Positions 1 to 64,000 of a stretch of 64,000 bases of DNA are shown in pieces (the first letter of the stretch is position 1; the number at the start of each line of letters is the position of its first letter). Source of the DNA: an uncultured Gemmatimonas sp. (GTDB taxonomy: Bacteria > Gemmatimonadota > Gemmatimonadetes > Gemmatimonadales > GWC2-71-9). The stretch spans positions 9,216 to 73,215 of the forward strand of contig CAYTMW010000016.1 in assembly GCA_964439025.1 (NCBI GenBank), written 5' to 3'. Made by a program: the position numbers and the translations under genes. Below the pieces are notes generated by a model, which was not told where the DNA came from, searched no databases, and worked only from the letters and a program-made list of their open reading frames with translations.

Positions 1-737
1 TCCACACCGAGGGAGGCGAAATACCCGACGACCCGGTCGTGCGCGCCGGGGCGCGTGTACACGTCGGGACGCGGCGACTCGACTACCCCGGCGATCACCA
101 GGGCGACGTCCTCCGTGCTCTGCGAGTCGGGAAGCTGGCGCGAGTCGGACCCGCCGTGGAGCGCGTTGCGCCCAAAATCGGTGCGCACCACCCCTGGCGA
201 GATGAGCGACACATGGATGCCGGGGTGGGTCTGCTCGACTTCGGCGCGGAAATTGGCGGTGAGTGCGTTGAGGAAATGCTTGGCGCCGTTGTAGGCGGAC
301 CGCATCGGAGCCATGGGAATCCGGCCCAGCATCGACGACACGTTGATGATGTGTCCCTCGCCGCGCGCCTTGAAGTGAGGCAACGCTTCCTGCATGCCGT
401 ACATCGCCGTGAGCACATTGACCCGTATCATGTCGTCCACATCCTGATCATCGAGCTCGGACGGAAGCCGCGAGATCCCCCGCCCCACATTGTTGATCCA
501 CACGTCGATGTGACCAAAGCGGGCGAGCGCCTCCGCGACTGCGCGACGCACATCCTCCCGCCGCATCGCGTCCGCCACGATGGCGAGCGCGTGCGGTCCG
601 CAGCGCTTTGCGACCGCCTTGAGCGCGTCCTGCCTCCGGGCCACGAGCGCAACTCGGGCACCTCGACCCGCCAGGAGCTCGGCGGTCGCGGCGCCAATCC
701 CGCCGCTCGCACCGGTGATGACGACGACCTTGTCCAT
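1..737 (-). CDS. short-chain dehydrogenase/reductase (SDR); C-terminus runs off the window
   Basis: Manual reverse translation from ATG (737-735) gives MDKVVVITGASGGIGAATAELLAGRGARVALVAR (TGxxxGxG) and later SAYNGAKHF (YxxxK). It is absent from the ORF track because there is no stop inside the window. Confidence 0.8.
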   Translation of the reverse strand, partial: MDKVVVITGASGGIGAATAELLAGRGARVALVARRQDALKAVAKRCGPHALAIVADAMRREDVRRAVAEALARFGHIDVWINNVGRGISRLPSELDDQDVDDMIRVNVLTAMYGMQEALPHFKARGEGHIINVSSMLGRIPMAPMRSAYNGAKHFLNALTANFRAEVEQTHPGIHVSLISPGVVRTDFGRNALHGGSDSRQLPDSQSTEDVALVIAGVVESPRPDVYTRPGAHDRVVGYFASLGV

Positions 738-859
738 GCGGGGAATGTACGGGCCTCGCGAAGCCCGGCGCCATCTCGGGGTGCTGGGTGCTGGGTGCGA
801 CCACTCGAGATCCCCCCGGACTGGCTTTGAAGCCGCCGATCCGCGAGTTTCCTGCTCCG

Positions 860-2413
860 ATGATCGCCCGCCGCCTCGCTCCCGCCCTCGGCCTGATATT
901 CCTTGCAGCGGCCGCCCCGCTCTCGGGGCAGCTGGCGCCGATCACCGTCCCTCGGGGACTCCTCCGCCTCGATTTTAGCGGCCGGTTCGATAGCTGGGAC
1001 CGCCGCTTCTTCAATGGCGCCAAACAGGACGCGGCGGCCGATTTCATCCACGACCCGCTCGATGGCGGCTTCCTCACCGACCTGGCGTTGGACGAGGCGG
1101 AGCTCCGGCGCATTACCGGGGTGCAAGCAATTTCTCTTTCGCTCGGCAAATCGTCTTCGTCGATGCTGGTCAACATCGGGACCGGGAGCATCGGCGCCGC
1201 CTACGGTCTCAGCCGCCGGCTGACCCTCTTCGGCACTGTTCCGATCGTTCGGGTCCGGGTGCAGAACACCTTCACGGTCGATACAACAGGCGCCACCGCG
1301 GGCTTCAATCCGAGCCATCCGCTCTTCGGCGACGCCACGCTTGCGGGGCAGACAGCGAATTTCCTCGGCCAGCTCGACGCCGCGCTCGCTACGCTCACCT
1401 CGAAGCTCGCCGGCGGCGACTACGACGCCAATCCGACCGAGAAGGCGCTGGCGCAGCAGACCCTCGCCCAAGGCACCGACCTGCAGACCGATCTGGAGGA
1501 CCTCTTCCTGACGGCGACCTTTCTCCCTCTCGCCGGAACTTCGGCGGCGGGAGCGATCACAACCCCAATCGAGACGCTGCGGACCAACATCACGAGCCTG
1601 AGTGTGCCGGGATTCGTTGCGGCACCGGCGTTCCCCGCGCTCACAGTCAGCGGCACGGCGTTCGAGGACTACGTGACGCGGACCGCCGGGCCAATCTCCG
1701 GCAATCCCTTTCAGCCGCCAATACTGCAGTACATCGGGGACATCGAAGTCGGGGCGGCGTTCGCATGGCTCGAGCACCGGCCCGCGCGCGGGATCGCCAT
1801 TCGCTCGGTGGTTCAGGGGACCGTGCGGCTCCGGACCGGGAGACTCGATCTCCCCGACAGTTTCTTCGATCTGTCCACGGGAGATCGCCAACCCGACGTG
1901 CAGGGAGACCTGGTCACCGACCTCATGGGAGGGGGATTCGGCGCGCGGGTGACGGCTCGGTACGTCTATCAGCTTCCGGGACGGCTGACCCGGCGCATCA
2001 GCCCCCCCGACCAGCCGATCGCGCCGGCGGCGAACACTGCGGCGCTCGAGCGGGATCCCGGCGAGATCATCGAAGTGGGAATCGAGCCCTACTTCCGGCT
2101 CGGTCCCACGCTGGCGCTGATCGCGGGCGTCCGCCGATGGACCAAGGGCGCGGACACATACACCTACGTGAGAAATCAGAATCCGATCGAGGGACTGTCG
2201 CCCGTCGTCCTCGCGATCGGCACGAAGGAAAACGGCGCGGTGCTCTCCGCCGGGCTCAGCTTTGCGCACGACGGAAAGCGCAAGGATGGGTCGACGGGAT
2301 TCCCGATGGACGCGTCGCTCAGGTGGGAGCGGGTGATCGGATCGTCGCTGGGGCGTGTGCCGATCAGGCACACGGTTGCGATGCAATTGCGACTGTACCG
2401 GAAGCTCTTCTAG
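860..2413 (+). CDS. secreted / outer-membrane beta-barrel-like protein, function unknown
   Basis: ORF 788..2413. The internal Met at 860 gives a signal-peptide-like MIARRLAPALGLIFLAAAAPLSGQ. The sequence has a Gly/Thr/Ala-rich alternating pattern and an aromatic C-terminus (...LRLYRKLF) typical of OMPs. Confidence 0.5.
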   Translation: MIARRLAPALGLIFLAAAAPLSGQLAPITVPRGLLRLDFSGRFDSWDRRFFNGAKQDAAADFIHDPLDGGFLTDLALDEAELRRITGVQAISLSLGKSSSSMLVNIGTGSIGAAYGLSRRLTLFGTVPIVRVRVQNTFTVDTTGATAGFNPSHPLFGDATLAGQTANFLGQLDAALATLTSKLAGGDYDANPTEKALAQQTLAQGTDLQTDLEDLFLTATFLPLAGTSAAGAITTPIETLRTNITSLSVPGFVAAPAFPALTVSGTAFEDYVTRTAGPISGNPFQPPILQYIGDIEVGAAFAWLEHRPARGIAIRSVVQGTVRLRTGRLDLPDSFFDLSTGDRQPDVQGDLVTDLMGGGFGARVTARYVYQLPGRLTRRISPPDQPIAPAANTAALERDPGEIIEVGIEPYFRLGPTLALIAGVRRWTKGADTYTYVRNQNPIEGLSPVVLAIGTKENGAVLSAGLSFAHDGKRKDGSTGFPMDASLRWERVIGSSLGRVPIRHTVAMQLRLYRKLF

Positions 2414-2418
2414 AGCGC

Positions 2419-4080
2419 CTAGCGCGCGGCGGAGCCCAGCATCGCGAGGGCATGGCGGCGGGCGGTTTCGCCGTCGGGGTCACCCAGCATGCGGGCCAGC
2501 TCGGCGACCCGATCCTCGCCGTGGATCCACTCGACGTCGCTGGTGGCCACGCCCCCGCGGGGCTTTTTCGAAACCACCAGGTGACGGTCGGCCCGCGCGG
2601 CGATCTGGGGAAGATGGGTAATGACCAGCACCTGGTGCCGCTCCGCCACGTCGGCAAGCGCGGCGCCGACCTGCCCGCCGATCTCGCCACCGATGCCCTG
2701 ATCCACCTCATCGAAGACCAGCGTCGGGACCGCGTCATGCCGGGCCAGCACGACCTTGAGCGCGAGCATCAACCTGGAGAGCTCGCCCCCCGAGGCGACT
2801 TTGGTCAGCGGCCGCTCCTCCATTCCGGCGTTGAGCTGCACCAGGAACTGAATCGACTCGGCCCCGAAGGCGGCGGGTGCGGGAAGCGACTGGAGAGCCA
2901 CGGTCAGCTGTCCCCCCGAGAGCCCGAGCTTCGGTAGCAGGCGATTGACGCCCCGCGCCAGCCGCTCGGCGGCGCCGAGTCGCCGGGTGGTAAGGATGCT
3001 CGCCGCCGCGGTCACCGCCGCGGCGAGTACGGCGCGCCGCGCGGCGAGCGCACGCAGGTCGAGATCGGCGGTATCCAGCAGATCGAGCTCGGCCCCCGCG
3101 GTGCGCCGGGTCTCCAGCACCGCCGCCAGCGACTCTCCATATTTCTGCTTCAGCCGATAGATCAGATCGCGGCGAGCCTCCAGCTCGGCGAGCCGCCCCG
3201 GATCGTTCTCCAGACTCCCGGCGTAGTCGCGGGCCGTTCGCGCCAGCTCGGTCAAGTTGGCGTACGCCCCATCCAGGAGCTCGCGCCATTCGCTCGCCGT
3301 GGGATCGGTGCGCTCGAGCTGGCCCAGCGAGCGCTCCGCCTGGCCGACCGCCTCGAGCGCGGAGCCGCGATCGCCGTCGAGCGCTTCGGCGATCCGCAGC
3401 GCGGCGGCGATGAGCTGTTCGGCGTGCCCGAGCCGGCGGGCCTCGAGGTCCAGGGACGCCTCTTCGCCGGGGCAGAGCCGCACGGCGTCGATTTCCGATA
3501 CCACATGCCGGAGATAGTCCGCTCGCCGGCGCACCTCTTCACGCCGCGCGGTCAGCGTCGCCTCCTGCTCCCGGATCGCAAGGAGGGCCGAGACCGCCTC
3601 CGCTACGACGCGCCGCTCCCCTCCTGCCTCGCCGAAGGCGTCGAGCAGATCTCGCTGGGTGTCAGCGCGAAGCAGCGACTGCGCGTCGTGCTGGCCATGC
3701 AGGTCCACGAGCACCGAGCCAAGCTCGGCGAGGATCCCCGCGGTCGTGGGACTTCCGTTCACCCAGGCGCGGGAGCGCCCTTCGGCTGCGATCTCGCGCC
3801 GCACCACCAGACGGCCCTCGTCGAGATCGAGCCCCATCGCTTCGATCCGCGCGCGGAGTCCCGCGGGAACATCCTCGAACACGCCCTCGACCACCGCGCG
3901 CGCTTTGCCGGGCCGGATGGCTCCGCTGTCGGCGCGGCCGCCGAGGAGTAGGCTCAGCGCGTCCACCAGCATCGACTTCCCCGCACCGGTTTCGCCGGTG
4001 AGCACGTTGAGACCGGGCCCGAGCGGGAGGGAGACGTCGGCGATGGTGGCCAAATCGCGGACGCGCAGCTCGGCGATCAC
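2419..4080 (-). CDS. recN: DNA repair protein RecN
   Basis: ORF 2419..4113 has Walker A GETGAGKS and SMC-like coiled coils. Start moved to GTG 4080 (VIAELRVRDLATI), which forms a GTGA overlap with the nadK stop and gives 553 aa. Confidence 0.9.
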   Translation of the reverse strand: MIAELRVRDLATIADVSLPLGPGLNVLTGETGAGKSMLVDALSLLLGGRADSGAIRPGKARAVVEGVFEDVPAGLRARIEAMGLDLDEGRLVVRREIAAEGRSRAWVNGSPTTAGILAELGSVLVDLHGQHDAQSLLRADTQRDLLDAFGEAGGERRVVAEAVSALLAIREQEATLTARREEVRRRADYLRHVVSEIDAVRLCPGEEASLDLEARRLGHAEQLIAAALRIAEALDGDRGSALEAVGQAERSLGQLERTDPTASEWRELLDGAYANLTELARTARDYAGSLENDPGRLAELEARRDLIYRLKQKYGESLAAVLETRRTAGAELDLLDTADLDLRALAARRAVLAAAVTAAASILTTRRLGAAERLARGVNRLLPKLGLSGGQLTVALQSLPAPAAFGAESIQFLVQLNAGMEERPLTKVASGGELSRLMLALKVVLARHDAVPTLVFDEVDQGIGGEIGGQVGAALADVAERHQVLVITHLPQIAARADRHLVVSKKPRGGVATSDVEWIHGEDRVAELARMLGDPDGETARRHALAMLGSAAR

Positions 4081-4943
4081 GGAGGCGTCTCGCGGTCGGA
4101 GAGGTCGCCCCACCGGAGGCTGGCGCGCATGCGGGCGAAGTAGTCGGACTGAAACCGCACCAGCAGCACCGGGGACTTACCGCTCTGGAGATCCACCCGG
4201 TCCTCGGCTCCAAGCATCATCGCCAGCTGGCCGTCCACCGAGACCAGCAGATCTTCGGCCCACGGCCGGATGCCGCCGATGCTGATTCGCGCGTCGGCGG
4301 GAATGACGACCGGACGCACCGCGAGGGTGTGGGCGGCGATCGGCGTGATGATCAGGGCGTTGACGCCGGGCACCACGATCGGCCCTCCAGCGGAGAGCGA
4401 GTAGGCCGTGGAGCCCGTCGGCGTCGCGATGATGAGGCCGTCGGCGCTGTAGTTGCCGACCTCCTGGCCGTTCACCCGAACGTTGAGGCCGATCAGGCGG
4501 GCAACGCCGCCCTTGTGGACGGTCACATCGTTCAGGGCGACGGGGAGCTCGCTCGGCTCACCGCGGGCCGGGACGATCGCGGCTTGCAGAGTGCCCCGCT
4601 CCTCGGTCACATAGTTGCCCGAGGCGAGGCGGTCGAGCGCCTCCTCGATGCCGTCCTTGCCGGCGGCGGTGAGGAATCCCACCCGTCCGAGGTTGAGGCC
4701 GAGCACCGGCACGGCAGCACCCTTGAGGAGCCGGGCCCCGCGAAGGAGCGTGCCGTCGCCGCCCAGCGTAACCAGGGCATCGAGTGACGCCGAGCCGATC
4801 GGCGGGAGATGCCGCGGCCAGTAGGGCTCGAGCGGCGGCTCGGAGAAGAGCATCATGCCGAGGCCCTCCGCACGCGCGGCCATCCCTGGCAGGATGGCCG
4901 CGAGCCCGGCATAGCGGGGATTGCCGACGACGCCGACCTTCAT
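4077..4943 (-). CDS. nadK: NAD(+) kinase
   Basis: 288 aa with the GGDGTLL motif and ...ATPTGSTAYSLSAGGPIV. Confidence 0.9.
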   Translation of the reverse strand: MKVGVVGNPRYAGLAAILPGMAARAEGLGMMLFSEPPLEPYWPRHLPPIGSASLDALVTLGGDGTLLRGARLLKGAAVPVLGLNLGRVGFLTAAGKDGIEEALDRLASGNYVTEERGTLQAAIVPARGEPSELPVALNDVTVHKGGVARLIGLNVRVNGQEVGNYSADGLIIATPTGSTAYSLSAGGPIVVPGVNALIITPIAAHTLAVRPVVIPADARISIGGIRPWAEDLLVSVDGQLAMMLGAEDRVDLQSGKSPVLLVRFQSDYFARMRASLRWGDLSDRETPP

Positions 4944-6835
4944 CGGGCTTCGAAGCTCTCCTCGTGATGGAGCGCCATGATGCGCGCCGCGATCCCGGCG
5001 CCGGTGAGTCCGTAGCGCGCGAGCTGTTCGGCCCGCGGCGCTTGGTCGATGAGGCAGTCGGGGACGCCGAGACAGGCGACGCGAACCTCCGGGTGCGTGG
5101 CCTGCAGCTCGCGCGCGAGCATCGCCCCGAAGCCGTTGACCACGGTGCCCTCCTCGATCGTCACGAGAACCTTGGTGCCGAGGACCACCGATTCGAGCAT
5201 GATCTCGTCATAGGGCTTCAGGAAGCGGCAGTTGATCACCGCCGCATCGATCCCTTCGGCGGCGAGCCGGCCCGCGGCGTCGAGCGCGGGCTGCACCATC
5301 GTGCCAACCGCGAGGAGCGCCACATCCTTGCCGGGCCGCACTGCTTCCCAGGTGCCAAATGGCACGGCCGGGACGCCGGCGACGGGTGACGGCTCCGCGG
5401 GAGCCTTGTCGCGGGGGTAGCGCATCGAGAAGGGACCATTGTGATCCAGCGCCGTCCGAAGCAGCCCGACCAGCTCGTCGCCGTCCTTGGGCGCCGTCAC
5501 TGTCATTCCCGGTACCGCCAGCATGTAGGCAATGTCATAGAGCCCCATGTGGGTCTGGCCGTCTTCCCCGACGAGCCCCGCCCGGTCCATGCAGAACACC
5601 ACCGGGAGGTGCTGCACGGCGACATCGTGGATGATGCTGTCGTACGCGCGCTGGAGGAACGTGCTGTAAATCGCGCAGATGGGACGGACGCCCTGCGTGG
5701 CCAGCCCGCCGGCGAAGGTGACCGCGTGTGCTTCGGCGATTCCCACATCGAAGAACCGCTCGGGCCATTGCTTCTGGAAGATGCCGGTGCCGGTGCCCGA
5801 GGGCATCGCCGCGGTGATGACCACGAAGTCGGGGATCTCGTGCGCCAGCGCGGTCAGGCCGTCACCCACCACCTGGGTCCAGGTCGGGGGACCGCTGGCT
5901 TTCTTCCGCGCCTCGCCGGTGACCGGATCGTACGCCGCGAGCCCGTGCCACTTCTCCTTGTTCGACTCGGCCAGCGCGAAGCCCTTCCCCTTTTCCGTGA
6001 GCACGTGCACCACCCGGGGTCCGGAGAGACCGCGCACGAACTGGAGCGTCTCGCACAGCTTCTTGACGTCGTGGCCGTCGATCGGGCCGAAGTAGCGGAA
6101 GCCCAGCTCCTCGAAGAACATCCCCTCGGAAAAGAGATTCTTGGCGCTCTCCTCGACGTTCTTGGCAAACTCCACCACCCCTTCGCCGAAGAGGTGGCCC
6201 GCTTTGATGGTGAGCGCCTTGACCGTCTCGCGCATCCGGTTGGTGAACGGGCTCGCCACGATCCGGCCAAGGGTCTTGCTGATCGCCCCGACGTTGGGAG
6301 AAATCGACATCCCGTTGTCGTTCACGATGAGGATGATGTCCCGGTCGGAGTGGCCGGCGTTGTTCATCCCTTCGTAGGATAGACCGCAGGTCAGCGCCCC
6401 GTCGCCCACCACCGCGACCACCTTGTGCGAGAGGCCCTGCAGGTCGCGCGCGGTAGCCATGCCGAGCGCCGCCGACATCGCCGTGCCCGCGTGCCCGGCG
6501 CCGAAGTGGTCGTGCGGATTCTCGCCGCGCTTGAGGAACCCGGAGATGCCGCCGGTCTGCCGGAGCGAATCGAAGACCTCGTTGCGGCCGGTGAGGAGCT
6601 TCCAGGCGTAGGCCTGGTGCCCGACGTCCCAGACCACCTTGTCGGTGGGCGAATCGAATTCGTAGAGGAGGGCGATGGTCAGCTCGACGACGCCGAGGCT
6701 CGCGCCGATGTGCCCGCCGGTGACGGAGCAGGCTTCGATCAGCCGCTCACGGATCTCCTGGGCGAGCTCGGGGAGCTGGTCGCGGCGCAGGCGCTTGAGG
6801 TCTGCGGGACTCGCGATGCCGGCAAGCAGGGACAT
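4940..6835 (-). CDS. dxs: 1-deoxy-D-xylulose-5-phosphate synthase
   Basis: ORF 4940..6850 with the TPP motif VVGDGALTCGLSYEGMNNAG. The likely start is ATG 6835 (MSLLAGIASPADLKRL) behind GGGAG. Confidence 0.92.
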   Translation of the reverse strand: MSLLAGIASPADLKRLRRDQLPELAQEIRERLIEACSVTGGHIGASLGVVELTIALLYEFDSPTDKVVWDVGHQAYAWKLLTGRNEVFDSLRQTGGISGFLKRGENPHDHFGAGHAGTAMSAALGMATARDLQGLSHKVVAVVGDGALTCGLSYEGMNNAGHSDRDIILIVNDNGMSISPNVGAISKTLGRIVASPFTNRMRETVKALTIKAGHLFGEGVVEFAKNVEESAKNLFSEGMFFEELGFRYFGPIDGHDVKKLCETLQFVRGLSGPRVVHVLTEKGKGFALAESNKEKWHGLAAYDPVTGEARKKASGPPTWTQVVGDGLTALAHEIPDFVVITAAMPSGTGTGIFQKQWPERFFDVGIAEAHAVTFAGGLATQGVRPICAIYSTFLQRAYDSIIHDVAVQHLPVVFCMDRAGLVGEDGQTHMGLYDIAYMLAVPGMTVTAPKDGDELVGLLRTALDHNGPFSMRYPRDKAPAEPSPVAGVPAVPFGTWEAVRPGKDVALLAVGTMVQPALDAAGRLAAEGIDAAVINCRFLKPYDEIMLESVVLGTKVLVTIEEGTVVNGFGAMLARELQATHPEVRVACLGVPDCLIDQAPRAEQLARYGLTGAGIAARIMALHHEESFEAR

Positions 6836-6856
6836 GCCACTCCCGGGCAAGAGGGC

Positions 6857-7759
6857 TTACGAGCGACGCTGCACAATATAACCGGCGAGGGTCAGCAGAG
6901 TGTCGCTGGTGACGCCGCCATTCTCCAGCTCCGTGCGGGCGGCGCGGGCGTGACGGAGCGCTTCCTGACGCGCACCTTCCTGCCCCAGTACGCTGACATA
7001 GGTGGCCTTTGCCAGGGTGGCATCCCGGCCGGCGGTCTTCCCCAGCTCCTCCGTGGTGGCGGTGGCGTCGAGAAGATCGTCGGCGATCTGGAAGGCGATC
7101 CCGATCTCCCGCCCGTATGCCGTGAGCGTGGTGATCATCGCCTCGTCGTTGCCGGCGGCCAGCGCGCCCAGCGCGCAGGCGGCCTCGATCAGCGCTCCGG
7201 TTTTCCGGCGATGGATCTCGACCAGCTCGGCAAGGTCGAGGCTCTGACCTTCGGCTTCCAGATCGAGCCACTGGCCGCCGACCATGCCGCGGATTCCGCT
7301 CGCCTCGAGGAGGATGCTGCCCATGCGGCCGAGTCGCGCGGCGTCGAGGCCGAGCTCGGCGGCGCCATCGGCCAGCTCCTCGACCGCGACCGGCACCATG
7401 ACGAATCCCGCCCGGGTGGCCGTCGGGACGTCGTACTGCACATGCGTGGTGGGCCGGCCGCGCCGCTGCGCGTCGTCGTCCATGCAGGGGAGATCGTCGT
7501 GCACCAGTGAATAGGTGTGCACGATCTCGACCGCCGCGGCGATCCCCGCGATCCCCGGAGCGCGACCACCCGCCGCGCGATAACTAGCGAGCACGAGCGC
7601 GGGGCGCACCCGTTTCCCGGCGGTGCCGAGGGCGTAGGCAAGCGCCTCCCCGTCGCGGCCGCCGGGGGACCGCCGGAGACGCGCAGCGCGCGTGGCGAGA
7701 CGGGCGTCGGCGAGATTGCGGGCTTCGGCGAGAAGAGCCTCGGCCGACTCGGGCCTCAT
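6857..7759 (-). CDS. ispA: polyprenyl (farnesyl/geranylgeranyl) diphosphate synthase
   Basis: Contains both aspartate-rich motifs, VHDDLPCMDDDAQRRGRPT and FQIADDLLD. Confidence 0.85.
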   Translation of the reverse strand: MRPESAEALLAEARNLADARLATRAARLRRSPGGRDGEALAYALGTAGKRVRPALVLASYRAAGGRAPGIAGIAAAVEIVHTYSLVHDDLPCMDDDAQRRGRPTTHVQYDVPTATRAGFVMVPVAVEELADGAAELGLDAARLGRMGSILLEASGIRGMVGGQWLDLEAEGQSLDLAELVEIHRRKTGALIEAACALGALAAGNDEAMITTLTAYGREIGIAFQIADDLLDATATTEELGKTAGRDATLAKATYVSVLGQEGARQEALRHARAARTELENGGVTSDTLLTLAGYIVQRRS

Positions 7760-7986
7760 CCCTCGAAGTCGGTGACGTGCAGCTGGCCGGCAGCGTCCTC
7801 GAGGACTTTCTGCACCCGGGCTTCCGCCTCGGCCAGACGATCGCGCGCGGCGCGGAGGCGGGAGACGCCTTCCTCGAAGAGCTGGAGCGCGCGGTCGAGG
7901 TCGGTGTCTTCGGCTTCGAGGCTGCGCACGATCTCCTCCAGGCGGCGGAGGTCGGTGGTCAGGCTCTCTTGCATCGAATCTGGCAT
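7756..7986 (-). CDS. xseB: exodeoxyribonuclease VII small subunit
   Basis: ORF 7756..8091. The conserved part is LEEIVRSLEAEDTDLDRALQLFEEGVSRLR. Start set to the internal ATG 7986 (MPDSMQESL). Confidence 0.85.
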   Translation of the reverse strand: MPDSMQESLTTDLRRLEEIVRSLEAEDTDLDRALQLFEEGVSRLRAARDRLAEAEARVQKVLEDAAGQLHVTDFEG

Positions 7987-8104
7987 TGCTTGTGGGTTCT
8001 CCCCCGGGTTAGGGTCCGCGGGACACTCCCGGGCTGGCGTAGGACTCGCCCACCCGTCGCCCGGGTGAATCACCAGGAGCCCAGATGTCACGCCCGAGGC
8101 GGAG

Positions 8105-8287
8105 GCTCAGGGTGACGACCGGCGACTTCCAGCGGGCGCAGGGAGCGGGCTGACGACGGGGGTGCTAGTGAGTACCGCGAACTCGAGCGCCCCCGGAGGC
8201 CAGCCCGCCCCGAGCACACGGAAAAACACGCGGCTCCGCCCCCTTCGCTCCCCCTTCGCCGCGCTCAGGGCCGCGGCTCAGGGCGAC
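8105..8287 (+). repeat. ~170-180-bp dispersed structured repeat, copy A (xseA-xseB spacer), ending in REP cores
   Basis: It aligns by eye over about 150 nt with the reverse complement of 55572-55740 (CAGCGGGCGCAGGG.GCGGGCTGACGACGGGGGTGCTAGTGAG....GCGAACTCGAGCGCCCCCGGAGG.CAGCCCGC..CCGAG). Confidence 0.8.
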
Positions 8288-9420
8288 AGACTTTGGGCGC
8301 GCACGTCTCCGTCTCTCACCGTGAGCGTGAACGGCGTGTCGGGCGGCAAGTCGGCCTTCCTTCGCACGACGCGTCCGTCCTCGAGCCGGGCGACGCTGTA
8401 CCCTCTCCCCAACACCTTGAGCGGGCTCAGGGCCTCGAGCTGGCCCGCATACCGGTCGAGCCGCGACCGGGGCTCTTCCAGGCGCCGGCCCATCGCAACC
8501 TGAATGCGATCGCGGCTCCGCGCCAGCCGCGCGGAGACCAGCGCCGTCCGCCGCCTGAGCCCATGGGCCAGACGGGACGCGAGCGACTCCACATGCCGCA
8601 GGGTATCCCCGCGATCCGGCAGCGCGAGCTCGACCGCCGCGGAAGGGGTGGCGGCGCGGGCATCGGCGACCAGATCTGTGAGCGACACGTCGGTCTCATG
8701 ACCCACGGCGGAGATGCTCGGCATCCTCAAGGCGGCGACGGCACGGCAGACTCGCTCGTCATCGAAGGCGCTGAGATCCTCCTTGGAGCCACCTCCACGG
8801 CCGATGATGCAGAGGTCCACCCGCTCCAGGCGGTTCACCGCCGCAAGCGCCCGCACCAGCGTCTCGGGAGCTTCTGTCCCCTGCACTTTGGCGGGCACCA
8901 CCAGAAGCCGAACCGAAGGCCAGCGTCTCCGGGTCACGATGATGATGTCGCGGAGGGCAGCGCCGTCAGCGCTGGTCACCACTGCGATCCGGGTGGGGAA
9001 CTGCGGAAAGCTCCGCTTTCTCGCGGGGTCGAGCAGGCCGTCCTTTTCCAGAGCCGCCTTGACCCGCTCCCGGGCGAGCTGAGCAAGGCCGATTCCGGAG
9101 GTCGGGAGGAGGACAACCACCGACATCCGAAGCTCACCACGCTCTTCCCAGACTGTGGGACTTCCAAGGGCATATACCTCGGTGCCGTCGGCGACGACCG
9201 CGCCGACTTTTGATGTGTACGTTTTCCACATGACGCAGCGAACGGCACTGTGAGGATCGCACAAACTGAAGTACCAGTGGCCACTTCCGTACGCTTTGAA
9301 CGAAGTGACTTCACCCTTGACCCAGACCTGACCGGTGGCGCCTTCGACGCTTCGACGGAGTGTGGCAACGAGCTCGGAGACCGTCAGCGCGGTAGGGACC
9401 GGCCCCTTCGCTTCGCTCAG
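8278..9420 (-). CDS. xseA: exodeoxyribonuclease VII large subunit (start codon unresolved)
   Basis: The track ORF 8278..9264 starts at TTG in the middle of the N-terminal OB fold. The same frame stays open upstream and encodes [42 protein letters not shown], but has no ATG/GTG/TTG. The only candidates are CTG 9420 and CTG 9387. Confidence 0.8.
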
Positions 9421-9426
9421 GGTGAC
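9401..9426 (+). repeat. REP core (GGCCCCTTCGCTTCGCTCAGGGTGAC)
   Basis: Same 26-mer family as at 34689, 34794, 8251 and 55572. It overlaps the folD stop and the xseA 5' end. Confidence 0.8.
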
Positions 9427-10304
9427 ACCGTCGCTCTCGCCGCTTGCAGGGTGTTCATCAGCAGCATAGCGATCGTCATCTTCCCCACCCCGCCCGGCAC
9501 CGGCGTAATCGCGCTTGCCACCTCGGCCACCGGCTCGTAGTCCACGTCACCCACGACCCGGTAGCCCTTGGGGTGGGAGGCATCTGTCACCCGGTTGATC
9601 CCGATATCCACCACGACAGCCCCCGGCTTGACCATCTCCCGGGTCACGAACCCCGGTTTTCCGATGGCGACGACCAGGATGTCGGCCTGCCTCGTAATCG
9701 AAGGGAGATCGCGCGATCGGGAGTGGCAGATCGTGACTGTGGCGTTGCCGCCGGGGGAGTCCTGAATCAGCAGGCTCGCCATCGGCTTGCCCACGATATT
9801 CGAGCGGCCGACAATCACCGCATGGGCTCCCCTGGTCTCGATCCCCGAGCGCACCAGCATCTGCTGCACGCCGAGCGGGGTCGCGGGACGGAAGGCGGTG
9901 GGGTCGCCCACGGAGAGCTTCCCCACATTCACCGGGTGGAATCCGTCTACGTCCTTGCGAGGGGAAATACGGTTCAACACCTTCTGCGAATCAATGTGTT
10001 TGGGGAGGGGGAGCTGGGTAATGAAGCCGTGGATCGCGGGGTCGGCGTTGAGCCGGTCCACCACCGCCAGGAGCTCCGCCTCGGTGGTCTCGGCGGGAAG
10101 CCGCACCGTCTCGGACAGCATGCCCGCTTCATGGCAGGCCCGTCCCTTGCTCTTCACGTAGATCTGGCTCGCGGGATCGTCGCCCACAATCACGACGGCC
10201 AGCCCGGGCTTGACGCCCCGCGCGATCAGTGCCTTCACCTCCGCGGCAATCCCGACGCGGATCTCCATGGCGATCGCCGCCCCATCGAGAATGCGCGCCG
10301 TCAC
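9417..10304 (-). CDS. folD: bifunctional methylenetetrahydrofolate dehydrogenase/cyclohydrolase
   Basis: ORF 9417..10625 trimmed to GTG 10304 ([12 protein letters not shown]...), which forms a GTGA overlap with the rny stop. The result is 295 aa with typical FolD motifs (GRSNIVGKP). Confidence 0.9.
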
Positions 10305-11881
10305 CGCGCCAGCCCGACCGCGCGAGTTTCCCGGATGACCGTGACCTTGATTTGGCCGGGGTACTGCAGCTCGCTCTCGATTCGCCGCGCGATGGTCTCC
10401 GCCAGCTCGAGCGCCTTGTCGTCGCTGATTTTTTCGGGAACCACGATCACCCGGACCTCGCGTCCCGCCTGGATCACGTTGGTCTTCTCGACTCCATCGA
10501 ATCCGCCCGCGATTTCCTCGAGCTTGGTGAGCCGCTTGACGTACGTCTCGAACGCCTCGCGCCGGGCGCCGGGGCGCGCGCCGCTGATGGCGTCGGCGGC
10601 CTGCACCAGCACCGACTCGATGCATTCGTGGGGCACGTCGTCGTGGTGCGCGGCAATGCAGCCGATCACCGCGGCGCTCTCGCGGTACTTCTTCGCCATC
10701 TCCACGCCGAGCTCAACGTGAGTGCCCTCGTTGTCGTGGGTGAGGACCTTGCCGACGTCGTGCAGCAATCCGCCCCGCTTGGCGAGGGCGACGTTGAGGC
10801 CCAGCTCGGAGGCCATCATCCCCGCGAGCCAGGCCACTTCCTTCGAGTGGTCGTAGATGTTCTGGCCGTAGCTGGTCCGGTAGCGCATCCTCCCGATCAG
10901 CTTGATCAGCTCGGGATGCAGTCCGCTGATGCCGGTCTCGTATGCCGCCTGTTCGCCCAGCTCGACCAGCTGCGTCTCGAGATCGGTGCGGATCTTCTTG
11001 ACGATCTCTTCGATCCGGCCGGGATGGATGCGGCCGTCGATGATGAGCGCCTCGAGCGCGCGCCGTCCCACTTCCCGGCGGATTGGATCGAAGCAGGAGA
11101 CGACGACGGTGTCGGGAGTGTCGTCGATGATCAGGTCGACGCCGGTGGCCTGCTCGAAGGCGCGGATGTTCCGTCCTTCGCGGCCGATGATGCGGCCCTT
11201 CATCTCGTCGCTGGGAAGGGCGACCGCGGAGACGGTGGTCTCGGCGGTGTGTTCGGCGGCCAGACGCTGCACCGCGAGGGCGATGATCTTCTTGGCGTCC
11301 TTCTCGGCTTCCTTCTTCGCGAGCTCGCGGATCTCGCGTCCGAGCGCGGCGGCCTGGGAGCGGGCCTCGTCTTCCACTTTCTGCAACAGCTCGCGCCGCG
11401 CGTCTTCAGCGGTGAGCCCGGCTACCCGCTCCAGCCTCGCATGCTGCTCCCGGATAAGCTCATCGATCTGTCCCTCGCGGGTCTTGAGCCCAGATTCCTG
11501 CCGCTCGAGTCCCTGGACCCTCCCGGTGAGCGACTTCTCCTGCTGGTCGAGCTGTTCGCTCCGGCGGGTAAATCCCTTCTCCCGCTCTTCCGCACGACGC
11601 TCGGCGCGGTCGGCCTCTTCCCGGCGGCGGGCGAGCTCCCGCTCTCCCTCTTCACGGAGACGAAGCGCCTCCATCTTCCCCTCGAGCACCGCCGCGGATT
11701 TGGCCTGATCGGCGTCTCGGGCGGCGCGGTCGAGTGTGGCGGCAGCCTTCTCGGCCGCGTCCGCCAGCAGCGCGGCGCCGGTGCGCCGCCGGGCCCGAAG
11801 GTAGAGGGTGGAACCGATGAGGGTGAGCAGAATTCCGGCTACAAGCCCCCCCAGGATGGGGAGCAGATCGGTCGGGGTCAT
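10301..11881 (-). CDS. rny: ribonuclease Y
   Basis: N-terminal TM helix, Glu/Arg-rich coiled coil, KH domain ([22 protein letters not shown]) and HD domain (LLHDVGK). Confidence 0.92.
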
Positions 11882-11928
11882 GATATCTCCGCACGCGGCA
11901 AGGCCGCGGTGGGTCAGTCGGCAGGGAG

Positions 11929-12240
11929 CTAGGCTCCCTTGGCGGCTCCGCCCCGTTTCGCAGCAGGCAACAGGCGCGTCAACCGCTCAGTGAGCCCGGA
12001 CAAGGTGGCGGATTGCTCCGCATCACCCTGCCGGGCCTGGAACAACTCATCGGTAATCGCGAGGCCGGCCAGGAGCGCAGCCCGGTGGGCATCCACCGAG
12101 GGAATCGATCCCCTGATGCGCGTTAGGACGGCGTCGAAATGGGCCGCGACCTCCCGGGTATACTCGGGGGGATGCTCGGAGCTGACCGTCAGCTCGGTTC
12201 CCCCCAGCTGAATCTTGACCGAATGGCGGGTGGCGCTCAT
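11929..12240 (-). CDS. zapA: cell division protein ZapA
   Basis: 103 aa; VKIQLGGTELTVSSEHPPEYTREVAAHFD... is the typical ZapA pattern. Confidence 0.8.
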   Translation of the reverse strand: MSATRHSVKIQLGGTELTVSSEHPPEYTREVAAHFDAVLTRIRGSIPSVDAHRAALLAGLAITDELFQARQGDAEQSATLSGLTERLTRLLPAAKRGGAAKGA

Positions 12241-12590
12241 GCCACACCCTCTGCGTCATGTTCTTCGACAAACCGCAGCCGGCTCTTCAGCTGCTCGATG
12301 TGCTCCCGGGCCGCGGCGATGCGCTGCTGCAGCATTTTGATTTCTCCCTCGAGGAGTCCGATCCGCTGCCGGGCCTGCAGGAGCTCGGGACCGCCGTGGC
12401 TCTTTCCCTTGCCCTGGGGCAGATCCTGCTCCGCCTTGAGAGAGCGCTCGCGCCAGGTCCCGAGCTCCTTTTCGAGCGCCTCGAGGAGACGCTCCAGGTC
12501 GGCGAGCGCGGGGAGATCAGGACGTGCGTAGGGTGATGTCAAGCGACTGCCCCAGCTGGGTGATGATCCGTTGCATGACCGCCTCCACAT
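12237..12590 (-). CDS. small coiled-coil protein upstream of zapA (ZapB-like?); start uncertain
   Basis: The ORF is heptad-rich (LERLLEALEKELGTWRERSLKAEQ...IKMLQQRIAAAREHIEQLKSRLRF). ATG 12590 would overlap pheT by 74 nt; TTG 12542 is an alternative start. Confidence 0.45.
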   Translation of the reverse strand: MWRRSCNGSSPSWGSRLTSPYARPDLPALADLERLLEALEKELGTWRERSLKAEQDLPQGKGKSHGGPELLQARQRIGLLEGEIKMLQQRIAAAREHIEQLKSRLRFVEEHDAEGVA

Positions 12591-14892
12591 CGGAATCGCG
12601 CAGCGTGCGATCCCGGCTCCGAAAAATGAGCCGCAACGTCACGCCCCGCCGTCCGGAGGGCACCTTGTCTCCCCGGTACTCGTCGATCACTCCGATCGAC
12701 TCGAGCAGACCGCCGGCCCCGTTGCGCACCGCATCCACGACGGTCCCGATCGTCACGGCGGCGGGAACGACGAGCGCGAGATCCCTGGTGACAGCGGGCG
12801 TGACAGGGAGCGGACAATACGGGCGAACCGGTCGCGGCGCGGGATCCACTTCGACCTCCAGGCCGAAGAGCTCCGCCGCCCAGGGCGGCGCGTCGGCGCT
12901 GATCGGTCCCGCGCGTCCGACCTCCCGTCCATCGGGAAGCCGGGCAATCCAGCCCACTCCATCAACTTGCACCGAGGCCCCGGGAATCGCCAGAGAGGCG
13001 GTGCGCTCGAAGAGGCCTTTCAGGTCCCAGAGATCGGAGTCCTGGGGATGGCCCCCGTCGGTCCAGTGCGAAGGCGCGCGGACGCCCGTCACGACGACCG
13101 CAGCAGACGTGCGCTCCACGGGAGCCGCACCGCCGGCTTGCGCCCCGAAGACGGTACCGACCTCGAAGAGCCGGACGTCCCGGACCTGGGCGGTCCAATT
13201 GGATTCTACCTGGCGCACCAGCCCCGGAAGAAGACGGCTCCGGAGGAAGCCGTGATCGGCCGAGAGGGGATTGAGCACCGGCACCGCCTCGGGCGAATCC
13301 TGCGGCCCGAGGGACACGAGAATTGCCTCGTAGAGACCTTCGGCCACGAGCTGGTGACGGAGCCGGCCGAGGGCGATTTCCATCGGGGCATCAAGCTGCG
13401 CGCCGGCTCGGAAGGGCCGCAGTTCATCGGGGAAGTTCGCGAACCCGTAGATGCGGGCGACCTCTTCGACCAAGTCGATTTCTTCCACGAGATCGGGTCG
13501 CCATCCCGGCACTTCGACGCCGAGACGGTTCTCCGCCGGCTTGGCGACGACGGTGCACCCGATCGCGACCAGACACTGCTCCAGCACGTGCACCGGGAGC
13601 TCCACTCCCAGCACCTGCGCGACCCGAGCGGTGCGAAGAAAAATCCGGGATGGATTCGCCGGCTCGGGCCAGCAATCGGCGGGCTCTCCGTCGAGCTTCC
13701 CGCCGGCCACCGCCAGCAGCACCGCCAGACCGCGTCGCAGCGCGTCGGGCACGCCCCAGAGATCGGTCCCCCGCTCGAAGCGCTGGCTCGCTTCGGTGGA
13801 CAGGCCGGCGGCTTTCCGCGCCCGGCGCACGTCCTTCGGAGCGAACCAGGCGCACTCGAGGAAAATGTCGGTGGTGTCCGTGGAGACTTCGGAGCCCTGC
13901 CCCCCCATCACGCCGGCAATGCCAACCGGACCCCCGGCATCGGCGATCACGGTGGTGTCGCGCGAGAGCGCGCGCACCACGCCGTCCAGGGTGGTGAGCT
14001 TCTCACCGGAGCGCGCCAGGCGGGCGGTGATCGCGGGACCCGCGAGCTTCGCGAGATCGTAGGCGTGCTGGGGCTGCCCGAGCTCGAGCATCACGTAATT
14101 GGTGGCATCCACCACGTTGTTGATGCTGCGCTGGCCGACAGAGTCGAGCCTCCGGCGGAGCCACTCGGGCGACGGGCCCATCGTCACACCGCGAATGACG
14201 GCGCCGGTAAATCGGCGGCACGCCGAGCCGGGCTCGATGGTGATGGTGACGCCCGCCGTGATCACGGACGGCTGGACGGCTGGACGGCTCGACAGCTGGA
14301 GTTCGGGCGCCCCGGGAATATCCGGCAACCGGAAGGTCGTTTTGTAGGCCGCCGCGAGCTCGCGGGCCAGTCCCTTGTGCCCCAGGAGATCGGGCCGCAC
14401 CGGGGAGATGTCGAGCACGAGGCGATCATCGTCGAGCGAAATCGCCGAGAGAAATGGCGTCCCCGGCGCCGCGTCGGTGGTGAGCGTCATGATCCCGTCG
14501 TGATCGCTGCCGAGACCCAGCTCCTTCGGCGAGCACAGCATCCCCTCCGACGGCTCGCCGCGGATCGTTCGCTTCTCGATCTTGAGTCCGCCCGGGAGCG
14601 TCGACCCGACCCGGACGAAAGGATATTTGCGGCCCGCCTCCACATTGGGGGCCCCGCAGACGACGTTGCGTCGCTCGGGCGTGCCGTCATCCACCGTACA
14701 CAGGCGGAGGCGGTCCGCGTCGGGGTGGGGGCGGACCGATTCCACCTGCGCGACCACGATCTCCCTGAGGTCGGTGTGCAGCGCCTCGATCGCGTCGGCG
14801 GGCGCGCCCAAAAGCGCCAGTTTCTCGGCCAGATCCCTGGCGTCGAGCGGCCGCCGCAGAAACGCCTCGAGCCAGCGACGGGAGGCCTTCAT
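12517..14892 (-). CDS. pheT: phenylalanine--tRNA ligase beta subunit
   Basis: 791 aa with an N-terminal tRNA-binding domain plus B3/4, B5 and FDX-ACB domains recognisable by eye. Confidence 0.92.
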   Translation of the reverse strand: MKASRRWLEAFLRRPLDARDLAEKLALLGAPADAIEALHTDLREIVVAQVESVRPHPDADRLRLCTVDDGTPERRNVVCGAPNVEAGRKYPFVRVGSTLPGGLKIEKRTIRGEPSEGMLCSPKELGLGSDHDGIMTLTTDAAPGTPFLSAISLDDDRLVLDISPVRPDLLGHKGLARELAAAYKTTFRLPDIPGAPELQLSSRPAVQPSVITAGVTITIEPGSACRRFTGAVIRGVTMGPSPEWLRRRLDSVGQRSINNVVDATNYVMLELGQPQHAYDLAKLAGPAITARLARSGEKLTTLDGVVRALSRDTTVIADAGGPVGIAGVMGGQGSEVSTDTTDIFLECAWFAPKDVRRARKAAGLSTEASQRFERGTDLWGVPDALRRGLAVLLAVAGGKLDGEPADCWPEPANPSRIFLRTARVAQVLGVELPVHVLEQCLVAIGCTVVAKPAENRLGVEVPGWRPDLVEEIDLVEEVARIYGFANFPDELRPFRAGAQLDAPMEIALGRLRHQLVAEGLYEAILVSLGPQDSPEAVPVLNPLSADHGFLRSRLLPGLVRQVESNWTAQVRDVRLFEVGTVFGAQAGGAAPVERTSAAVVVTGVRAPSHWTDGGHPQDSDLWDLKGLFERTASLAIPGASVQVDGVGWIARLPDGREVGRAGPISADAPPWAAELFGLEVEVDPAPRPVRPYCPLPVTPAVTRDLALVVPAAVTIGTVVDAVRNGAGGLLESIGVIDEYRGDKVPSGRRGVTLRLIFRSRDRTLRDSDVEAVMQRIITQLGQSLDITLRTS

Positions 14893-15935
14893 CCCTCGGC
14901 CTGCCCCGCGAGCTGGCGCAGGACCCGCATATCGGCGTTGCTGAGGAGGCGAAGATCGGGCACATCATAGCGCTGCAGCGCGGTGCGTCCGGGCCCCAGA
15001 CCGAACGCCCACCCGGTGTACTTCTCCGCGTCCACCCCGCAATTCGTGAGCACGGCGGGATGCACCATCCCGCAACCGAGCAGCTCCATCCACCCGGTCT
15101 GCTTGCAGACCGGGCACCCGCTGCCGTGGCAGAGCTGGCACTCGACGTCGAGCTCAGCCGAGGGCTCGGTGAACGGGAAGTAGGACGGCCGGAAGCGCAC
15201 CTTCGTCGTGGGCGAAAAGAAGCGCCGGGCGAAGTTGGTGAGGGTCGCCTTGAGATCCACGAACCCGATGCCTGCATCCACCGCGAGGCCCTCGATCTGG
15301 AGAAAGGCCGGCGTATGGGAGGCGTCGGCGGTGTCATTCCGGTAGCACATCCCGGGAATCACCACGCGATAGGGCGGCGGTCCGGCCTGCATGACCCGGA
15401 TCTGCACCGGGGAGGTATGGGTGCGCAGCAACACCTTCTCGCCGGGACCGTGGCTGAGATACAGGGTGTCGTGCATGTCCATGGCCGGGTGGTCGGCGTG
15501 AAAATTCAGCGCGCCGAAGTTGTACCACTCGGTCTCCGCCTCGGGGCCGACGGCGACCACAAAGCCCAGCTCGCGGAAGATGCCGACGATCTCGTCCACG
15601 ACCCGGGTGACGGGATGCAGGGCGCCGATCCAGCGGCCGCGGCCGGGCATGGTGAGGTCCTGGATGCTGGATGCTGGATGCTGGGTGGCCAGCTCCGCTT
15701 CCCGGGCGGCGAGGGCCGCCTCGAACGCCTGCTTGACCCGATTCACTTCGGCGCCGAACCGCTTGCGCTCCTCGATCGGGAGGATCGCGAGCGTCTTCAT
15801 GACGGCCGTCAGCGCCCCCTGCTTCCGGCCGAGCAGGGCGATGCGCTCCGCCGCGAGTCCGGGCGCGTCGAGCGCGGCCACGGCGTCCAACCGCGGAATC
15901 AGCGAGTCGAGTTCCTTGTAGCCGGTCTCTTCCAT
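14889..15935 (-). CDS. pheS: phenylalanine--tRNA ligase alpha subunit
   Basis: ORF 14889..15971 shows class II aaRS motifs (FRPSYFPFTEPSAE, GFAFGLGPGR-like). ATG 15935 is preceded by GGGGGAG. Confidence 0.92.
   Translation of the reverse strand: MEETGYKELDSLIPRLDAVAALDAPGLAAERIALLGRKQGALTAVMKTLAILPIEERKRFGAEVNRVKQAFEAALAAREAELATQHPASSIQDLTMPGRGRWIGALHPVTRVVDEIVGIFRELGFVVAVGPEAETEWYNFGALNFHADHPAMDMHDTLYLSHGPGEKVLLRTHTSPVQIRVMQAGPPPYRVVIPGMCYRNDTADASHTPAFLQIEGLAVDAGIGFVDLKATLTNFARRFFSPTTKVRFRPSYFPFTEPSAELDVECQLCHGSGCPVCKQTGWMELLGCGMVHPAVLTNCGVDAEKYTGWAFGLGPGRTALQRYDVPDLRLLSNADMRVLRQLAGQAEG
15660..15687 (+). repeat. tandem heptamer (CTGGATG x3 + CTGGGTG) inside pheS
   Basis: 21 nt of perfect repeat, in frame, encoding QHPASSIQ in the PheS N-terminal region. 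Confidence 0.7.
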
Positions 15936-16146
15936 GGGTGGTTTCTCCCCCGCGGCTAGGATGGGACTCACCTACGGGGCCTGCGGTGCAACGGAACTCC
16001 GTTCGTCACGCGGAGCCCTCACCCACCGACGTCCCCAGTGGCGAGTCCCATCCGTCGCGCGGGTGATTGTCGAGGGCCCCCGAATCCAGGGCGGACACGG
16101 GGGCCACAGACAGCCGGACCGATAGCTGATGGCTGCTCGCCGCCGC

Positions 16147-16500
16147 CTACGCCGCCGCCTTCGCCATCTCCGCGATCCGCGCAAACGCGTCCGCATCGTG
16201 CACCGCGAGGTCCGCGAGGACTTTGCGGTTGATCTCGACGCCGGCCTTCTTGAGCCCTGCCATCAGGCGGCTGTAGCTCAGATCGTGGATCCGGGCCGCG
16301 GCGTTGATCCGGGTGATCCACAGCGTGCGGAAGTCACCCTTCTTCTTGCGGCGGTCGCGGTAGGCGTACGCCATGCCGCGCTCGACGTTTTCCTTGGCCG
16401 CCTTGTACAGCTTGCTGCGGGCCTGGAAGCCGCCCTTGGCGGCCTCCATGATCTTCTTCTTCCGCGCGTGATGCGCGACACCATTCTTTACGCGAGGCAT
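16147..16500 (-). CDS. rplT: 50S ribosomal protein L20
   Basis: [37 protein letters not shown]... Confidence 0.95.
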
Positions 16501-16512
16501 GGGACCGTCCTC

Positions 16513-16707
16513 CTAGGCCTGGAGCAGGCGGTTGACGCGCCGGAAATCGGCGGAGCTCACCAGCGCGGGCTTACCGAGCTGATTCTTCCGCTTGCGGGTC
16601 TTCTTGGTCAGGATGTGCCGCTTGTTGGCCTGGCCCCGCTTGATCTTGCCGGTGCCCGTCACGGTGAACCGCTTCATTGCGGCGCGCTTGGTTTTCATTT
16701 TCGGCAT
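16513..16707 (-). CDS. rpmI: 50S ribosomal protein L35
   Basis: [33 protein letters not shown]... Confidence 0.95.
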
Positions 16708-16732
16708 TGCAATCTCCTCCAGCGAGCGGCCC

Positions 16733-17254
16733 TCACTTGGGCGCGATCACCATGGTCATGTTGCGCCCTTCGAGCCGGGCGTCGAATTCAATCTTTCCGA
16801 TGTCGGCGAGGGCAAGTGCCACGCGGTCGAGCACCGCCTTGCCGAGATCGATCCGGGCCATCTGGCGGCCGCGGAACATCATTGTCACCTTCACCTTGTC
16901 GCCGCCCTGCAGAAACTCGCGCATGTGGCGGGTCTTGAAGTCGAAGTCATGGTCGTCGATGCCGGGGCGAAACTTCACCTCCTTGATATCGATGACATGC
17001 TGCTTCTTCTTGGCCGCGCGCGCCGCCTTGGCTTCCTCAAACTTGTACTTGCCGTAGTCCATGATTTTGACCACGGGGGGGCGGGCGGTCGGCGCCACTT
17101 CCACCAGGTCGAGGCCCCGTTCTTCGGCGGCGGCGATGGCCTCTTCGATCGTCAGTACTCCCAGCTGTTCGCCGGAATCCGAGATGACTCGTACCGGGCT
17201 GATCCGGATCATCCGGTTGACCCGGGTCCGGCGTTCGCGCTCGTTTGTGCTCAG
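16733..17254 (-). CDS. infC: translation initiation factor IF-3 (probable non-AUG start)
   Basis: ORF 16733..17290. The conserved part begins [24 protein letters not shown]. The track start (GTG 17290) lies inside a terminator T-run. An in-frame CTG at 17254 sits 6 nt after GGAGGG. Confidence 0.85.
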
Positions 17255-17278
17255 TGGGCACCCTCCAGTATTGGAGAA

Positions 17279-17308
17279 CAAAAAAAACACCCCAGGGCGC
17301 GGGGTGTT
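17279..17308 (-). terminator. intrinsic terminator immediately upstream of the infC RBS
   Basis: The minus strand reads AACACCCC-GCGCCCT-GGGGTGTT followed by TTTTTTG. GGAGGG and the infC coding region follow. Confidence 0.7.
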
Positions 17309-17419
17309 CCGGAGCGCTCCCCGGCCGGCTGAGCGGCTCGCGGGAGCGATTCAGGAACCCGATCGCCCATGCTTCCGGCTCAGGGTGGGGGGCGGTTGGG
17401 CCCCCGCTTGGAGCGGAGA

Positions 17420-17448
17420 ATCCTAGTGGGTTGACGGTGAGCGGTCAA
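17420..17448 (-). promoter_or_regulatory. candidate sigma70-type promoter of the infC-rpmI-rplT operon
   Basis: The minus strand reads TTGACC (17448-17443), 17 nt, TAGGAT (17425-17420). The -35 lies inside the palindrome GTTGAC-N8-GTCAAC. Confidence 0.3.
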
Positions 17449-17503
17449 CGGCGGTGAGCGGTGAGCGGGAAGCGCAGTCAAGTCCCTGCAGCCGGTCCTT
17501 TTA

Positions 17504-17572
17504 GCCCACAGATTTCGCAGATTTCTCAGAAGAGGCTTTTTAAAATCTGAGTCATCTGTGTCATCTGTGGGC
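17504..17572. repeat. 69-bp AT-rich palindrome whose arms are tandem 9-mers
   Basis: GCCCACAGATTTCGCAGATTTCTCAGAAGAGGCTTTTTAAAATCTGAGTCATCTGTGTCATCTGTGGGC. The outer 10 bp are perfectly complementary. Confidence 0.75.
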
Positions 17573-17611
17573 AACAAGTTCTGGAGCACCGGTCCCGCCC
17601 CTGGATGCCGT

Positions 17612-18331
17612 TCAGCGTGACAATCGCGCAACCGCCTCGAACAACTGGGCGAAATCCTCGACCACGAACAGGATCGGCTGCAGCTCATCAATTCGGAACG
17701 ACTGCTCGAGAACGGCGTCCAGGCTGAACGGGCGCCGTTGGCACTTCGGGCCCAGGGCGTTGGCGGCGTCTGCGTGGGAGGAGATCAGGCCACTCCCGTA
17801 GACCTTCACTTCCCCGCCCTCCCGGATGAGCCCGAACTCTACCGTGAACCAGAAGAGCCGGGCCATGCGCTCGGTCTCTTCGGGTGTGGCGGCGCTCACG
17901 GCGAGGGCGCCGAAGCGCTGCAGGAAATCGGCAAAGACCGGATCGGCGTGGAGCGGCACGTGCCCGAAGACATCGTGAAAGATGTCGGGCTCCGGCACGT
18001 AGTCGAGCCGGTCCGCCGGGCGGATGGTGACGGTCGTCGGGAACATCCTGCGCGCCAGGCACTGAAAGAACTCGCCCGCCGGGAGAAACCCCCCGACCGG
18101 CACCGCCGACCACCCGGTCCGAGCGATCAGGCGGCGGTTCAGCGTCGCCAGGACCGGGATCACGGCTTCATCCAGCCCGATCGTCTGTGCCCCCTCCAGG
18201 AAGACCCGGCTGGCAGTGTCCCGCAAGGAGGGCATCCGCCGGGAATAGAGCGCCGCCCAGACCTTGTGTTGCTCGGCGGAGTAGGCGTCCCACTCCTGTC
18301 GGATGAACAGGGCGACGAGCGATTCCGGCAT
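17612..18331 (-). CDS. phhA: phenylalanine-4-hydroxylase
   Basis: 239 aa with the iron-ligand region PEPDIFHDVFGHVPL and WFTVEFGL. Confidence 0.85.
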   Translation of the reverse strand: MPESLVALFIRQEWDAYSAEQHKVWAALYSRRMPSLRDTASRVFLEGAQTIGLDEAVIPVLATLNRRLIARTGWSAVPVGGFLPAGEFFQCLARRMFPTTVTIRPADRLDYVPEPDIFHDVFGHVPLHADPVFADFLQRFGALAVSAATPEETERMARLFWFTVEFGLIREGGEVKVYGSGLISSHADAANALGPKCQRRPFSLDAVLEQSFRIDELQPILFVVEDFAQLFEAVARLSR

Positions 18332-18348
18332 GGCGGCCTCCTGCAGGA

Positions 18349-18385
18349 GAAAAAAGAAAAGCGGCCCGTGGATTTCACGGGCCGC
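18349..18385 (-). terminator. strong intrinsic terminator 18 nt upstream of the phhA start codon
   Basis: The minus strand reads GCGGCCCGTG-AAATC-CACGGGCCGC (perfect 10-bp stem) followed by TTTTCTTTTTTC. Confidence 0.8.
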
Positions 18386-18584
18386 TCGGAGCGTCGGGTA
18401 TTCGGTGCGAGTGCTACGCGATCGAATGCCTCCGGCTACGGCCCGTGGGTCGGGTCGCGTAATACATGCAGCTCAAATAGCTGGCCGCGGCGATCGTGAT
18501 GCTCATGGCAAGAACAGTATCCGTCACGTCCGCCCCAGCGCAAGTTGCCGGCACTTTTCCCGCCCGTGGGGCGCGTTCGCCGGG

Positions 18585-18902
18585 TCACCGGGTGACGAGC
18601 GTGCCCTGCATGGTCGGGTGCAGCGTGCAGATGTAGCGGAGCTCGCCCGGTTGGCGCGAAACGATGAGCCCGCGCTTTCCCTGGGCGAGGACCCCCGTGT
18701 CCCACTCCGGCGTAGCCGTCGCGGTATGCGGGACGATGTCCTGGTTGACCCAGACCACCGTGTCGCCCCGCGCCACCTCGAGCACCGCGGGGTGGAAGGC
18801 CATGCCGCGGATCGTAACCACGTGGCGCCGGGGTGCGACCGCCTCCCCGGACACCACGACAGCGGTGCCGAGGAGCGCGGTCGTCCAGCCCCACCAAGTC
18901 AC
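18585..18902 (-). CDS. amicyanin/plastocyanin-like cupredoxin (type-1 copper)
   Basis: Signal/TM-like N-terminus. The ligand pattern is ...VPHT... followed by YICTLHPTM (Cys-x2-His-x2-Met). Confidence 0.7.
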   Translation of the reverse strand: MTWWGWTTALLGTAVVVSGEAVAPRRHVVTIRGMAFHPAVLEVARGDTVVWVNQDIVPHTATATPEWDTGVLAQGKRGLIVSRQPGELRYICTLHPTMQGTLVTR

Positions 18903-19444
18903 CGCGCGGCCCCCAGGGAGCTCCGGAGCGCCTTGGCGTGGGCGAGATGCGCCGCGATGGTCGGCCGCACGTCTGCCAGGAGCTTCTTGAGCTCGGCGTT
19001 CTCGGTGGTCGGGATCAGGAGGCCGTCGATCGTGTCGAGCACCGCCTGGTGGTAGTCGACCTCCCGGTCCATATAGGCCCGGTCAAAGGCCACACCGCCC
19101 AGCTTTTCGAGGGAAGCACGCGCTGCGGCGGCGCCGGCCAGGAGCGACTGGCTCACCGCATTGTCCTTGGGGGTGACGCCGAGCCGCCCCGCGAGCGCGC
19201 CCGCCTGGGCGTTGACCGCCGTATGGTCGGTGATCATGGTGTTGGCAAACGCCCTGACCTCCCCCTTGCTGGCCCGCGACTGGGCGACCCAGGCAAGTTG
19301 GACATCGATGCTGTTGGCGATCACGGCGACATGGGCGACTTCCGCATCGGAGAGGTCGGGCGGGCCGGCCTGGGCTGAGAGCTCGGTGGAGGCGGCGAAA
19401 AGGAGAAGGAGCAGAATAAGGCTACCGGGCACAAAGTGTTTCAC
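18899..19444 (-). CDS. DUF4142-like secreted protein
   Basis: Signal peptide MKHFVPGSLILLLLLFAASTELSAQA. A repeated four-helix pattern (FANTMITDHTAVNAQ ... FDRAYMDREVDYHQAV) resembles DUF4142. Confidence 0.55.
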   Translation of the reverse strand: MKHFVPGSLILLLLLFAASTELSAQAGPPDLSDAEVAHVAVIANSIDVQLAWVAQSRASKGEVRAFANTMITDHTAVNAQAGALAGRLGVTPKDNAVSQSLLAGAAAARASLEKLGGVAFDRAYMDREVDYHQAVLDTIDGLLIPTTENAELKKLLADVRPTIAAHLAHAKALRSSLGAAR

Positions 19445-19550
19445 GGGGATCTCCTAAAATGGATGAGCCTCTGGGTCGTGAGTACGCTGGCCCGAACAAC
19501 CTACGGCAATAGCCACATTATGTCAATAGATTTATGTGATTAATGGACAA

Positions 19551-19575
19551 CTCAAGTTGTTTCTTATATCTTGAG
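19551..19575. promoter_or_regulatory. inverted repeat CTCAAG-N13-CTTGAG in the AT-rich divergent promoter region (candidate operator of the ArsR-like regulator)
   Basis: It lies 22 nt upstream of ATG 19598. The 150-nt intergenic region 19445-19597 is conspicuously AT-rich for this genome. Confidence 0.3.
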
Positions 19576-19597
19576 GTGTCCCCCCGGAAGGATTCCC

Positions 19598-20236
19598 ATG
19601 ACCAACTGGCTGACTCGTCTGCTCGGCGAAACCCAAGTCAAGATGTTGATGCTGCTCCGACGTTCCCGGCAGACCATCACCGGGCTCGCCGAGCACGTGG
19701 AGCTGACCGACAACGCGGTCCGGACCCACGTGGCGGCGCTGGACCGAGACGGTATGATCGAGCAGGTGGGCACCCGGCGGGAAGCGAGGGGTAAGCCCGC
19801 CCGGGTCTATGCGCTCACCCGGGAGGGGGAGGAGCTCTTCCCCAAGGCCTACGCCCTGGTCCTGGCCGGGCTGGTAGAGGAAATCTCCCGGGCCGAAGGC
19901 CGGGAGCGGGCCATCAAGCTGCTCCGGGCGGTGGGGGAGCGGGTGGCAGAACGGGTGGAGCCATCCAGGGACCCCAAGGCCCGGGTTAAGGCCGCAGCGG
20001 CGATCCTGCGAAGCCTCGGGGGCGATGTCGAGGTCCAGCGCACCGACCACGGGTGGCTGCTCCAGGGCTACGGTTGCCCTCTCTCGGCGGTAACCGCCAA
20101 GCACCCTGAGGTCTGCTCCGTCGCCAAGGCGCTGGTGGAGGAGATCACCGGCCAGAAGGTGACCGAGTGCTGCGACCGGAGCGATCGCCCCCGCTGCGCT
20201 TTCCAGGTGTCCGGAGCGCCTCCCGAAGCGGCCTGA
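19598..20236 (+). CDS. ArsR-like winged-helix regulator (COG2345-type) with Cys-rich C-terminal domain
   Basis: ORF 19571..20236; ATG 19598 follows GGAAGGA. It has an HTH (QTITGLAEHVELTDNAVRTHVAALDRDGMI) and C-terminal cysteines (GYGCPLS...EVCSV...ECCDRSDRPRCAF). Confidence 0.7.
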   Translation: MTNWLTRLLGETQVKMLMLLRRSRQTITGLAEHVELTDNAVRTHVAALDRDGMIEQVGTRREARGKPARVYALTREGEELFPKAYALVLAGLVEEISRAEGRERAIKLLRAVGERVAERVEPSRDPKARVKAAAAILRSLGGDVEVQRTDHGWLLQGYGCPLSAVTAKHPEVCSVAKALVEEITGQKVTECCDRSDRPRCAFQVSGAPPEAA

Positions 20237-20296
20237 CCCCGCCGCCGGCCGATTGGCCGCTATTATCCGGGCACCCCAGGCACCAGGAGGTAGCCA

Positions 20297-20890
20297 GTGC
20301 ACCGGAAATGGGCGTTCCTCGCACTCGTGTTTCTGGCCGGCGCTGCCGGCTGCGCCACTCTTCAGCAAATCGCCGCGCTTCGGCAGGTTGATTTTTCCCT
20401 GGCCGGCACCCGCAATGCCCGTCTGGCCGGCGTGGACCTGAGCCGGATCCGCTCCTATCGCGATCTCAGCGCCGTGGACATCGGGCGGATCGGGTTCGCG
20501 ATCGCCCGCAAGGACCTTCCGCTCGAATTCCAGCTCGCCGTGCGCGGGGAAAACCCCGCCGACAATAATGTGACCGCCACGATGGTGAGGCTGGCCTGGT
20601 CGCTCTTCCTGAACGACAAGGAAACCGTCTCGGGCACGCTCGACACCACGCTCGCCTTCCCCCCCGGTCAACCGACAACCTTTCCGATGCGGATGCGGCT
20701 CAACCTCTATCAATTCTTCGACGGGCCGGCGGAGAGCATGGTGGACCTCGCGGCCTCGCTGGCGGGACTCTCCAGCGATCCGACCAGGATTTCGCTGCGC
20801 GGCGTGCCCACCATCGATACGCCGCTCGGACGGATCAGCTACCCGTCGCCCATCACCATCGTCTCCAGGACTGTCGGGGGGCCTCCATGA
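20297..20890 (+). CDS. lipoprotein, LEA_2/WHy-like fold (tentative)
   Basis: Lipobox FLAGAAGC. The remainder is beta-rich and resembles LEA14-type proteins. Confidence 0.45.
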   Translation: MHRKWAFLALVFLAGAAGCATLQQIAALRQVDFSLAGTRNARLAGVDLSRIRSYRDLSAVDIGRIGFAIARKDLPLEFQLAVRGENPADNNVTATMVRLAWSLFLNDKETVSGTLDTTLAFPPGQPTTFPMRMRLNLYQFFDGPAESMVDLAASLAGLSSDPTRISLRGVPTIDTPLGRISYPSPITIVSRTVGGPP

Positions 20891-22137
20891 GCGGGCCTCC
20901 TTCCCGGCGCGACTTCCTCGGTGCGCTCGCCGGCGCGTCGTCCGCGTACGCCGCACTTCCCCTGCTCCGGACGGTCGAGATGCAAGACGGTGAATCCGCG
21001 TGGCTCGCGCTCAAGGCCGAGTTTCTCTTCGGCGAGCGCCTGATTCCGATGAACGCGGCCAACATGTGTCCCCCGCCCCGCGCAGTCATCGCCGCGGTCG
21101 AAGCCGCCAATCGCTCGGTGGACGCCGACGTCTCGTTCCACAACCGCGCCCGCTACAACACGCTTCGGGAAACAGTGCGCGCCGCGGTGGCCCGCTTTCT
21201 CGATGGTAACGCGGACGAATTCGCCATTATCCGGAACGCCTCGGAGGGCAACAACATCGTCGTCGCCGGGCTGGCGCTCCGACCGGACGACGAGGTGCTG
21301 ATCACCGACCAGAATCACGCCAGCAACGGGCTCGCCTGGGAGGTGCAGGCGGCCCGTCGCGGATTCACGGTGCGCCGGGTGACGCTGCCGAGCGCTCCGG
21401 CGAGTGGAGCGGACCTGCTGGAAGCGGTGACGCGCGGCCTGACCCCGCGCACCCGGGTGCTGGCCTTTTCCGACGTCTCCAATTCGAGCGGGATGCGGAT
21501 CCCCGCCGCCGAGCTCTGCCGGCTGGGCCGGGAGCGCGGGATCCACGTTCACATAGACGGCGCCCAGACTATGGGCGCGATGCGCCTCTCGATGCGGGAG
21601 CTGGGCGCCGGCTCCTACACTGCCAGCACCCAGAAGTGGCTGATGGGTCCGCGCGAGGGTGGCGTCCTGTATGTGCGGCGGGATCTCATTCCCACCGTGC
21701 AGCCCTGGGTGATCAGCCGGGGCTTCAGCGACCCCGCGGATCCCGGACCTGCCAGCGCGAAGAAGCTCGACATGCTCGGCCAGCGCAACGAGGGGGTGAT
21801 GGCGGGGTTCGGCGCGGCGATCGCGTTCGTGGAGCGGATCGGGATCGAGAAGATCCAGGCGCGGGTAGAGTCGCTCGCGGCGCGTCTCACCGCCGGGCTC
21901 CGGGAGATTCCGGGTTACCGGCTGGTGACGCCTGCCGCGCCCGGATGCTCGCTCGGCGTGGTGGTGGGTCGATTCGAGGGGCTGGACCATCAGAAGCTCC
22001 ACGACCGGCTCTATCACGGGCACGGCGTGGCGAGCGCGCCGACCGGCGGACTCCGGCTCTGCCCTCACGTGTACAACACACTCGCCGACGTGGACCGAGC
22101 CGTCCGTGCCGTGGCCGCTGCAAGGGGCGAGGTCTAG
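20887..22137 (+). CDS. class V aminotransferase-fold PLP enzyme with twin-arginine signal
   Basis: N-terminus MSGPPSRRDFLGALAGASSAYAALPL is Tat-like. A class V fold is suggested, with a probable PLP lysine in YTASTQKWLMGP. Confidence 0.7.
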   Translation: MSGPPSRRDFLGALAGASSAYAALPLLRTVEMQDGESAWLALKAEFLFGERLIPMNAANMCPPPRAVIAAVEAANRSVDADVSFHNRARYNTLRETVRAAVARFLDGNADEFAIIRNASEGNNIVVAGLALRPDDEVLITDQNHASNGLAWEVQAARRGFTVRRVTLPSAPASGADLLEAVTRGLTPRTRVLAFSDVSNSSGMRIPAAELCRLGRERGIHVHIDGAQTMGAMRLSMRELGAGSYTASTQKWLMGPREGGVLYVRRDLIPTVQPWVISRGFSDPADPGPASAKKLDMLGQRNEGVMAGFGAAIAFVERIGIEKIQARVESLAARLTAGLREIPGYRLVTPAAPGCSLGVVVGRFEGLDHQKLHDRLYHGHGVASAPTGGLRLCPHVYNTLADVDRAVRAVAAARGEV

Positions 22138-22144
22138 CCGGGCC

Positions 22145-24421
22145 TCACCGCGCGTGAAAGAGCCATGACGCCGGTACCTCGCGCGCCGCCGCCTCGCCTT
22201 CCTGCACCAGGAGCGCAAGCTCCGCCCCGCCGCCAGCCTGAAAATACCTGACCTCGATGGGGTGATACCCCGCACCGAGCGCGATCATGCCGCGCTTGTC
22301 CTCGGTGCCGTGCGGTCCGTCGTGGTCGATCACGATCTTCTCACCGATCGAGAGCCGGCTCCCGTCGTCGGAGCGAAGCACGAAGGTGTACAGGCCGTCG
22401 CCGGGCACCTTGATGAATCCTCGAAAGCCGCGGGCGTAGCGCTCCAGCCGCTCGTCGCCCTGGCGGGTCACGGTAGCCGCCACCTGTTCGCGCAGCACCC
22501 GCAGGGTATCCATCGCCGAGACGCTTCGGAGCGACGCCTCGCTGTAGGTGGCGCGGAGCCCCGGAGCGAGCCCACCCTCGGCCATCGGCTCGGGCGTCCG
22601 CAGCGTCGTCCGCGCGTAGGTCGCGGCGCGGGGCGCGCTGACTCGCCCGTCGCCGAGGAACACCCGTGCGGTGACCCGGGTGCCGGTTGAGGGCACCGGC
22701 AAGGCGAGCGGCCCCTCGTACATCAGACTCGATGGCGTCGGATCGGAGCCGTCGGTGGTGTACCGGATGATGGTACCACCGAGCAGGGTGCGGAGCCGCA
22801 CCGTCACGCTGTCGTTCAGGGTCAGCTGGTCCGCATCGAGTCCCTCGACGTGCGGAATCCGGTACGCGACCCGGAGCCGGTCGAGTGCGCGGAGTTGGGC
22901 CGGGAGCCGGGTCACGAAGCTGTCCCAATTCCTCGCATCGCGCGGAGACCAGGCCACCTCGGCGAGCGCCAGCGCCCGCGGGTACACCATGTATTCGACC
23001 GACTGCGGGGTCTTCAGGTATTCGGTCCAGACGTTGCCCTGCACCCCGATGACGTGCCGGGCGGTTGACGCCGGGATGGTATCGGGCACCGGCTCGAAGG
23101 CATAGACCAGATCGAGCGGCAGCAGCCCGCCGATGGCCAGCGGCTCGAAACGCGCGTCGCCCTGGTAGTAGTCCAAGTAGGCGTGCGAGGTCGGGCTCAT
23201 GATCACGTCGTGGCCCTGCCGGGCCGCGGAGATCCCGCCGCCCATGCCGCGCCACGACATCACTATCGCCCGGGGGGCCAGGCCGCCCTCCAGAATCTCG
23301 TCCCAGCCGATCAGCCGCCGTCCCTTCGCGTTGAGCATCCGTTCCACCCGGCGGATGAAGTAGCTCTGCAGCTCGTCCTCGTTCTTGAGGCGTTTTCGTT
23401 TGATCACCGACTGGGCGAGCGGACTCGCCTTCCAGCGGGCCTTGGGCGCCTCGTCGCCGCCGATGTGCACGTAGGGGCCGGGAAAGAGCTTCACCACTTC
23501 GGAGAGTACGTTGTCCACGAAGCGGAAGGTTCGCTCGGAGGGGCAGAAAATGTCCTCGTCCACACCCCAGGTGGTCGAAACTTCGAAGGGCCCGGGGGTG
23601 CAGGCCAGCCAGGGATAGGCGGCGATCGCGGCCTGCGAGTGCCCCGGCATTTCGATCTCGGGGACGACGGTGACGTAGCGCTCCCGGGCGTACGCCACGA
23701 CTTCGCGGATCTCTGCCTGAGTGTAGAAGCCGCAGTGCGGGGTCTTGTCGCCGATATAGGGAGAGAAGTTCCTCTCGAGGATGGTCTCTTTGCGGCACGC
23801 TCCCACCGAGGTCAGCCGGGGATAGCCTGCAATGGCGATGCGCCAGCCCTGGTCCTCGGTCAGGTGCCAGTGGAAAGTGTTGAGCTTGAAGCGCGACATC
23901 AGGTCGATGTAGCGCTTGACGAACGTCACGTCGAAGAAGTGCCGGCCGACGTCGAGGTGCAGGCCACGCCAGGCAAAGCGCGGTGCATCCGCGATCGTCA
24001 CGACGGGGAGCGAGCCGTCGGCGGCGGCGAGCTGGCGGAGGGTCTGGAGTCCGTAGAAGAGGCCGGCCGGCCTCGGCGCTTCGAGGTGAATGCGCTCCGG
24101 AGTGATCTCGAGCCGGTACGACTCGGCGCGGGCATCGCTCGAGTTTGTGAGGCGGAGGACGACGGTGGCGTTGGGTGCGGCGGCGGTGCGCACGCCCGGG
24201 CCGCGGCTTTCGGTCAGGATCAGGGCGGCGAGGCGTCTCAGGCGCTGGAGCTCGGCCGTGTGGCCGGGTACAATGGCGACGACAATCGCGCCCGCGGGAG
24301 CAACGCTCCCCGTGCGGCGGGTAACCTCGGCGGGGTACGGCACCAGGGGGAGATCGTCGGAGCGGGCCTGGGCATTCGCGGAGGCGGCGGCGACCGGGAG
24401 GAGCAGGAGGAGAATGCGCAT
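22145..24421 (-). CDS. GH20 beta-N-acetylhexosaminidase with C-terminal PA14 domain
   Basis: ORF 22145..24556 trimmed to ATG 24421 (MRILLLLLPVAAASANAQ signal). GH20 motifs are FHWHLTEDQGWR and HIGGDEAP. The C-terminal PA14-like stretch is GFIKVPGDGLYTFVLRSDDGSRLSIG. Confidence 0.85.
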   Translation of the reverse strand: MRILLLLLPVAAASANAQARSDDLPLVPYPAEVTRRTGSVAPAGAIVVAIVPGHTAELQRLRRLAALILTESRGPGVRTAAAPNATVVLRLTNSSDARAESYRLEITPERIHLEAPRPAGLFYGLQTLRQLAAADGSLPVVTIADAPRFAWRGLHLDVGRHFFDVTFVKRYIDLMSRFKLNTFHWHLTEDQGWRIAIAGYPRLTSVGACRKETILERNFSPYIGDKTPHCGFYTQAEIREVVAYARERYVTVVPEIEMPGHSQAAIAAYPWLACTPGPFEVSTTWGVDEDIFCPSERTFRFVDNVLSEVVKLFPGPYVHIGGDEAPKARWKASPLAQSVIKRKRLKNEDELQSYFIRRVERMLNAKGRRLIGWDEILEGGLAPRAIVMSWRGMGGGISAARQGHDVIMSPTSHAYLDYYQGDARFEPLAIGGLLPLDLVYAFEPVPDTIPASTARHVIGVQGNVWTEYLKTPQSVEYMVYPRALALAEVAWSPRDARNWDSFVTRLPAQLRALDRLRVAYRIPHVEGLDADQLTLNDSVTVRLRTLLGGTIIRYTTDGSDPTPSSLMYEGPLALPVPSTGTRVTARVFLGDGRVSAPRAATYARTTLRTPEPMAEGGLAPGLRATYSEASLRSVSAMDTLRVLREQVAATVTRQGDERLERYARGFRGFIKVPGDGLYTFVLRSDDGSRLSIGEKIVIDHDGPHGTEDKRGMIALGAGYHPIEVRYFQAGGGAELALLVQEGEAAAREVPASWLFHAR

Positions 24422-24536
24422 CCGCGCAATATGCACGGTCCTCTTGCCCATCCCCACTAACACCGGAAATATCGCGAGCCTCGCCGTCGCACGGAGTCGT
24501 GTCGCCGCCCCGCGCATCGCCGCGCAGGCCGGGTAG

Positions 24537-24665
24537 GTGCCGACTGTCGACAACACTGCGGCCCGCGAGTGGTTCCAGGACGCGAAGTTCGGGATGTTCG
24601 TTCACTGGGGGATCTACAGCGTCCTCCAGGGTGACGCTCAGCTCGCCGCCGCACGGTTCGGGTGA
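24537..24665 (+). pseudogene. remnant of a GH29 alpha-L-fucosidase (N-terminal ~25 residues only)
   Basis: The frame reads [31 protein letters not shown], then unrelated residues and TGA. WF.DAKFGMF.HWG.YSV is the conserved GH29 N-terminal block. No signal peptide and no rest of the enzyme are present. Confidence 0.65.
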
Positions 24666-24826
24666 GGTGGATCAGGTGGTGGTGCTGCGGCTGTCGCGGT
24701 AACGGGGGCGCACGGGTGCAGGCCCCGTGTGCGGCGGCGGGTAGCGAGCAAGAGCCTGTGCGAGGTTATCTGGCTTATACCGCGTCTCGCCGCGGTAATA
24801 TCCACCGGAATATTGCGGCCGACTGC

Positions 24827-24956
24827 GCCCAACTCAAGCGGCTGCGTCGACTTGGTCGAATCTGGCTTCGCGTGGAGATTTGGAGATATGCCGCAGCCCA
24901 TTGCTGTGGTTTTGGGGAAGCGATAGAGTCGGTGTCGGCTTAAGTAAAGGTTATGC
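24827..24956 (+). other. attC-like recombination site (130 bp) preceding the HigBA-2 cassette
   Basis: It starts GCCCAAC (RYYYAAC) and ends ...GTCGGCTTAAGTAAAG-GTTATGC. The arms CTCAAGC..CGAC and GTCG..GCTTAAG pair. The left half is less regular than the right. Confidence 0.5.
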
Positions 24957-25022
24957 CGCTTCGCGTTGAGCCCGTGTTGCACGCCGCCTTCCGCTTCATA
25001 CTACTCAGTATTACATTAGAAC

Positions 25023-25367
25023 ATGGCCGCAGAACGGGCCGAGCTGGAATTCGTCTACACGCCGCTCTTCGATGCGAGCAGCAAAGGGCTGCTCGATGAC
25101 GAGGCCATGCGGCACGTTGAGATGACGTTGCTACAAGATCCCCGCGAAGGCGACGTGGTCGCGGGAACCGGTGGACTCCGGAAGCTCCGCGCGGCCTTGC
25201 CGGGTCGCGGCAAACGCGGGGGTGCCAGGATCATCTATTTCGCCGTGCTCGTGCGAAACCGGGTGTACTTTCTGTTGGCTTATGCGAAGAACCAACGGGT
25301 AGACCTCACTCCGGCTGAGAAACGAGAGCTTCGGGCGCTCGCCCGGTCCTTGGAACAGGAGGCCTAA
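25023..25367 (+). CDS. higB: HigB-2 / COG4737-type RelE-superfamily toxin
   Basis: The motifs GTGGLRKLRAALPGRGKRGGARIIYF...YFLLAYAKNQRVDLTPAEKREL match the HigB-2 pattern (GTGGLRK.R...GKRGG.RIIY...Y.KN..DL). Confidence 0.8.
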   Translation: MAAERAELEFVYTPLFDASSKGLLDDEAMRHVEMTLLQDPREGDVVAGTGGLRKLRAALPGRGKRGGARIIYFAVLVRNRVYFLLAYAKNQRVDLTPAEKRELRALARSLEQEA

Positions 25368-25741
25368 TGGCACACAAGCCGAAGGCGCGATTGGGGGGCC
25401 TCTTGGTGGAGAGCATGCGCCAAGCCGTGGCCATCAAGGAGGGTCGCCTGCGGCCCGCCCGCCGGCACCGGCTCACCTTGCGGGACACCCGTGTCAGCGC
25501 GCCACCCCGGTACGGTTCCTCGCGTATCCGTCGTCTGAGGGAGCGGCTGGGTCTCTCTCAGCCCGTGTTCGCACGGGCGCTCAATGTCAGCGTTGCGACG
25601 GTTCGTGGTTGGGAGCAGGGTGCGCGCGTTCCTGACGGCCCCTCGCGGCGGCTCTTGGAGGTAGTCGAGCGGCACCCGGGGACAGTACTGGTGGCCGTAT
25701 CATCCTCTCGGCCGCGATCCCGCTCCAGAGCAGCGGCATAA
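25367..25741 (+). CDS. higA: HigA-2-type HTH (XRE) antitoxin
   Basis: It overlaps the toxin stop (TAATG). The C-terminal HTH reads IRRLRERLGLSQPVFARALNVSVATVRGWEQGARVPDGPSRRLLEVVERHP. Confidence 0.8.
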   Translation: MAHKPKARLGGLLVESMRQAVAIKEGRLRPARRHRLTLRDTRVSAPPRYGSSRIRRLRERLGLSQPVFARALNVSVATVRGWEQGARVPDGPSRRLLEVVERHPGTVLVAVSSSRPRSRSRAAA

Positions 25742-25815
25742 CCCGCCCTTGAAGCTGACGGCCGCGGGCTGGCTTCGCCGGCGCCGCGGCCGCAGCTTAA
25801 GGCTCATTGTTACCT
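25736..25815 (+). other. attC-like recombination site (80 bp) closing the HigBA-2 cassette
   Basis: GCATAAC-CCGCCC-TTGAAGCTGACGGCCGCGG ... CCGCGGCCGCAGCTTAAG-GCTCATT-GTTACCT. The stem is about 18 bp with one bulged A. The higA-2 stop TAA lies inside GCATAAC. Confidence 0.7.
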
Positions 25816-25859
25816 GCGCATGCTGGGATTGGTGCCGCCTTCGAGCTGAGAGCTGAGCC

Positions 25860-26324
25860 ATGGGACAAGACGAGCCGCTCGTGGCCTCGAATGCGTTTGG
25901 CGGGGCGATTCCGATTTTCCGCGTGGAAAGCCTCGAGGCCTGCATTGACTACTACATCAAGGTGCTCGGATTCACGTTGCATTGGCGTGAGGCGAGCATC
26001 ATGGCCGCCGTCTCCCGCAATCGCTGCGAGATTTTCCCGTGCGAAGGGCACCAGGGCCACACCGGCACGTGGGCATGGATCGGCGTCACCGACGCGGAGT
26101 CGCTCTGTGCTGAGTTCCGGCAGAGAGGGGCCCGGGTGCGGCATCCGCCGACCAACTATCCCTGGGCGTACGAGATGCAGGTCGAGGATCCCGAGGGCAA
26201 CGTGCTCCGGTTCGGCTCGGACCCGAAGCCCGATGAGCCATTCGGACCATGGCTCGACATGCGGGGCGCCACCTGGGTGCACTCGCCCGGCGGCGGGTGG
26301 ATGCGCGCTGAGCCTCGCGCATGA
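25860..26324 (+). CDS. VOC family (glyoxalase/bleomycin-resistance) protein
   Basis: 154 aa; YYIKVLGFTLHW ... WAYEMQVEDPEGNVLRFG is typical of bleomycin-resistance/glyoxalase folds. Confidence 0.7.
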   Translation: MGQDEPLVASNAFGGAIPIFRVESLEACIDYYIKVLGFTLHWREASIMAAVSRNRCEIFPCEGHQGHTGTWAWIGVTDAESLCAEFRQRGARVRHPPTNYPWAYEMQVEDPEGNVLRFGSDPKPDEPFGPWLDMRGATWVHSPGGGWMRAEPRA

Positions 26325-27943
26325 TCCAGCCCGAAGCGCTCCGATCCGACGAGTACCAGCCGTGGTCGCGTGGCCGGGGCACCGACGTCTGGGCGATGCT
26401 CCGCGCCGCCGTGGATGGTGACCTGGCTACGATCGAGGCGCTGGTTGCCAGGGATCCGAACCTGCTCGACTGCGAATTCGAGTACTACCGGCCGCTGCAT
26501 TTCGCGGTGCGTGAGAATCGTCGTGATGTCGTCCGGTTCCTGCTGGAGCAGGGCGCGGATCCGATGTGCGGCGGCCTCGGCTTTCGCCCGGTCTACAAGC
26601 CCGGCGGCCCCCGCAGCCACCAATGGCTGTTTGACGTGGCGCGTGAGCGTGGCTACGCCGAGGTACTCGCGCTGTTGGAGGCGAAGGTCGCGGAGAAGCA
26701 CAAAATCGTGCCCGAAGGGGAATCGCTGACGGCCATGATCCGCGGCCGCGATTTCGACCAGGTTCGCGCCACGCTCGACGCGAGGCCTGATCTCATCGAC
26801 GCCGCGGATGCCTTCGGCAGCCAGCCGCTCCACTGGGCGGTGATGACCAGGCAGATGCCCCTGATCGACCTGCTGCTCCAGCGCGGCGCCGACATCGACG
26901 CCATGCGTCCCGATGGAGCGCGCCCGCTCGATCTCACCAACGGCGACTATTGGTATCGCGGCTGGCAGGATGTCCCGCGGGAGGCGCTCCGGCGGCACGA
27001 GGTCCTCATCGGCTACCTGTTGGCGCGCGGCGCAGACTACGACATCAGCACCGCGGCGCAGCTCGGCGACCTCGAGCGGGTGCGCACGATGCTGGACGAG
27101 AATCCGGCGCTCGTCAACACGGTTCCGCCGAGCACAGGCTACTACAATGGGGCGCCGCTTCGGTGCGCGGCCGGAGGCGGACACCTGGATGTGGTGAGAC
27201 TGCTCCTGGATCATGGCGCTGACCCCAACCTGCCGGAGCCGGTCGCCCCGCATGGCGGCGCGTTGCACGAGGCCATTGGCGGCAAGCACTGGGAGATCGT
27301 CAAGCTGCTCCTCGAGCACGGCGCCAACCCCAACGCCATGGTCGAATCCTCCGGCAATTGCGTGTGGAGGGCGAGAGGCGCACCTCCGGAGATCCTGGAC
27401 CTACTGGCTTCACACGGCGGCGTCCTGGGCCTGGAACTGGCGTGCTACGAGGGCGACGTCGCCTACATCGAGGGAATGCTTCAGGCGAATCCGGCCCTTC
27501 CGATTCATCGGTACCTGGGCACCGATCGAGAAGAGCTCGTGGCCCTGGCTTTGCGCTACCAGCCGGCCGTTCTCACGAAGATGGTCTTCGGTGGCGCACA
27601 AACACCTGAGTACGCGCGCTGGCTGATGGAGCACGGCATGGATCCGAACCGAGGGAACTGGCTCGGGATGACGCCGCTGCACCGCTTCGCGCTCAACGGA
27701 AATCGGGAGATGGCCTCCCTTTGCCTCGAGTTCGGCGCCCGGATCGATCCTATCGATGACGAATTCTCCTCCACGCCGCTCTGCTGGGCCGCGCGGGCCG
27801 GTCAGAAGGAAATGGTCGAGTGGCTGCTCGCGCGCAGTGCGAACCCCGCGCTGCCTTACGACAAGCCATGGGCCCGGCCCGCCGAATGGGCCAAGCGGCG
27901 GGGGCACGACGAGATCGCGGCGCTGCTCAGCGCGTCGAGCTGA
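26321..27943 (+). CDS. ankyrin-repeat protein (540 aa)
   Basis: Multiple ANK repeats (PLHFAVRENRRDVVRFLLEQGADP; PLHWAVMTRQMPLIDLLLQRGADIDA; ALHEAIGGKHWEIVKLLLEHGANPNA). ATGA overlap with the VOC gene. Confidence 0.85.
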   Translation: MIQPEALRSDEYQPWSRGRGTDVWAMLRAAVDGDLATIEALVARDPNLLDCEFEYYRPLHFAVRENRRDVVRFLLEQGADPMCGGLGFRPVYKPGGPRSHQWLFDVARERGYAEVLALLEAKVAEKHKIVPEGESLTAMIRGRDFDQVRATLDARPDLIDAADAFGSQPLHWAVMTRQMPLIDLLLQRGADIDAMRPDGARPLDLTNGDYWYRGWQDVPREALRRHEVLIGYLLARGADYDISTAAQLGDLERVRTMLDENPALVNTVPPSTGYYNGAPLRCAAGGGHLDVVRLLLDHGADPNLPEPVAPHGGALHEAIGGKHWEIVKLLLEHGANPNAMVESSGNCVWRARGAPPEILDLLASHGGVLGLELACYEGDVAYIEGMLQANPALPIHRYLGTDREELVALALRYQPAVLTKMVFGGAQTPEYARWLMEHGMDPNRGNWLGMTPLHRFALNGNREMASLCLEFGARIDPIDDEFSSTPLCWAARAGQKEMVEWLLARSANPALPYDKPWARPAEWAKRRGHDEIAALLSASS

Positions 27944-29696
27944 TACCGCCGGGGTCTTCTTCACAAGGAGTCGACGCGGGGCCGGCGGCATCCAACAGGT
28001 CCGCGATCTGATCCAGCCCGCGCTGGCGGGCGCGATCCGCCGCCGTCTCCCCTTCCTTGTTTCTCAGCGATGGATCGGCTCCATGCGCCAGCAACAGACG
28101 GGCAATTTCCGTCGCGCGATCGTCATCGTCAGGCAGCCACATCAGCGGGGTGTGCCCACCACTCACGATCCTCGCAAGCCCGGGCTCGGCACTCAACAGT
28201 TCCTGTAGGCGCTCGACCGCTCCAATCCAGGTCAGCTCGAAGACATCCCGACTGACGCGGCTCAGGAGCTCGATCGTGCCCTGCTTCTTGCCGTAGACCG
28301 CCCAGCCAAGCGGCGTGTTGCCGTGGTTGGCGTCCCGGGGATCGACCTCCGCGCCGCGCTCGATGAGGAGTGCCACCACGCCGGGCGCGTCGGCATGCGC
28401 GGCCTCGTGCAGCGCGCGTGTCCTGCTGGAATCCTCGACATCGACCGACATGCCGAGGCCGAGCAGGAAGGCCACGACGTCGGCGCGGTCGCGTTTGGCA
28501 GCGGCGAACATCGCCACCGGCGAGCGCAGGTACTCCGGGTGCTCTGCCAGGAGCACAAGCGCTCGCGTGCGGTCGAGCCGGAGCGCTGCCGCCGCGAAGG
28601 CTTCCACCCCCTCCAGGACCACCGCGCTCCTGGTCGCCCCGTTACGCGCCAGCAACTCGGCCATCTCCAACTGGTCCAGGCGCACCGCTTCTTCGTAGAG
28701 AGTTCCCTTTGGATTGAATGTCAGATTGGAGGACTTCGGAACATTCGGACTTGCGCCATGCGCCAGGATCCATTCGGCGAGCGAAAGATCGTTCTTCCGC
28801 ACGGCGATTCCGAGCAGGTAGTACGCACCGGGACCGTAACCGCCCATGTCCAGCATCGCCCAGTTCGGATCATCCCAGTCGATTTGCCTGCCCAGCCTGA
28901 CCGCCTGGGCATACATCAGCTTCAGAAACCAGAGGATGTCGCCGCGAAAGTGCGTGTTATAGAGGGTCTGGTTGTCGTACGGCTCGGCACCACGCTCGAG
29001 GAGCAGCTGCCACAGCGCCTCGCGCTTGGGGTGCGGCGTTCCGTCCTCCTCACCCTCCCCGGCAACACAGGTCAGAGCCGTGTAATGGATGCTTTCGTTT
29101 CCACCGGGATAGTAGGCGTTCGGATCCGCGCCCCCGTCGAGCAGAGCGCGGGCAATGGCGACAGCGTGGTCGTCCGCGGTTGGGAGCGACAGGCGCGTGG
29201 AGCAGAGGTATAACAGCGGCGGCCAGTCTCTCGGTCCGCCCTTCTCTGGCGCGGCTGCAGGCCGTTCGGCGAGCAGGCGCTCGACTTCCTCCAGATCGCC
29301 GGAGACGACAGCCGTGTAGATGCTGTCGCACACAATCTCGGGATGCCGTCTGAGCAGGCGCTCGGCGGTGTGGCGGCACGAGGCCCGCATGGAGCCGCCG
29401 ACCCGCCAGTCGAGGCTCGCATTCCTCAGGAACGCGGCGACACGCTCGGCATGGCGGGGATCGACGCGCGCATTCGCGGCGAGCTCGTGGGTGAGGGCTG
29501 TCCAGCCGGGGAGACCGTGTTCCAGCGCAAGCGCGTGCTGGACGTCACGCAGAATGGGATCGGTGGGTGCGCCGGGGTGGGCTTGCTCGAATCGAGCCCA
29601 TGCTTCGGCGACATTTGCGCGAAGGGCGTGGAGCCAGCGCTTCGCTTGCTTCTTCAGGTTCTCGAGGGTGCTCTGGGGCGTGAGTTTCCTGCTCAT
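27927..29696 (-). CDS. ankyrin-repeat protein (589 aa) with helical N-terminal domain
   Basis: ANK repeats (ALHEAAHADAPGVVALLIERGAEVDP; TPLMWLPDDDDRATEIARLLLAHGADPSL). The N-terminus is LENLKKQAKRWLHALRAN... It is convergent with the previous gene and overlaps its 3' end by 17 nt. Confidence 0.85.
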   Translation of the reverse strand: MSRKLTPQSTLENLKKQAKRWLHALRANVAEAWARFEQAHPGAPTDPILRDVQHALALEHGLPGWTALTHELAANARVDPRHAERVAAFLRNASLDWRVGGSMRASCRHTAERLLRRHPEIVCDSIYTAVVSGDLEEVERLLAERPAAAPEKGGPRDWPPLLYLCSTRLSLPTADDHAVAIARALLDGGADPNAYYPGGNESIHYTALTCVAGEGEEDGTPHPKREALWQLLLERGAEPYDNQTLYNTHFRGDILWFLKLMYAQAVRLGRQIDWDDPNWAMLDMGGYGPGAYYLLGIAVRKNDLSLAEWILAHGASPNVPKSSNLTFNPKGTLYEEAVRLDQLEMAELLARNGATRSAVVLEGVEAFAAAALRLDRTRALVLLAEHPEYLRSPVAMFAAAKRDRADVVAFLLGLGMSVDVEDSSRTRALHEAAHADAPGVVALLIERGAEVDPRDANHGNTPLGWAVYGKKQGTIELLSRVSRDVFELTWIGAVERLQELLSAEPGLARIVSGGHTPLMWLPDDDDRATEIARLLLAHGADPSLRNKEGETAADRARQRGLDQIADLLDAAGPASTPCEEDPGGISSTR

Positions 29697-29964
29697 GAAA
29701 AACCTTCCTCCCGTAGCCGCCTGAAGTCCGCTGAATTACAGGCTGGAAGAAGGTTCGGCGATGGTGCTGCGAACCCGAATGGGTGGGAGTATTCTCCCTT
29801 GCCGCGGACAGGAGGCGCCCCAACACGCTCTGAGCGTAGAGATGCGCCCTGCTGCCCGGTTTGTCAATGGCGGGTAGACTCCGGCACAGCTCGGGCTGGA
29901 CGCAACGTGTTTCATGGCGCTACGCTTGGTGCTGAGGGATGCTCCGGCACTCAGAGGATAGAGT

Positions 29965-30255
29965 ATGTGGCTTCTCGCAGTAGCCTGTTTCGGCCTGATC
30001 GTTCCCAATGGCGTGTTCGTGTACTGGCTGCTCACCGAGTTCACCGGGCTGGGGATGGTGCTGGAGAACAAGCTGGCTGTCGCTTTCATTCTCGATGCAG
30101 CGCTGGCCCTCGCCCTCCGCACCGTGTACTTCGCACGGCATCCCATCGGCCGGGTCCGCTGGCCCTGGTTTGTCGCCTTCTCCCTCCTGGGCGGTCTCGG
30201 ATTCAGTCTGCCGTTTTATTATTGGATCAACCACCGTAGACAAGCGGAGACGTAG
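29965..30255 (+). CDS. small integral membrane protein (3 predicted TM helices)
   Basis: MWLLAVACFGLIVPNGVFVYWLL ... LAVAFILDAALALALRTVYF ... WFVAFSLLGGLGFSLPFYYWI. Confidence 0.55.
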   Translation: MWLLAVACFGLIVPNGVFVYWLLTEFTGLGMVLENKLAVAFILDAALALALRTVYFARHPIGRVRWPWFVAFSLLGGLGFSLPFYYWINHRRQAET

Positions 30256-30368
30256 CGCGGCGATGTTCTGCTGCTGAGGGCACGTAGCCACGGGGACGCG
30301 AAGACGCGCCTGGTACGATCCTTCGGTAGATTGTTCGGGCAAAGAAACCACCGCGAGGAAAGGTTCCC

Positions 30369-31178
30369 ATGCGAAAGTCGCTCGCCGTACTGGCCGTGCT
30401 CTGCCTGGGTGTTGCCACCGGGCTCAGCGCGCACGACATGTTTCTCAAGTTGCGCAGCTTCTTCGTGGCGGAAAACTCGGCGGTCGTCGTTCCGCTGCTC
30501 AACGGCACCTTCAGCACGAGCGAGAATTCGATCGACCGGAACCGGATCGTCGACGTCAGCCTGGTCTCTCCCGAGGGCCGGACCCGATACGACACCTCCA
30601 CCGTGAGCGCGCGGGGAGACAGCACCTTCTTCCGGATCGCGACCGGCGCGGGGGGAACCTACGTGCTCGGAGTGTCGACCCGCACAAACCAGCTCAAGAT
30701 CAGCGGCAAGGAATTCAGCGGGTACCTGGAGGAGGAAGGCCTGATTGAGGTCATCGAGGCCCGGAAGCGCGAGGGGATCGCCTCCGATTCTGCGAGTGAG
30801 CGGTACGCCAAGCATGTGAAGGCGATTTTCCAGGTGGGCACGACGCGGAACGATGGCTACGCCGCGGTGCTCGGGTATCCCGCCGAGTTGATCCCGCTGG
30901 ACAACCCCTACGCGGTGAAGCCCGGCGGAACGCTCCAGGTTCGCGCGCTCGTCAACGGCACGCCGGCAGTGGGGCTCACCTTGCTTGCGGGAGGCCGCAC
31001 CACCGGCGGTGCCCGCCTCCCGGTGCAAACCGTTCGCACCGGGCCGGATGGGGAGGCAACCATCCGCGCCCCACGCCGAGGCCTTTACTACGTGAAATTC
31101 ATCTCGATGGTGAAGCTGACCGGCGGCGCCACGGACTATGTGTCGAACTGGGCAACATTGACCTTCCAGATCCGGTGA
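30369..31178 (+). CDS. DUF4198-like periplasmic protein
   Basis: Signal peptide followed by AHDMFLK, the usual mature N-terminus of DUF4198 (NikM-like) proteins. The remainder is beta-rich. Confidence 0.6.
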   Translation: MRKSLAVLAVLCLGVATGLSAHDMFLKLRSFFVAENSAVVVPLLNGTFSTSENSIDRNRIVDVSLVSPEGRTRYDTSTVSARGDSTFFRIATGAGGTYVLGVSTRTNQLKISGKEFSGYLEEEGLIEVIEARKREGIASDSASERYAKHVKAIFQVGTTRNDGYAAVLGYPAELIPLDNPYAVKPGGTLQVRALVNGTPAVGLTLLAGGRTTGGARLPVQTVRTGPDGEATIRAPRRGLYYVKFISMVKLTGGATDYVSNWATLTFQIR

Positions 31179-32314
31179 GCTTCGGCGAATCCGCCAGCGG
31201 CGTGCTGGCGCTCGCCCGGCGCCTCCTCGCACTGGATACGATCAACCCTCCCGGGAAGGAATCCGCGGCCGCGCACATGCTGGGGGACCTTCTGGCCGAC
31301 GCGGGTTACCAAACCGGTTACTTCAATTTTGCCCCCGGCCGCACGACGCTGCTCGCCACCCTCCCTGGCAGTGTCAACCGGCTCCCCATCGGCTTCACCG
31401 GGCATCTCGATACCGTTCCCCTTGGAGCCGCTCCCTGGACCCACGATCCGTTCGGCGGCGACGTGGTTGACGACCGCCTCTATGGCCGGGGTGCTTCCGA
31501 CATGAAGGCGGCGGTGGCCGCGATGGTGGTGATGGCGATCCGGCATGCCGCGGTCGGAGGTCGGAAAGCGGGGATCACTCTCGTCATCACGGCGGGGGAG
31601 GAGACGTCCTGCGAGGGCGCCCGGCACCTCGCCGCGAGCGTGGACCTACAGGGCGCCGTCGGGGCGCTGGTCGTCGGGGAGCCGACAGCGAATCATCCGC
31701 TGATCGCGCATAAGGGCTGCGTGCGATACCGAATCTCGACGAAGGGCGTTTCCGCGCACGGCTCGATGCCCGATCAAGGGGTCAATGCGATTCACCGCAT
31801 GGCAGAGGTGATTCAGCAGCTTCGAGATTTTGACTTTCGCACCGCGGCACATCCGCTGCTGGGGCCGCCGACGCTCAACATCGGGACGATGACCGGCGGC
31901 AGCAGCATCAACTCCGTGGCCGATGCGGCCTCGATTGGAGTCGACATCCGGCTGGTGCCGGGACAGCGCGAAGAGTCCGTTCTGGCCCGTCTCCGAGCCG
32001 AGCTCGGCGAAGATGCGAGCATCGAGCGTCTGGAAGGCGCCACCAGCGTCGAGACGGACCCAGCGCATCCGTGGATCCAGAGCGTCTTCGATGTGATGAA
32101 AGGAGTACTCGGCGAGCGCCCTGGGCCGGCGGGGGTTCCTTACTTCACCGATGCCTCGGTGCTGACGGCGGCGTTCGGGAATCCGCCGACGGTCATCCTC
32201 GGTCCCGGACAGCCGGAGATGGCGCACAAGACCGACGAGTTCTGCCGGGTTTCGCTCCTGGACATGTCTGTCGAGGTGTACGGAAACATCGTCAGGACGT
32301 GGGGGTCAGGCTAA
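31175..32314 (+). CDS. M20 family metallopeptidase (ArgE/DapE-like deacylase)
   Basis: GTGA overlap with the previous gene. Motifs are GHLDTVP, GRGASDMKAAVA and TAGEETSCEGA. Confidence 0.8.
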   Translation: MSFGESASGVLALARRLLALDTINPPGKESAAAHMLGDLLADAGYQTGYFNFAPGRTTLLATLPGSVNRLPIGFTGHLDTVPLGAAPWTHDPFGGDVVDDRLYGRGASDMKAAVAAMVVMAIRHAAVGGRKAGITLVITAGEETSCEGARHLAASVDLQGAVGALVVGEPTANHPLIAHKGCVRYRISTKGVSAHGSMPDQGVNAIHRMAEVIQQLRDFDFRTAAHPLLGPPTLNIGTMTGGSSINSVADAASIGVDIRLVPGQREESVLARLRAELGEDASIERLEGATSVETDPAHPWIQSVFDVMKGVLGERPGPAGVPYFTDASVLTAAFGNPPTVILGPGQPEMAHKTDEFCRVSLLDMSVEVYGNIVRTWGSG

Positions 32315-32412
32315 CTGGACAGCACAGCATTCGCATCAATGCGCAGTATCGCATTTGCTTTCGATGGGAGGATGGGTATGCCGACGAGGTCGAAGTCACG
32401 GACTACCACTAG
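32314..32412 (+). pseudogene. higB: 5'-deleted higB (plasmid-maintenance-killer type toxin), last ~32 codons only
   Basis: Directly after the peptidase stop the frame reads TGQHSIRINAQYRICFRWEDGYADEVEVTDYH*, the conserved C-terminus of classical HigB. The N-terminal ~60 residues are absent. Confidence 0.75.
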
Positions 32413-32422
32413 GCGTGGGCGA

Positions 32423-32755
32423 TTGACCCCACGGCCGTTGATCACTCGACCATTGCCGACCCGGCGTCCGCCGACCCACCCGGGCGAGATGCTATTGGAG
32501 GAATTCCTTCGCCCGCTGGGGGTCTCCCAATCTGCTTTCGCGGTGCGTCTCGGGGTCTCGTTTCCGCGGCTCAACGAGATCGTCCGGGCGAAGCGCGGCG
32601 TGACTCCGGACACCGCCCTTCGTCTAGCGCGTGTCACAGGGATGAGCGCGGATTTCTGGCTCGGGCTGCAGCAGGATTGGGATCTCTGGCACGCCCTACG
32701 GTCGGGAGCGGCGGCAGAGATCCAGCGCCTGGAGCCTCTCTCCCACGCGAGCTAG
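32423..32755 (+). CDS. higA: HigA (VapI-type) HTH antitoxin; start among TTG 32423/32438/32453
   Basis: THPGEMLLEEFLRPLGVSQSAFAVRLGVSFPRLNEIVRAKRGVTPDTALRLARVTGMSADFWLGLQQDWDLW is the canonical HigA pattern. Confidence 0.8.
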   Translation: MTPRPLITRPLPTRRPPTHPGEMLLEEFLRPLGVSQSAFAVRLGVSFPRLNEIVRAKRGVTPDTALRLARVTGMSADFWLGLQQDWDLWHALRSGAAAEIQRLEPLSHAS

Positions 32756-32797
32756 CGACGGGTTGGGTGTAGAGCCGGAGACCGGGGCGCCTGCCCC

Positions 32798-34669
32798 TCA
32801 CCACGCGATCCCGTAATCCTCCCCATGGTGGCTCGACCCGCCCCACATGGATCCGTGCTTCCGGTCGAAGAAGATCGCGTTGATCGGCCCGGAGGTGCGC
32901 GCCTCGAACTCCAGCGTGTATCCCATCCTCCGAAGCTCGGCGCGGATCCATTCCGGCACCGCATCCGCCAGCAGCATCCGCCCCGGGCGCGACTCATGCC
33001 CGCCGAACGAGGTGCGCAACTGGAATGAATTCATGTTGGGCGCTTCGACCGCCTGCTGCACCGTCATCCCGAACTCGACAACGTTGAGGAAGAACTGCAG
33101 CAGGTTCTGATCCTGGCTGTCGCCCCCCTGCACCGCGAACGACAAGTACGGCAACCCGTCCTTGAGCGCCATCGTCGGGGTCAGCGTCACCCGCGGCCGC
33201 TTGCCGGGCTCCACCACATTGAACGGCCCGTCGGCGGCATCGGTCACGAAGCTCTGCATCCGCTGGCTCAGGCCCACGCCGGTCCGCCCGGCGATCACCG
33301 CGGGAACCCACCCTCCGCTCGGCGTGACCGACACCACCCATCCTTCGGCGTCTGCGGCTTCGATCGACGTAGTGCCGCTGTTGAACGTCGCGCGAAACGC
33401 TTCGAAGGACTCCCTCGACTCGGGCTGCGGCACCGGACGGTCCTGCGGGAGAGGAATCGGGCCGGTCGCGCTCCAGCCGGCCAGGAGCTCCGCGAAAGGA
33501 TTGCTCCCGCCCTGGAAGGGATAGGGATCGCCCGGCTTGATGGCGGGATCGTTCCGGTCCCAGTTGATCGTGGCGAACCGCTGCTTCGCGTACGCCTTGG
33601 AGAGAAGTCCCTTGACCGGCTCCTCCGGCGCGAAGGCGGGATCGCCATAGTAGAAATCGCGGTCGGCGAAGGCGAGGCTCATCGCCTGGTACACCGTGTG
33701 GAGATAGCGCGTGCTGTTGTAGCCCATCGCCTTGATGTCGGCGTTCTCCAGGATATTGAGCGCCTGAAGCATCGCCGGGCCCTGCTGCCACATCGGGAGC
33801 TTGTAGACTTCGATCCCGCGGTACGAGGTCGAGAGCGGCTCCTCGATCTTCACCTTCCACCCGGCCAGATCCTGCATGGTGATCAGTCCGCCCTCTTCCT
33901 GCGTCCCCCGCACCAGCTCCTGCGCGATGTCGCCCTTGTAGAACCGGTCATAGGCGGCGTAGATCGCCTCTTTCCTGCTCTTCCCCGCCTTGAGCGCATT
34001 CTGCTCCGCCTCGACCAGCTTCCGCAGCGTGACTAGCAAGTCAGCCTGACGGAAGATCTCCCCCGCCTCCGGCGCCTCACGGGCCGCCCCCGGATGGGTG
34101 AGAAACACCTCGCGCGAATACTTCCACCCCTTGATTCGCGCCTTCTCCGCTTCGATCCGGTTGGCGGTCTGTGCTTCGATCGGGTACCCCTCGGCGAGCT
34201 GGATCGCCGGCTCCAGAATCTCCCGCAGGGAGAGCCGGCCGTATTCGGCCAGCATCGTCATCAGGCCTCCCGGGGTTCCGGGCGTGACGGCGGCCAGCGG
34301 CCCGAACTCCGGCGGGTGCCGCATGTTTTTTGACTTGAAAAACGCGGCCGTCGCTCCCGTCGGCGCCACGCCCAACGCGTTGATGCCGATGACCTGCTTG
34401 AGACCCGGGTGATAGATGAGCGCCTGGGTCTCTCCGCCCCAGGAGAGCACATCCCACATCGTCGCGACCGAGGCAAGCATCGCGCAGGCCGCGTCCACCG
34501 CGTTGCCGCCCTTCTGGAAGATCATGGCGCCGGTCGTGGCGCCGAGCGGCTTGCCGGTGATCGCCATCCAGTGCCGGCCGTGCAGTGGCGGCTTGGCGGT
34601 CCGCTGCGCGGTGGCGGCGGAGGGCATCGTGAGGAGACAAGCAGAAACCACGGCGAATGTCAGACGCAT
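32798..34669 (-). CDS. ggt: gamma-glutamyltransferase
   Basis: ORF 32798..34918 trimmed to ATG 34669 (MRLTFAVVSACLL signal, GGAGG SD). The upstream part of the ORF is translated REP sequence. The autoprocessing region is NSGTTSIEAAD. Confidence 0.88.
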   Translation of the reverse strand: MRLTFAVVSACLLTMPSAATAQRTAKPPLHGRHWMAITGKPLGATTGAMIFQKGGNAVDAACAMLASVATMWDVLSWGGETQALIYHPGLKQVIGINALGVAPTGATAAFFKSKNMRHPPEFGPLAAVTPGTPGGLMTMLAEYGRLSLREILEPAIQLAEGYPIEAQTANRIEAEKARIKGWKYSREVFLTHPGAAREAPEAGEIFRQADLLVTLRKLVEAEQNALKAGKSRKEAIYAAYDRFYKGDIAQELVRGTQEEGGLITMQDLAGWKVKIEEPLSTSYRGIEVYKLPMWQQGPAMLQALNILENADIKAMGYNSTRYLHTVYQAMSLAFADRDFYYGDPAFAPEEPVKGLLSKAYAKQRFATINWDRNDPAIKPGDPYPFQGGSNPFAELLAGWSATGPIPLPQDRPVPQPESRESFEAFRATFNSGTTSIEAADAEGWVVSVTPSGGWVPAVIAGRTGVGLSQRMQSFVTDAADGPFNVVEPGKRPRVTLTPTMALKDGLPYLSFAVQGGDSQDQNLLQFFLNVVEFGMTVQQAVEAPNMNSFQLRTSFGGHESRPGRMLLADAVPEWIRAELRRMGYTLEFEARTSGPINAIFFDRKHGSMWGGSSHHGEDYGIAW

Positions 34670-34688
34670 GGTGCCTCCGGAGGGGCTC

Positions 34689-34734
34689 GGCCCCTTCGCT
34701 GCGCTCAGGCTGACCATCGAGCGCTCAGGGTGAC
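34689..34734 (+). repeat. REP core plus a second partial core
   Basis: GGCCCCTTCGCTGCGCTCAGGCTGAC (34689-34714) and GAGCGCTCAGGGTGAC (34720-34734), just upstream of the ggt start. Confidence 0.8.
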
Positions 34735-34793
34735 AACCTCGTGAGTTACCCGGGCGAGGGTGCGACGAGGGGTTTGGTCGCAATATCGAGTTC

Positions 34794-34819
34794 GGCCCCT
34801 TCGCTGCGCTCAGGGTGAC
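34794..34819 (+). repeat. REP core (GGCCCCTTCGCTGCGCTCAGGGTGAC)
   Basis: Contains the stop codon of the MBL hydrolase (34810-34812). Confidence 0.8.
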
Positions 34820-35715
34820 AATGGCTTCGGGACGGCAGCGGCGATCTCGGGACCCTTCTCGCCCTCTCCCACCCGGCCCATCACGACATCGGGATCGTGT
34901 CCGAAGAAGAGCCACCACTCCTCCTCGAGCGCCTCCCGGACCAGTTTCCGCTTCGACTCCAGCGTGCGGAGCGGCTCCAAATCGTAGCCCATGATCCAGG
35001 GAAGCGGGAGATGGTGCCGGGTGGGCATCACGTCCGCCAGGTAAAAGAGCGTTTCGCCCCCGCTCCGCAGCACCACGCTCTGATGATACGGTACGTGCCC
35101 CGGCGTCACCCGTACCGAGATCCCGGGGAGCACGTCCACGTCACCGTGCAGGAGCTTCCACTTCCCCGCTTCGGCGACCGGCTCGAAATTGTGGGGAAGG
35201 TACGACGCGCGGGTCCGCTCGTTCGGGTGACGGGCAAAGTCGAGGTCACCCCACTGCACGACGTAGGTGGCGTTGGGAAAGGTGAGCTTGGCCCCACCGA
35301 CGGCCACACCGTTCTGGTCGTGCTCCTCCCAGGTGTTGCCCCCCGCATGATCGAAATGCAGATGGGTGTTGATGACCCACCGCACGTCCGACGGCTCGAG
35401 ACCCGCTTCGGTCAGGGCCGCTTCGAGCTGTGTGCGCCCGCCGGGGCCGCTGTTCGTGACCCCGTAGATGTCCCGGAACTTGGCGTCTTCCTTGTTGCCC
35501 AGCCCCGTATCGATCAGCACCGGTCCATCGGGATGCTCGATCAACAGGCATCGCATCCCCAGCGGAATCCGGTTCCGGTCATCGGGCGTGATGCGCCTGG
35601 ACCAGAGCGGCTTGGGCACGACGCCGAACATCGCCCCTCCGTCGAGACGCTGGGTGCCGCTCTCGAGCGAGTGGCATTTGAAAGCGCCGAGGCTGAAGGA
35701 ATGGGTGAGTGCCAT
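34810..35715 (-). CDS. MBL-fold metallo-hydrolase
   Basis: ORF 34810..35940 trimmed to ATG 35715 (MALTHSF), with an ATGA overlap with the upstream gene. The metal motif is THLHFDHAGG. Confidence 0.8.
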   Translation of the reverse strand: MALTHSFSLGAFKCHSLESGTQRLDGGAMFGVVPKPLWSRRITPDDRNRIPLGMRCLLIEHPDGPVLIDTGLGNKEDAKFRDIYGVTNSGPGGRTQLEAALTEAGLEPSDVRWVINTHLHFDHAGGNTWEEHDQNGVAVGGAKLTFPNATYVVQWGDLDFARHPNERTRASYLPHNFEPVAEAGKWKLLHGDVDVLPGISVRVTPGHVPYHQSVVLRSGGETLFYLADVMPTRHHLPLPWIMGYDLEPLRTLESKRKLVREALEEEWWLFFGHDPDVVMGRVGEGEKGPEIAAAVPKPLSP

Positions 35716-36527
35716 CAGCGGCGCACCCGGGCACCCTGCAGCACTTCGAGGTCTGGCACGGTCCGCGCGCCGGCGTCCCGCGCGAGGCACAACAGCCGGT
35801 GCAGCAGCTGCGCGGTGACGAGCGCGTCTCCCGCCGCGCGGTGGCACGCGGGGTTCTCGAAAGCAAAGAGCTCGGTCAGGGCGCCCAGCGAGCAGGAGGT
35901 GGCGCCCTGCACCAGCCTTCGGGCAAGTCGGACGGTGCAAAGCCTCGCCCCGTCGAGCCGCTGATCCCGTGCCCGGCGCACCTCGGCGGAGACGAAGCCC
36001 CAGTCGAATCGGGCATTGTGGGCGACGAAGACCCGGCCCGCCAGTGCCTCGACGACCTGGGCGGCTACTTCTTCGAACCGCGGTGCCGCGCGCACCATCG
36101 TATCGGTGATGCCGGTCATCGAGCTGATCATCGCGGGAATCGGGCGCCCCGGATTGATCAGTGACTCGAACAGGAGCTCACGACGCTCGCCGTGCACCAG
36201 CACCACGGCAATCTCGGTGATGCGATCGTCCCCCGAGGCGCGCATCCCGGTGGTCTCCACGTCCACCACAGCGAAGGCACACTCCTCGAGCAGCGGCTGC
36301 CCGGTCGCTGCCGCGACCACACTCCACCGGCCGTCGACCAACCGGTGGACACGCGGGTCCGCCCCGAGAAGGGCGATGGCGAGCCGCTCGGCGACGATCT
36401 CGGGAACATTCGGAAGGCCCAGGATGCTCGTTGCCAACCACCCGGCCGATCGCGGAGAGTCGGCGAGCGCGGCGAGCGACCGGTCCACCAGGGTGGACGC
36501 CGGCACCGCCGCGAGTCCTCCGGTCAC
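35715..36527 (-). CDS. DnaQ-like 3'-5' exonuclease domain protein
   Basis: ORF 35715..36767 trimmed to GTG 36527 (GTGA overlap with the arcA stop). Exo motifs are FAVVDVETTG, VAHNARFDWGF and HRAAGDA. Confidence 0.8.
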   Translation of the reverse strand: MTGGLAAVPASTLVDRSLAALADSPRSAGWLATSILGLPNVPEIVAERLAIALLGADPRVHRLVDGRWSVVAAATGQPLLEECAFAVVDVETTGMRASGDDRITEIAVVLVHGERRELLFESLINPGRPIPAMISSMTGITDTMVRAAPRFEEVAAQVVEALAGRVFVAHNARFDWGFVSAEVRRARDQRLDGARLCTVRLARRLVQGATSCSLGALTELFAFENPACHRAAGDALVTAQLLHRLLCLARDAGARTVPDLEVLQGARVRR

Positions 36528-37750
36528 GGCTCGCCCCGGAGGATCGGCATGGTCATGCAACGCGGACCGCCGCCGCCTCGCACCAGCTCTCCCCCCTCGA
36601 GGGTGATCGCGGTGCGCCCCGAGGGAAGCGCCGTATCGGCCAGGAACTCGGCGCTCGGAAGGATGGAGAACCCGGCGAGCTGGAGCTGGCGCAGCGTTTC
36701 CTCGTTCCTGGCGTAGCTCATGATCACCCCGGGCGCGGTCGCGAGAAAATTGCAGCCGGAGGCCCACTGCTCCCGCTCCTGGGTGAGCCGCCGGGTTCCG
36801 CCTGCGAGAACCGGCTCGAGCGGCATCGCGACCTGCGCCAGCGCGGTAAAGAGATCGGGCTGCTCGCGGACCCCGCTCTCTCCCTTGTGGCGGCGAAGAA
36901 TCGTGAGCCGCTCCGGCCCGATGAAGCTCGGAGGGAAGACCACGCAGAGCCCCCGGTCCACGTGGGTGAACAGCATGTCGAGATGGATCGCCGTCGGGTT
37001 GTTTGGCATCACGACGACGATCACATCCTTCACGCCGGTCCGGCCGAACACCGAGTCGGCCAGCCGGTCGAGCGCGCCGGGGGAGGAGCGCTCGCTGAAT
37101 CCGACCAGCAGGAGATCGTCCCGGAGCACATGAACATCCCCGCCTTCGAGGGTGTAATTGCTGCGCCGCTCCTCCGACCCGTCGTACAGAATACCCTCGT
37201 TGGCCAGGGCGGGATGGAACGCGAAGAGGGTCTTGATGAGCAGCTCTTCCGTCCAGCGGGTCCCGTAGCGCATCGACCCGACGACCGCGTGGCTGCCGAT
37301 TACCATTCCGACATCGCGGGGGAAGAACAGATTGGGCAGCGGCGGCAGGATGAAGCCGGTCTCGTTAAGGGCGCTCGCGATGGGACCGGGAATCTCCTCG
37401 GTGCCCTCGATGACCATCTTCACGATGGCGCTCGCGGGGAGCTTGCTCAGCTGCTGCGCCAGCGGCTCCGAGGGCACCACGTCCATGGTACGGGAGATGA
37501 GATACTCGCGCGCCTCGGGCCGGTCGAGCACCTCCACGAGCAGATCCCCGATCTCATACACCGTGGCAAAGCGGCGGAGGACCGCCTTGAGGCGGGCATG
37601 CTCGCGGGCCGACACTTCGAGGCCGATCAGATCATTGTAGAGGAAGTCTTCGCGATTCCCCGGCGTCACCGCTTCGAGCTCGAGACCGGGGGTGTGGACG
37701 AGTACGCCCTGCAGAGGGCCGATTTCGCTCGTGACGCTGATCGCCGGCAT
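36524..37750 (-). CDS. arcA: arginine deiminase
   Basis: 408 aa with SEIGPLQGVLVHTPG... at the N-terminus and GGGGPRCMTMPILR at the C-terminus (catalytic Cys). Confidence 0.8.
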   Translation of the reverse strand: MPAISVTSEIGPLQGVLVHTPGLELEAVTPGNREDFLYNDLIGLEVSAREHARLKAVLRRFATVYEIGDLLVEVLDRPEAREYLISRTMDVVPSEPLAQQLSKLPASAIVKMVIEGTEEIPGPIASALNETGFILPPLPNLFFPRDVGMVIGSHAVVGSMRYGTRWTEELLIKTLFAFHPALANEGILYDGSEERRSNYTLEGGDVHVLRDDLLLVGFSERSSPGALDRLADSVFGRTGVKDVIVVVMPNNPTAIHLDMLFTHVDRGLCVVFPPSFIGPERLTILRRHKGESGVREQPDLFTALAQVAMPLEPVLAGGTRRLTQEREQWASGCNFLATAPGVIMSYARNEETLRQLQLAGFSILPSAEFLADTALPSGRTAITLEGGELVRGGGGPRCMTMPILRGEP

Positions 37751-37765
37751 GAATCAAGATAAGGG

Positions 37766-37829
37766 AGTAGCGAGTAGCGAGGAGCGAGGAGGGAACGGCC
37801 TTTCCCTCCTGCCTATTCGCTATTCGCTA
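37766..37829. repeat. long hairpin with arms made of tandem heptamers (GTAGCGA / TTCGCTA)
   Basis: AGTAGCGAGTAGCGAGGAGCGAGGAGGGAA-CGGCCT-TTCCCTCCTGCCTATTCGCTATTCGCTA, between the rex stop and the arcA start. Confidence 0.75.
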
Positions 37830-37833
37830 GGTC

Positions 37834-38466
37834 CTAGCGGTTTGCTAAAACGTACGACAACGCCTCCAGCTCGAGCACGAGGTTGACCGTCTTCACCGCG
37901 ACCGGTTCCGGGACCTGGAGCTGCACCGGGGCAAAATTCAGGATCGCGCTGATTCCGCATTTGACCAGGCGGTCGGCGACACCCTGCGCCGCGTCGGCGG
38001 GAGTGACCACCGCCGCGATGTCGGCGTGCTGGCGCGCCAAATCCTTCTCCAGCTCCGTCACGTGCTTCACCACGAGCCCGTTCCACTCCCGGCCGATCTT
38101 CGCCGGGTCGTTGTCGTAGATGGCAACGAGGTCGAATCCGCGGGCGCCGAAACCGCCGTACTGCACCAGCGCGCTCCCGATCTTCCCCGCCCCGATCACC
38201 ACGATGCGGTAGCGGCGGTCGAGGCCCAGGATCTCGCGCAGCCGGGTCTTGAGCGCCGGGACCTGGTAGCCCAGCCCGCGCTTGCCAAAGGAACCGAAGA
38301 AGGAGAGATCCTTCCGCACCTGGGCGGACGTCGTCCCGCCACGGGAGGCGAGGGCCTCGGAGCTGACGGTGGTCGCCCCCTGTTCCTCGAATTCCTCGAG
38401 GAATCGCAGATAGAGCGAGAGACGGCGGACGGTGGATTCGGCGATCTTGCGCACTGGCACTGGCAT
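37834..38466 (-). CDS. rex: redox-sensing transcriptional repressor Rex
   Basis: ORF 37834..38511 trimmed to ATG 38466. It has TVRRLSLYLRFLEE, VSSEALA...SAQVRKDLSFFGSFGKRGLGY and the Rossmann motif VIGAGKIG. Confidence 0.9.
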   Translation of the reverse strand: MPVPVRKIAESTVRRLSLYLRFLEEFEEQGATTVSSEALASRGGTTSAQVRKDLSFFGSFGKRGLGYQVPALKTRLREILGLDRRYRIVVIGAGKIGSALVQYGGFGARGFDLVAIYDNDPAKIGREWNGLVVKHVTELEKDLARQHADIAAVVTPADAAQGVADRLVKCGISAILNFAPVQLQVPEPVAVKTVNLVLELEALSYVLANR

Positions 38467-38483
38467 TGTGAAAGTTTTCACAA
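38466..38483. promoter_or_regulatory. Rex operator (perfect TTGTGAA-N4-TTCACAA)
   Basis: TTGTGAAAGTTTTCACAA fills the 19-nt gap between the rsmA stop (38486) and the rex ATG (38466) and touches the start codon. Confidence 0.8.
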
Positions 38484-38485
38484 AG

Positions 38486-39289
38486 CTAGCCCGCCCGCCA
38501 CCCCCCGTCAATGAGAACGGTGAGCAGCCGGGAGAACTCCGCCGGCGCGACGGTCTCCGGCCGCGCCCCGGGTGACAGGCCGGCCAGGCCGAGCGCCTCG
38601 GTCACCCGGTCGGCGGGCCAGCCGGTGAGCTCCCGAAGCCCGCGCACCAACTGTTTTCTTCGGAAGCCGAAGAGCCCGACCACCAGCATTCGGAACGCGG
38701 CGATACGGGCGTCGGGTACCAGCGGCTCGGCGAGCGGGACGATGCGCACGACTGCGGAATCCACCCTGGGAGGCGGCGCAAACGCACCGGCCGGCACGGT
38801 AAAGAGCTTCTCGATCCGCGCCACGGCCTGCACTCCCGCACTCAGCGCGCCATACACCTTGTTCCCCGGCGGCGCCGCGAGCCGGTCGGCGACTTCCTTC
38901 TGAACCAGGAACACGATCCGCGCGGGACGCGGCGGCAGCAGGGCCTGGTCGAGCAGCGGGGTCGTGATGTTATAGGGAATGTTGCCGGTGACCAGGAGCG
39001 GCTCCCCAGACCGGGCCTCCGCGACCACGCGCCAGTCGAGCTCGAGGGCGTCACCCTCTACGATCCGCGCGCCGGGCACCCGGGCGCGGGCGACCGGCAC
39101 CAGATCCCGGTCTTTCTCGATCGCGACCACGCGAGCGCCCCTTGCGGCAAGCGCTTCGGTGAGCGCGCCGGGTCCGGGGCCGATCTCCAGCACGAGGTCG
39201 CCGGGCCCGGGGGCGAGCGCCTCCGCGATCCGGTCGAGAATGGCGCGATGCTGGAGGAAGTGCTGGCCGAATCGTTTGCGGGTCCGCAC
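38486..39289 (-). CDS. rsmA: 16S rRNA (adenine1518/1519-N6)-dimethyltransferase
   Basis: ORF 38486..39526 trimmed to GTG 39289. It contains RKRFGQHFL and LEIGPGPGALT. Confidence 0.88.
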   Translation of the reverse strand: MRTRKRFGQHFLQHRAILDRIAEALAPGPGDLVLEIGPGPGALTEALAARGARVVAIEKDRDLVPVARARVPGARIVEGDALELDWRVVAEARSGEPLLVTGNIPYNITTPLLDQALLPPRPARIVFLVQKEVADRLAAPPGNKVYGALSAGVQAVARIEKLFTVPAGAFAPPPRVDSAVVRIVPLAEPLVPDARIAAFRMLVVGLFGFRRKQLVRGLRELTGWPADRVTEALGLAGLSPGARPETVAPAEFSRLLTVLIDGGWRAG

Positions 39290-39291
39290 GT

Positions 39292-40743
39292 TCAGAGCCG
39301 GAGCACCAGCAGCGTGCGGTCGTCGGCGGGGTGGGGCGAAAAGGCATCCGCTTCGACCATCACGCTGGCCACGATCAGCTCCGGGTTCCAGGCGCGCCGC
39401 GTCGACAGCGCCGCGAGGAGACGTCCCTCGCCGAATCGCTCTCCGTTTTCGTTTTCCGCATCCACCAGCCCGTCGGTCCAGAGGCAGAGCAGATCCCGGC
39501 CGGCGGTCCAGGGAACGCTCCGGCACGCGATGGCCTCGGTGCCGAGCCCGAGCGGTGGAGCCGTCGCCTCGAGCCGCTCGGCGGCGCCTTCCGCCGGAAG
39601 GCGAAAGGCATGCGGATGCCCGGCATTCGCCCAGGTCAGACGCCGGTTGATCGGATCGAGGATGCCGTAGAAGACAGTCAGGTATGTGTCGGACGAGGTG
39701 AGCTTGGCGGCGAGGCTTCCGCCGAGCGCGGTGAGCGCATGGTCCGGCGAGTCGCCACCCGCGGCGTGGATGCCGGCCGCCGACATCACGGCCGCCATCA
39801 CGATCGCGGCGGAGATGCCATGAGACGAGACGTCGCCGACCATCACCCCGACCAGTCCGAGCCCGAGCCGGTTGAAGTAGTAGAAATCCCCCCCGACCTG
39901 CTCGGCGGGAAAGCAGCGGACCGCGACCTCCGCATCGCCCCGGAGCACGTCCGGCGCGGGGAGGAGGGCGCGCTGCAGGTGATGGGCGACCTCGAGCTGA
40001 TCCTGCAGGCGCTGCTGCTCCCGCTGCCGCGCCACGAGACGCGCGAGCTCGATCGCGGCCCCGATCTGGTTGGCCGCGGCGGTCACCAGCTTCTGATCGG
40101 TGGCGCTGAACCGCCCTTCGCGAATCCGGTCGGTGAGGTTGATCACGCCGACACAGCGAGAGGCGCCTCCCGGAGTCCGGTAGGTGATCGGAACGCTCAT
40201 GTACGCGCCGCCGCGATATCCCCGGCCTTCATCCGGCCTCGTGCCGGCGTCCCCGATCTGCGGCTCCCGCTCGCGCACCGCGCGCGCGGCAACCGACACC
40301 GGATCGTCGAGGGGAATGTCGGCGACGCGGCTCCCGTCGAACCCCTGGGCGGCGACAGTGCGCAGGCACCGGGACTCTTCGTCGAGGACGGCGAGCGACG
40401 CCCGTGCGGCGCCGACGACATCACTCACCGCGCGGATGATCGTTCCCGCCGCGTCTTCGAGGCGGAGGGCCTGTCCGAGAATGTCATTGAGGGTGTAGAG
40501 GAGGTCGATCTCCTCGTATCTCGTGGCCAGCTCCTCGGACAGGTGCGTGGTCTCCCGGTCGGCGCGGAGGAAGAGGCCGAAGAGGGCCAGCATCGCGTCC
40601 CCTTCCCGGCCGCAGGGCGTCTCCAGCCACAGTGGAGCCCCCGCGCCCAGCGGCCGGATGGTGCCGCCGTCGGGAGTGGGCACCGACTCCGCCCCCGGTG
40701 GAAGAGGAATGCTGGGCGATCGCTCGTTCGCGTAGGCCGGCAC
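39292..40743 (-). CDS. GAF-domain PP2C/SpoIIE-family serine phosphatase (RsbU/RsbP-like)
   Basis: ORF 39292..41226. The first canonical start after the upstream stop is GTG 40743. A GAF-like region precedes a SpoIIE domain (GGDFYYF ... VGDVSSHGISAAIVMA ... LCLWTDGLVDAEN). Confidence 0.8.
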   Translation of the reverse strand: MPAYANERSPSIPLPPGAESVPTPDGGTIRPLGAGAPLWLETPCGREGDAMLALFGLFLRADRETTHLSEELATRYEEIDLLYTLNDILGQALRLEDAAGTIIRAVSDVVGAARASLAVLDEESRCLRTVAAQGFDGSRVADIPLDDPVSVAARAVREREPQIGDAGTRPDEGRGYRGGAYMSVPITYRTPGGASRCVGVINLTDRIREGRFSATDQKLVTAAANQIGAAIELARLVARQREQQRLQDQLEVAHHLQRALLPAPDVLRGDAEVAVRCFPAEQVGGDFYYFNRLGLGLVGVMVGDVSSHGISAAIVMAAVMSAAGIHAAGGDSPDHALTALGGSLAAKLTSSDTYLTVFYGILDPINRRLTWANAGHPHAFRLPAEGAAERLEATAPPLGLGTEAIACRSVPWTAGRDLLCLWTDGLVDAENENGERFGEGRLLAALSTRRAWNPELIVASVMVEADAFSPHPADDRTLLVLRL

Positions 40744-40826
40744 GAGCTCCGACCCCTCGGCGCGCCAGAGTCGCGGGCGCGCCGGGGCGGCGCCATCAAA
40801 TGCATCGAGGACGGGGCGTAACCGCG

Positions 40827-41321
40827 TCAGGCGCGAGGCAGCGTCATCCAGATCGTATTCCCCTGCGCATTGAATTCGACGCGGTCGGCGAGATTCCTGA
40901 TGAGGAAGAGGCCTCTGCCGACGGGACGCCGCACCGCGGCGGGCGAGGTCGGATCGGTCACCGCCATCGGGTCGAAGCCGGGCCCGTCGTCGGTGACTTG
41001 CAGACGAATGGTGTTGGCGGCGAGCTCCGCCGCCACCCGCACCGTGCGGTTGGGATCGCCACCGGCGCCGAAGAGGATACTGTTGGTGAGCGCTTCCGCG
41101 AGGAGCACGCGGAGCCGGAAACAGGTACGCCGGGACGGCTCGGCACCGGCAAAGCAGTGCCGCGCCATCAGCTCCACCGCCTCCTCGACGCACCCCACGT
41201 CGGCGGGCACCCGCATCGCGACCCACACCGTCGCCGGAGGGGCACCCGCCCCAGTCGGCCCGGGCTCCGCCATCGAGCGGCGAACGCAGAGGCGCAGAGG
41301 CGCCGCGACGCCGTCGTCCAT
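40827..41321 (-). CDS. anti-sigma factor / serine kinase (RsbW/SpoIIAB-like, HATPase_c)
   Basis: ORF 40827..41483 trimmed to ATG 41321. It contains LAEALTNSILFG, LQVTDDGPGFD and GRGLFLIRNLADRVEF. Confidence 0.75.
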   Translation of the reverse strand: MDDGVAAPLRLCVRRSMAEPGPTGAGAPPATVWVAMRVPADVGCVEEAVELMARHCFAGAEPSRRTCFRLRVLLAEALTNSILFGAGGDPNRTVRVAAELAANTIRLQVTDDGPGFDPMAVTDPTSPAAVRRPVGRGLFLIRNLADRVEFNAQGNTIWMTLPRA

Positions 41322-41322
41322 G

Positions 41323-41655
41323 TCAGAAACCCGCGAGGGCCTCAGCAGCGGTCGGCGAGATGTGGAAGAGGGTATCGAGCTTGGTGAGCTCGAACAGCGC
41401 GCGGAGATCGTCATTGAGCCCCGCAATCCGGAGCTCGCCCCCCTGTTCGCGCACCTTCCTCGAGAGCGAGACCAGCGCGCCAAGGCCGGAGGAATCGATA
41501 TAGCCGGTCTGGGTGCAGTCGATCACGAACTTGCGTTCGCCGCGATCGAGTCCGTCCTGCACCAGGCCTTTGAGCTCCTGGCGGTTCCCCACGATCAGCT
41601 GGCCCTCGACCTTGAGAACGGCCACGCCGTCGTTCTGCACTTTGGTGAATCCCAT
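41323..41655 (-). CDS. STAS-domain anti-sigma-factor antagonist (RsbV/SpoIIAA-like)
   Basis: 110 aa; FVIDCTQTGYIDSSGLGALVS includes the phosphorylatable Ser context. Confidence 0.8.
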   Translation of the reverse strand: MGFTKVQNDGVAVLKVEGQLIVGNRQELKGLVQDGLDRGERKFVIDCTQTGYIDSSGLGALVSLSRKVREQGGELRIAGLNDDLRALFELTKLDTLFHISPTAAEALAGF

Positions 41656-41667
41656 GCGCTCCCTCCT

Positions 41668-42540
41668 TCAGGTGCCTGCCCAGGCGGCAATCAGCGCAGC
41701 CAGCGCGACGGTGCCCGCCATCTCTCCATCGTCCGCATCCTCCGTCACGCCCATGACAACCCCGGCGGGCCCGAGCAGGAGCGGCCCCAGCAGCCGGGCG
41801 CCGGCCAGCTCTCGGGCCGTCCCGAGCGCCAGGTGGCCTGCGGCGCCGCCCGGAAATATGAGAACGTTGGCCCGCTCTCGAAACCTCACATGCCGATCGA
41901 CCACCGCAAACGTGTCCGGCAAGTGCTCCTTGAACGCCGCGCGCGCCGCGTCCGCCGCCCCATCCTCGTCCCGGCCGGGTGGCCCCGCCAGGAACGCCAC
42001 CCGGGGAGCGCCGTCTCCCACCCGCGCATGGGCCGCCGCCGCCGCGACAGCCAGCGCCGCCCGCTCCGCCGCGTCGAGCTCCCCGGCAAGGACGCAGTCG
42101 GCCAGTGCGAAGAGCGACCCGTCGGGGAGGAGCAGCCAATGCACTGCCCTGACGGGATACCCGTCGCGCGGCGAGTCGAGCGTCCACTCGGCCGCCTCCA
42201 CCAGCACCTCCGCCGAGACGCCGGGCCCGGCGACGACGGCGTCAGCGTCGCCCAGCGCCACCAGTCCGGCGGCCAGCCGGAGCGGATCAGCGGCGAGATC
42301 CAGCGCGTGGATGCCGTCGCGCACCTGATTCGGTCTCCGGCTGCGCAGCAGGGCGGCCACCGCCCCGAGTCTCGGGTGGTCTTCCGGCTTGGTGCCCCCG
42401 CTGCCGATCACCGCGGACACGGCGAACGCCGGGGTCCCGCGCCGTCCCGCGATCACCTCGACAATCCCGTCGTCTCCTCCCGCGAGCACGACGCGGGCAC
42501 GGCTGCCGCGGGCCCGGTCGAGCAGCGCGTCCAGACTCAC
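41668..42540 (-). CDS. phosphate acetyl/butyryl-transferase (PTA_PTB) family protein
   Basis: 290 aa. The N-terminal RVVLAGGDD and the overall Ala/Gly-rich pattern resemble the Pta C-terminal domain. Assignment is tentative. Confidence 0.45.
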   Translation of the reverse strand: MSLDALLDRARGSRARVVLAGGDDGIVEVIAGRRGTPAFAVSAVIGSGGTKPEDHPRLGAVAALLRSRRPNQVRDGIHALDLAADPLRLAAGLVALGDADAVVAGPGVSAEVLVEAAEWTLDSPRDGYPVRAVHWLLLPDGSLFALADCVLAGELDAAERAALAVAAAAAHARVGDGAPRVAFLAGPPGRDEDGAADAARAAFKEHLPDTFAVVDRHVRFRERANVLIFPGGAAGHLALGTARELAGARLLGPLLLGPAGVVMGVTEDADDGEMAGTVALAALIAAWAGT

Positions 42541-43019
42541 GAGCGGAAGTGCCGCCGCAGTGCCTCGACGACCACGGGGTGCACCAGCTCGCTGACATCC
42601 CCGCCGTAGCGTGCGACCTCCCGCACCAGGCTCGAGCTGATATACGAGAGCCCCTGCGCCGGGACCAGGAACACGGTCTCCAGTCCTGCCTGCAACTGGC
42701 GGTTCATCAGCGCCATCTGGAATTCGTACTCGAAGTCGCCCACCGCGCGGAGCCCCCGCACCAGCACCGACGCGCCAATGCGCGCGGCGTAGTGGGCCAC
42801 CAGTCCCTCGAAGGCGTCGAATTCGATCCGCGGATCATTGCCCAGGGTGTGGCGGAGCATGTCGAGCCGCTCGTCCACACTGAACAGCGGCGGTTTGCTC
42901 GAATGCACCGCCACCGCGACGATGACCCGATCGGCGAGCCTGAGGCTCCGACGGATCAGGTCCTCGTGACCTCGCGTGGGGGGATCGAAGGAGCCGGGAT
43001 AGAGGGCGATTCGCGTCAT
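42537..43019 (-). CDS. coaD: pantetheine-phosphate adenylyltransferase
   Basis: MTRIALYPGSFDPPTRGHEDLIRRS... Confidence 0.92.
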   Translation of the reverse strand: MTRIALYPGSFDPPTRGHEDLIRRSLRLADRVIVAVAVHSSKPPLFSVDERLDMLRHTLGNDPRIEFDAFEGLVAHYAARIGASVLVRGLRAVGDFEYEFQMALMNRQLQAGLETVFLVPAQGLSYISSSLVREVARYGGDVSELVHPVVVEALRRHFRS

Positions 43020-43534
43020 GGCGCGTAACAGAAGGTAAGGGCGATGTCGCCGTATCGCCGGATTTCATCGCCGCCCGGAGTTTCCCGCGCGGGGTGCTCG
43101 ACCGCCAGCAGCCCAGCGAATGGCACTCTCCGGAACGCGGCCACCAGCTCGGCGGCGTAGTCGACCGTGTAGGGGGGATCGGCGAGTGCCACATCAAACG
43201 CGCGCGGGCCGAGCTGCGCCACAAAACGCATGGCGTCCTCCCGGCGCACCGTCACCCGCTCGTCGACGCCGAGGGAGGCAACGTTGGCCCGGATGGCGTC
43301 GAGGGACTCCGGGGCGAGCTCGACCATGGTCGCGGTTGCGGCGCCCCGGCTGAGCGCTTCGAGGCCGAGGGCGCCTGAGCCCGCGAAGAGGTCGAGCACG
43401 CGCGCGCCCGGAAGCCGCTCACCGAGAATGCTCATCCAGGCCTCCCGCACCCGGTCGGCGGTGGGCCGCACTCTCGGGTCCGACGGCGTGGTGAGCCGCC
43501 GCCCGCCGAACTCCCCGGCGATGATGCGGGTCAC
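43016..43534 (-). CDS. rsmD: 16S rRNA (guanine966-N2)-methyltransferase
   Basis: ORF 43016..44263 trimmed to GTG 43534 (VTRIIAGEFGGRRL), a GTGA overlap with the recJ stop. It contains DLFAGSGALGLEALSRGA and LADPPY. Confidence 0.85.
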   Translation of the reverse strand: MTRIIAGEFGGRRLTTPSDPRVRPTADRVREAWMSILGERLPGARVLDLFAGSGALGLEALSRGAATATMVELAPESLDAIRANVASLGVDERVTVRREDAMRFVAQLGPRAFDVALADPPYTVDYAAELVAAFRRVPFAGLLAVEHPARETPGGDEIRRYGDIALTFCYAP

Positions 43535-45264
43535 GGCCCATTGCCCCGCCCGCCCGCCGGCCGGTGCGGTGTCACGGTGAGCAGCCGGGCCTGCAGCGTG
43601 GTCAGCCCACGAAACTCGTTCAGCTCCAGCCGGAATGCCGCATCGACGGGCCCGCCGCCCAGGTCGGCGAGACGATCGGCGAGGCGGAAGCCGATCGCGT
43701 CGAGCGAGCGCGACGAGTCCTGGAGCGCGCCCTTCACGTGGTTGGTCCCCACTGTTTGCCGCCGGGTGAAGTCCACTCCGCGGACCCCGAAGACCGGGGC
43801 CGCGTTGCCCATGCCGCACGGCTCCAGATGACGGCAGAGCTTTTCGAGCTCGTCCGTGGCCTCGTCGAGCGGGATCTCGAGATCCACGCGTTGCTCCGGA
43901 CCGAGACCGTCGAACCCGAGCCGGTCGCCCGCCTCCCGCTCGAATCGCTCCCGGAACGCCTGAAAGTTTTCCCGCCTGAGGGTGACGCCTGCCGCCATTT
44001 TGTGCCCGCCGTAGCGCACCAGCAAATCGCCGCATTCGGTCAGCGCCCTGTGCAAATCGAATCGGGAAATGCTCCGTCCCGACCCCTTCCCGATGTCGCC
44101 GTCGAAGCAGACGAGAAAGGTCGGCCGGCCGTAGCGCTCGACCACCCGCGAGGCGACGATTCCGACGACGCCGGGGTGCCAGTCGTCGGAGCACAGCACG
44201 ATGCCGGCGCGCCGGTCGAGCGGACCCGCCGCCTCGACCTGGGCGATCGCCTCCTCGAGACAACGCTGGTCGAGCGCCTGCCGCTCTTCGTTGAGACGCT
44301 CGAGCCGCTGGGCGAGCATCGTCGCTTCGTCGGGGCTGTCAGTGAGGAGGAGGCGGAGCCCGTCGGCCGCCTCTCCGATCCGTCCCGCGGCGTTGAGACG
44401 CGGCGCGAGGACGAAGCCGACCTGTCCGGCGCGGAGCTCTCCCTGTCCTAACCCGCTGGTCTCGATCAGCGCCCGGAGGCCTGGCCACCGGCTCTGGCTC
44501 AGGAGGCGGAGACCATGCCGCACCAGGATGCGATTCTCGCCGGTCAGCGGCACCACGTCGGCCACGGTGGCGAGGGCGACGTAGTCGAGCAGATGCATGG
44601 GAAGCGCGGGGGGCAGCCCAAGCGCGGGAGCCAGGGCCTGCACCAGCTTGAACGCGATCCCGGTGCCGCACAGCATCTCCAGGCCCGAGCGATCGTCGGA
44701 TCGCTGGGGATCGACGACCGCAGTCGCGGGAGGAAGCTCGGCGCCCGGCAAGTGGTGATCGGTCACCACCACGCGGATGCCGGCGGCCTCGGCCTGACGC
44801 ACCGTCTCCACCGCCGTGATGCCGCAGTCGCAGGTCACGATCAGCTTCGCTCCGATCGAGACTGCGAAGGCGAGGCCGGCGGGGCCGAAGTCGTAGCCGT
44901 CGCGAAGCCGGTGCGGCACGAAGGCGTGAACCTCGGCGCCCGTCTGCCGGAGCGCGCGGGTCAGCAACGCAGTGGCGCACTGGCCATCGACGTCATAATC
45001 CCCGTGCACCAAGATCGTCTCGCGGCGCGACACCGCGCCCGCGATGGCGGCGACTGCGTCCCCCAGGCCGGCAAGGGACATCGGATCGCTCAGCTGCTCG
45101 AGCGAAGGACGGAGAAATGTCCGCGCCGCATCGGCCCCGGAGAGGCCGCGCTGCACCAGCAAGGCGGCGAGGGACGCCGGAATGGAGAGCTCCCGGGCGA
45201 GCGCCTGCGCGGCGCCCGCTTCGGGCTCGGGCGCCAGAACCCAGCGCGGGAGGGGCAGCGTCAT
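43531..45264 (-). CDS. recJ: single-stranded-DNA-specific exonuclease RecJ
   Basis: ORF 43531..45429 trimmed to ATG 45264 (ATGA overlap). DHH motifs are VHGDYDVDG, TCDCG and VVVTDHH. Confidence 0.9.
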   Translation of the reverse strand: MTLPLPRWVLAPEPEAGAAQALARELSIPASLAALLVQRGLSGADAARTFLRPSLEQLSDPMSLAGLGDAVAAIAGAVSRRETILVHGDYDVDGQCATALLTRALRQTGAEVHAFVPHRLRDGYDFGPAGLAFAVSIGAKLIVTCDCGITAVETVRQAEAAGIRVVVTDHHLPGAELPPATAVVDPQRSDDRSGLEMLCGTGIAFKLVQALAPALGLPPALPMHLLDYVALATVADVVPLTGENRILVRHGLRLLSQSRWPGLRALIETSGLGQGELRAGQVGFVLAPRLNAAGRIGEAADGLRLLLTDSPDEATMLAQRLERLNEERQALDQRCLEEAIAQVEAAGPLDRRAGIVLCSDDWHPGVVGIVASRVVERYGRPTFLVCFDGDIGKGSGRSISRFDLHRALTECGDLLVRYGGHKMAAGVTLRRENFQAFRERFEREAGDRLGFDGLGPEQRVDLEIPLDEATDELEKLCRHLEPCGMGNAAPVFGVRGVDFTRRQTVGTNHVKGALQDSSRSLDAIGFRLADRLADLGGGPVDAAFRLELNEFRGLTTLQARLLTVTPHRPAGGRGNGP

Positions 45265-45974
45265 TCCTCTCCGTCGGCCGGATAAAGGATGACGCCGCAT
45301 CCCTCGCACGCGTCGATGTGCGTGCCGGCGCGGATCTGGCTTCGGCGATTCCTGGGGATCGAGGTGAAGCAGGCGCCGCACGCATCGCCCCGGAGCGCCA
45401 CAACCACGGTCGTGGCTCGCGAGGTCCACAGACGGTCGTAGCGATGCAGGAGGGTCCGCTCCACCGCCGAGGCGCTGGCCGACCGTACCTCGCTGGCGGC
45501 CGCGCGCGCCGCCTCCAGGGCTCGCCGCGCCTCGGCGAGACGCGCGCGCTCACCGGTCTGATCGCCTTCGAGGCCGGCGAGCCGCTGCTCCGCTTCGGCC
45601 ACCGCGGCCTCCTGCTGCTGGCTCACCTCCGCGGCCTTGACCCAGTCGCTCTCCTTGTTGGCGAGCGCCGATCGCGCGAGGTCCACCTCGGTCATCAGCG
45701 CCTGGACCTCGCGGGCGGTGCGGACCTGCTCGATCCTGGAGCGCCGCTTCTCCTGCTGGCTTCGCTGGGTCTCGATCACCCCTTCAAGCTCCTCCCGCCG
45801 GCTGACCCCATCGGCGTGTTTGCTCCGGGCGGCTTCCAGGTCGCTCCGAGCCCGGTCGAGCGCGGCGTCGAGCGCGGCGATTTCGTCGTCGAGCGCCTTG
45901 ATTTCCCGGTCGGTGGCGAGGAGCGCCAGGTCTTTCGCCTGCAGTTCGCGCAGTTTTTCCAGATCAGGATGCAT
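45261..45974 (-). CDS. coiled-coil / C4 zinc-ribbon protein (COG1579 family)
   Basis: A long coiled coil is followed by CGACFTSIP ... CEGCGVILY. Confidence 0.75.
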   Translation of the reverse strand: MHPDLEKLRELQAKDLALLATDREIKALDDEIAALDAALDRARSDLEAARSKHADGVSRREELEGVIETQRSQQEKRRSRIEQVRTAREVQALMTEVDLARSALANKESDWVKAAEVSQQQEAAVAEAEQRLAGLEGDQTGERARLAEARRALEAARAAASEVRSASASAVERTLLHRYDRLWTSRATTVVVALRGDACGACFTSIPRNRRSQIRAGTHIDACEGCGVILYPADGEE

Positions 45975-45980
45975 GACGCC

Positions 45981-47801
45981 TCAAGAGTGCGTGGAGTGAT
46001 CGGGTCCGGTCGGCCCGGGTGGGGAGCGACGAGTATCCTTGGCTGCAGCCTTGCGAATGATGAACCGCGTCCGCTGGTCGGGCGGAAGCGCTTTCAGCTG
46101 CTGCTGTCGCTCATCCACTGCGGAGACGGGAGCGAGGGAACGGGAAACGGCGCGGGCACGGAGCCCCTGCAGCGCGCCAACATAGACCTCGTCGAAGCTG
46201 ACGCCCGCGGCGCGCTCCTCGGTCGCGGACTGAAGCAGTCGCTGAAAGGCATCCTGCGCCTGAGGGGAGAGTCCGTCCAGCGCGGCGCTGGGCGGAGCGG
46301 AGGGCGACAGCGCGAGCACCGCCTCGAAGATCTCGCGACAGGACGGAACTTCGAACGTCTCGGGGGGGATCTCCTCCCGCGCGCGCTCGAGCCAGGCGCC
46401 GCCGGAGAGAATCGTCTTCAGCAATTGCTGTTCGAGCCGGGCTCCCGGATGCCGGCTCCGCCCGGGGAGCGCGGGGGATTGCGATCGCGGAGCCGGACCC
46501 GCGAGGCGCTCCGGCGGAGCCGGCGGCCGGGACGATTCCTCGCGCTCCAGCACCGCGCGTGACACGCCGGTACGCTCCGAGATGCGCCCGAGATAGAGAT
46601 CCCGCGCGATCGGATCGGCGGCCGCCCGGGCGGTCGGCAGGAGGCGGTCCAGCGCATCGCGGCGATGCTCCAGCCCCTCGAACCATCCCTTCCGCTCCAG
46701 CAGCTGGATCTTCCGGTCGAGAACGTCGACCGCGTCCTTGAGGATCGGCGTGAGCGCCGCCGCGCCGCCGCGCCGGACCAGCGTGTCGGGATCCTCGCCC
46801 TCGGACATGGTGGCGACCTTGACCCGCATGCCATGCCGGAGACACTCGTCGGCCGCGCGGAACGTCGCCCGGAGTCCGGCGGAATCGCTGTCGTAGAGGA
46901 GCAGCACGGCTTTGGCAAACCGACGCAGCAACGCGGCCTGGTCGGGCGTGAGAGCGGTGCCCATCGGCGCCACGACGTTGTCGGTGCCGGAGATCACCAG
47001 CCGGAGGACGTCGAAATACCCCTCGACCAGAATGACCTCCTCCTCGCGGCGGATCGCCTGCTTCGCCTCGTGGAGGTTGTAGAGCATCGTGCCCTTGTGG
47101 AAGATTCGCGTCTCGGGCGAATTGAGGTACTTGGGCTCCCCCTGCCCCAGGATCCGCCCGCCGAAGCCGACCACGCGGCCACGCAGATCGCGAATCGGGA
47201 AGAGGAGCCGCCCCCGGAAGCGGGGATTGATGGTGCCGTCATCCCGCTTGACCATGAGCCCCGCCTCAAGCAGCACACGCTCCTCGATGCCCAGCGTCTT
47301 CATCGCGTCCACGAATGCCGCGCCGCGCGGCGCGAACCCCAGCCCCTGCTCCCCGGCGACCTCCGGGGAGATCTCGCGGTCGGCCAGGTAGGCTCGCGCG
47401 GGACCGGCCTCGGGATCTTCTCGCAGCCGGGTGGCGAACCACTCCTGCGCCACCGCCGACGCGGTGAAGAGCGGCTCGCGGTCGTCCGGAGCTTCACGCG
47501 CGCCGCCCTCCGGGACGACGATTCCCACCTTGCGCGCCACCTCGCGCACGGCGGTGGGATAATCCATACCATGCTTCTTCATGAGATAGGTGAACACGTC
47601 GCCCGCCTCATGGCAGACGTAGCAGTAGTACATCCCTTTCTTGGGGATCACGGCAAAGTTGCGGTGGGTGCCGCCATGAAAAGGACAGGCGCCGCGCCAG
47701 TCCGAGCCGGCGCGCTTGAGCTGCACCGCCTCGCCGATGATGCCCACGAGATCCGCGGCATCGCGGATCTGCTCGATCAGCTCGTCAGCGATGCGGCTCA
47801 C
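45981..47801 (-). CDS. dnaG: DNA primase
   Basis: It has a zinc finger (CPFHGGTHRNFAVIPKKGMYYCYVCHEAGD) and a TOPRIM region (ILVEGYFD). Confidence 0.92.
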   Translation of the reverse strand: MSRIADELIEQIRDAADLVGIIGEAVQLKRAGSDWRGACPFHGGTHRNFAVIPKKGMYYCYVCHEAGDVFTYLMKKHGMDYPTAVREVARKVGIVVPEGGAREAPDDREPLFTASAVAQEWFATRLREDPEAGPARAYLADREISPEVAGEQGLGFAPRGAAFVDAMKTLGIEERVLLEAGLMVKRDDGTINPRFRGRLLFPIRDLRGRVVGFGGRILGQGEPKYLNSPETRIFHKGTMLYNLHEAKQAIRREEEVILVEGYFDVLRLVISGTDNVVAPMGTALTPDQAALLRRFAKAVLLLYDSDSAGLRATFRAADECLRHGMRVKVATMSEGEDPDTLVRRGGAAALTPILKDAVDVLDRKIQLLERKGWFEGLEHRRDALDRLLPTARAAADPIARDLYLGRISERTGVSRAVLEREESSRPPAPPERLAGPAPRSQSPALPGRSRHPGARLEQQLLKTILSGGAWLERAREEIPPETFEVPSCREIFEAVLALSPSAPPSAALDGLSPQAQDAFQRLLQSATEERAAGVSFDEVYVGALQGLRARAVSRSLAPVSAVDERQQQLKALPPDQRTRFIIRKAAAKDTRRSPPGPTGPDHSTHS

Positions 47802-50278
47802 GGCGCGAACTCCGCGATGGTGACGCCGGTGCCGCCCTGGTTGCGCGGCGCGAAATCGAACTTCGCGACCCGCCGGTCGGCGGAGAGCACCCGCCGCACC
47901 GTCTCCCGTACCACACCGGTTCCCATGCCGTGAATGATCCGGAGGAAGGGATTGTCGGCGAGGATCGCCGCGTCGAGGGCGGCGGTGGTAAGCGCAGCCG
48001 CTTCGTCGCCGCGCATGCCTCGGAGGTCGATCTCGAAGGAGCTTGGGAGCTGGGGAGCTAGGGAGCTGGGGCGTGTCGTCCCCCTGGCTCCCGAGCTCCC
48101 TGCCTCCCTAGCTCCCGGTACGGCGACGAGCGACTTCGCATCGACGACCAGCCTTACCGCGCCGGCCTGCACCACCGCCTTCCCATCCGACCGAAGCTCC
48201 ACCAGCTCACCGGTGCCCCCCGTCGCGAGCCTGACCCGCTGGCCCACCGCCACCGCGCCGGACCCGGCCGCCGACTCGGGCACCGCCACTTCCTGCAGCG
48301 CCTCCCCCTCGAGGCGAATGGCCTCTTCCAGCAGTCGGCGCGCTTCCCTGGCCTGGTCATCATCGGCCGCGTCCGACGCGGCGCGGAGCGCCTCCTCCAC
48401 GCGTTGGCGGGCGTCGAGCAGGAACTTCCGTGCCTCCGCGCGAGCCTTGCGCTCGGCGTCCCGCTCACGAGTCCGCAGGTCCGCGTCCCGCGCGCGCTGC
48501 AGCTCCGCCTCACGGGTCAGACGCGCCGTCTCCCGCTCCGCATCGGCCAGACGGGCGGTGAGCTGCTCCTGGTCGGCGGCGAGCTTCCGCTCGCGCGCCT
48601 CGGCAGCCTCGAGGAGGGCATCGAGCGATCGCTCCGTGCTGGAGACGCGGCTTTCCGCATCGGCGAGTACGGCTTCGTTGATGCCGAGTCGCCGGGCGAT
48701 GGCGAGTCCGTACGACCGGCCCGGCGTTCCCTTCTGGAAGCGGTAGGTCGGCGCGAGTCGCTCGGCGTCGAACTGCAGCGATCCGTTGACCACACCCTCC
48801 GTCTGGGTTGCCAGCGCCTTCAGCGCGCCCAGGTGCGTCGTCGCGATGGTGCGGGCGCCCCGGCGGGTCAGCGCGCGAAGGGCGGCGCCGGCGAGCGCGC
48901 CACCCTCGGCAGGGTCGGTCCCGCTCCCGATTTCATCGAGCAGGACCAGCGTTCCCGCGTCGGCATCCTCCAGCACACCGCGAAGGGTGGCGAGGTGCGC
49001 GCTGAAGGTGGAGAGGTCGGCCGCGATCGATTGGTGGTCGCCGATGTCGGCCGCCATCTGCCGGAAGACCGGGAGGATGCTCCCTGTTCCAACCGGAGGG
49101 GCGATGCCGCTCTGGGCCATCGCGGCGGCCAATCCGACCGTCTTGAGCAGCACCGTCTTCCCGCCCGTGTTAGGCCCGCTGATCAGGAGCGTGCGTTCCC
49201 GCTCATCGAGCGCGAGGTCGAACGGTACCACGTCGACGCCGCGGCCGAGCAGCAGCGGGTGCCGGGCGCTCTGCAGCACGAGTCCCGCCCCTGCCGGGGC
49301 GATGGCGGGAACGCTTCCGTTCACGCCGCGGGCATAGCGCGCCCGCGCGACCAGGTCGTCGAGCGCCACGCACATCTCGTGCGCGCCGCGGAGGAGATCA
49401 GCGTGGGGGCGCAGCAGCTCGGTGAGCTCGCGCAGCACCCGCAGCGCTTCCCGCTCGGCATCTGCCATCGCCTCGCGGAGGGCGTTGCCGAGCTCGATGG
49501 CGGCGGTCGGCTCGATAAAGAGCGTCCCGGCGCTGGCCGATTCGTCATGGACGATGCCATCGGGACGGCCGCGGGAATCGCGACGGACTGGAATGACGTA
49601 GCGCCCGTTCCGCATGGTGACGGCGGCGGCTCCCCCCGCGACGGCGGCATCGAGTCCGCGCTGGATCGCCTCCAGCTTCTTGACCAGGCGTTCGCGGGCG
49701 TGGTGCACTTCGCGCCGCGCGCGGAGCAGACCGGGGCTCGCCGAATCAAGGAGCTCACCCTGCGCGTCCACCGACTGGCCCAGCCGGCGCTCGATGGTCG
49801 GCTCGGGAACCGGGGCGCGCAGCAAGGCAGCGCGCGGCGCCTCCTCGGCGATGCGCTTGAGCTCGCCCGCAGCATCGCGCGCCGCGGCCAGGGTGCGGTG
49901 AATGGCCGCGAGCTCGTGTCCCTCGAGGACGCTGCCTTCGAGCCTGAGGCGGCCGATGACTCCGCGCAGGGAAGGAACCGGAAACGCATCCACGACCCCG
50001 CCCCGGCCGAAGAACGACAGCAGCTCGGCCACCGGGGCCAGCTCGCCTTCGATCCAGTCGCGATCCGCCGAGGGGCGGCGCGCGCGAACCCGCTCGGCTC
50101 CGAGCTCACCTGCGGCGTGACCGGCGACCAGATCGAGAACGCGATCGAACTCGAGAACCTCCAGTGCCGCGAGGGATCCCTCGCCCGCCAAAGGAGACGG
50201 GGTGTCGGCGCTCCTCTGCGCCGACACCCCGTTCCGGGTTGCTTCCGATTCCAGGCCGGTCATCCGGCGTGGAAACAT
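47798..50278 (-). CDS. mutS2: endonuclease MutS2 (MutS core + C-terminal Smr)
   Basis: ORF 47798..50293 (TTG); ATG 50278 is the likely start. It has Walker A GPNTGGKT and a C-terminal Smr domain (EIDLRGMRGDEA...IIHGMGTGVVRE). Confidence 0.9.
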   Translation of the reverse strand: MFPRRMTGLESEATRNGVSAQRSADTPSPLAGEGSLAALEVLEFDRVLDLVAGHAAGELGAERVRARRPSADRDWIEGELAPVAELLSFFGRGGVVDAFPVPSLRGVIGRLRLEGSVLEGHELAAIHRTLAAARDAAGELKRIAEEAPRAALLRAPVPEPTIERRLGQSVDAQGELLDSASPGLLRARREVHHARERLVKKLEAIQRGLDAAVAGGAAAVTMRNGRYVIPVRRDSRGRPDGIVHDESASAGTLFIEPTAAIELGNALREAMADAEREALRVLRELTELLRPHADLLRGAHEMCVALDDLVARARYARGVNGSVPAIAPAGAGLVLQSARHPLLLGRGVDVVPFDLALDERERTLLISGPNTGGKTVLLKTVGLAAAMAQSGIAPPVGTGSILPVFRQMAADIGDHQSIAADLSTFSAHLATLRGVLEDADAGTLVLLDEIGSGTDPAEGGALAGAALRALTRRGARTIATTHLGALKALATQTEGVVNGSLQFDAERLAPTYRFQKGTPGRSYGLAIARRLGINEAVLADAESRVSSTERSLDALLEAAEARERKLAADQEQLTARLADAERETARLTREAELQRARDADLRTRERDAERKARAEARKFLLDARQRVEEALRAASDAADDDQAREARRLLEEAIRLEGEALQEVAVPESAAGSGAVAVGQRVRLATGGTGELVELRSDGKAVVQAGAVRLVVDAKSLVAVPGAREAGSSGARGTTRPSSLAPQLPSSFEIDLRGMRGDEAAALTTAALDAAILADNPFLRIIHGMGTGVVRETVRRVLSADRRVAKFDFAPRNQGGTGVTIAEFAP
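48038..48116. repeat. hairpin with arms of four tandem GGGAGCTN octamers, in frame inside mutS2
   Basis: GGAGCTTGGGAGCTGGGGAGCTAGGGAGCTGGGG ... CCCCTGGCTCCCGAGCTCCCTGCCTCCCTAGCTCCC. Confidence 0.75.
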
Positions 50279-50366
50279 GTCAGGTTGAGACAAAGCATCG
50301 GTCGCGTAGGCCTAAGTACTTGAAGTGACGGAACATAGCCTCGCTGCCATCGGGAGACAAGGGCAC

Positions 50367-50714
50367 TCATCCCGGAGGCCACTTCATCAGTCGCCCACCG
50401 AGGACGTGGACGTGCAGGTGTCCCACCGACTGTCCCCCCTCTCTGCCGACGTTCATGACGAGGCGGTATCCGGTATCGGCAAGCCCGAGCTGCCGCGCGA
50501 CCTGCACCGCCAGGCGCAGTGTTCCGGCCAGGATTCGTTCGCCATCGTTGCTGTCGGTCGCGGCGGCATTGTCCACGTGGGTGACCGGCACGACAAGGAA
50601 ATGCACCGGCGCCTGGGGATTCAGGTCGTGAAACGCGACGGCCCCCGCGGATCGGGCTACTTCCTTCGCGGGTATTTCGCCGTTCACGATCCGGCAGAAG
50701 ATGCAATCACTCAC
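50367..50714 (-). CDS. HIT-family (histidine triad) protein
   Basis: ORF 50367..50924 trimmed to GTG 50714 (VSDCIFCRIVNGEIPA). The histidine triad is HLHVHVLGG. Confidence 0.85.
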   Translation of the reverse strand: MSDCIFCRIVNGEIPAKEVARSAGAVAFHDLNPQAPVHFLVVPVTHVDNAAATDSNDGERILAGTLRLAVQVARQLGLADTGYRLVMNVGREGGQSVGHLHVHVLGGRLMKWPPG

Positions 50715-51420
50715 GAGACCTCCGGGGTCGCTGGCTGGCGACGACGGCCGCGGCGGCGAGCGCGGCGGTTTCGAAACGCAGCAGGTCCGGGGCGAGACGA
50801 ACCCGCCGGAAGCCCGCGGCGAGAAATACTTCCCGCTCGGCCGGAATGAGCCCGCCCTCCGGCCCCACGACCACCACGAGCGGAACGTTGGGCGGAAGCT
50901 CGGGAGGCGACTCGCCGGTCGCATCGGCGAGCCAGCGGTACTCCGGATCGCCCTGCGATGCCGCGAACTTCACGTCCACCGGCGGCCCGACATGCGGGGC
51001 CCACCCGGCGCCGGATTGCTTGATCGCCTGCCGGGCCCGCCGTTGCAGCGCCAGCACGTGGCCCTCCCGAATTCCCGCCGCAACGCTGCGGGTCCGTTCT
51101 GCCTTGAGCGGCAGCAGCTCGGTCACGCCGAGCTCGGCGGATTTTTCCGCGAGCCAGCCAAAGCGCTCCTTGTCGCCCGCGCCCACGACCAGCGCGAACC
51201 GGGGCGGGGCCGGAATGACCTGCACCCGCTCGACCCGCACGGCGAAGTCCCCCCCGACACGCACCAGCACCCCTTCGGCGATCGTGCCGGCGCCATCGAG
51301 CGCGCGCACCCGTTCTTCTTCGGCGGCGCGGCGCACCCGAAGATGGTGCCGCTCTTCCTCGTCGAGGGAAACAATCGCGCCGACGACCAGCGCGCCCTGC
51401 GGTGCCAGGACCGAATGCAC
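50707..51420 (-). CDS. rsmE: 16S rRNA (uracil1498-N3)-methyltransferase
   Basis: ORF 50707..51480 trimmed to GTG 51420. It contains HHLRVRR and the C-terminal SPOUT knot LRFETAALAA. Confidence 0.8.
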   Translation of the reverse strand: MHSVLAPQGALVVGAIVSLDEEERHHLRVRRAAEEERVRALDGAGTIAEGVLVRVGGDFAVRVERVQVIPAPPRFALVVGAGDKERFGWLAEKSAELGVTELLPLKAERTRSVAAGIREGHVLALQRRARQAIKQSGAGWAPHVGPPVDVKFAASQGDPEYRWLADATGESPPELPPNVPLVVVVGPEGGLIPAEREVFLAAGFRRVRLAPDLLRFETAALAAAAVVASQRPRRSRE

Positions 51421-51421
51421 C

Positions 51422-52252
51422 TCAGCGCCTGCGGCCCGCGACGCCCCACCACGCGTCATCCACGACCTCGTCCAGCACATCGAACCCGACGTCGCAGAGC
51501 GCGGGCAGGAAGAGCTCGCGCTCCGGGACCTCCATCCCGGCGAAGATCGCCAGACCTCCGGGCCGGAGCGAGGAATGGATGACGGGCAGGAGCGTGATGT
51601 TGACCGAGCGGAGAATGTTGGAGATTACGATCTCCACCGGCCCGAGTAGCGGTGCCAGCGCTGCGGCGTCGCCGGTCACGAAGCGAACCCGGTCGTCGAC
51701 GCCGTTCTTCACCGCATTGGCGGTGGCGATCGGGTCGACCTCGTCGTCGACCTCGACGCCGGTTGCCTGGGACGCGCCGAGCTTGACGGCGGCGATGGCG
51801 AGAATACCGCTGCCACTCCCGAGGTCAATCACGCGGTCTCCAGGGCGAAGGTGACGCTCCAGAAGCGCGAGCGCGGCGCGCGTCGAGCCGTGCTCTCCGG
51901 TGCCGAACGCGCTTTCGGGATCGATGACCACGGTGGGAGAATCCGGCGCGGCGTCCGCGGTCCAGCTCGGCGTGACCGTGAGCCGTCCGATGGTGCGCGG
52001 GCCCAGCCCGTCCTTCCAGCGGGCGCTCCAATCGATCTCGGGGAGGGGGCGGGTCCGTCCCTCGACTCCGCGGCCGAATGTCGCGTGCAGCCCCTTCACG
52101 AGCTCAAGGGCGGCGACCTCGTTCTCCGAGAAGCCCACCAGCGTGCCGTCCTCCCGCTCCTCGACCGCCTGGCCGGTCTGTCCCACGAGCCAGCTCGAGA
52201 CGGCGTCACGGGAGTCGCCGGGACTCCGAACGTCCACCGCGCACCAGCTCAT
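51422..52252 (-). CDS. prmA: ribosomal protein L11 methyltransferase
   Basis: [10 protein letters not shown] and [15 protein letters not shown] are present. Confidence 0.85.
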
Positions 52253-53373
52253 GCGCCGAGCGCTTCCTTGAGGCGGGACCAGAAAGTGTTGTTTTCCTTG
52301 GGCGGGGGACCCTCGACGCGCTGAAATTCTTCGAGGAGCCGCCGCTGCTCGCCGGTCAGGTTCTGCGGGGTCCAGACGTGGAGACGCACGTTGAGATCGC
52401 CGACGCCGTGCTGTCCCAGGTGGGGGAGCCCTTTCCCCTTGATCCGAAGCACCGTGGCCGATTGCACCCCGGGCGGAACGGCGAGCCGCTCATTGCCATA
52501 GGGAGTGGGAACGGTGACACTCGTTCCGAGCGCCGCCTGGCTGAACGAAAGCGGGAGATCGATGCTCAGGTCGTCGCCATGGCGCTCGAACCGGTCATCG
52601 TCCTTGACCTCGATGGTGATGAGCAGGTCGCCCGCGGGGCCATTGCGCGGCCCGGCAGCGCCCTGCCCGCGGAGCGTGATGTAGTTGTTGCTGGAGACGC
52701 CGGCGGGAATGTCCACCGGCACGGCGCGCTCCCCGCGCACCCGGGCATCTCCGCGGCAGACCTCGCAGGGATCGGTGATGATGGTGCCTTCGCCGCCGCA
52801 GGTGGGACAGGAGGACACCGAAACAAACTGGCCGAACATGCTGCGCGTCGCCCGGCGGACTTCCCCGCTCCCGGCGCACGTCGTGCACGGCGCCGGCCGC
52901 GTCCCGCTCTTCCCCCCGGTGCCGGAGCAGGCGTCGCAGCGGAGCATGGTCTTGACCTTGACGGTGCGCTTCGCGCCGGTCGCGACCTCCTGGAGCTGCA
53001 GCTTGACGGCGACCCGGATATCCTGGCCACGGCGCGACTCGGCCTGGCTCCGCCCGCCTCCGAAGAGCGACTCGAATCCACCGCCGCCCCCGAAGTCCCG
53101 CATGAAGATACTGAGCGCTTCGGCCAGATCGACGTGATGGAATCCCCCGGCGCCACCGCGCAGCCCGGCCTCGCCGTAGCGATCGTAGGCGGCCCGCTTG
53201 TCCTCGTCGCACAGCACCTCGTACGCCTCAGCGATCTGTTTGAAGCGGGCCTCCGCCTCCGGCGCCGGGTTGCGGTCGGGATGGAATTCCATCGCAAGCT
53301 TGCGATAGGCGCGTTTGATTTCGACCTCGGTGGCATCGCGCGACACGCCCAGCAGCTTGTAGAAGTCGCTCAC
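52249..53373 (-). CDS. dnaJ: molecular chaperone DnaJ
   Basis: J domain with HPD ([33 protein letters not shown]), a G/F region, and four CxxCxGxG zinc motifs. Confidence 0.95.
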
Positions 53374-54410
53374 TCCATCAGCCCTTCCACCATGCGGCTG
53401 GTGTGCTCCACCAGCCCGATGATCTTGTCGTAGGGCATGCGGGTCGGCCCCAGCACCCCGATGACACCGCTCACGCTGCCGCTCCGGTAGGCCGACGTCA
53501 CCAGGGTGAACTCGGTGAGCCGGGGATCGCTGTTCTCGCTCCCGATCGTAATGGTCAGCCCGCGGCGATGGTGCTCGAGGAACGCCTGCCGCAGCACGTC
53601 ACGCCGCTCGGTCAGGTCGAGGAGGTTCCGCATTCGGCCGTTGGAGGCGAACTCCGGCTGCTCGGCGAGGGGCTGCGCGCTCCCCAGCACCACCGTGCCC
53701 TGTTCATCGGAAAAATCGAAGAGATCCTCGCCCTGGGCAACGAAGATATTGAGCAGCTCGCCGCCGTGCCGCGCGCTGTCGGCGTCGCGAAGGCGCTCGA
53801 CCATGCTGCCGCGGATTTCCCGCAGCGAGAGCCCCGCGAGACGCTCGTTGAGCAGCCGGGAGACATGCTCCACCACCTCGGGCGCGACCGCGGCGGGCAC
53901 CTCGACGAAAATGGTGCGCACCAGGCCGCTCTGCAGCGTCAGCACCGCCAGGAGACGCGCACTGCTCAGCCGAACCAGCTCGAGCCGCTCGAGCACCAGC
54001 TCGTCGAGCGTCGGGGCGATGGCAACGCCAAGTTCCTGGGTCAGCACGCCGAGCACCTGGGCGGCGCGGCGGAGGATCTCGTCGATCGGATTGCGGGAGC
54101 CGGGACGAATTTCGCTTTCGAGCTGCACCCGCGCGCTCTCGAGGACCGGAGCCGGCCGCAGCAGCCGGTTGACGTAGAGCCGGTACCCTTGGTCGGTGGG
54201 GATGCGCCCCCCCGAGGTGTGGGCGTGGAAGAGAAAGCCTCGCGCTTCGAGCTCGCCCATCGTGCTGCGGACCGAGGCCGGGGAAATCCCCAGCCGGGAC
54301 CGCTTGGCAACCGCCTGGCTTCCGGCGGGTTGCGCGGTCTCGACGAAGATTTCGATAACCGCTTCGAGCACCCGAAACTGACGCTCGCTCAGGCCTTCAG
54401 CACTCTGCAT
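53370..54410 (-). CDS. hrcA: heat-inducible transcription repressor HrcA
   Basis: [31 protein letters not shown]... at the N-terminus and [13 protein letters not shown] near the C-terminus. Confidence 0.9.
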
Positions 54411-54420
54411 AACAGGAAAT

Positions 54421-55527
54421 CTAGCAACGACTTAGGCTTGCCACCAGCGCGTCGAGTCTAAGCCACCCCTCGGGGGTCAATACCACCCGGGATTCCCGCA
54501 CCAGCGCCCACCGCGCCACAATCCATCTATCCAACACGTCCGGCGGAAGTCGAGTGACCGCCAATCCGTCGGTCGTCCGGAGTCCGAGGTAAAGATCCTC
54601 GAGTTGGACCTGTTCCTCGTCGAGGGTTTCCTGCTCCTGCATGAGCGCCTCTCCCGCTTCCGCGCGGCGGCGGTACTCCTCCCACTCGCGGACATTCCAG
54701 CGACGAAGTGACCCAAAGCCGCTGTGCGCGGAGGGCCCCAGCCCGATGAAGGGCGCCCGCCGCCAGTAGGCTGAATTGTGCCGCGCACGGTAACCGGGCC
54801 GCCCGGCGTTGCTGACTTCGTAGTGGTCGAATCCCGCCCTCTCCAGCCGGGCATGCGCGGCGAGATACTCGGCGGCCGCGTGATCGTCGTCGAGGGAGAG
54901 GCTCTCCCCGCGCGCGGTCCACTTGCCGAGCGGGGTCGCGCGCTCCACGGTCAGTCCGTACAGCGAGAGATGGGTCGGCTCGAGGGCAAGAGCGCGGTCC
55001 AGATCGTCGGCCCAATCGCGCCCCAGCGCCGGCGGGACGGCATAGATCAGGTCGAGTGAGATGTCGGTGAATCCCGCCGAGCGGAGCCGCTGCATCGCCA
55101 CACCGATCTGCACGGCGTCATGGGTCCGGTGCATCCACTCGAGGACACCGGGGTCGAAGGACTGCGCGCCGAGGGAGATTCGGGTGATCCCCGCGTCCCG
55201 CCACGCACCGGCGCTCGAAGCGGTCACGTCATCGGGATTGGCCTCGAGCGTCACTTCGGCTCCCGGGGTGACGGCGCGGTCCGTGCGGAAGAGATCGAGT
55301 AATCGGGTGATCGATGCCGGATCCAGACGGGACGGTGTGCCGCCGCCAAAATAGATCGTGTCGAGCGCAGGGGACCCGTTCCACGCGGCGTGATCCTGCC
55401 ATCCCGCCCACTCCCGCTCCACCCCCTCCGCGTACTCTGCGGAAGGCACCTCGCGGCGAACTGCGATGGCAAAATCGCAGTAGCTGCAGCGGCGGGCGCA
55501 AAACGGCACGTGCACGTAGAGGTGCAT
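54421..55527 (-). CDS. hemW: radical SAM heme chaperone HemW (HemN-like)
   Basis: MHLYVHVPFCARRCSYCDFA (CxxxCxxC) and the overall HemN-like C-terminus. Confidence 0.85.
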   Translation of the reverse strand: MHLYVHVPFCARRCSYCDFAIAVRREVPSAEYAEGVEREWAGWQDHAAWNGSPALDTIYFGGGTPSRLDPASITRLLDLFRTDRAVTPGAEVTLEANPDDVTASSAGAWRDAGITRISLGAQSFDPGVLEWMHRTHDAVQIGVAMQRLRSAGFTDISLDLIYAVPPALGRDWADDLDRALALEPTHLSLYGLTVERATPLGKWTARGESLSLDDDHAAAEYLAAHARLERAGFDHYEVSNAGRPGYRARHNSAYWRRAPFIGLGPSAHSGFGSLRRWNVREWEEYRRRAEAGEALMQEQETLDEEQVQLEDLYLGLRTTDGLAVTRLPPDVLDRWIVARWALVRESRVVLTPEGWLRLDALVASLSRC

Positions 55528-55535
55528 GGACTGAA

Positions 55536-55563
55536 AGCTATCAGCTATCAGCTATCAGCTAGC
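55536..55563 (+). repeat. tandem heptamer (AGCTATC x3 + AGCTAGC)
   Basis: It lies directly between the hemW start and REP/repeat copy B. Confidence 0.7.
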
Positions 55564-55571
55564 GGTCAGGT

Positions 55572-55740
55572 GTCACGCTGAGCGCAGCGAAGGGGCGGAC
55601 CCCCGTGTCTCTCCGCGGACTCGGGAGCGGGCTGCCCTCCGGGGGCGCTCGAGTTCGCTACGCTCACTAGCACCCCCGTCGTCAGCCCGCCCCCTGCGCC
55701 CGCTGAAGGTCGCGCTGACCATCGCCCGGGGGTGAGACTG
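55572..55740 (-). repeat. ~170-bp dispersed structured repeat, copy B (hemW-dprA spacer)
   Basis: Inverted copy of 8105-8287. It begins with the REP core GTCACGCTGAGCGCAGCGAAGGGG (55572-55595). Confidence 0.8.
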
Positions 55741-55764
55741 CTGTTCCCGTTCACGCTTCACCGT

Positions 55765-56886
55765 TCAGGTGGTTCCGAACAGCCCCGTCGTCGCCAGCTG
55801 ATACAGGCCCCCCTCGCGCTGCCGGATTCGTCCCGAGAGCTCCAGCGCCGAGAGCGCGTCGAGCGCGTCAATCACTGGAGCGCCGGTGGCCTCGATCAGC
55901 TCCTCGGTGCGCCGCGGGCCCGCCCAGAGCGCATTCACGATACGTCCCTCGGTGGGTGCGAGCGTCCCCGCCTCGGGAACGGCGCGTCCTCGTGCCGCGC
56001 GGGCGGCCTCAGGGAAATGCAGGAGAAGATCCGCCAGCTCGAGCAGTGGCGCCGCTCCATCGCGGATCAGCCGGTTGGTCCCTCCGGACACCGGACTCGT
56101 AATCGGACCAGGCACCGCCATCACCTCCTTTCCTTGATTCTGGGCGCAGGCGACGGTCTGCAGCGCTCCCGAGGCATTCGCTGCCTCGACGACGACCGTC
56201 ACCCGCGCGAGTCCGCTGATGAGACGGTTTCGGCGCGGGAAGCTGCCGGGCCCGGGACGCTGGCCGGGAGGAAATTCGGTGAGGAGGAGACCCCGCTCCA
56301 CCACGCGCTGGTACAGCTGCAGGTTGGAGAGCGGATAGATCACGCCAAGGCCGTTCCCCAGGACGCCGATGGTCCCACCTGATGCATCGAGCGCGCCGGT
56401 GTGCGCCACGGCGTCGAGTCCCCGCGCCATCCCGCTCACCACGACCAGTCCGGCATCCGCCGCGGCGCGCGCCAGGGCCCGGCACACTTCGGCGCCATAG
56501 TGCGAGTGATCGCGGCTTCCGACGATCGCGAGTGCGGGACGCTCGAGGAGATCGAGTTGTCCGAGGGCAAATAGACACAGCGGCGGATCGGGGATCTCAC
56601 TAAGGGCGCCGGGAAACCCACCGGCGCCCGGGAGGAGCAGCGCTCCGCCCAGATCGGCGAGCCGGGACAGCGCTCGGTGCGCCGCCCCACGGTCCGCCTG
56701 CTGAATTGCCTCCGCGACCTCATCGGAAATCTCCGGGACGGAGCGTAAAAGCCCGAACGGCGCCGAGAGGGCGCCGTCCGGGGTCTCGAATCGTTCGAGG
56801 AGCGCGGCGAATCGCGCGGCGCCGACCCCCGGCACCAGCGCGAGCGCGAGGTATGACTCATCCATCGGCCTCGTCTCCGAATTCAT
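55765..56886 (-). CDS. dprA: DNA-processing protein DprA
   Basis: The Rossmann-like core reads AIVGSRDHSHYG ... VVSGMARGLDAVAH ... LGNGLGVIYP. Confidence 0.85.
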   Translation of the reverse strand: MNSETRPMDESYLALALVPGVGAARFAALLERFETPDGALSAPFGLLRSVPEISDEVAEAIQQADRGAAHRALSRLADLGGALLLPGAGGFPGALSEIPDPPLCLFALGQLDLLERPALAIVGSRDHSHYGAEVCRALARAAADAGLVVVSGMARGLDAVAHTGALDASGGTIGVLGNGLGVIYPLSNLQLYQRVVERGLLLTEFPPGQRPGPGSFPRRNRLISGLARVTVVVEAANASGALQTVACAQNQGKEVMAVPGPITSPVSGGTNRLIRDGAAPLLELADLLLHFPEAARAARGRAVPEAGTLAPTEGRIVNALWAGPRRTEELIEATGAPVIDALDALSALELSGRIRQREGGLYQLATTGLFGTT

Positions 56887-57889
56887 GGACGACGAGATCG
56901 GCGGCGCGCGCCTCCGTCACCAGAGCCCAGAGCTTCGAGTTGAACGGCTCGAGGCCGCGGCGCGCGGCGCTCGACAGCACGATCGTCCCACGCGCCTCGG
57001 GAGCCTCGACCACCGGGATGGGGTCCCCGGGAGGGATCAGGTCGCTCTTGGTGAGCACGATGAGGTGCGGCTTGTCGTGGAGAAGCGCACTGTATTCCCG
57101 GAGCTCGCGACGCAGACGCGCATACCCGGCCTGCACATCTTCGCTGTCGAGCGGAATCAGGTACGCGAGCACCCTGGTGCGCTCGATATGCTGCAGAAAC
57201 TTGTGTCCGAGCCCCTTACCCTGATGCGCTCCCTCGATGATGCCGGGAATGTCGGCCACAACGAATGAGCGCGACCCGCTGAGCCCGACGACGCCCAGGT
57301 TGGGCTCCAGCGTCGTGAAGGGGTAGGCGGCGATCTTCGGGCGCGCGGCGGAGATGGCGGCGAGCAAGCTGCTTTTTCCGGCGTTGGGCTCCCCCACGAG
57401 TCCCACGTCGGCGATCAGCTTGAGCACCAGCTCGATCTGCCGGTCCTGCCCCTCCTGGCCCGGCTCCCATTCCCTCGGCGCCTGGTGGGTCGGCGTGGCG
57501 AATCGGGCATTGCCCCGCCCTCCGCGCCCCCCTTTGGCGACCAGCAGCTCGTCGTCCGCGCGGAGGATTTCACCGATCAGCTCGCCGGTCGCCGCATCGC
57601 GCACCTCGGTTCCACGGGGCACAGGGAGATAGAGATCATTTCCCGACGGGCCCGTCATCGTCTTGCCCTTGCCGTGCTGGCCACGCTCCGCTTTCCATGA
57701 CGTGCGATAGCGATAGTCGAGGAGCGTGGCGAGGTTGGCGTCGCCCCGCACATAGATGCTCCCGCCGTGCCCGCCGTCCCCGCCGTCGGGGCCGCCCTTG
57801 GGTACATACTTGAACCGTGCGAACGAGCTCGAGCCGGATCCGCCGGTGCCCGCGACGGCGTGCACCAGGGCGCGATCGATAAACGTCAT
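56858..57889 (-). CDS. obg: GTPase Obg/CgtA
   Basis: ORF 56858..58378 trimmed by residue count to MTFIDRALVHAVAGTGGSGSSSF. It has a Gly-rich Obg fold and G motifs (GEPNAGKS, DIPG, TKSD). Confidence 0.9.
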   Translation of the reverse strand: MTFIDRALVHAVAGTGGSGSSSFARFKYVPKGGPDGGDGGHGGSIYVRGDANLATLLDYRYRTSWKAERGQHGKGKTMTGPSGNDLYLPVPRGTEVRDAATGELIGEILRADDELLVAKGGRGGRGNARFATPTHQAPREWEPGQEGQDRQIELVLKLIADVGLVGEPNAGKSSLLAAISAARPKIAAYPFTTLEPNLGVVGLSGSRSFVVADIPGIIEGAHQGKGLGHKFLQHIERTRVLAYLIPLDSEDVQAGYARLRRELREYSALLHDKPHLIVLTKSDLIPPGDPIPVVEAPEARGTIVLSSAARRGLEPFNSKLWALVTEARAADLVVHEFGDEADG

Positions 57890-58533
57890 GACGTCCGAAT
57901 CCGATTCCAGAGAGATGCCAGCAGCGCGCGCTCGCTGGAGCCGAGCACCGGCCGCACGATGTCGAGCGCCTCGTCGAGTACCGCCGCCGCCACGCCGGCG
58001 TGGAGGGCGCCCTTCAGATGGGAGTAGAGTTGCCGCTCCACGCCCTGAACCGCGACCTGCGCCACGACCGCGAGCTCGCGCCGGGCCAGATCCAGTCCCG
58101 GCCGCCCCAGCGTGCGACCGTACCCCTCGGTGACCATCCAGGCATCGAGGGCGGGATGCAGCTCCCGGATATTGGCGCGCAGCCGGTCGTAGTTCGTTCC
58201 GTAGATCACCCGGCACACAGCCTCCCCACGGGTGCGCCACGCCGGAGTCGCGCCGTCTTCCGCGCCGTCTTCCAGCGACCGCGCGGGACCGCCGATCCCT
58301 CGCCAGATCGCGGCGGCGGAGAGGGCGCGTGGCCAGCCAACCATGAGGGTGGACTGGAGCAGCAGCTCGTCCACCCACGTCTCGGGAGCCCCATCGGCGA
58401 GACAGGTGCGACAGTGCAGCTCGACCGCCGCCTCGTCTCCCCCAGCGATTGCCGCCGCGAGCGCGACAAGGGATCGGGTCGCGTCGTCCAGCGCGCTCAA
58501 GCTCATACCGGGAGAGGCGTCCGAGCGAACCAC
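57886..58533 (-). CDS. carboxymuconolactone decarboxylase / AhpD-like family protein
   Basis: Two CMD-like halves with a CxxC in VELHCRTCL. The alternative start is ATG 58506. Confidence 0.6.
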   Translation of the reverse strand: MVRSDASPGMSLSALDDATRSLVALAAAIAGGDEAAVELHCRTCLADGAPETWVDELLLQSTLMVGWPRALSAAAIWRGIGGPARSLEDGAEDGATPAWRTRGEAVCRVIYGTNYDRLRANIRELHPALDAWMVTEGYGRTLGRPGLDLARRELAVVAQVAVQGVERQLYSHLKGALHAGVAAAVLDEALDIVRPVLGSSERALLASLWNRIRTS

Positions 58534-58542
58534 CCGAACGCG

Positions 58543-59565
58543 TCAGACATCGAAGAACTGCAGTGTGCCCGCGGGCCGAAGCTCACCGGTGACCACACCC
58601 CGGGTATTGACGATGGGCGGACGGGCATAGGCCGTGAGGGGCTCCAGGGAATACGTCGCGAACTCCGCCGCGGCGCGGCGCTCGAGGACCTGGCGAAGCA
58701 CGTCGAGCAGCGCGACTGCGGAGGCGCGCATGTCGCCATCCTCGACCTTGAGGGCGACACCCAGCCCGAGCCAGCGTAGTGCCGCGCAATAGATTCCGTC
58801 GGCGCCGATCTTGGCGACGATGTTGCCCGGCCATCCGGCCATCAGGTCAGTGCAGAGCCTGCCGGTTCCCGCGACCAGAAACGGATGGGTCATCATTGCG
58901 CGCGTGATGCGCCGCGGCGCGGCGTCGTCGGAGGCGCCCAGCCGGGCGTAGGCCAGCGCCATGTTGCGGAGCGGGAGCGCGAAGCACACCGCGGTGCAGC
59001 CATCGGGCGCGGTCCGGATTTCGCCCCGGGCGACGCCGGTCCACTGCGTCACCACGTCGAGAATCCGCTCCTGCACCGGATGGCCCTGGGCATGGTACCC
59101 CGCGAGCGGCCAGCCGTGGTGCTTGGCGAGGGCCAGCATCCCGGTGTGCTTGCCGGAGCAGTTGCTCCATTTCGGCGTCATGGTCGAGGTACCGCAGAGC
59201 ACCGCCTTCGCGACGTCGGGAGAGATCGGCGGATGGATGCCGCAGGCGAGATCGCTCTCTCCGACGCCCACCTTCGCCATGAACTGGTCCACCGTCTCGA
59301 GATGCGGACCTTCGCTCGAGTGCGAAGCGCAGGCGAGCGCCAGCTCGGGGCTGGTGAGCCCGAAGTGCTCGGCCACGCCGTCCTCGACCAGCGGCATCGC
59401 CTGGAATGGCTTGGCGGCGGACCGCCACCAGGTGACATGTCCGGGATCGCCGGCGGACGCGAGCAGACGGCCGTCCGCCCGCACGACGGCGACGGAGATG
59501 CGGTGCACCGATTCGGTGAGGGGGCCACGAATGGCTTCGACGCGGAACTCTGAGCGGGTCATCAA
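58543..59565 (-). CDS. asparaginase II family protein (Rhizobium etli AnsA type)
   Basis: ESVHRISVAVV...WRSAAKPFQAMPLV...ACASHSSE...NCSGKHTGMLA match the PF06089-type pattern as I recall it. Confidence 0.65.
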   Translation of the reverse strand: MMTRSEFRVEAIRGPLTESVHRISVAVVRADGRLLASAGDPGHVTWWRSAAKPFQAMPLVEDGVAEHFGLTSPELALACASHSSEGPHLETVDQFMAKVGVGESDLACGIHPPISPDVAKAVLCGTSTMTPKWSNCSGKHTGMLALAKHHGWPLAGYHAQGHPVQERILDVVTQWTGVARGEIRTAPDGCTAVCFALPLRNMALAYARLGASDDAAPRRITRAMMTHPFLVAGTGRLCTDLMAGWPGNIVAKIGADGIYCAALRWLGLGVALKVEDGDMRASAVALLDVLRQVLERRAAAEFATYSLEPLTAYARPPIVNTRGVVTGELRPAGTLQFFDV

Positions 59566-59615
59566 CGAGGAAACATAGCGGCGCGGGCGGGGAGCGCGGA
59601 TTACCTTTCCCGCCC

Positions 59616-60656
59616 ATGAGACCCACCCCGTCGCAGCCGCCCATCGCGCGCGACCGCCTGGTGCAGCTCCTCGACCGGATGCGGACCCGCCGGATCGCGG
59701 TGATTGGCGACGTCATGCTGGATCGCTACCTGATCGGTGACACCCACCGGCTCTCGCCCGAAGCGCCGGTCCCCGTGATCGCGATTCGGGAAACCCGCAG
59801 CGCGCTCGGCGGCGCTGCCAACGTCGCGGCGAACGTCGCGGCCATCGGAGCGTCCTGCCGCCTGGTGGGGGCGGTGGGAGACGACAGTCATGCGGGAGCG
59901 ATCCGCGCCGAGCTCGCCACGGCCCGCCTCGAGGACCGGCATCTCGTATCGATCTCAGGGCGCCCCACCACGACGAAGACCCGGGTCGTGGCGCGCAACC
60001 AGCAAATCGTGCGGATCGACGAGGAAATCGATCTGCCGGTGACCGGCCAGGACCAGGAGCGACTCATCTCTGCCGGTCTCGCCGCCCTGGTGGATGCGGA
60101 TGCCCTGATCCTCGAGGACTACAACAAGGGCGCGCTGACCGAGGCGCTGATAGGTGCGGCGATCGCGGCCGCCCGGCGGCGGGGCATCCCGGTCGTGGTG
60201 GATCCAAAGTTCCGGAATTTTTTTGCCTACAGCGGCTCCACCGTCTTCAAGCCGAATCGGCGGGAGATGGAGGCCGCGCTCGGCGCGACACTCGACCTCG
60301 AGGGGAACAACGCCCTGCAGGAAGCGCGGACCAAGCTGCGGGTCGACAACCTGCTGCTGACCCTGGGCGCGGACGGCATGGTCCTGGTGACGGCGGATGA
60401 GGCGATCATCCACATTCCGAGCCTCGCGCGCGAGGTCTTCGACGTGTCGGGCGCGGGCGATACGGTAACTGCCTGGGTCACCACGGCGCTCGCGGCGGGC
60501 GCGACGATACGCGAAGCGGCCCACGTCGCCAACTCCGCGGCGGGCATCGGGGTCGGCAAGGCCGGCGTCGCGACCGTGGCGCCCACCGAGGTGCTCGCGT
60601 CGCATGAAGAGCGCTACGATGCCATCGGGCGGTTGCGGCGCGGAGGAGTGATATGA
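59616..60656 (+). CDS. rfaE: D-glycero-beta-D-manno-heptose-7-phosphate kinase (RfaE domain I, PfkB family)
   Basis: RIAVIGDVMLDRYLIGDTHRLSPEAPVPVIAI and C-terminal DVSGAGDTV. Confidence 0.8.
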   Translation: MRPTPSQPPIARDRLVQLLDRMRTRRIAVIGDVMLDRYLIGDTHRLSPEAPVPVIAIRETRSALGGAANVAANVAAIGASCRLVGAVGDDSHAGAIRAELATARLEDRHLVSISGRPTTTKTRVVARNQQIVRIDEEIDLPVTGQDQERLISAGLAALVDADALILEDYNKGALTEALIGAAIAAARRRGIPVVVDPKFRNFFAYSGSTVFKPNRREMEAALGATLDLEGNNALQEARTKLRVDNLLLTLGADGMVLVTADEAIIHIPSLAREVFDVSGAGDTVTAWVTTALAAGATIREAAHVANSAAGIGVGKAGVATVAPTEVLASHEERYDAIGRLRRGGVI

Positions 60657-60682
60657 ATTGCGAACCGTTAGCGTCTCCCACG

Positions 60683-60711
60683 TTGACCCTTTCCACCTGA
60701 ATAGGTACTTT
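60683..60711 (+). promoter_or_regulatory. candidate promoter of tRNA-Val
   Basis: TTGACC (60683-60688), 17 nt, TACTTT (60706-60711), 17 nt before the mature tRNA 5' end. Confidence 0.3.
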
Positions 60712-60728
60712 CCCCTTCCCGAAAATTC

Positions 60729-60802
60729 GGGCGATTAGCTCAGCTGGTTAGAGCGCGCGCCTCACATGCGCGAGGTCGGGGGTTCGAGCCCCTCATCGCC
60801 CA
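60729..60802 (+). tRNA. tRNA-Val (anticodon CAC), no encoded CCA
   Basis: Folded by hand: acceptor GGGCGAT/ATCGCCC+A, D arm GCTC-AGCTGGTTA-GAGC, anticodon arm CGCGC-CTCACAT-GCGCG, variable loop AGGTC, T arm GGGGG-TTCGAGC-CCCTC. Total 74 nt. Confidence 0.88.
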
Positions 60803-60808
60803 TGCTCG

Positions 60809-60855
60809 AACGAAGCAGCCCCGCCGGCGCTTACCGCCGGTGGGGCTGCTTCGTT
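60809..60855 (+). terminator. long GC-rich hairpin directly 3' of tRNA-Val (terminator-like, weak U-tract)
   Basis: AACGAAGCAGCCCC-G-CCGGCG-CTTAC-CGCCGG-T-GGGGCTGCTTCGTT gives a 20-bp interrupted stem, followed by GTG. Confidence 0.45.
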
Positions 60856-61020
60856 GTGCCAGACCGGGCGCGCGGTCGTCTCAGTCAGCGTGCCAGAAGG
60901 GCGCGGTGCGCCGGCACCGTCCAACCCTCCGCGCGCTTCGCGTCCAGTCCGAGTCCCAGAGCTCCATGCTGGTTATCCGCCACCGGCCAAGAAAGGCGGA
61001 GCGCGTCGTCACTTATCGCA

Positions 61021-61317
61021 CTACCCGCTGGTGCTGCTGCCGGTCGACCCAGGTTGGTATCGTCGGCGGAGGACCAGTGCTGCAGACTCCGACCGCACCG
61101 CCGAATCCACCGCTCGTCTTTCCTGCTCACACCATGCCTGGAGTTCGGCTGTCACACCAGCCTCAGTAAGCGTGCGAAGGCCCTTGTTGACAACTCGAAG
61201 CCAGTCGATGTACGGGGGCTCAAGTTGGTCCGGGTCGGCAGCGATGGCACGGAGCTTGTGCCGGTCGGGCTCGTTGTACCAGGCAACGCCGACTCTCGTT
61301 TCGGGTGACCGCTGCAT
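61021..61317 (-). CDS. hypothetical small protein (cassette-like ORF)
   Basis: 98-aa ORF (MQRSPETRVGVAWYNEPDRHKLRAIAADPDQLEPPYIDWL...AELQAWCEQ...) with plausible protein composition. It is preceded at 43 nt by an attC-like right end. No family recognised. Confidence 0.4.
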   Translation of the reverse strand: MQRSPETRVGVAWYNEPDRHKLRAIAADPDQLEPPYIDWLRVVNKGLRTLTEAGVTAELQAWCEQERRAVDSAVRSESAALVLRRRYQPGSTGSSTSG

Positions 61318-61602
61318 CGCTAAGACTCCGTGTGAAGAACTGGACTCCGATCGGCGCGCGCCGAACGACTTGCGCTTCAGCTGCGGGGCGTGCTATGGCA
61401 GGCTCGGCTCAGGCTCTGTGATGCCAACGGCCGGGGACGCCGCGCCCGCGCACCGTCAAAGCGCCAACCGCCCGCGTGTACCGGGGGGCCGCAAACACTC
61501 AGAGAGGGCCTGCCGACAGTATCCCCGGGGCGGGGCCTTTCCCACCAATCCAATGGGCTGGGAATTGAATGATCGGTTTCCGCATAACGAACAGCGTTAT
61601 GC

Positions 61603-61684
61603 TGCCAACGCCCAAATGAAATGCGGCCGCGGCGCGGCCGCTACCGATAGGCCTGCGTTGGTCAGTATCAACGCGCGGTTAGAC
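61603..61684 (-). other. degenerate attC-like site after the beta-propeller ORF
   Basis: The minus strand reads GTCTAAC-CGCGCGTTGATACTGACCAACGC ... GCGGCCGCGCCGCGGCCGC ... GCGTTGGCA. The inverse core is perfect and the right end is imperfect. Confidence 0.5.
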
Positions 61685-61693
61685 CGCAGTTGG

Positions 61694-62929
61694 CTAGTGA
61701 CGACTGATGAATCCATAGACGCGGACGTGCTGCACATCATCCGTGTCCATCCAAGTGCCAATGGCATACTCGGGCGTAATCTGGGTCGGCGTGAACCGCG
61801 CCGGCATCTGAACCGCACCCTGCCAGGTACCGCTGGAATCGAAGACTTCGAAGGTCGCGTCATCAGGGTGGGCAGGCTCAGAATACCTGCGAATCCACAG
61901 GGATCCATCTGCGCTAACGAGGATGCCGGCATACGCGGGCTTCATACTTGGGTAGGGTGCATCCTTGAGTGTCTCGAGGTACCGGTTACGCCTCGCCTCC
62001 GATCCCGGTTCCCATCCTGCGCCCGCACGTTTTACGTAGGCGTCAATGTCAGCGGCGGTCACTGGCAGAGGCGTTGCAGTCCATCGCACAACGCGCTTCA
62101 GCTTGCCATCGGCCTGCTTGACCAACACTTCTGGTCTATCCGCCGTCCCCACGACTACGAGCAACTGGTGCGCGACTGCGAAGAGATTTTTGCCAAACGG
62201 GCGATCCGATACGCTGACGCGCTTCTCGCCGCGCACGATCCAGTCTTCATGGCCAGGATATCGCCCTACCGAGCCGCTCACTTGCCCCAACGCATCGTAG
62301 ACCACGACCGAAACAGTGTCACGATGCACTCCGGCCCTCGAGGTCGTCGTCACTGCGTTCTGGGTGCGGGCGACTAGGCGTCCGTCGGCCAACACCCCAA
62401 GGGGGCGGAGTCCGGCCTGTTCGCCGGGTACTCCCAACCACGTTGAGCGCTGAAAGGTACCGTCGGGTGAGAAGACGGAGACCCGCAGCAGGCTCCAGTC
62501 GTACGTGCGAAGCGTGTCGCCGACACCGACGTGCAGCCAGGCAAGCGAGCGGAATTCCCCTGGCCCGTCCCCGCTGCGTCCGATCGACTTCTGCCATGTG
62601 CCCCGTGAGTCGAAAACGCGAAGTTCGTGCGATCCGCTGTTGGCAACAACAAGTCTCCCATCGGAGAGGCGAACTGGGAACACAAATCCGCTGAATTCTT
62701 CGTGAGCACGGCCAGAAACCCGCCCAAGGTCAATGACGGGCGCCGAGTCGAGCGTGAACGGGGCTTGTGCTGAGGCCGGCGAGATGTTCTCGACGATTTG
62801 TACGCCGAGGCTATCGCGCACTATGCTTTTGCCGCCCTCGCCGTCCATAGCCACGCACCCGATCGCAACGACGCCGGCTATCACACACGGCCAAGGTGGC
62901 ACGAGCGCTTTCAGCGTCAATTCGTTCAC
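61694..62929 (-). CDS. 6-bladed beta-propeller lipoprotein (NHL/TolB-like), function unknown
   Basis: Lipobox VVAIGC with repeated blade motifs (SDGRLVVANSGSHELRVFDSRGTW, GDGPGEFRS, ADGSLWIRR, FEVFDSSGTW). The start is GTG 62929 or TTG 62920 (AAGGAG 8 nt upstream). Confidence 0.7.
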   Translation of the reverse strand: MNELTLKALVPPWPCVIAGVVAIGCVAMDGEGGKSIVRDSLGVQIVENISPASAQAPFTLDSAPVIDLGRVSGRAHEEFSGFVFPVRLSDGRLVVANSGSHELRVFDSRGTWQKSIGRSGDGPGEFRSLAWLHVGVGDTLRTYDWSLLRVSVFSPDGTFQRSTWLGVPGEQAGLRPLGVLADGRLVARTQNAVTTTSRAGVHRDTVSVVVYDALGQVSGSVGRYPGHEDWIVRGEKRVSVSDRPFGKNLFAVAHQLLVVVGTADRPEVLVKQADGKLKRVVRWTATPLPVTAADIDAYVKRAGAGWEPGSEARRNRYLETLKDAPYPSMKPAYAGILVSADGSLWIRRYSEPAHPDDATFEVFDSSGTWQGAVQMPARFTPTQITPEYAIGTWMDTDDVQHVRVYGFISRH

Positions 62930-62949
62930 TCCTTTCTCCGGCTGCTGCG

Positions 62950-63070
62950 GTCTAACGGGCTGCGCTTCTGCTGCGGGGGCCTGCCGAAGCCGCCGCCAGC
63001 CACCCCAACAAGCATAACCGGCGGCGGCCGAAGCGCTTAGGGCCCCGGCAGCTGCAAGCGCGGGTTAGGT
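62950..63070 (-). other. attC site (121 bp) after the OMP ORF
   Basis: The minus strand reads ACCTAAC-CCGCGCTTGCAGCTGCCGGGGCC ... GGCCCCCGCAGCAGAAGCGCAGCCC-GTTAGAC. There is an additional inner 9-bp stem GCCGCCGCC/GGCGGCGGC. Confidence 0.75.
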
Positions 63071-63077
63071 TGCGCGG

Positions 63078-63641
63078 TCAGTGATACCGTACGCGTGCTC
63101 CAAGCCCCATCGAGCGATACTGTGTACCGCCACCTGTGGACTGAGCCCACCAGATTGCTGGGCCAATGCTCCAGCGCGTGCCGCTCCGAAAGTCGATCCC
63201 GACGCTCAGGTCGAAGCCATTCGCCCACTCGCTATCGTAGCGAGGGCAAGAGAACGACACAGTAACGCAGTCCACAGCCTGAAAACCCTGCACACGACCG
63301 AGGCCGCCGCGAATATGCACTTGGGCGCGTTGACCCCACTGTACGGTGGGACCGACCGTGAGGGCCCTAAATGGCTGCCTGATCTCAAGAGTTGAGCGCA
63401 GGCTGGCATCCACGGCGAAATGATCGCTGATCGCGATCCCTACATTGACTGCGGCGAGGATGTTCTTCGAGTGAGTAGCGGCAAAGTTGCTCGTGGGCGG
63501 GCTGGTCTGGATGCGAATCCGAGTCCGGAGGTCGCTCACACCGAGCGTCGCCGTCGCATAGGGTGCTATTCTGGCCTGAGCCTGAGCTTCATTGATGCTG
63601 TGCCCCAACACGAAGACCAGGAAAAGCAAACGCGCCGACAT
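63078..63641 (-). CDS. small outer-membrane beta-barrel protein (OmpW/OmpA-beta-barrel-like)
   Basis: Signal peptide MSARLLFLVFVLGHSINEAQAQA, alternating beta-strand pattern, and C-terminal ...GLGARVRYH. Confidence 0.6.
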   Translation of the reverse strand: MSARLLFLVFVLGHSINEAQAQARIAPYATATLGVSDLRTRIRIQTSPPTSNFAATHSKNILAAVNVGIAISDHFAVDASLRSTLEIRQPFRALTVGPTVQWGQRAQVHIRGGLGRVQGFQAVDCVTVSFSCPRYDSEWANGFDLSVGIDFRSGTRWSIGPAIWWAQSTGGGTQYRSMGLGARVRYH

Positions 63642-63692
63642 GATGCCTCTTCCTCGGGGGACGAGTGGTTGCGAACCGATACGGCTGTCGCA

Positions 63693-63779
63693 ACCTAACG
63701 GACTGCGCTTCTGCTGCGGCCGCGATAGCCGACGGGCGACATCCAGCGCGCGGCCGTCTGCAGCAAGCGCGGGTTAGGC
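63693..63779 (-). other. attC site (87 bp) after the DUF3303-like ORF
   Basis: The minus strand reads GCCTAAC-CCGCGCTTGCTGCAGACGGCCGCGCG ... CGCGGCCGCAGCAGAAGCGCAGTCC-GTTAGGT. Both core heptamers fit RYYYAAC / GTTRRRY perfectly. Confidence 0.75.
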
Positions 63780-63790
63780 CGACCGATGCT

Positions 63791-64000
63791 TTACGGCACT
63801 AACCGAGAAGCGAGACGCTCCTGGACTTGGGCCGAGGAAAGCACCGGCATGACCTCACAATCCATCAGGTCGGACCACTGCGCCGTCCATTGCTCGACCA
63901 ACCCGCGATCGGCAGCTTCCATTACCTGATAGCACCGAGTCAGATCTTCCGTAATCCAGCTCGAGATGTAGCTGAGGCCTTCAGGCATGAGGCGGCCCTC
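63791..64000 (-). CDS. DUF3303-like small protein, N-terminus beyond window
   Basis: The frame is open to the window edge (...EGRLMPEGLSYISSWITEDLTRCYQVMEAADRGLVEQWTAQWSDLMDCEVMPVL). The pattern PEGL.Y..SW....CFQ.ME..D......W.DL...E..PV is recalled for DUF3303. Assignment is tentative. Confidence 0.45.
   Translation of the reverse strand, partial: EGRLMPEGLSYISSWITEDLTRCYQVMEAADRGLVEQWTAQWSDLMDCEVMPVLSSAQVQERLASRLVP

Follow-up and report, generated by a model that had tools for sequence, protein, structure and literature searches.

Toxin-antitoxin (TA) cassettes, CALINs, SALINs and the integrons of Gemmatimonadota have all been described already (PMC8618304; bioRxiv 10.1101/2022.09.11.507474). 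SALINs are common, and cassettes inserted into a genome can cause deletions in the neighbouring DNA (bioRxiv 10.1101/2022.09.11.507474). Among the described systems, higBA-2 of the Vibrio cholerae superintegron (VCA0468/VCA0469; PDB 5JA8, 5JAA and 8A0X) provides the best PDB matches to the module analyzed here. Both pairs belong to the same TA families, have the toxin gene first and form an operon packaged as an attC-bounded cassette with an apparent promoter of its own. The locus described here lies within a 64-kb stretch of DNA (hereafter the window; ~68% G+C) from an uncultured Gemmatimonadales-type bacterium, and differs from its V. cholerae counterpart in that the proteins are only ~40% identical, the host is a high-GC Gemmatimonadales-type organism, the attC belongs to a different family (TAAC-CC-GCSCTT-G-...) from the VCR and the cassette is found outside an array rather than within one.

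The locus also resembles SALINs and CALINs, which in the nomenclature of IntegronFinder are, respectively, single attC sites and groups of attC sites without an integron integrase. What it has in common with them is one detectable attC site and a coding unit in ordinary chromosomal DNA, with no integrase or other intact att site nearby. Compared with these elements, its cargo is an addiction module and, unlike in a SALIN, its left junction carries attC-like boxes, such that it may be a decayed two-site CALIN and not a clean attG insertion. Arrays in metagenome-assembled genomes (MAGs) of Gemmatimonadales (including JABFSM01 WB-IL-12, CAVOMQ01 and GCA_041741375.1) contain attC sites of the same family as the window site, together with homologous HigB-2/HigA-2 cassettes in which the antitoxin stop codon is also located inside GCATAAC. 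Those arrays hold multiple cassettes, whereas the window cassette is isolated and inverted relative to its own array. A lone TA cassette is a known kind of element, and current understanding is unchanged by this one.

The unit under study spans 859 bp (24951-25809, + strand), starting with the TT of the upstream core and ending at the G in the core of its own attC, as had been deduced in a preliminary description made from the DNA sequence, and is very probably a genuine integron gene cassette carrying a type II TA operon and an intact attC. The first gene (25023-25367, + strand) encodes a HigB-2-like toxin of 114 aa, which matches PF06296 with 39.6 bits against a cutoff of 27 and finds its best solved structures in V. 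cholerae HigB-2 (8A0X and 5JA8; E = 5e-21, ~41% identity over 101 residues). The second (25367-25741, + strand) encodes a HigA-2-like antitoxin of 124 aa with a helix-turn-helix (HTH) domain (Pfam HTH_31 and HTH_3), whose best solved structures are those of V. cholerae HigA-2 (5J9I and 5JAA; E = 8e-11). The order is toxin-first, with the start of higA-2 overlapping the TAA stop of the toxin gene by 1 nt at 25367. By these profile and structure matches the pair is homologous to the HigB-2/HigA-2 type II TA systems, in agreement with the typing first proposed. On grounds of homology, HigB-2 would cleave mRNA in a ribosome-dependent manner and would be neutralized by the antitoxin. The GC3 of the two genes (0.73–0.74) is lower than that of neighbouring genes (0.81–0.88), which we count as foreign composition.

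Upstream of the toxin gene we detected a conserved palindrome, ATACTACTCAGTAT (24998-25011, + strand), and a -10-like box, TACATT (25012-25017, + strand), 5 nt before the ATG. Nucleotide homology between TA modules starts at window position 24996, with this palindrome, and TACTACNCAGTANTAC followed by TAC(A/C)TT is kept upstream of the toxin homologues in loci L205, L209, L210, L212, L213 and L214. We read ATACTACTCAGTAT as a putative operator for HigA-2 and TACATT as a candidate -10 box, an arrangement predicted to yield a near-leaderless transcript. The motif TTGCAC-N16-TACTAC, earlier suggested to be promoter-like, is present at 24977-25004, but its role as a promoter is doubtful, as a sigma-70 consensus scan of 24600-25900 called no promoter and the motif is not conserved.

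The attC site (25736-25815, + strand) is found downstream of, and co-oriented with, the two + strand TA genes and runs from R'' (GCATAAC, 25736-25742) to R' (GTTACCT, 25809-25815), with the higA-2 stop codon (TAA, 25739-25741) inside GCATAAC, all of which the preliminary description had given correctly. Its 5' half consists of GCATAAC, a CC spacer, GCCCTT, a bulged G25751, AAGCTG and a bulged A25758, leading into a GC-rich stem and loop, while the 3' half consists of CAGCTT, AAGGCT, CATT and GTTACCT, with L' (GCTTAAG) followed by a spacer and R'. The site folds with -31.3 kcal/mol (z = -3.7), and none of 200 shuffled sequences did as well. The stem had been put at ~18 bp with a bulged A; the bulged A is present, but the stem was understated, being ~25 bp in length with a second bulge at G25751, and both bulges are on the R''/L'' (5') arm. 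A terminator scan of 24600-25900 did not find the attC terminator-like, its sole match being at 25245-25266, and an Rfam search returned nothing relevant. The first 17 nt of the site, TAACCCGCCCTTGAAGC, fit the pattern TAACCCGCNCTTGNNGC, which occurs elsewhere in the window only at 63051 and 63760 (both on the - strand, compared with + for the site at 25736), and the reverse complements of 62950-63070 and 63693-63779 closely resemble 25736-25815.

In order to test this site without circularity, we built a covariance model (R1) from 17 attC sites belonging to other Gemmatimonadota genomes only. These were obtained by scanning public genomes with the 17-nt pattern, which retrieved at least 12 Gemmatimonadota MAG loci containing the 17 sites; most of the matches listed in that scan were chance occurrences, and it is informative for the Gemmatimonadota subset only. 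The 17 sites share a conserved, independent 3' arm, and their common structure (a 7-bp R stem, 6 bp, a G bulge, 6 bp, a bulge and 5 bp) has 94.6% of cells paired, shows compensatory changes at 11 pairs and beats 500 of 500 shuffles as well as every slid register. A broader model (R2) was based on 47 sites. Both models are specific to this family and distinct from the model of IntegronFinder, and their E-values are rough. The downstream site scored 48.3 bits with R1 on the + strand (E ~1e-12) compared with 8.9 bits on the - strand, meaning that the orientation of the attC matches that of the genes, and 49.7 bits with R2. None of ~94 control loci from other phyla, which carry the 17-nt seed by chance, scored above 24 bits, and scores of at least 40 bits among seed-carrying loci were confined to clustered, co-oriented sites resembling real arrays. 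The 25736-25815 element is a real attC of the same family as the array sites, and the packaging of the TA pair as an integron-type cassette was borne out by both covariance models.

Four loci with MAG labels other than Gemmatimonadota (L105, L063, L075 and L089, the labels in this set being 'bacterium', delta proteobacterium, Binatia and Thermoanaerobaculaceae) also contain attC sites, of 40–103 bits with the Gemmatimonadota-derived model. These sites are clustered and co-oriented in L105 and L063. Either the attC family spans more than one phylum or some of the bins are mislabelled.

The boundaries of the cassette carry the signature of integron recombination. Its 5' end, G/TTATGCCGCT, is complementary over 12 nt to AGCGGCATAAC at the start of the attC, and positions 24949-24960 (GGTTATGCCGCT) are the reverse complement of 25732-25743. 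The motif GCTTAAGTAAAG-GTTATGC ends at 24956, as had been noted, and its core GTTATGC is complementary to the inverse core of the cassette, GCATAAC, at seven of seven positions, compared with four of seven for the cassette's own GTTACCT; this observation, made in the preliminary description for the heptamer, is real and extends to the full 12 nt. The same holds for the G/TT hallmark itself. Among 32 pairs of neighbouring attC sites in arrays of this family, 26 show it, with an inverse core fully complementary to the core of the preceding site, and in only 6 does the inverse core complement the core of the site to which it belongs. The palindrome is clearly not a generic REP without core complementarity. 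When 25730-25809 is joined to 24951-24962, as in the excised circle, the reconstituted junction folds into a canonical attC hairpin of -38.7 kcal/mol whose R-box stem is 11 bp long, compared with -31.3 kcal/mol for the arrangement in the chromosome. A further cassette would have AGGTAAC as its inverse core; this heptamer was not found downstream, and the TA cassette is therefore the last unit.

The genes around the cassette are ordinary chromosomal ones, including GH20, aminotransferase, glyoxalase, ankyrin-repeat, M20 peptidase, GGT, PheS, DnaJ and HrcA genes. To the left is the N-terminal remnant of a GH29 alpha-L-fucosidase gene (24537-24633, + strand), ~30 codons long and matching positions 18-48 of 345 in the PF01120 profile. 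A tblastn search of the 64-kb window with three GH29 proteins recovered these N-terminal 30 codons only; the body of the gene is missing from the window, so that a deletion or rearrangement has taken place next to the cassette. The remnant is divergent from the GH20 hexosaminidase gene. The 317-bp left flank between the remnant and the cassette shows no codon periodicity and is non-coding, and neither the left nor the right flank has similarity to the fetched loci or to the rest of the window. Directly downstream of the glyoxalase gene are two convergent ankyrin-repeat genes (26321-27943, + strand, 540 aa; 27927-29696, - strand, 589 aa), the second of which has a GC3 of 0.72, below that of typical host genes. 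The M20 peptidase and GGT genes flank a gene (32339-32755, + strand) for another small HTH_3/HTH_31 protein (138 aa), similar in type to antitoxins or regulators.

The main array of the window lies ~35.5 kb away, consistent with the 35 kb originally reported. With R1, its attC sites at 62950-63070 and 63693-63779 (both on the - strand) scored 100.4 and 68.5 bits, respectively, and a weaker site at 61582-61684 (- strand) scored 27.5 bits (E = 3.5e-6). The array and its ORFs are on the minus strand, opposite to the TA cassette. At one end it stops ~500 bp from a tRNA-Val(CAC) gene (60729-60802), and at the other it runs on beyond 64 kb, where L005 shows no fewer than two further attC sites; its integrase is presumably also outside the window. 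The segment 61360-61581 resembles a cassette without an ORF whose attC is marginal (15.4 bits), and a 98-aa ORF adjoining the tRNA (61021-61317) is not followed by an attC. We found no integrase upstream of the related arrays L025 and L054. Nearer to the cassette, an attC search of 20-32 kb with filters off returned the single match at 25736-25815. As had been stated earlier, no integrase is nearby: no tyrosine recombinase was present among the ORFs tested, namely those in 20.8-36 kb and ten ORFs of 288–408 aa elsewhere.

The toxin has 1,212 homologues, of which the closest are 65–82% identical, and the source names shown for these are all Gemmatimonadales. Homologous TA modules (68–79% nucleotide identity) occur within attC arrays of Gemmatimonadales. 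In L210 (GCA_041741375.1), the homologous operon is part of a TA-rich array and is followed by an attC of 48 bits with R1 and 65 bits with R2, with GCATAAC over the antitoxin stop and a cassette start, GTTATGCCGC, identical to that of the window cassette. L209 (GCA_030697825.1) has a 69-bit attC (GCATAAC...GTTATGC) after the antitoxin gene, and in L212 and L213, both Gemmatimonadales arrays, the TA pair is inside an array and its attC is decayed. The antitoxin stop is inside GCATAAC in L209, L210 and L212 and inside a mutated GCATAGT in L213. In chromosomal contexts (L205, L206 and L214) the TA pair has no attC; judging from these sequences, the module also exists outside cassettes. Positions 1-4700 of L210 are almost entirely made up of TA cassettes (HigB-like/HTH_3, DUF4160/DUF2442, FitA/PIN and RelE(HigB-2)/HTH), with no detectable attC between the PIN and HigB-2 pairs, which may be two fused cassettes.

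Searches for an empty site, or for another context of this exact cassette, retrieved none: all five loci with the exact toxin or GH20 protein represent the same context. An exact-protein look-up of the glyoxalase gave no record, its closest homologues are at most 70% identical, and the GH20 relatives in JGI are at most 58% identical and not syntenic.

The left junction is where our analysis departs from the preliminary description, which placed the TA pair between two palindromes of one family: an attC could be detected at the downstream site only. The upstream stretch (24827-24956, + strand), of which only the last 6 nt are part of the cassette, contains GCCCAAC and CTCAAGC and then GCTTAAG-TAAAG-GTTATGC. 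R1 and R2 with filters off gave no match to 24827-24956, the 2–4 bits obtained being noise. Folding of the stretch was not significant either (z = -1.25 on one strand and -0.91 on the other, with 20 of 200 shuffles as good in the first case), and the minimum-free-energy structure leaves the proposed boxes unpaired with each other. Both models and folding on either strand were thus negative for an attC of the family. Inspection by eye of alternative sites in 24696-24771 (CGGTAAC...GTTATCT) revealed no arm complementarity, and these had no model match. Separately, the rare heptamer GTTACC(T/G) recurs near HigBA-2 modules, as the terminal core in the window (25809-25815), upstream of the toxin gene in L209 (3078-3084) and in a spacer in L210 (~3634), and CGGTAAC, a heptamer of the GTTACC(T/G) type, is found in the left flank of the window at 24697-24703.

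The boxes of the upstream stretch are, at the same time, non-random. The 64-kb window has just two copies of GCTTAAG, at 24938 and 25795, both located 5–7 nt before a GTTA core, and the composite GCTTAAG-GTTA pattern appeared in none of 100 shuffles. The expected partner, AAC followed by CTCAAGC, is located at 24831, against a background of ~0.006–0.009 per 100 nt. GCCCAAC is, moreover, the inverse core of real attC sites of the family (L210 site 2 and L051 site 7). The stretch is at best read as the relic of a decayed attC, with a spacing between R'' and L'' of 0 nt compared with the ~5 nt expected and with the next 6-bp stem missing. A start core GTTGGGC, as would belong to a preceding cassette, was not found in 24634-24826.

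The TA cassette can be classed either as a SALIN, being a lone cassette, or as a decayed CALIN of minimal size. It has the single attC and adjacent coding sequence of a SALIN, with no other attC match in 20-32 kb and no integrase among the ORFs tested, and the intI that a complete integron would require was not found near it. Most likely, a tiny array ends here with the TA cassette, its sole intact member, next to which on the left is a decayed relic; in its present state the element amounts to a SALIN with a single attC. On balance we lean towards a history in which a short cluster of cassettes became separated from its integron or inserted at this place, the cassette to the left decayed or was deleted together with most of its attC, the fucosidase body was lost too and the TA cassette survived as it is addictive. 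The attC-like boxes to the left of the cassette, including an R'' variant, GCCCAAC, that real attC sites use, are the reason for favouring this reading over direct insertion. It is also consistent with the decayed attC sites beside the homologous TA cassettes of L212 and L213, with the non-coding nature of the 317-bp left flank and with L210, where the GTTATGCCGC start is likewise without a detectable preceding attC, although it is inside an array. The lack of a hairpin or model match at the upstream site, the 0-nt R''-L'' spacing and the lack of GTTGGGC in 24634-24826 argue against it.

Direct insertion away from the integron platform, in which IntI integrated a single higBA-2 circle into a double-stranded GTT site of the attG type in the genome, 44 nt ahead of the glyoxalase gene, would turn the element into a SALIN proper and make the attC-like boxes to its left a coincidence; we regard this as plausible but unlikely. 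It has in its favour the one attC detectable within 12 kb and the truncated gene next door, and the joined flanks, ...TAAAGG/TTACCT..., contain the GWT motif reported for attG sites (bioRxiv 10.1101/2022.09.11.507474). However, GCTTAAG-N5-GTTA, directly to the left of the crossover, reproduces the L'-spacer-R' arrangement found in the attC of the cassette itself and has no further copy in the window, and an AAC-CTCAAGC partner is located 100 nt upstream, features that would not be anticipated in a genomic target hit at random; nor does the left flank consist of native fucosidase sequence. Rather more doubtful still is the specific proposal that the locus is a natural attC x attG product, the TA cassette having been captured into the chromosome and the truncation of the fucosidase gene being the scar of an imprecise excision or deletion mediated by the integrase. 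If true, it would provide a field example, from a little-studied phylum, of integrases remodelling the core chromosome, the insertion being secured by an addiction module. That the locus is no cassette at all, but a chromosomal TA operon of the ordinary sort, with a GC-rich terminator or a REP-like palindrome after it that resembles an attC, is very improbable, for while homologous TA pairs without attC exist (L205 and L214) and a hairpin just after an operon is in the usual place of a terminator, the site reaches 48–50 bits with independent attC models and a clear strand, is not called terminator-like, has family relatives in the window only in the array, and belongs to a unit with 12-nt complementarity between its ends and a boundary hallmark common to 26 of 32 array junctions.

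Returning to the cassette reading, the mechanism we propose assumes an active IntI in the source genome. An integron integrase encoded elsewhere would recognize the folded bottom strand of the attC and cut between G and TT, such that the cassette would once have been excised as a circle and then reinserted. In the circle, the attC would have been closed by the 11-bp stem between AGCGGCATAAC and GTTATGCCGCT, which are now split between the ends of the cassette. HigB-2 is predicted to be a RelE-fold, ribosome-dependent mRNA endonuclease, and HigA-2 an HTH protein acting as both antitoxin and repressor. The operon would be self-expressed and would be repressed by HigA-2 through the conserved palindrome that closely precedes the start codon. 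As long as the cassette is present HigA-2 would neutralize HigB-2, and its loss would free a stable toxin, making the module addictive.

Together, our analyses document a well-defined attC sequence family across the chromosomal integrons of Gemmatimonadales and will be of use for the annotation of MAGs and for studies of the spread of cassettes outside integrons. Cassettes of the HigBA-2 type recur in the integrons of Gemmatimonadales, and such a cassette can persist alone, far from the integron platform.

Follow-up and report, generated by a model that had tools for sequence, protein, structure and literature searches.

A probable integron gene-cassette array beside a tRNA-Val gene in a Gemmatimonadales chromosome, seen at its promoter-distal end

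Integrons are already known in the Gemmatimonadota, and the closest described example is that of Gemmatirosa kalamazoonensis KBS708, reported by IntegronFinder 2.0 on the 1.1-Mb replicon NZ_CP007129 (PMC9024848). The attC recombination sites are imperfect palindromes defined by their single-stranded fold: an R box, an unpaired central spacer, an L box or stem in which one arm bears extrahelical bases, and a terminal structure that varies (PMC4889954). Clustered and single attC sites found without an integron-integrase are referred to as CALIN and SALIN, respectively (PMC4889954, PMC9024848, bioRxiv 10.1101/2022.09.11.507474).

The Gemmatimonadales chromosome represented by the window, i.e. by the whole 64-kb stretch of DNA analysed here, very probably carries an integron gene-cassette array, whose promoter-distal end lies on the minus strand at positions 61360–64000 and which runs past 64000. 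The evidence supports an ordinary new example of a known gene-capture system, with its integrase, if there is one, beyond the available sequence, and nothing in it changes the understanding of integrons. Two intact and two decayed attC sites of the array lie in the window and a fifth just past its edge (Table 1), all on the minus strand, so that five sites in a single orientation occupy ~3.1 kb; the minimum for an array is two same-strand sites separated by less than 4 kb, each behind a co-oriented ORF. The open reading frames are co-oriented with the sites, their stop codons being placed 11, 7 and 9 nt before attC1, attC2 and attC3, and these three sites have ends of the form RYYYAAC (R'', the inverse core, on the side of the ORF) and GTTRRRY (R', the core, on the far side). 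An integron cassette array had previously been proposed from the letters of the DNA alone (the sequence-only reading), and this is now supported by a covariance model of attC, by strand specificity, by the rule governing cassette junctions and by the linkage of the same attC family to intI in relatives. The positions and sequences given there for attC1, attC2 and the GTCTAAC of attC3 (61684–61678) proved correct.

Table 1. Features from the tRNA-Val gene to the window edge and beyond, with the separate lone cassette in the last line.
Feature	Position	Strand	Remarks
tRNA-Val(CAC)	60729–60802	+	ARAGORN, Rfam
Terminator-like hairpin of tRNA-Val	60809–60855	+	With the tRNA, last conserved backbone feature; edge of hypervariable slot
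Non-cassette foreign segment, array end to tRNA	60858–61359	-	No R1 match
Orphan ORF, 98 aa	61021–61317	-	Inside non-cassette segment; no attC after the ORF
attC4, strongly decayed	61360–61471	-	R1 22.2 bits; right half kept, left half lost
ORF-less remnant cassette, ~222 bp, attC3 to end of attC4	61366–61587	-	Boundaries from R1 matches
attC3, decayed, 103 nt	61582–61684	-	R1 29.4 bits; R'' GTCTAAC, R' GTTATGC
Propeller cassette, ~1368 bp; ORF 61694–62929 (411 aa)	61588–62955	-	NHL-repeat beta-propeller
attC2, intact, 121 nt	62950–63070	-	R'' ACCTAAC (63070–63064), R' GTTAGAC (62956–62950)
OMP cassette, 743 bp; ORF 63078–63641 (187 aa)	62956–63698	-	Core match
attC1, intact, 87 nt	63693–63779	-	R'' GCCTAAC (63779–63773), R' GTTAGGT (63699–63693); 3' end of DUF3303 cassette
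DUF3303 cassette ORF, 3' part	63791–64000	-	ORF and cassette start beyond window
5' core of DUF3303 cassette, GTTCGGC	~64390–64396 (window numbering)	-	From 485-bp extension (L001)
attC0, upstream of DUF3303 cassette	L001 2–96	-	R1 40.9 bits although truncated
Lone RelE/HTH cassette	24950–25815	+	SALIN-like; separate from array

The composition of the array is foreign. Its GC content drops to 0.624 from 0.683 in the backbone, in agreement with the lower GC noticed before, and its GC3 is 0.68–0.70 vs 0.86 in the backbone. The 23-nt right end common to attC1 and attC2 matches twice in the 64-kb window (0 expected from 100 shuffles), and their common exact left end likewise has two matches; both ends occur only at these two sites of the array, which bears out the earlier remark that the sites share their ends. 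The tRNA was the sole match in an Rfam scan of the window.

A custom attC covariance model, R1, was built from 51 sites, all of them in genomes other than the source genome, and was validated on the published Gemmatirosa integron. As the window itself supplied the end motif by which the training sites were gathered, the likeness among site ends follows in part from their selection; the structure, the covariation and the check on Gemmatirosa do not depend on the motif. In the 51-site alignment 93% of cells were paired, vs 29–46% when the partners were slid, compensatory changes occurred at 8 pairs, and bulges were confined to the 3' arm (alignment columns 107 and 114). R1 recognised the window's intact sites strongly and in a strand-specific manner, scoring attC2 at 115.8 bits on the bottom strand vs 28.2 bits on the top strand, and attC1 at 68.3 bits on the bottom (+) strand vs 25.6 bits on the top strand. 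The preference of the model for the bottom strand is consistent with the structural strand asymmetry of attC, and structural asymmetry is all that the scores express. In the fold of the attC1 bottom strand (z = -3.2) a spacer of 3 nt separates the R box, here of 6 bp, from a stem with bulges. The bottom strand of attC2, a site typical of the Gemmatimonadales attC family, also folds as an attC-type hairpin. Bulges, which the sequence-only reading had likened to those of attC, are seen in the attC1 stem and on one arm of the alignment. The loops of attC1 and attC2 differ (87 vs 121 nt for the whole sites), i.e. a conserved structure carries a variable tip, and complete sites of the family measure 45–218 nt, mostly 105–127 nt.

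The quality of the sites as judged by R1 rises with distance from the tRNA. In a local search attC3 was matched with E ~1e-7, several of its stem pairs being broken in the alignment. Only R' (GTTCGGC) is kept in attC4, its right half ...GCAGCTGAAGCGCAAGTCGTTCGGC matches the right-end motif exactly, and the fold of the whole site is lost (z = +1.5). Across ~200 kb of control sequence (sister loci, viral contigs and 20 kb of Gemmatirosa DNA upstream of intI) no match of at least 22 bits was obtained; a 19.6-bit match was found within a radical-SAM gene, and the scores of the distal sites attC3 and attC4 are therefore near noise. Towards the tRNA the sequence-only reading needs some revision. The third site, for which a degenerate end near 61603 had been suggested, extends to 61582, and the mini palindrome GCATAAC-N7-GTTATGC, once listed as a remnant of its own, is the decayed right end of that same site. 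What had been taken for a half-site ending at 61360 is a real right end, although it belongs to a decayed fourth attC rather than standing as a mere half-site. A 60-bp attC candidate at 60919–60978 is not supported, having no R1 match and no significant fold. Since attC4 is the last recognisable site, it marks the distal end of the array.

The junctions follow the cassettes. The 5' cores of the OMP cassette (GTTAGGT) and of the propeller cassette (GTTAGAC) are the exact complements of their own R'' sequences, as had been pointed out before, and that of the DUF3303 cassette departs from its own R'' by one mismatch. Among 69 cassettes in relatives a perfect core match was found cassette-wise in 48 (70%) and site-wise in 22 (32%), with 21% for random pairs (cassette-wise vs site-wise, Wilcoxon p = 6e-5). 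It is clear that the cassette-wise complementarity of cores is statistically real and family-wide.

The identities earlier ascribed to the three encoded proteins agree with Pfam, with AlphaFold2 models searched by Foldseek and with PDB matches. The DUF3303 ORF matches Pfam PF11746 at 88.9 bits. The OMP ORF encodes an outer-membrane beta-barrel of 8 strands preceded by a signal peptide (AlphaFold2 mean pLDDT 91.2, 8 strands), its model being matched by Foldseek to Ail, NspA, OmpA and OmpX with probability 1.00, and it gives a sub-threshold Pfam match to OMP_b-brl (18.3 bits). The propeller ORF is, on its matches to PF17170 (27.4 bits) and to NHL domains in the PDB (E = 1.5e-18), a six-bladed NHL-repeat beta-propeller; judged by eye, it probably carries a lipoprotein signal (..VAIGC), and its homologues are located between attC sites in other arrays (L105 and L056). 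A single 58-aa ORF with a TTG start is listed for the remnant cassette. The cassettes had been put forward as candidate toxin-antitoxin or anti-phage systems, an idea that receives no encouragement: PADLOC matched none of the cassette ORFs, and two of the three products look like secreted or envelope proteins. A genuine toxin-antitoxin cassette is found, but elsewhere in the window. In a set of 5.8 billion proteins the orphan ORF between array and tRNA has only a single identical counterpart, which comes from the same sample as the window; the GC3 of this ORF is 0.69 vs 0.86 in the backbone.

That toxin-antitoxin cassette encodes a RelE-family toxin (25023–25367; Pfam RelE, 39.6 bits) and an HTH antitoxin (25367–25741; Pfam HTH_31, 36.8 bits), followed by an attC at 25736–25815, for which R1 gives 33.8 bits (bottom strand) and which forms a hairpin (z = -3.4 to -4.2). 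The 5' core of the cassette, GTTATGC (24950–24956), exactly complements the cassette's own R'', GCATAAC. No second attC was found in the interval 23.8–28.5 kb, and the cassette fits the definition of a SALIN, a single attC without an integron-integrase. Because it is present in the same window as the array, off-array insertion occurs in the lineage.

In relatives the ~120-nt attC family forms dense single-orientation arrays adjoining integron integrases, with intI upstream of the cassettes and in the same orientation. Such integrases adjoin the family in L023, L090 and Gemmatirosa, and the integrases of relatives pass TIGR02249 (cutoff 265) with scores of 415–446 bits, the three values being 446, 415 and 423. 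Candidate attI cores follow the intI stop codon by 70–270 nt overall, i.e. by 73 nt in L023 and by ~270 nt in Gemmatirosa. Downstream of the Gemmatirosa intI, R1 finds 30 attC sites in a single orientation with 25–50 bits. The ~120-nt family also occurs in MAGs that have been assigned to at least six other soil phyla.

Each unit would consist of a promoterless ORF followed by an attC. The bottom strand of the attC (the plus strand of the window) is predicted to form a hairpin in which three unpaired nucleotides separate a 7-bp R box (RYYYAAC/GTTRRRY) from a stem; one arm of the stem carries two single-base bulges, and the tip varies. IntI would recognise the folded strand and cut between the G and the TT of the core, so that cassettes would be excised and inserted singly, each presumably accompanied by the final six bases of the core upstream of it. 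Judged by their boundary sites, the DUF3303 and OMP cassettes, bounded by intact ones, should still be mobilisable, and the propeller cassette and the ORF-less remnant, with decayed boundary sites, are probably fixed in place. The array may be active in recombination in the source genome, and the cassettes may be expressed from an upstream promoter.

As GC-rich imperfect palindromes just after stop codons, the sites could be mistaken for REP/BIME elements or for long terminator hairpins that end by chance in GTT and AAC. Such an origin is highly improbable, and it is effectively refuted by several observations. Within the 64 kb the palindromes are confined to the array and the one lone cassette instead of being dispersed without adjacency to ORFs, all arrays keep to one orientation, the two strands differ strongly in model score, the junction rule holds cassette by cassette, and in relatives the family is found in physical linkage with integron integrases. 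Moreover, the sites have no T-tracts, and the terminator-like matches of a scan are sub-hairpins inside attC. Given an integron array, its continued attachment to an integrase appears slightly favoured; by analogy such an intI would sit on the minus strand beyond ~64.5 kb. Neither intI nor a remnant of it was found in the 64-kb window, for which the sequence-only reading had reported none, or in the 485-bp extension, and this speaks for a CALIN, i.e. genuine cassettes in a short cluster that is detached from any integrase and ends shortly beyond 64.5 kb, having arisen by breakage of an array or by integrase-mediated insertion at a secondary genomic site. In the same direction point the lone cassette as a case of off-array insertion, the reported ability of integrases to insert cassettes outside att sites and the small size of many CALINs (bioRxiv 10.1101/2022.09.11.507474), the decay of half of the sites seen, and the lack of an integron at this locus in all four sister genomes. 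However, the array, with at least five co-oriented sites, is still continuing at the last available base, its sites improve away from the tRNA as expected toward an active array end, and relatives of the lineage carry long arrays with an integrase; a detached cluster is accordingly a serious though less than even prospect. Within the available sequence the locus falls under the working definition of a CALIN (two or more attC sites on one strand, separated by less than 4 kb, and no intI in the vicinity; the intI-free extent is ~3.6 kb on the tRNA side plus 64 kb of backbone); since the array continues past the last base of that sequence, this status is provisional.

The surroundings of the tRNA bear on how the array arrived. 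The tRNA-Val and its hairpin are conserved in related genomes (L110, L111, L113, L114 and L116), and synteny with a sister genome of ~90% nucleotide identity (L110) breaks exactly after them, at 60857. The slot between tRNA-Val and tRNA-Met, 1.2–8.7 kb long, differs in content among four relatives, and R1 found no attC at this locus in the four sister genomes; the slot is hypervariable, and here the array fills it. Such a setting, together with ~500 bp of non-cassette DNA of foreign composition and an orphan ORF between tRNA and array, and with three extra tandem copies of the tRNA-Val 3' 44–46 nt downstream in L110, which are typical of att repeats, would suit a genomic island at the tRNA-Val 3' end that was acquired as a block and carries the array, with or without an integrase. 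This is unlikely, since neither a second tRNA-Val 3' end nor an island-type integrase was found in the 3.7 kb visible beside the tRNA, and the far boundary of any island is outside the visible sequence. Somewhat more doubtful still is the proposal that the array, possibly as a whole sedentary-type integron, is the cargo of an element integrating at the tRNA-Val 3' end, at the head of a slot that tandem att-flanked segments occupy in a sister genome. Were it true, the chromosomal integron platform of Gemmatimonadales would itself be horizontally mobile, and the presence of the attC family in at least six other soil phyla would suggest a cross-phylum pool of cassettes.

The integron array read here adds a well-characterised example in an under-studied soil phylum and defines a conserved ~120-nt attC family that recurs in many soil MAGs, together with a working covariance model. 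An array, a gradient of decay and a solitary toxin-antitoxin cassette are seen together in one genome window, and the integrons of relatives show the less common layout of an integrase co-oriented with its cassettes. In practice this should help the annotation of soil metagenomes, whose assemblies are interrupted at each attC site of such arrays, and it draws attention to the tRNA-Val slot, a hotspot that deserves study in complete genomes.

Among described systems the integron of Gemmatirosa, a member of the same order, is the most similar. Its sites are recognised by the same model, its IntI is 59–60% identical to that of a MAG carrying the attC family of the window, and both Gemmatirosa and this MAG have intI upstream of and co-oriented with the cassettes, with attI after the intI stop codon. 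However, the attC sites of Gemmatirosa form a shorter subfamily of ~97 nt without BLAST-level similarity to the sites of the window (attC2 being compared), and its array is carried by a megaplasmid or secondary replicon, whereas the one described here occupies a chromosomal slot beside a tRNA with no integrase visible. The superintegron of Vibrio and the integrons of Xanthomonas are alike in their long single-orientation arrays with highly homogeneous, lineage-specific attC sites, in cassettes of mostly unknown function that include toxin-antitoxin pairs, and in distal cassettes that are presumed silent and free to decay. The attC family found here, at ~120 nt and with GCGCTTGCTGCTG / CAGCAGAAGCGC arms, is unlike theirs, and intI, which is divergent from the cassettes in Vibrio and Xanthomonas, takes in the Gemmatimonadales relatives the arrangement known as the 'inverted integron-integrase' (PMC4889954).

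An integron cassette array occupies 61360-64000, which is its promoter-distal end. Three co-oriented minus-strand ORFs, each followed by a palindrome beginning RYYYAAC, had been described from the sequence alone, and strand reading together with an ORF listing of 60500-64000 bore this out. They are a partial ORF for the DUF3303 protein with its end at 63791, the OMP ORF at 63078-63641 and the propeller ORF at 61694-62929; in this order, the stop codons precede the palindromes by 11, 7 and 9 nt. The sites, named attC1 to attC4 from the window edge toward tRNA-Val, were scored with R1, a covariance model for attC; with cassette ORFs reading on the minus strand, "bottom strand" here means the plus strand of the window. 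The 23-nt right end is present in two copies in the window versus none expected (100 shuffles), and within the window the exact 14-nt left end belongs to attC1 and attC2 only; the shared site ends do not represent a genome-wide repeat. Single-stranded DNA folding of attC1 and attC2 gave, for each bottom strand, a terminal R-box helix of 6 bp, three unpaired spacer nucleotides (GGA or GGG) and a long stem with single-base bulges, the tips differing between the sites (fold z-scores of the two intact sites, -3.2 and -2.1). A "mini palindrome" listed separately in the sequence-only reading belongs to attC3, forming its decayed right end, and the 60-bp attC candidate at 60919-60978 was rejected, having neither an R1 match nor a significant fold. 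No R1 match was obtained from ORF98, a 98-aa ORF, to the tRNA. The sole match in an Rfam search of the window was the tRNA; Rfam contains no attC family.

Features of the cassette array, its tRNA-Val boundary and the lone cassette in the window
Feature	Position	Strand	R1 bottom strand (bits)	R1 top strand (bits)	Remarks
attC1	63693-63779	-	68.3	25.6	87 nt, GCCTAAC to GTTAGGT
attC2	62950-63070	-	115.8	28.2	121 nt, ACCTAAC to GTTAGAC
attC3	61582-61684	-	29.4		GTCTAAC start at 61684
attC4	61360-61471	-	22.2		
ORF98	61021-61317	-			Orphan between array end and tRNA-Val; GC3 0.69; no attC after it
tRNA-Val(CAC)	60729-60802	+			
Lone cassette	24950-25815	+			35 kb from array; attC of same family at 25736-25815
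RelE-family toxin gene	25023-25367	+			Overlaps antitoxin gene; upstream of lone attC
HTH antitoxin gene	25367-25741	+			Directly 5' of lone attC

The integrase cuts between the G and the TT of the core, and therefore the 5' TTRRRY of a cassette is expected to be complementary to the inverse core of the same cassette. Such cassette-wise complementarity, already claimed for this array, is exact for GTTAGGT/ACCTAAC of the OMP cassette, which is 743 bp long, and for GTTAGAC/GTCTAAC of the propeller cassette; within each physical site of the window the two ends show 1-2 mismatched bases. It also holds across the attC family: when the final four core bases were compared in 69 cassettes from 34 arrays, the match was perfect cassette-wise in 48 of 69 (70%), as against 22 of 69 (32%) site-wise and 21% for random pairs (Wilcoxon p = 6e-5, cassette-wise versus site-wise). 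This junction rule speaks strongly against REP-type repeats. The chimerism of attC cores has been described by Cury et al. (PMC4889954).

R1 combines a hand-written structure with an alignment (A1) of 51 distinct sites; these were aligned as bottom strands, and none comes from the genome of the window. RNAalifold recovered the invariant stem of A1 and nothing further; the attC-style structure written by hand has a 7-bp R box, a 3-nt spacer, a 19-bp stem and 3'-arm bulges at columns 107 and 114. With this structure 93.3% of the cells in A1 are paired, versus 29-46% when partners are slid by 1-3 columns, eight pairs show compensatory double changes (48 cells), and the observed covariation score was reached by none of 500 shuffles. 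The outer three R-box pairs are broken in about 27% of the sites, as expected because the next cassette contributes the final bases of each core (R'). Collection of the training sites relied on an end motif derived from the window, so that their ends are to some extent alike by construction; this circularity affects neither the interior structure nor the covariation, nor the validation on cultured Gemmatirosa kalamazoonensis KBS708. The 1.1-Mb replicon of this organism was reached via an integrase search of annotated plasmids, its IntI matching TIGR02249 at 423 bits, and R1 detected 30 distinct sites on it, which share a single orientation and lie without exception downstream of intI; the 20 kb upstream of that gene contain none. 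BLAST of attC2 against plasmid records found no similarity, and this validation is therefore independent of sequence similarity. About 91 kb of sister-genome backbone, serving as a control, gave a single R1 match of 19.6 bits. Four motif matches on viral contigs are not attC sites, R1 giving none there.

Exact-protein look-up with the 187-aa OMP ORF led to L001, a 1471-bp Logan contig of run SRR6868923 that matches the window end at 100% identity and extends 485 bp past its edge. The first 96 bases of L001 are the right half of another attC of the window's family, ending ...GCAGCTGAAGCGCAGCCCGTTCGGC; this truncated site, attC0, scores 40.9 bits with R1, and the array therefore runs on past 64000. 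The same look-up with ORF98 led to L117, a contig of ~2.2 kb from the same run covering the propeller ORF and ORF98, and both contigs are broken at attC repeats. Exact-protein look-ups with the propeller and the kinase gave no match, and scanning metagenomes with the OMP protein yielded no relative. In order toward the tRNA, the R1 scores are 41 (truncated site), 68, 116, 29 and 22 bits, and then none. New cassettes usually enter at attI, and unexpressed distal cassettes decay; the falling site quality toward tRNA-Val would fit this picture.

The product of the first cassette is a DUF3303 protein (88.9 bits). The OMP, of 187 aa with a signal peptide, was modelled by AlphaFold2 with eight β-strands (pLDDT 91.2), and the model resembles the barrels of Ail, NspA, OmpA and OmpX. 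Its family has 32 representatives among 1.84 billion proteins, the nearest homologue (60% identity) lying at 392-976 of L122, a contig on which the window's attC family is absent from the flanks; the small-barrel family is therefore not exclusively cassette-borne. The propeller protein (411 aa) is an NHL-type six-bladed β-propeller, the N-terminus of which is lipobox-like as judged by eye, and in two other arrays homologues of it are located between attC sites. The cassette ORFs had been put forward as anti-phage candidates, but PADLOC returned no defence-model match for any of the four ORFs. The frequency of promoter-like sites in the array is not above chance, which may be taken as weak evidence for promoterless cassettes.

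When 185,579 species-representative genomes, the source genome not among them, were scanned with the degenerate right end GCAGCWGAAGCGCARNYCGTT, 107 loci were obtained, mostly from Gemmatimonadales and Gemmatimonas MAGs, and several of the contigs carry 2-4 motif copies at cassette-like spacing. Pairing of left and right ends yielded 66 complete sites, mostly of 105-127 nt; beyond the window and L001, 47 of 63 are in Gemmatimonadota-labelled MAGs. The other 16 complete sites of this ~120-nt attC family come from MAGs with the labels Limnocylindria, Acidobacteriota, Planctomycetota, Gammaproteobacteria, Methylomirabilia, Armatimonadota and Acidiferrales (L005, L046, L054, L057, L058, L073, L081, L095 and L096), and reflect either cross-phylum cassette traffic or mis-binned short array contigs. 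The search motif was also matched by a conserved ...ATTAGAA-N-ACGTTCGGGCAGCTGAAGCGCARNCCGTTGCC in gut MAGs of Lentisphaerae, Kiritimatiellae and Spyradenecus (L002, L008, L015, L022, L031, L049, L076, L077 and L103); it has no attC left arm and was rejected as an unrelated conserved element.

Integrase-like genes were found in five of the scanned loci by a tblastn pre-filter, its query being an IntI1 sequence used for candidate-finding only, with TIGR02249 as confirmation. The two complete genes match TIGR02249 at 446 and 415 bits (cutoff 265) and have the architecture Phage_int_SAM_4 plus Phage_integrase. The intI gene lies upstream of the cassettes and co-oriented with them in L023, L090 and Gemmatirosa, the "inverted integron-integrase" arrangement (PMC4889954); the loci concerned are L023 978-2097, L090 1746-2801 and L109 19953-21190. 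A candidate attI core, an exact complement of the first cassette's inverse core, is 73 nt (L023) or ~270 nt (Gemmatirosa) past the intI stop. All arrays of relatives have a single orientation, and on one 1.1-Mb contig three successive 8-kb blocks are wholly array.

By analogy with these loci, the integrase of the window's array would be on the minus strand past ~64.5 kb, and we lean slightly toward such an attached integrase. No intI or intI remnant is present within the 64-kb window, and an orphan cluster (CALIN), in which the cassettes are detached from their integrase, is a lesser but real possibility. The lone cassette implies that an integrase was once active in the window's lineage. Its attC scores 33.8 bits with R1 (hairpin z = -3.4 to -4.2), the TAA stop of the antitoxin gene is inside the inverse core GCATAAC, and GTTATGC at 24950-24956 complements that inverse core exactly; no second attC was found near or upstream of it. 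A lone cassette of this kind is termed a SALIN (bioRxiv 10.1101/2022.09.11.507474). A glyoxalase-family ORF follows at 25860-26324.

With lower probability, the array could also have arrived as island cargo at tRNA-Val. The lower GC noted earlier was confirmed (0.624 versus 0.683 in the backbone, which is affiliated with Gemmatimonadales), and GC3 is 0.68-0.70 in the cassette genes versus 0.86 in adjoining backbone genes. About 500 bp of non-cassette DNA of foreign composition separates tRNA-Val from the last attC; among 5.8 billion proteins, the only match of ORF98 is an identical same-sample copy. In sister genomes, whose kinase genes are 80-85% identical to that of the window, upstream synteny is conserved and the kinase is followed in turn by tRNA-Val(+), a variable segment, tRNA-Met(-), and glycosyltransferase and polysaccharide-export genes. 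Their segments between tRNA-Val(CAC) and tRNA-Met(CAT) are of 1.2, 1.4, 6.1 and 8.7 kb with unrelated content, and hold no attC sites. This hypervariable slot is represented by 60729-60857 of the window, by 11178-20056 of L110, and by L113, L114 and L116. With L110, the closest long contig (~90% identity), homology at the nucleotide level stops at 60857, just past the tRNA-Val hairpin. The variable segment of L110 carries three tandem extra copies of the tRNA-Val 3' 44-46 nt (GCCTCACATGCGCGAGGTCGGGGGTTCGAGCCCCTCATCGCCCA), at 14596, 16979 and 19844, a pattern pointing to more than one integration at tRNA-Val, a putative integration hotspot. In the window, no repeat of the tRNA-Val 3' end is seen in the sequence available past the tRNA. 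As integrons of Gemmatimonadota are already documented (PMC8618304, PMC9024848), the array in the window is a further example of a known system and of modest interest.
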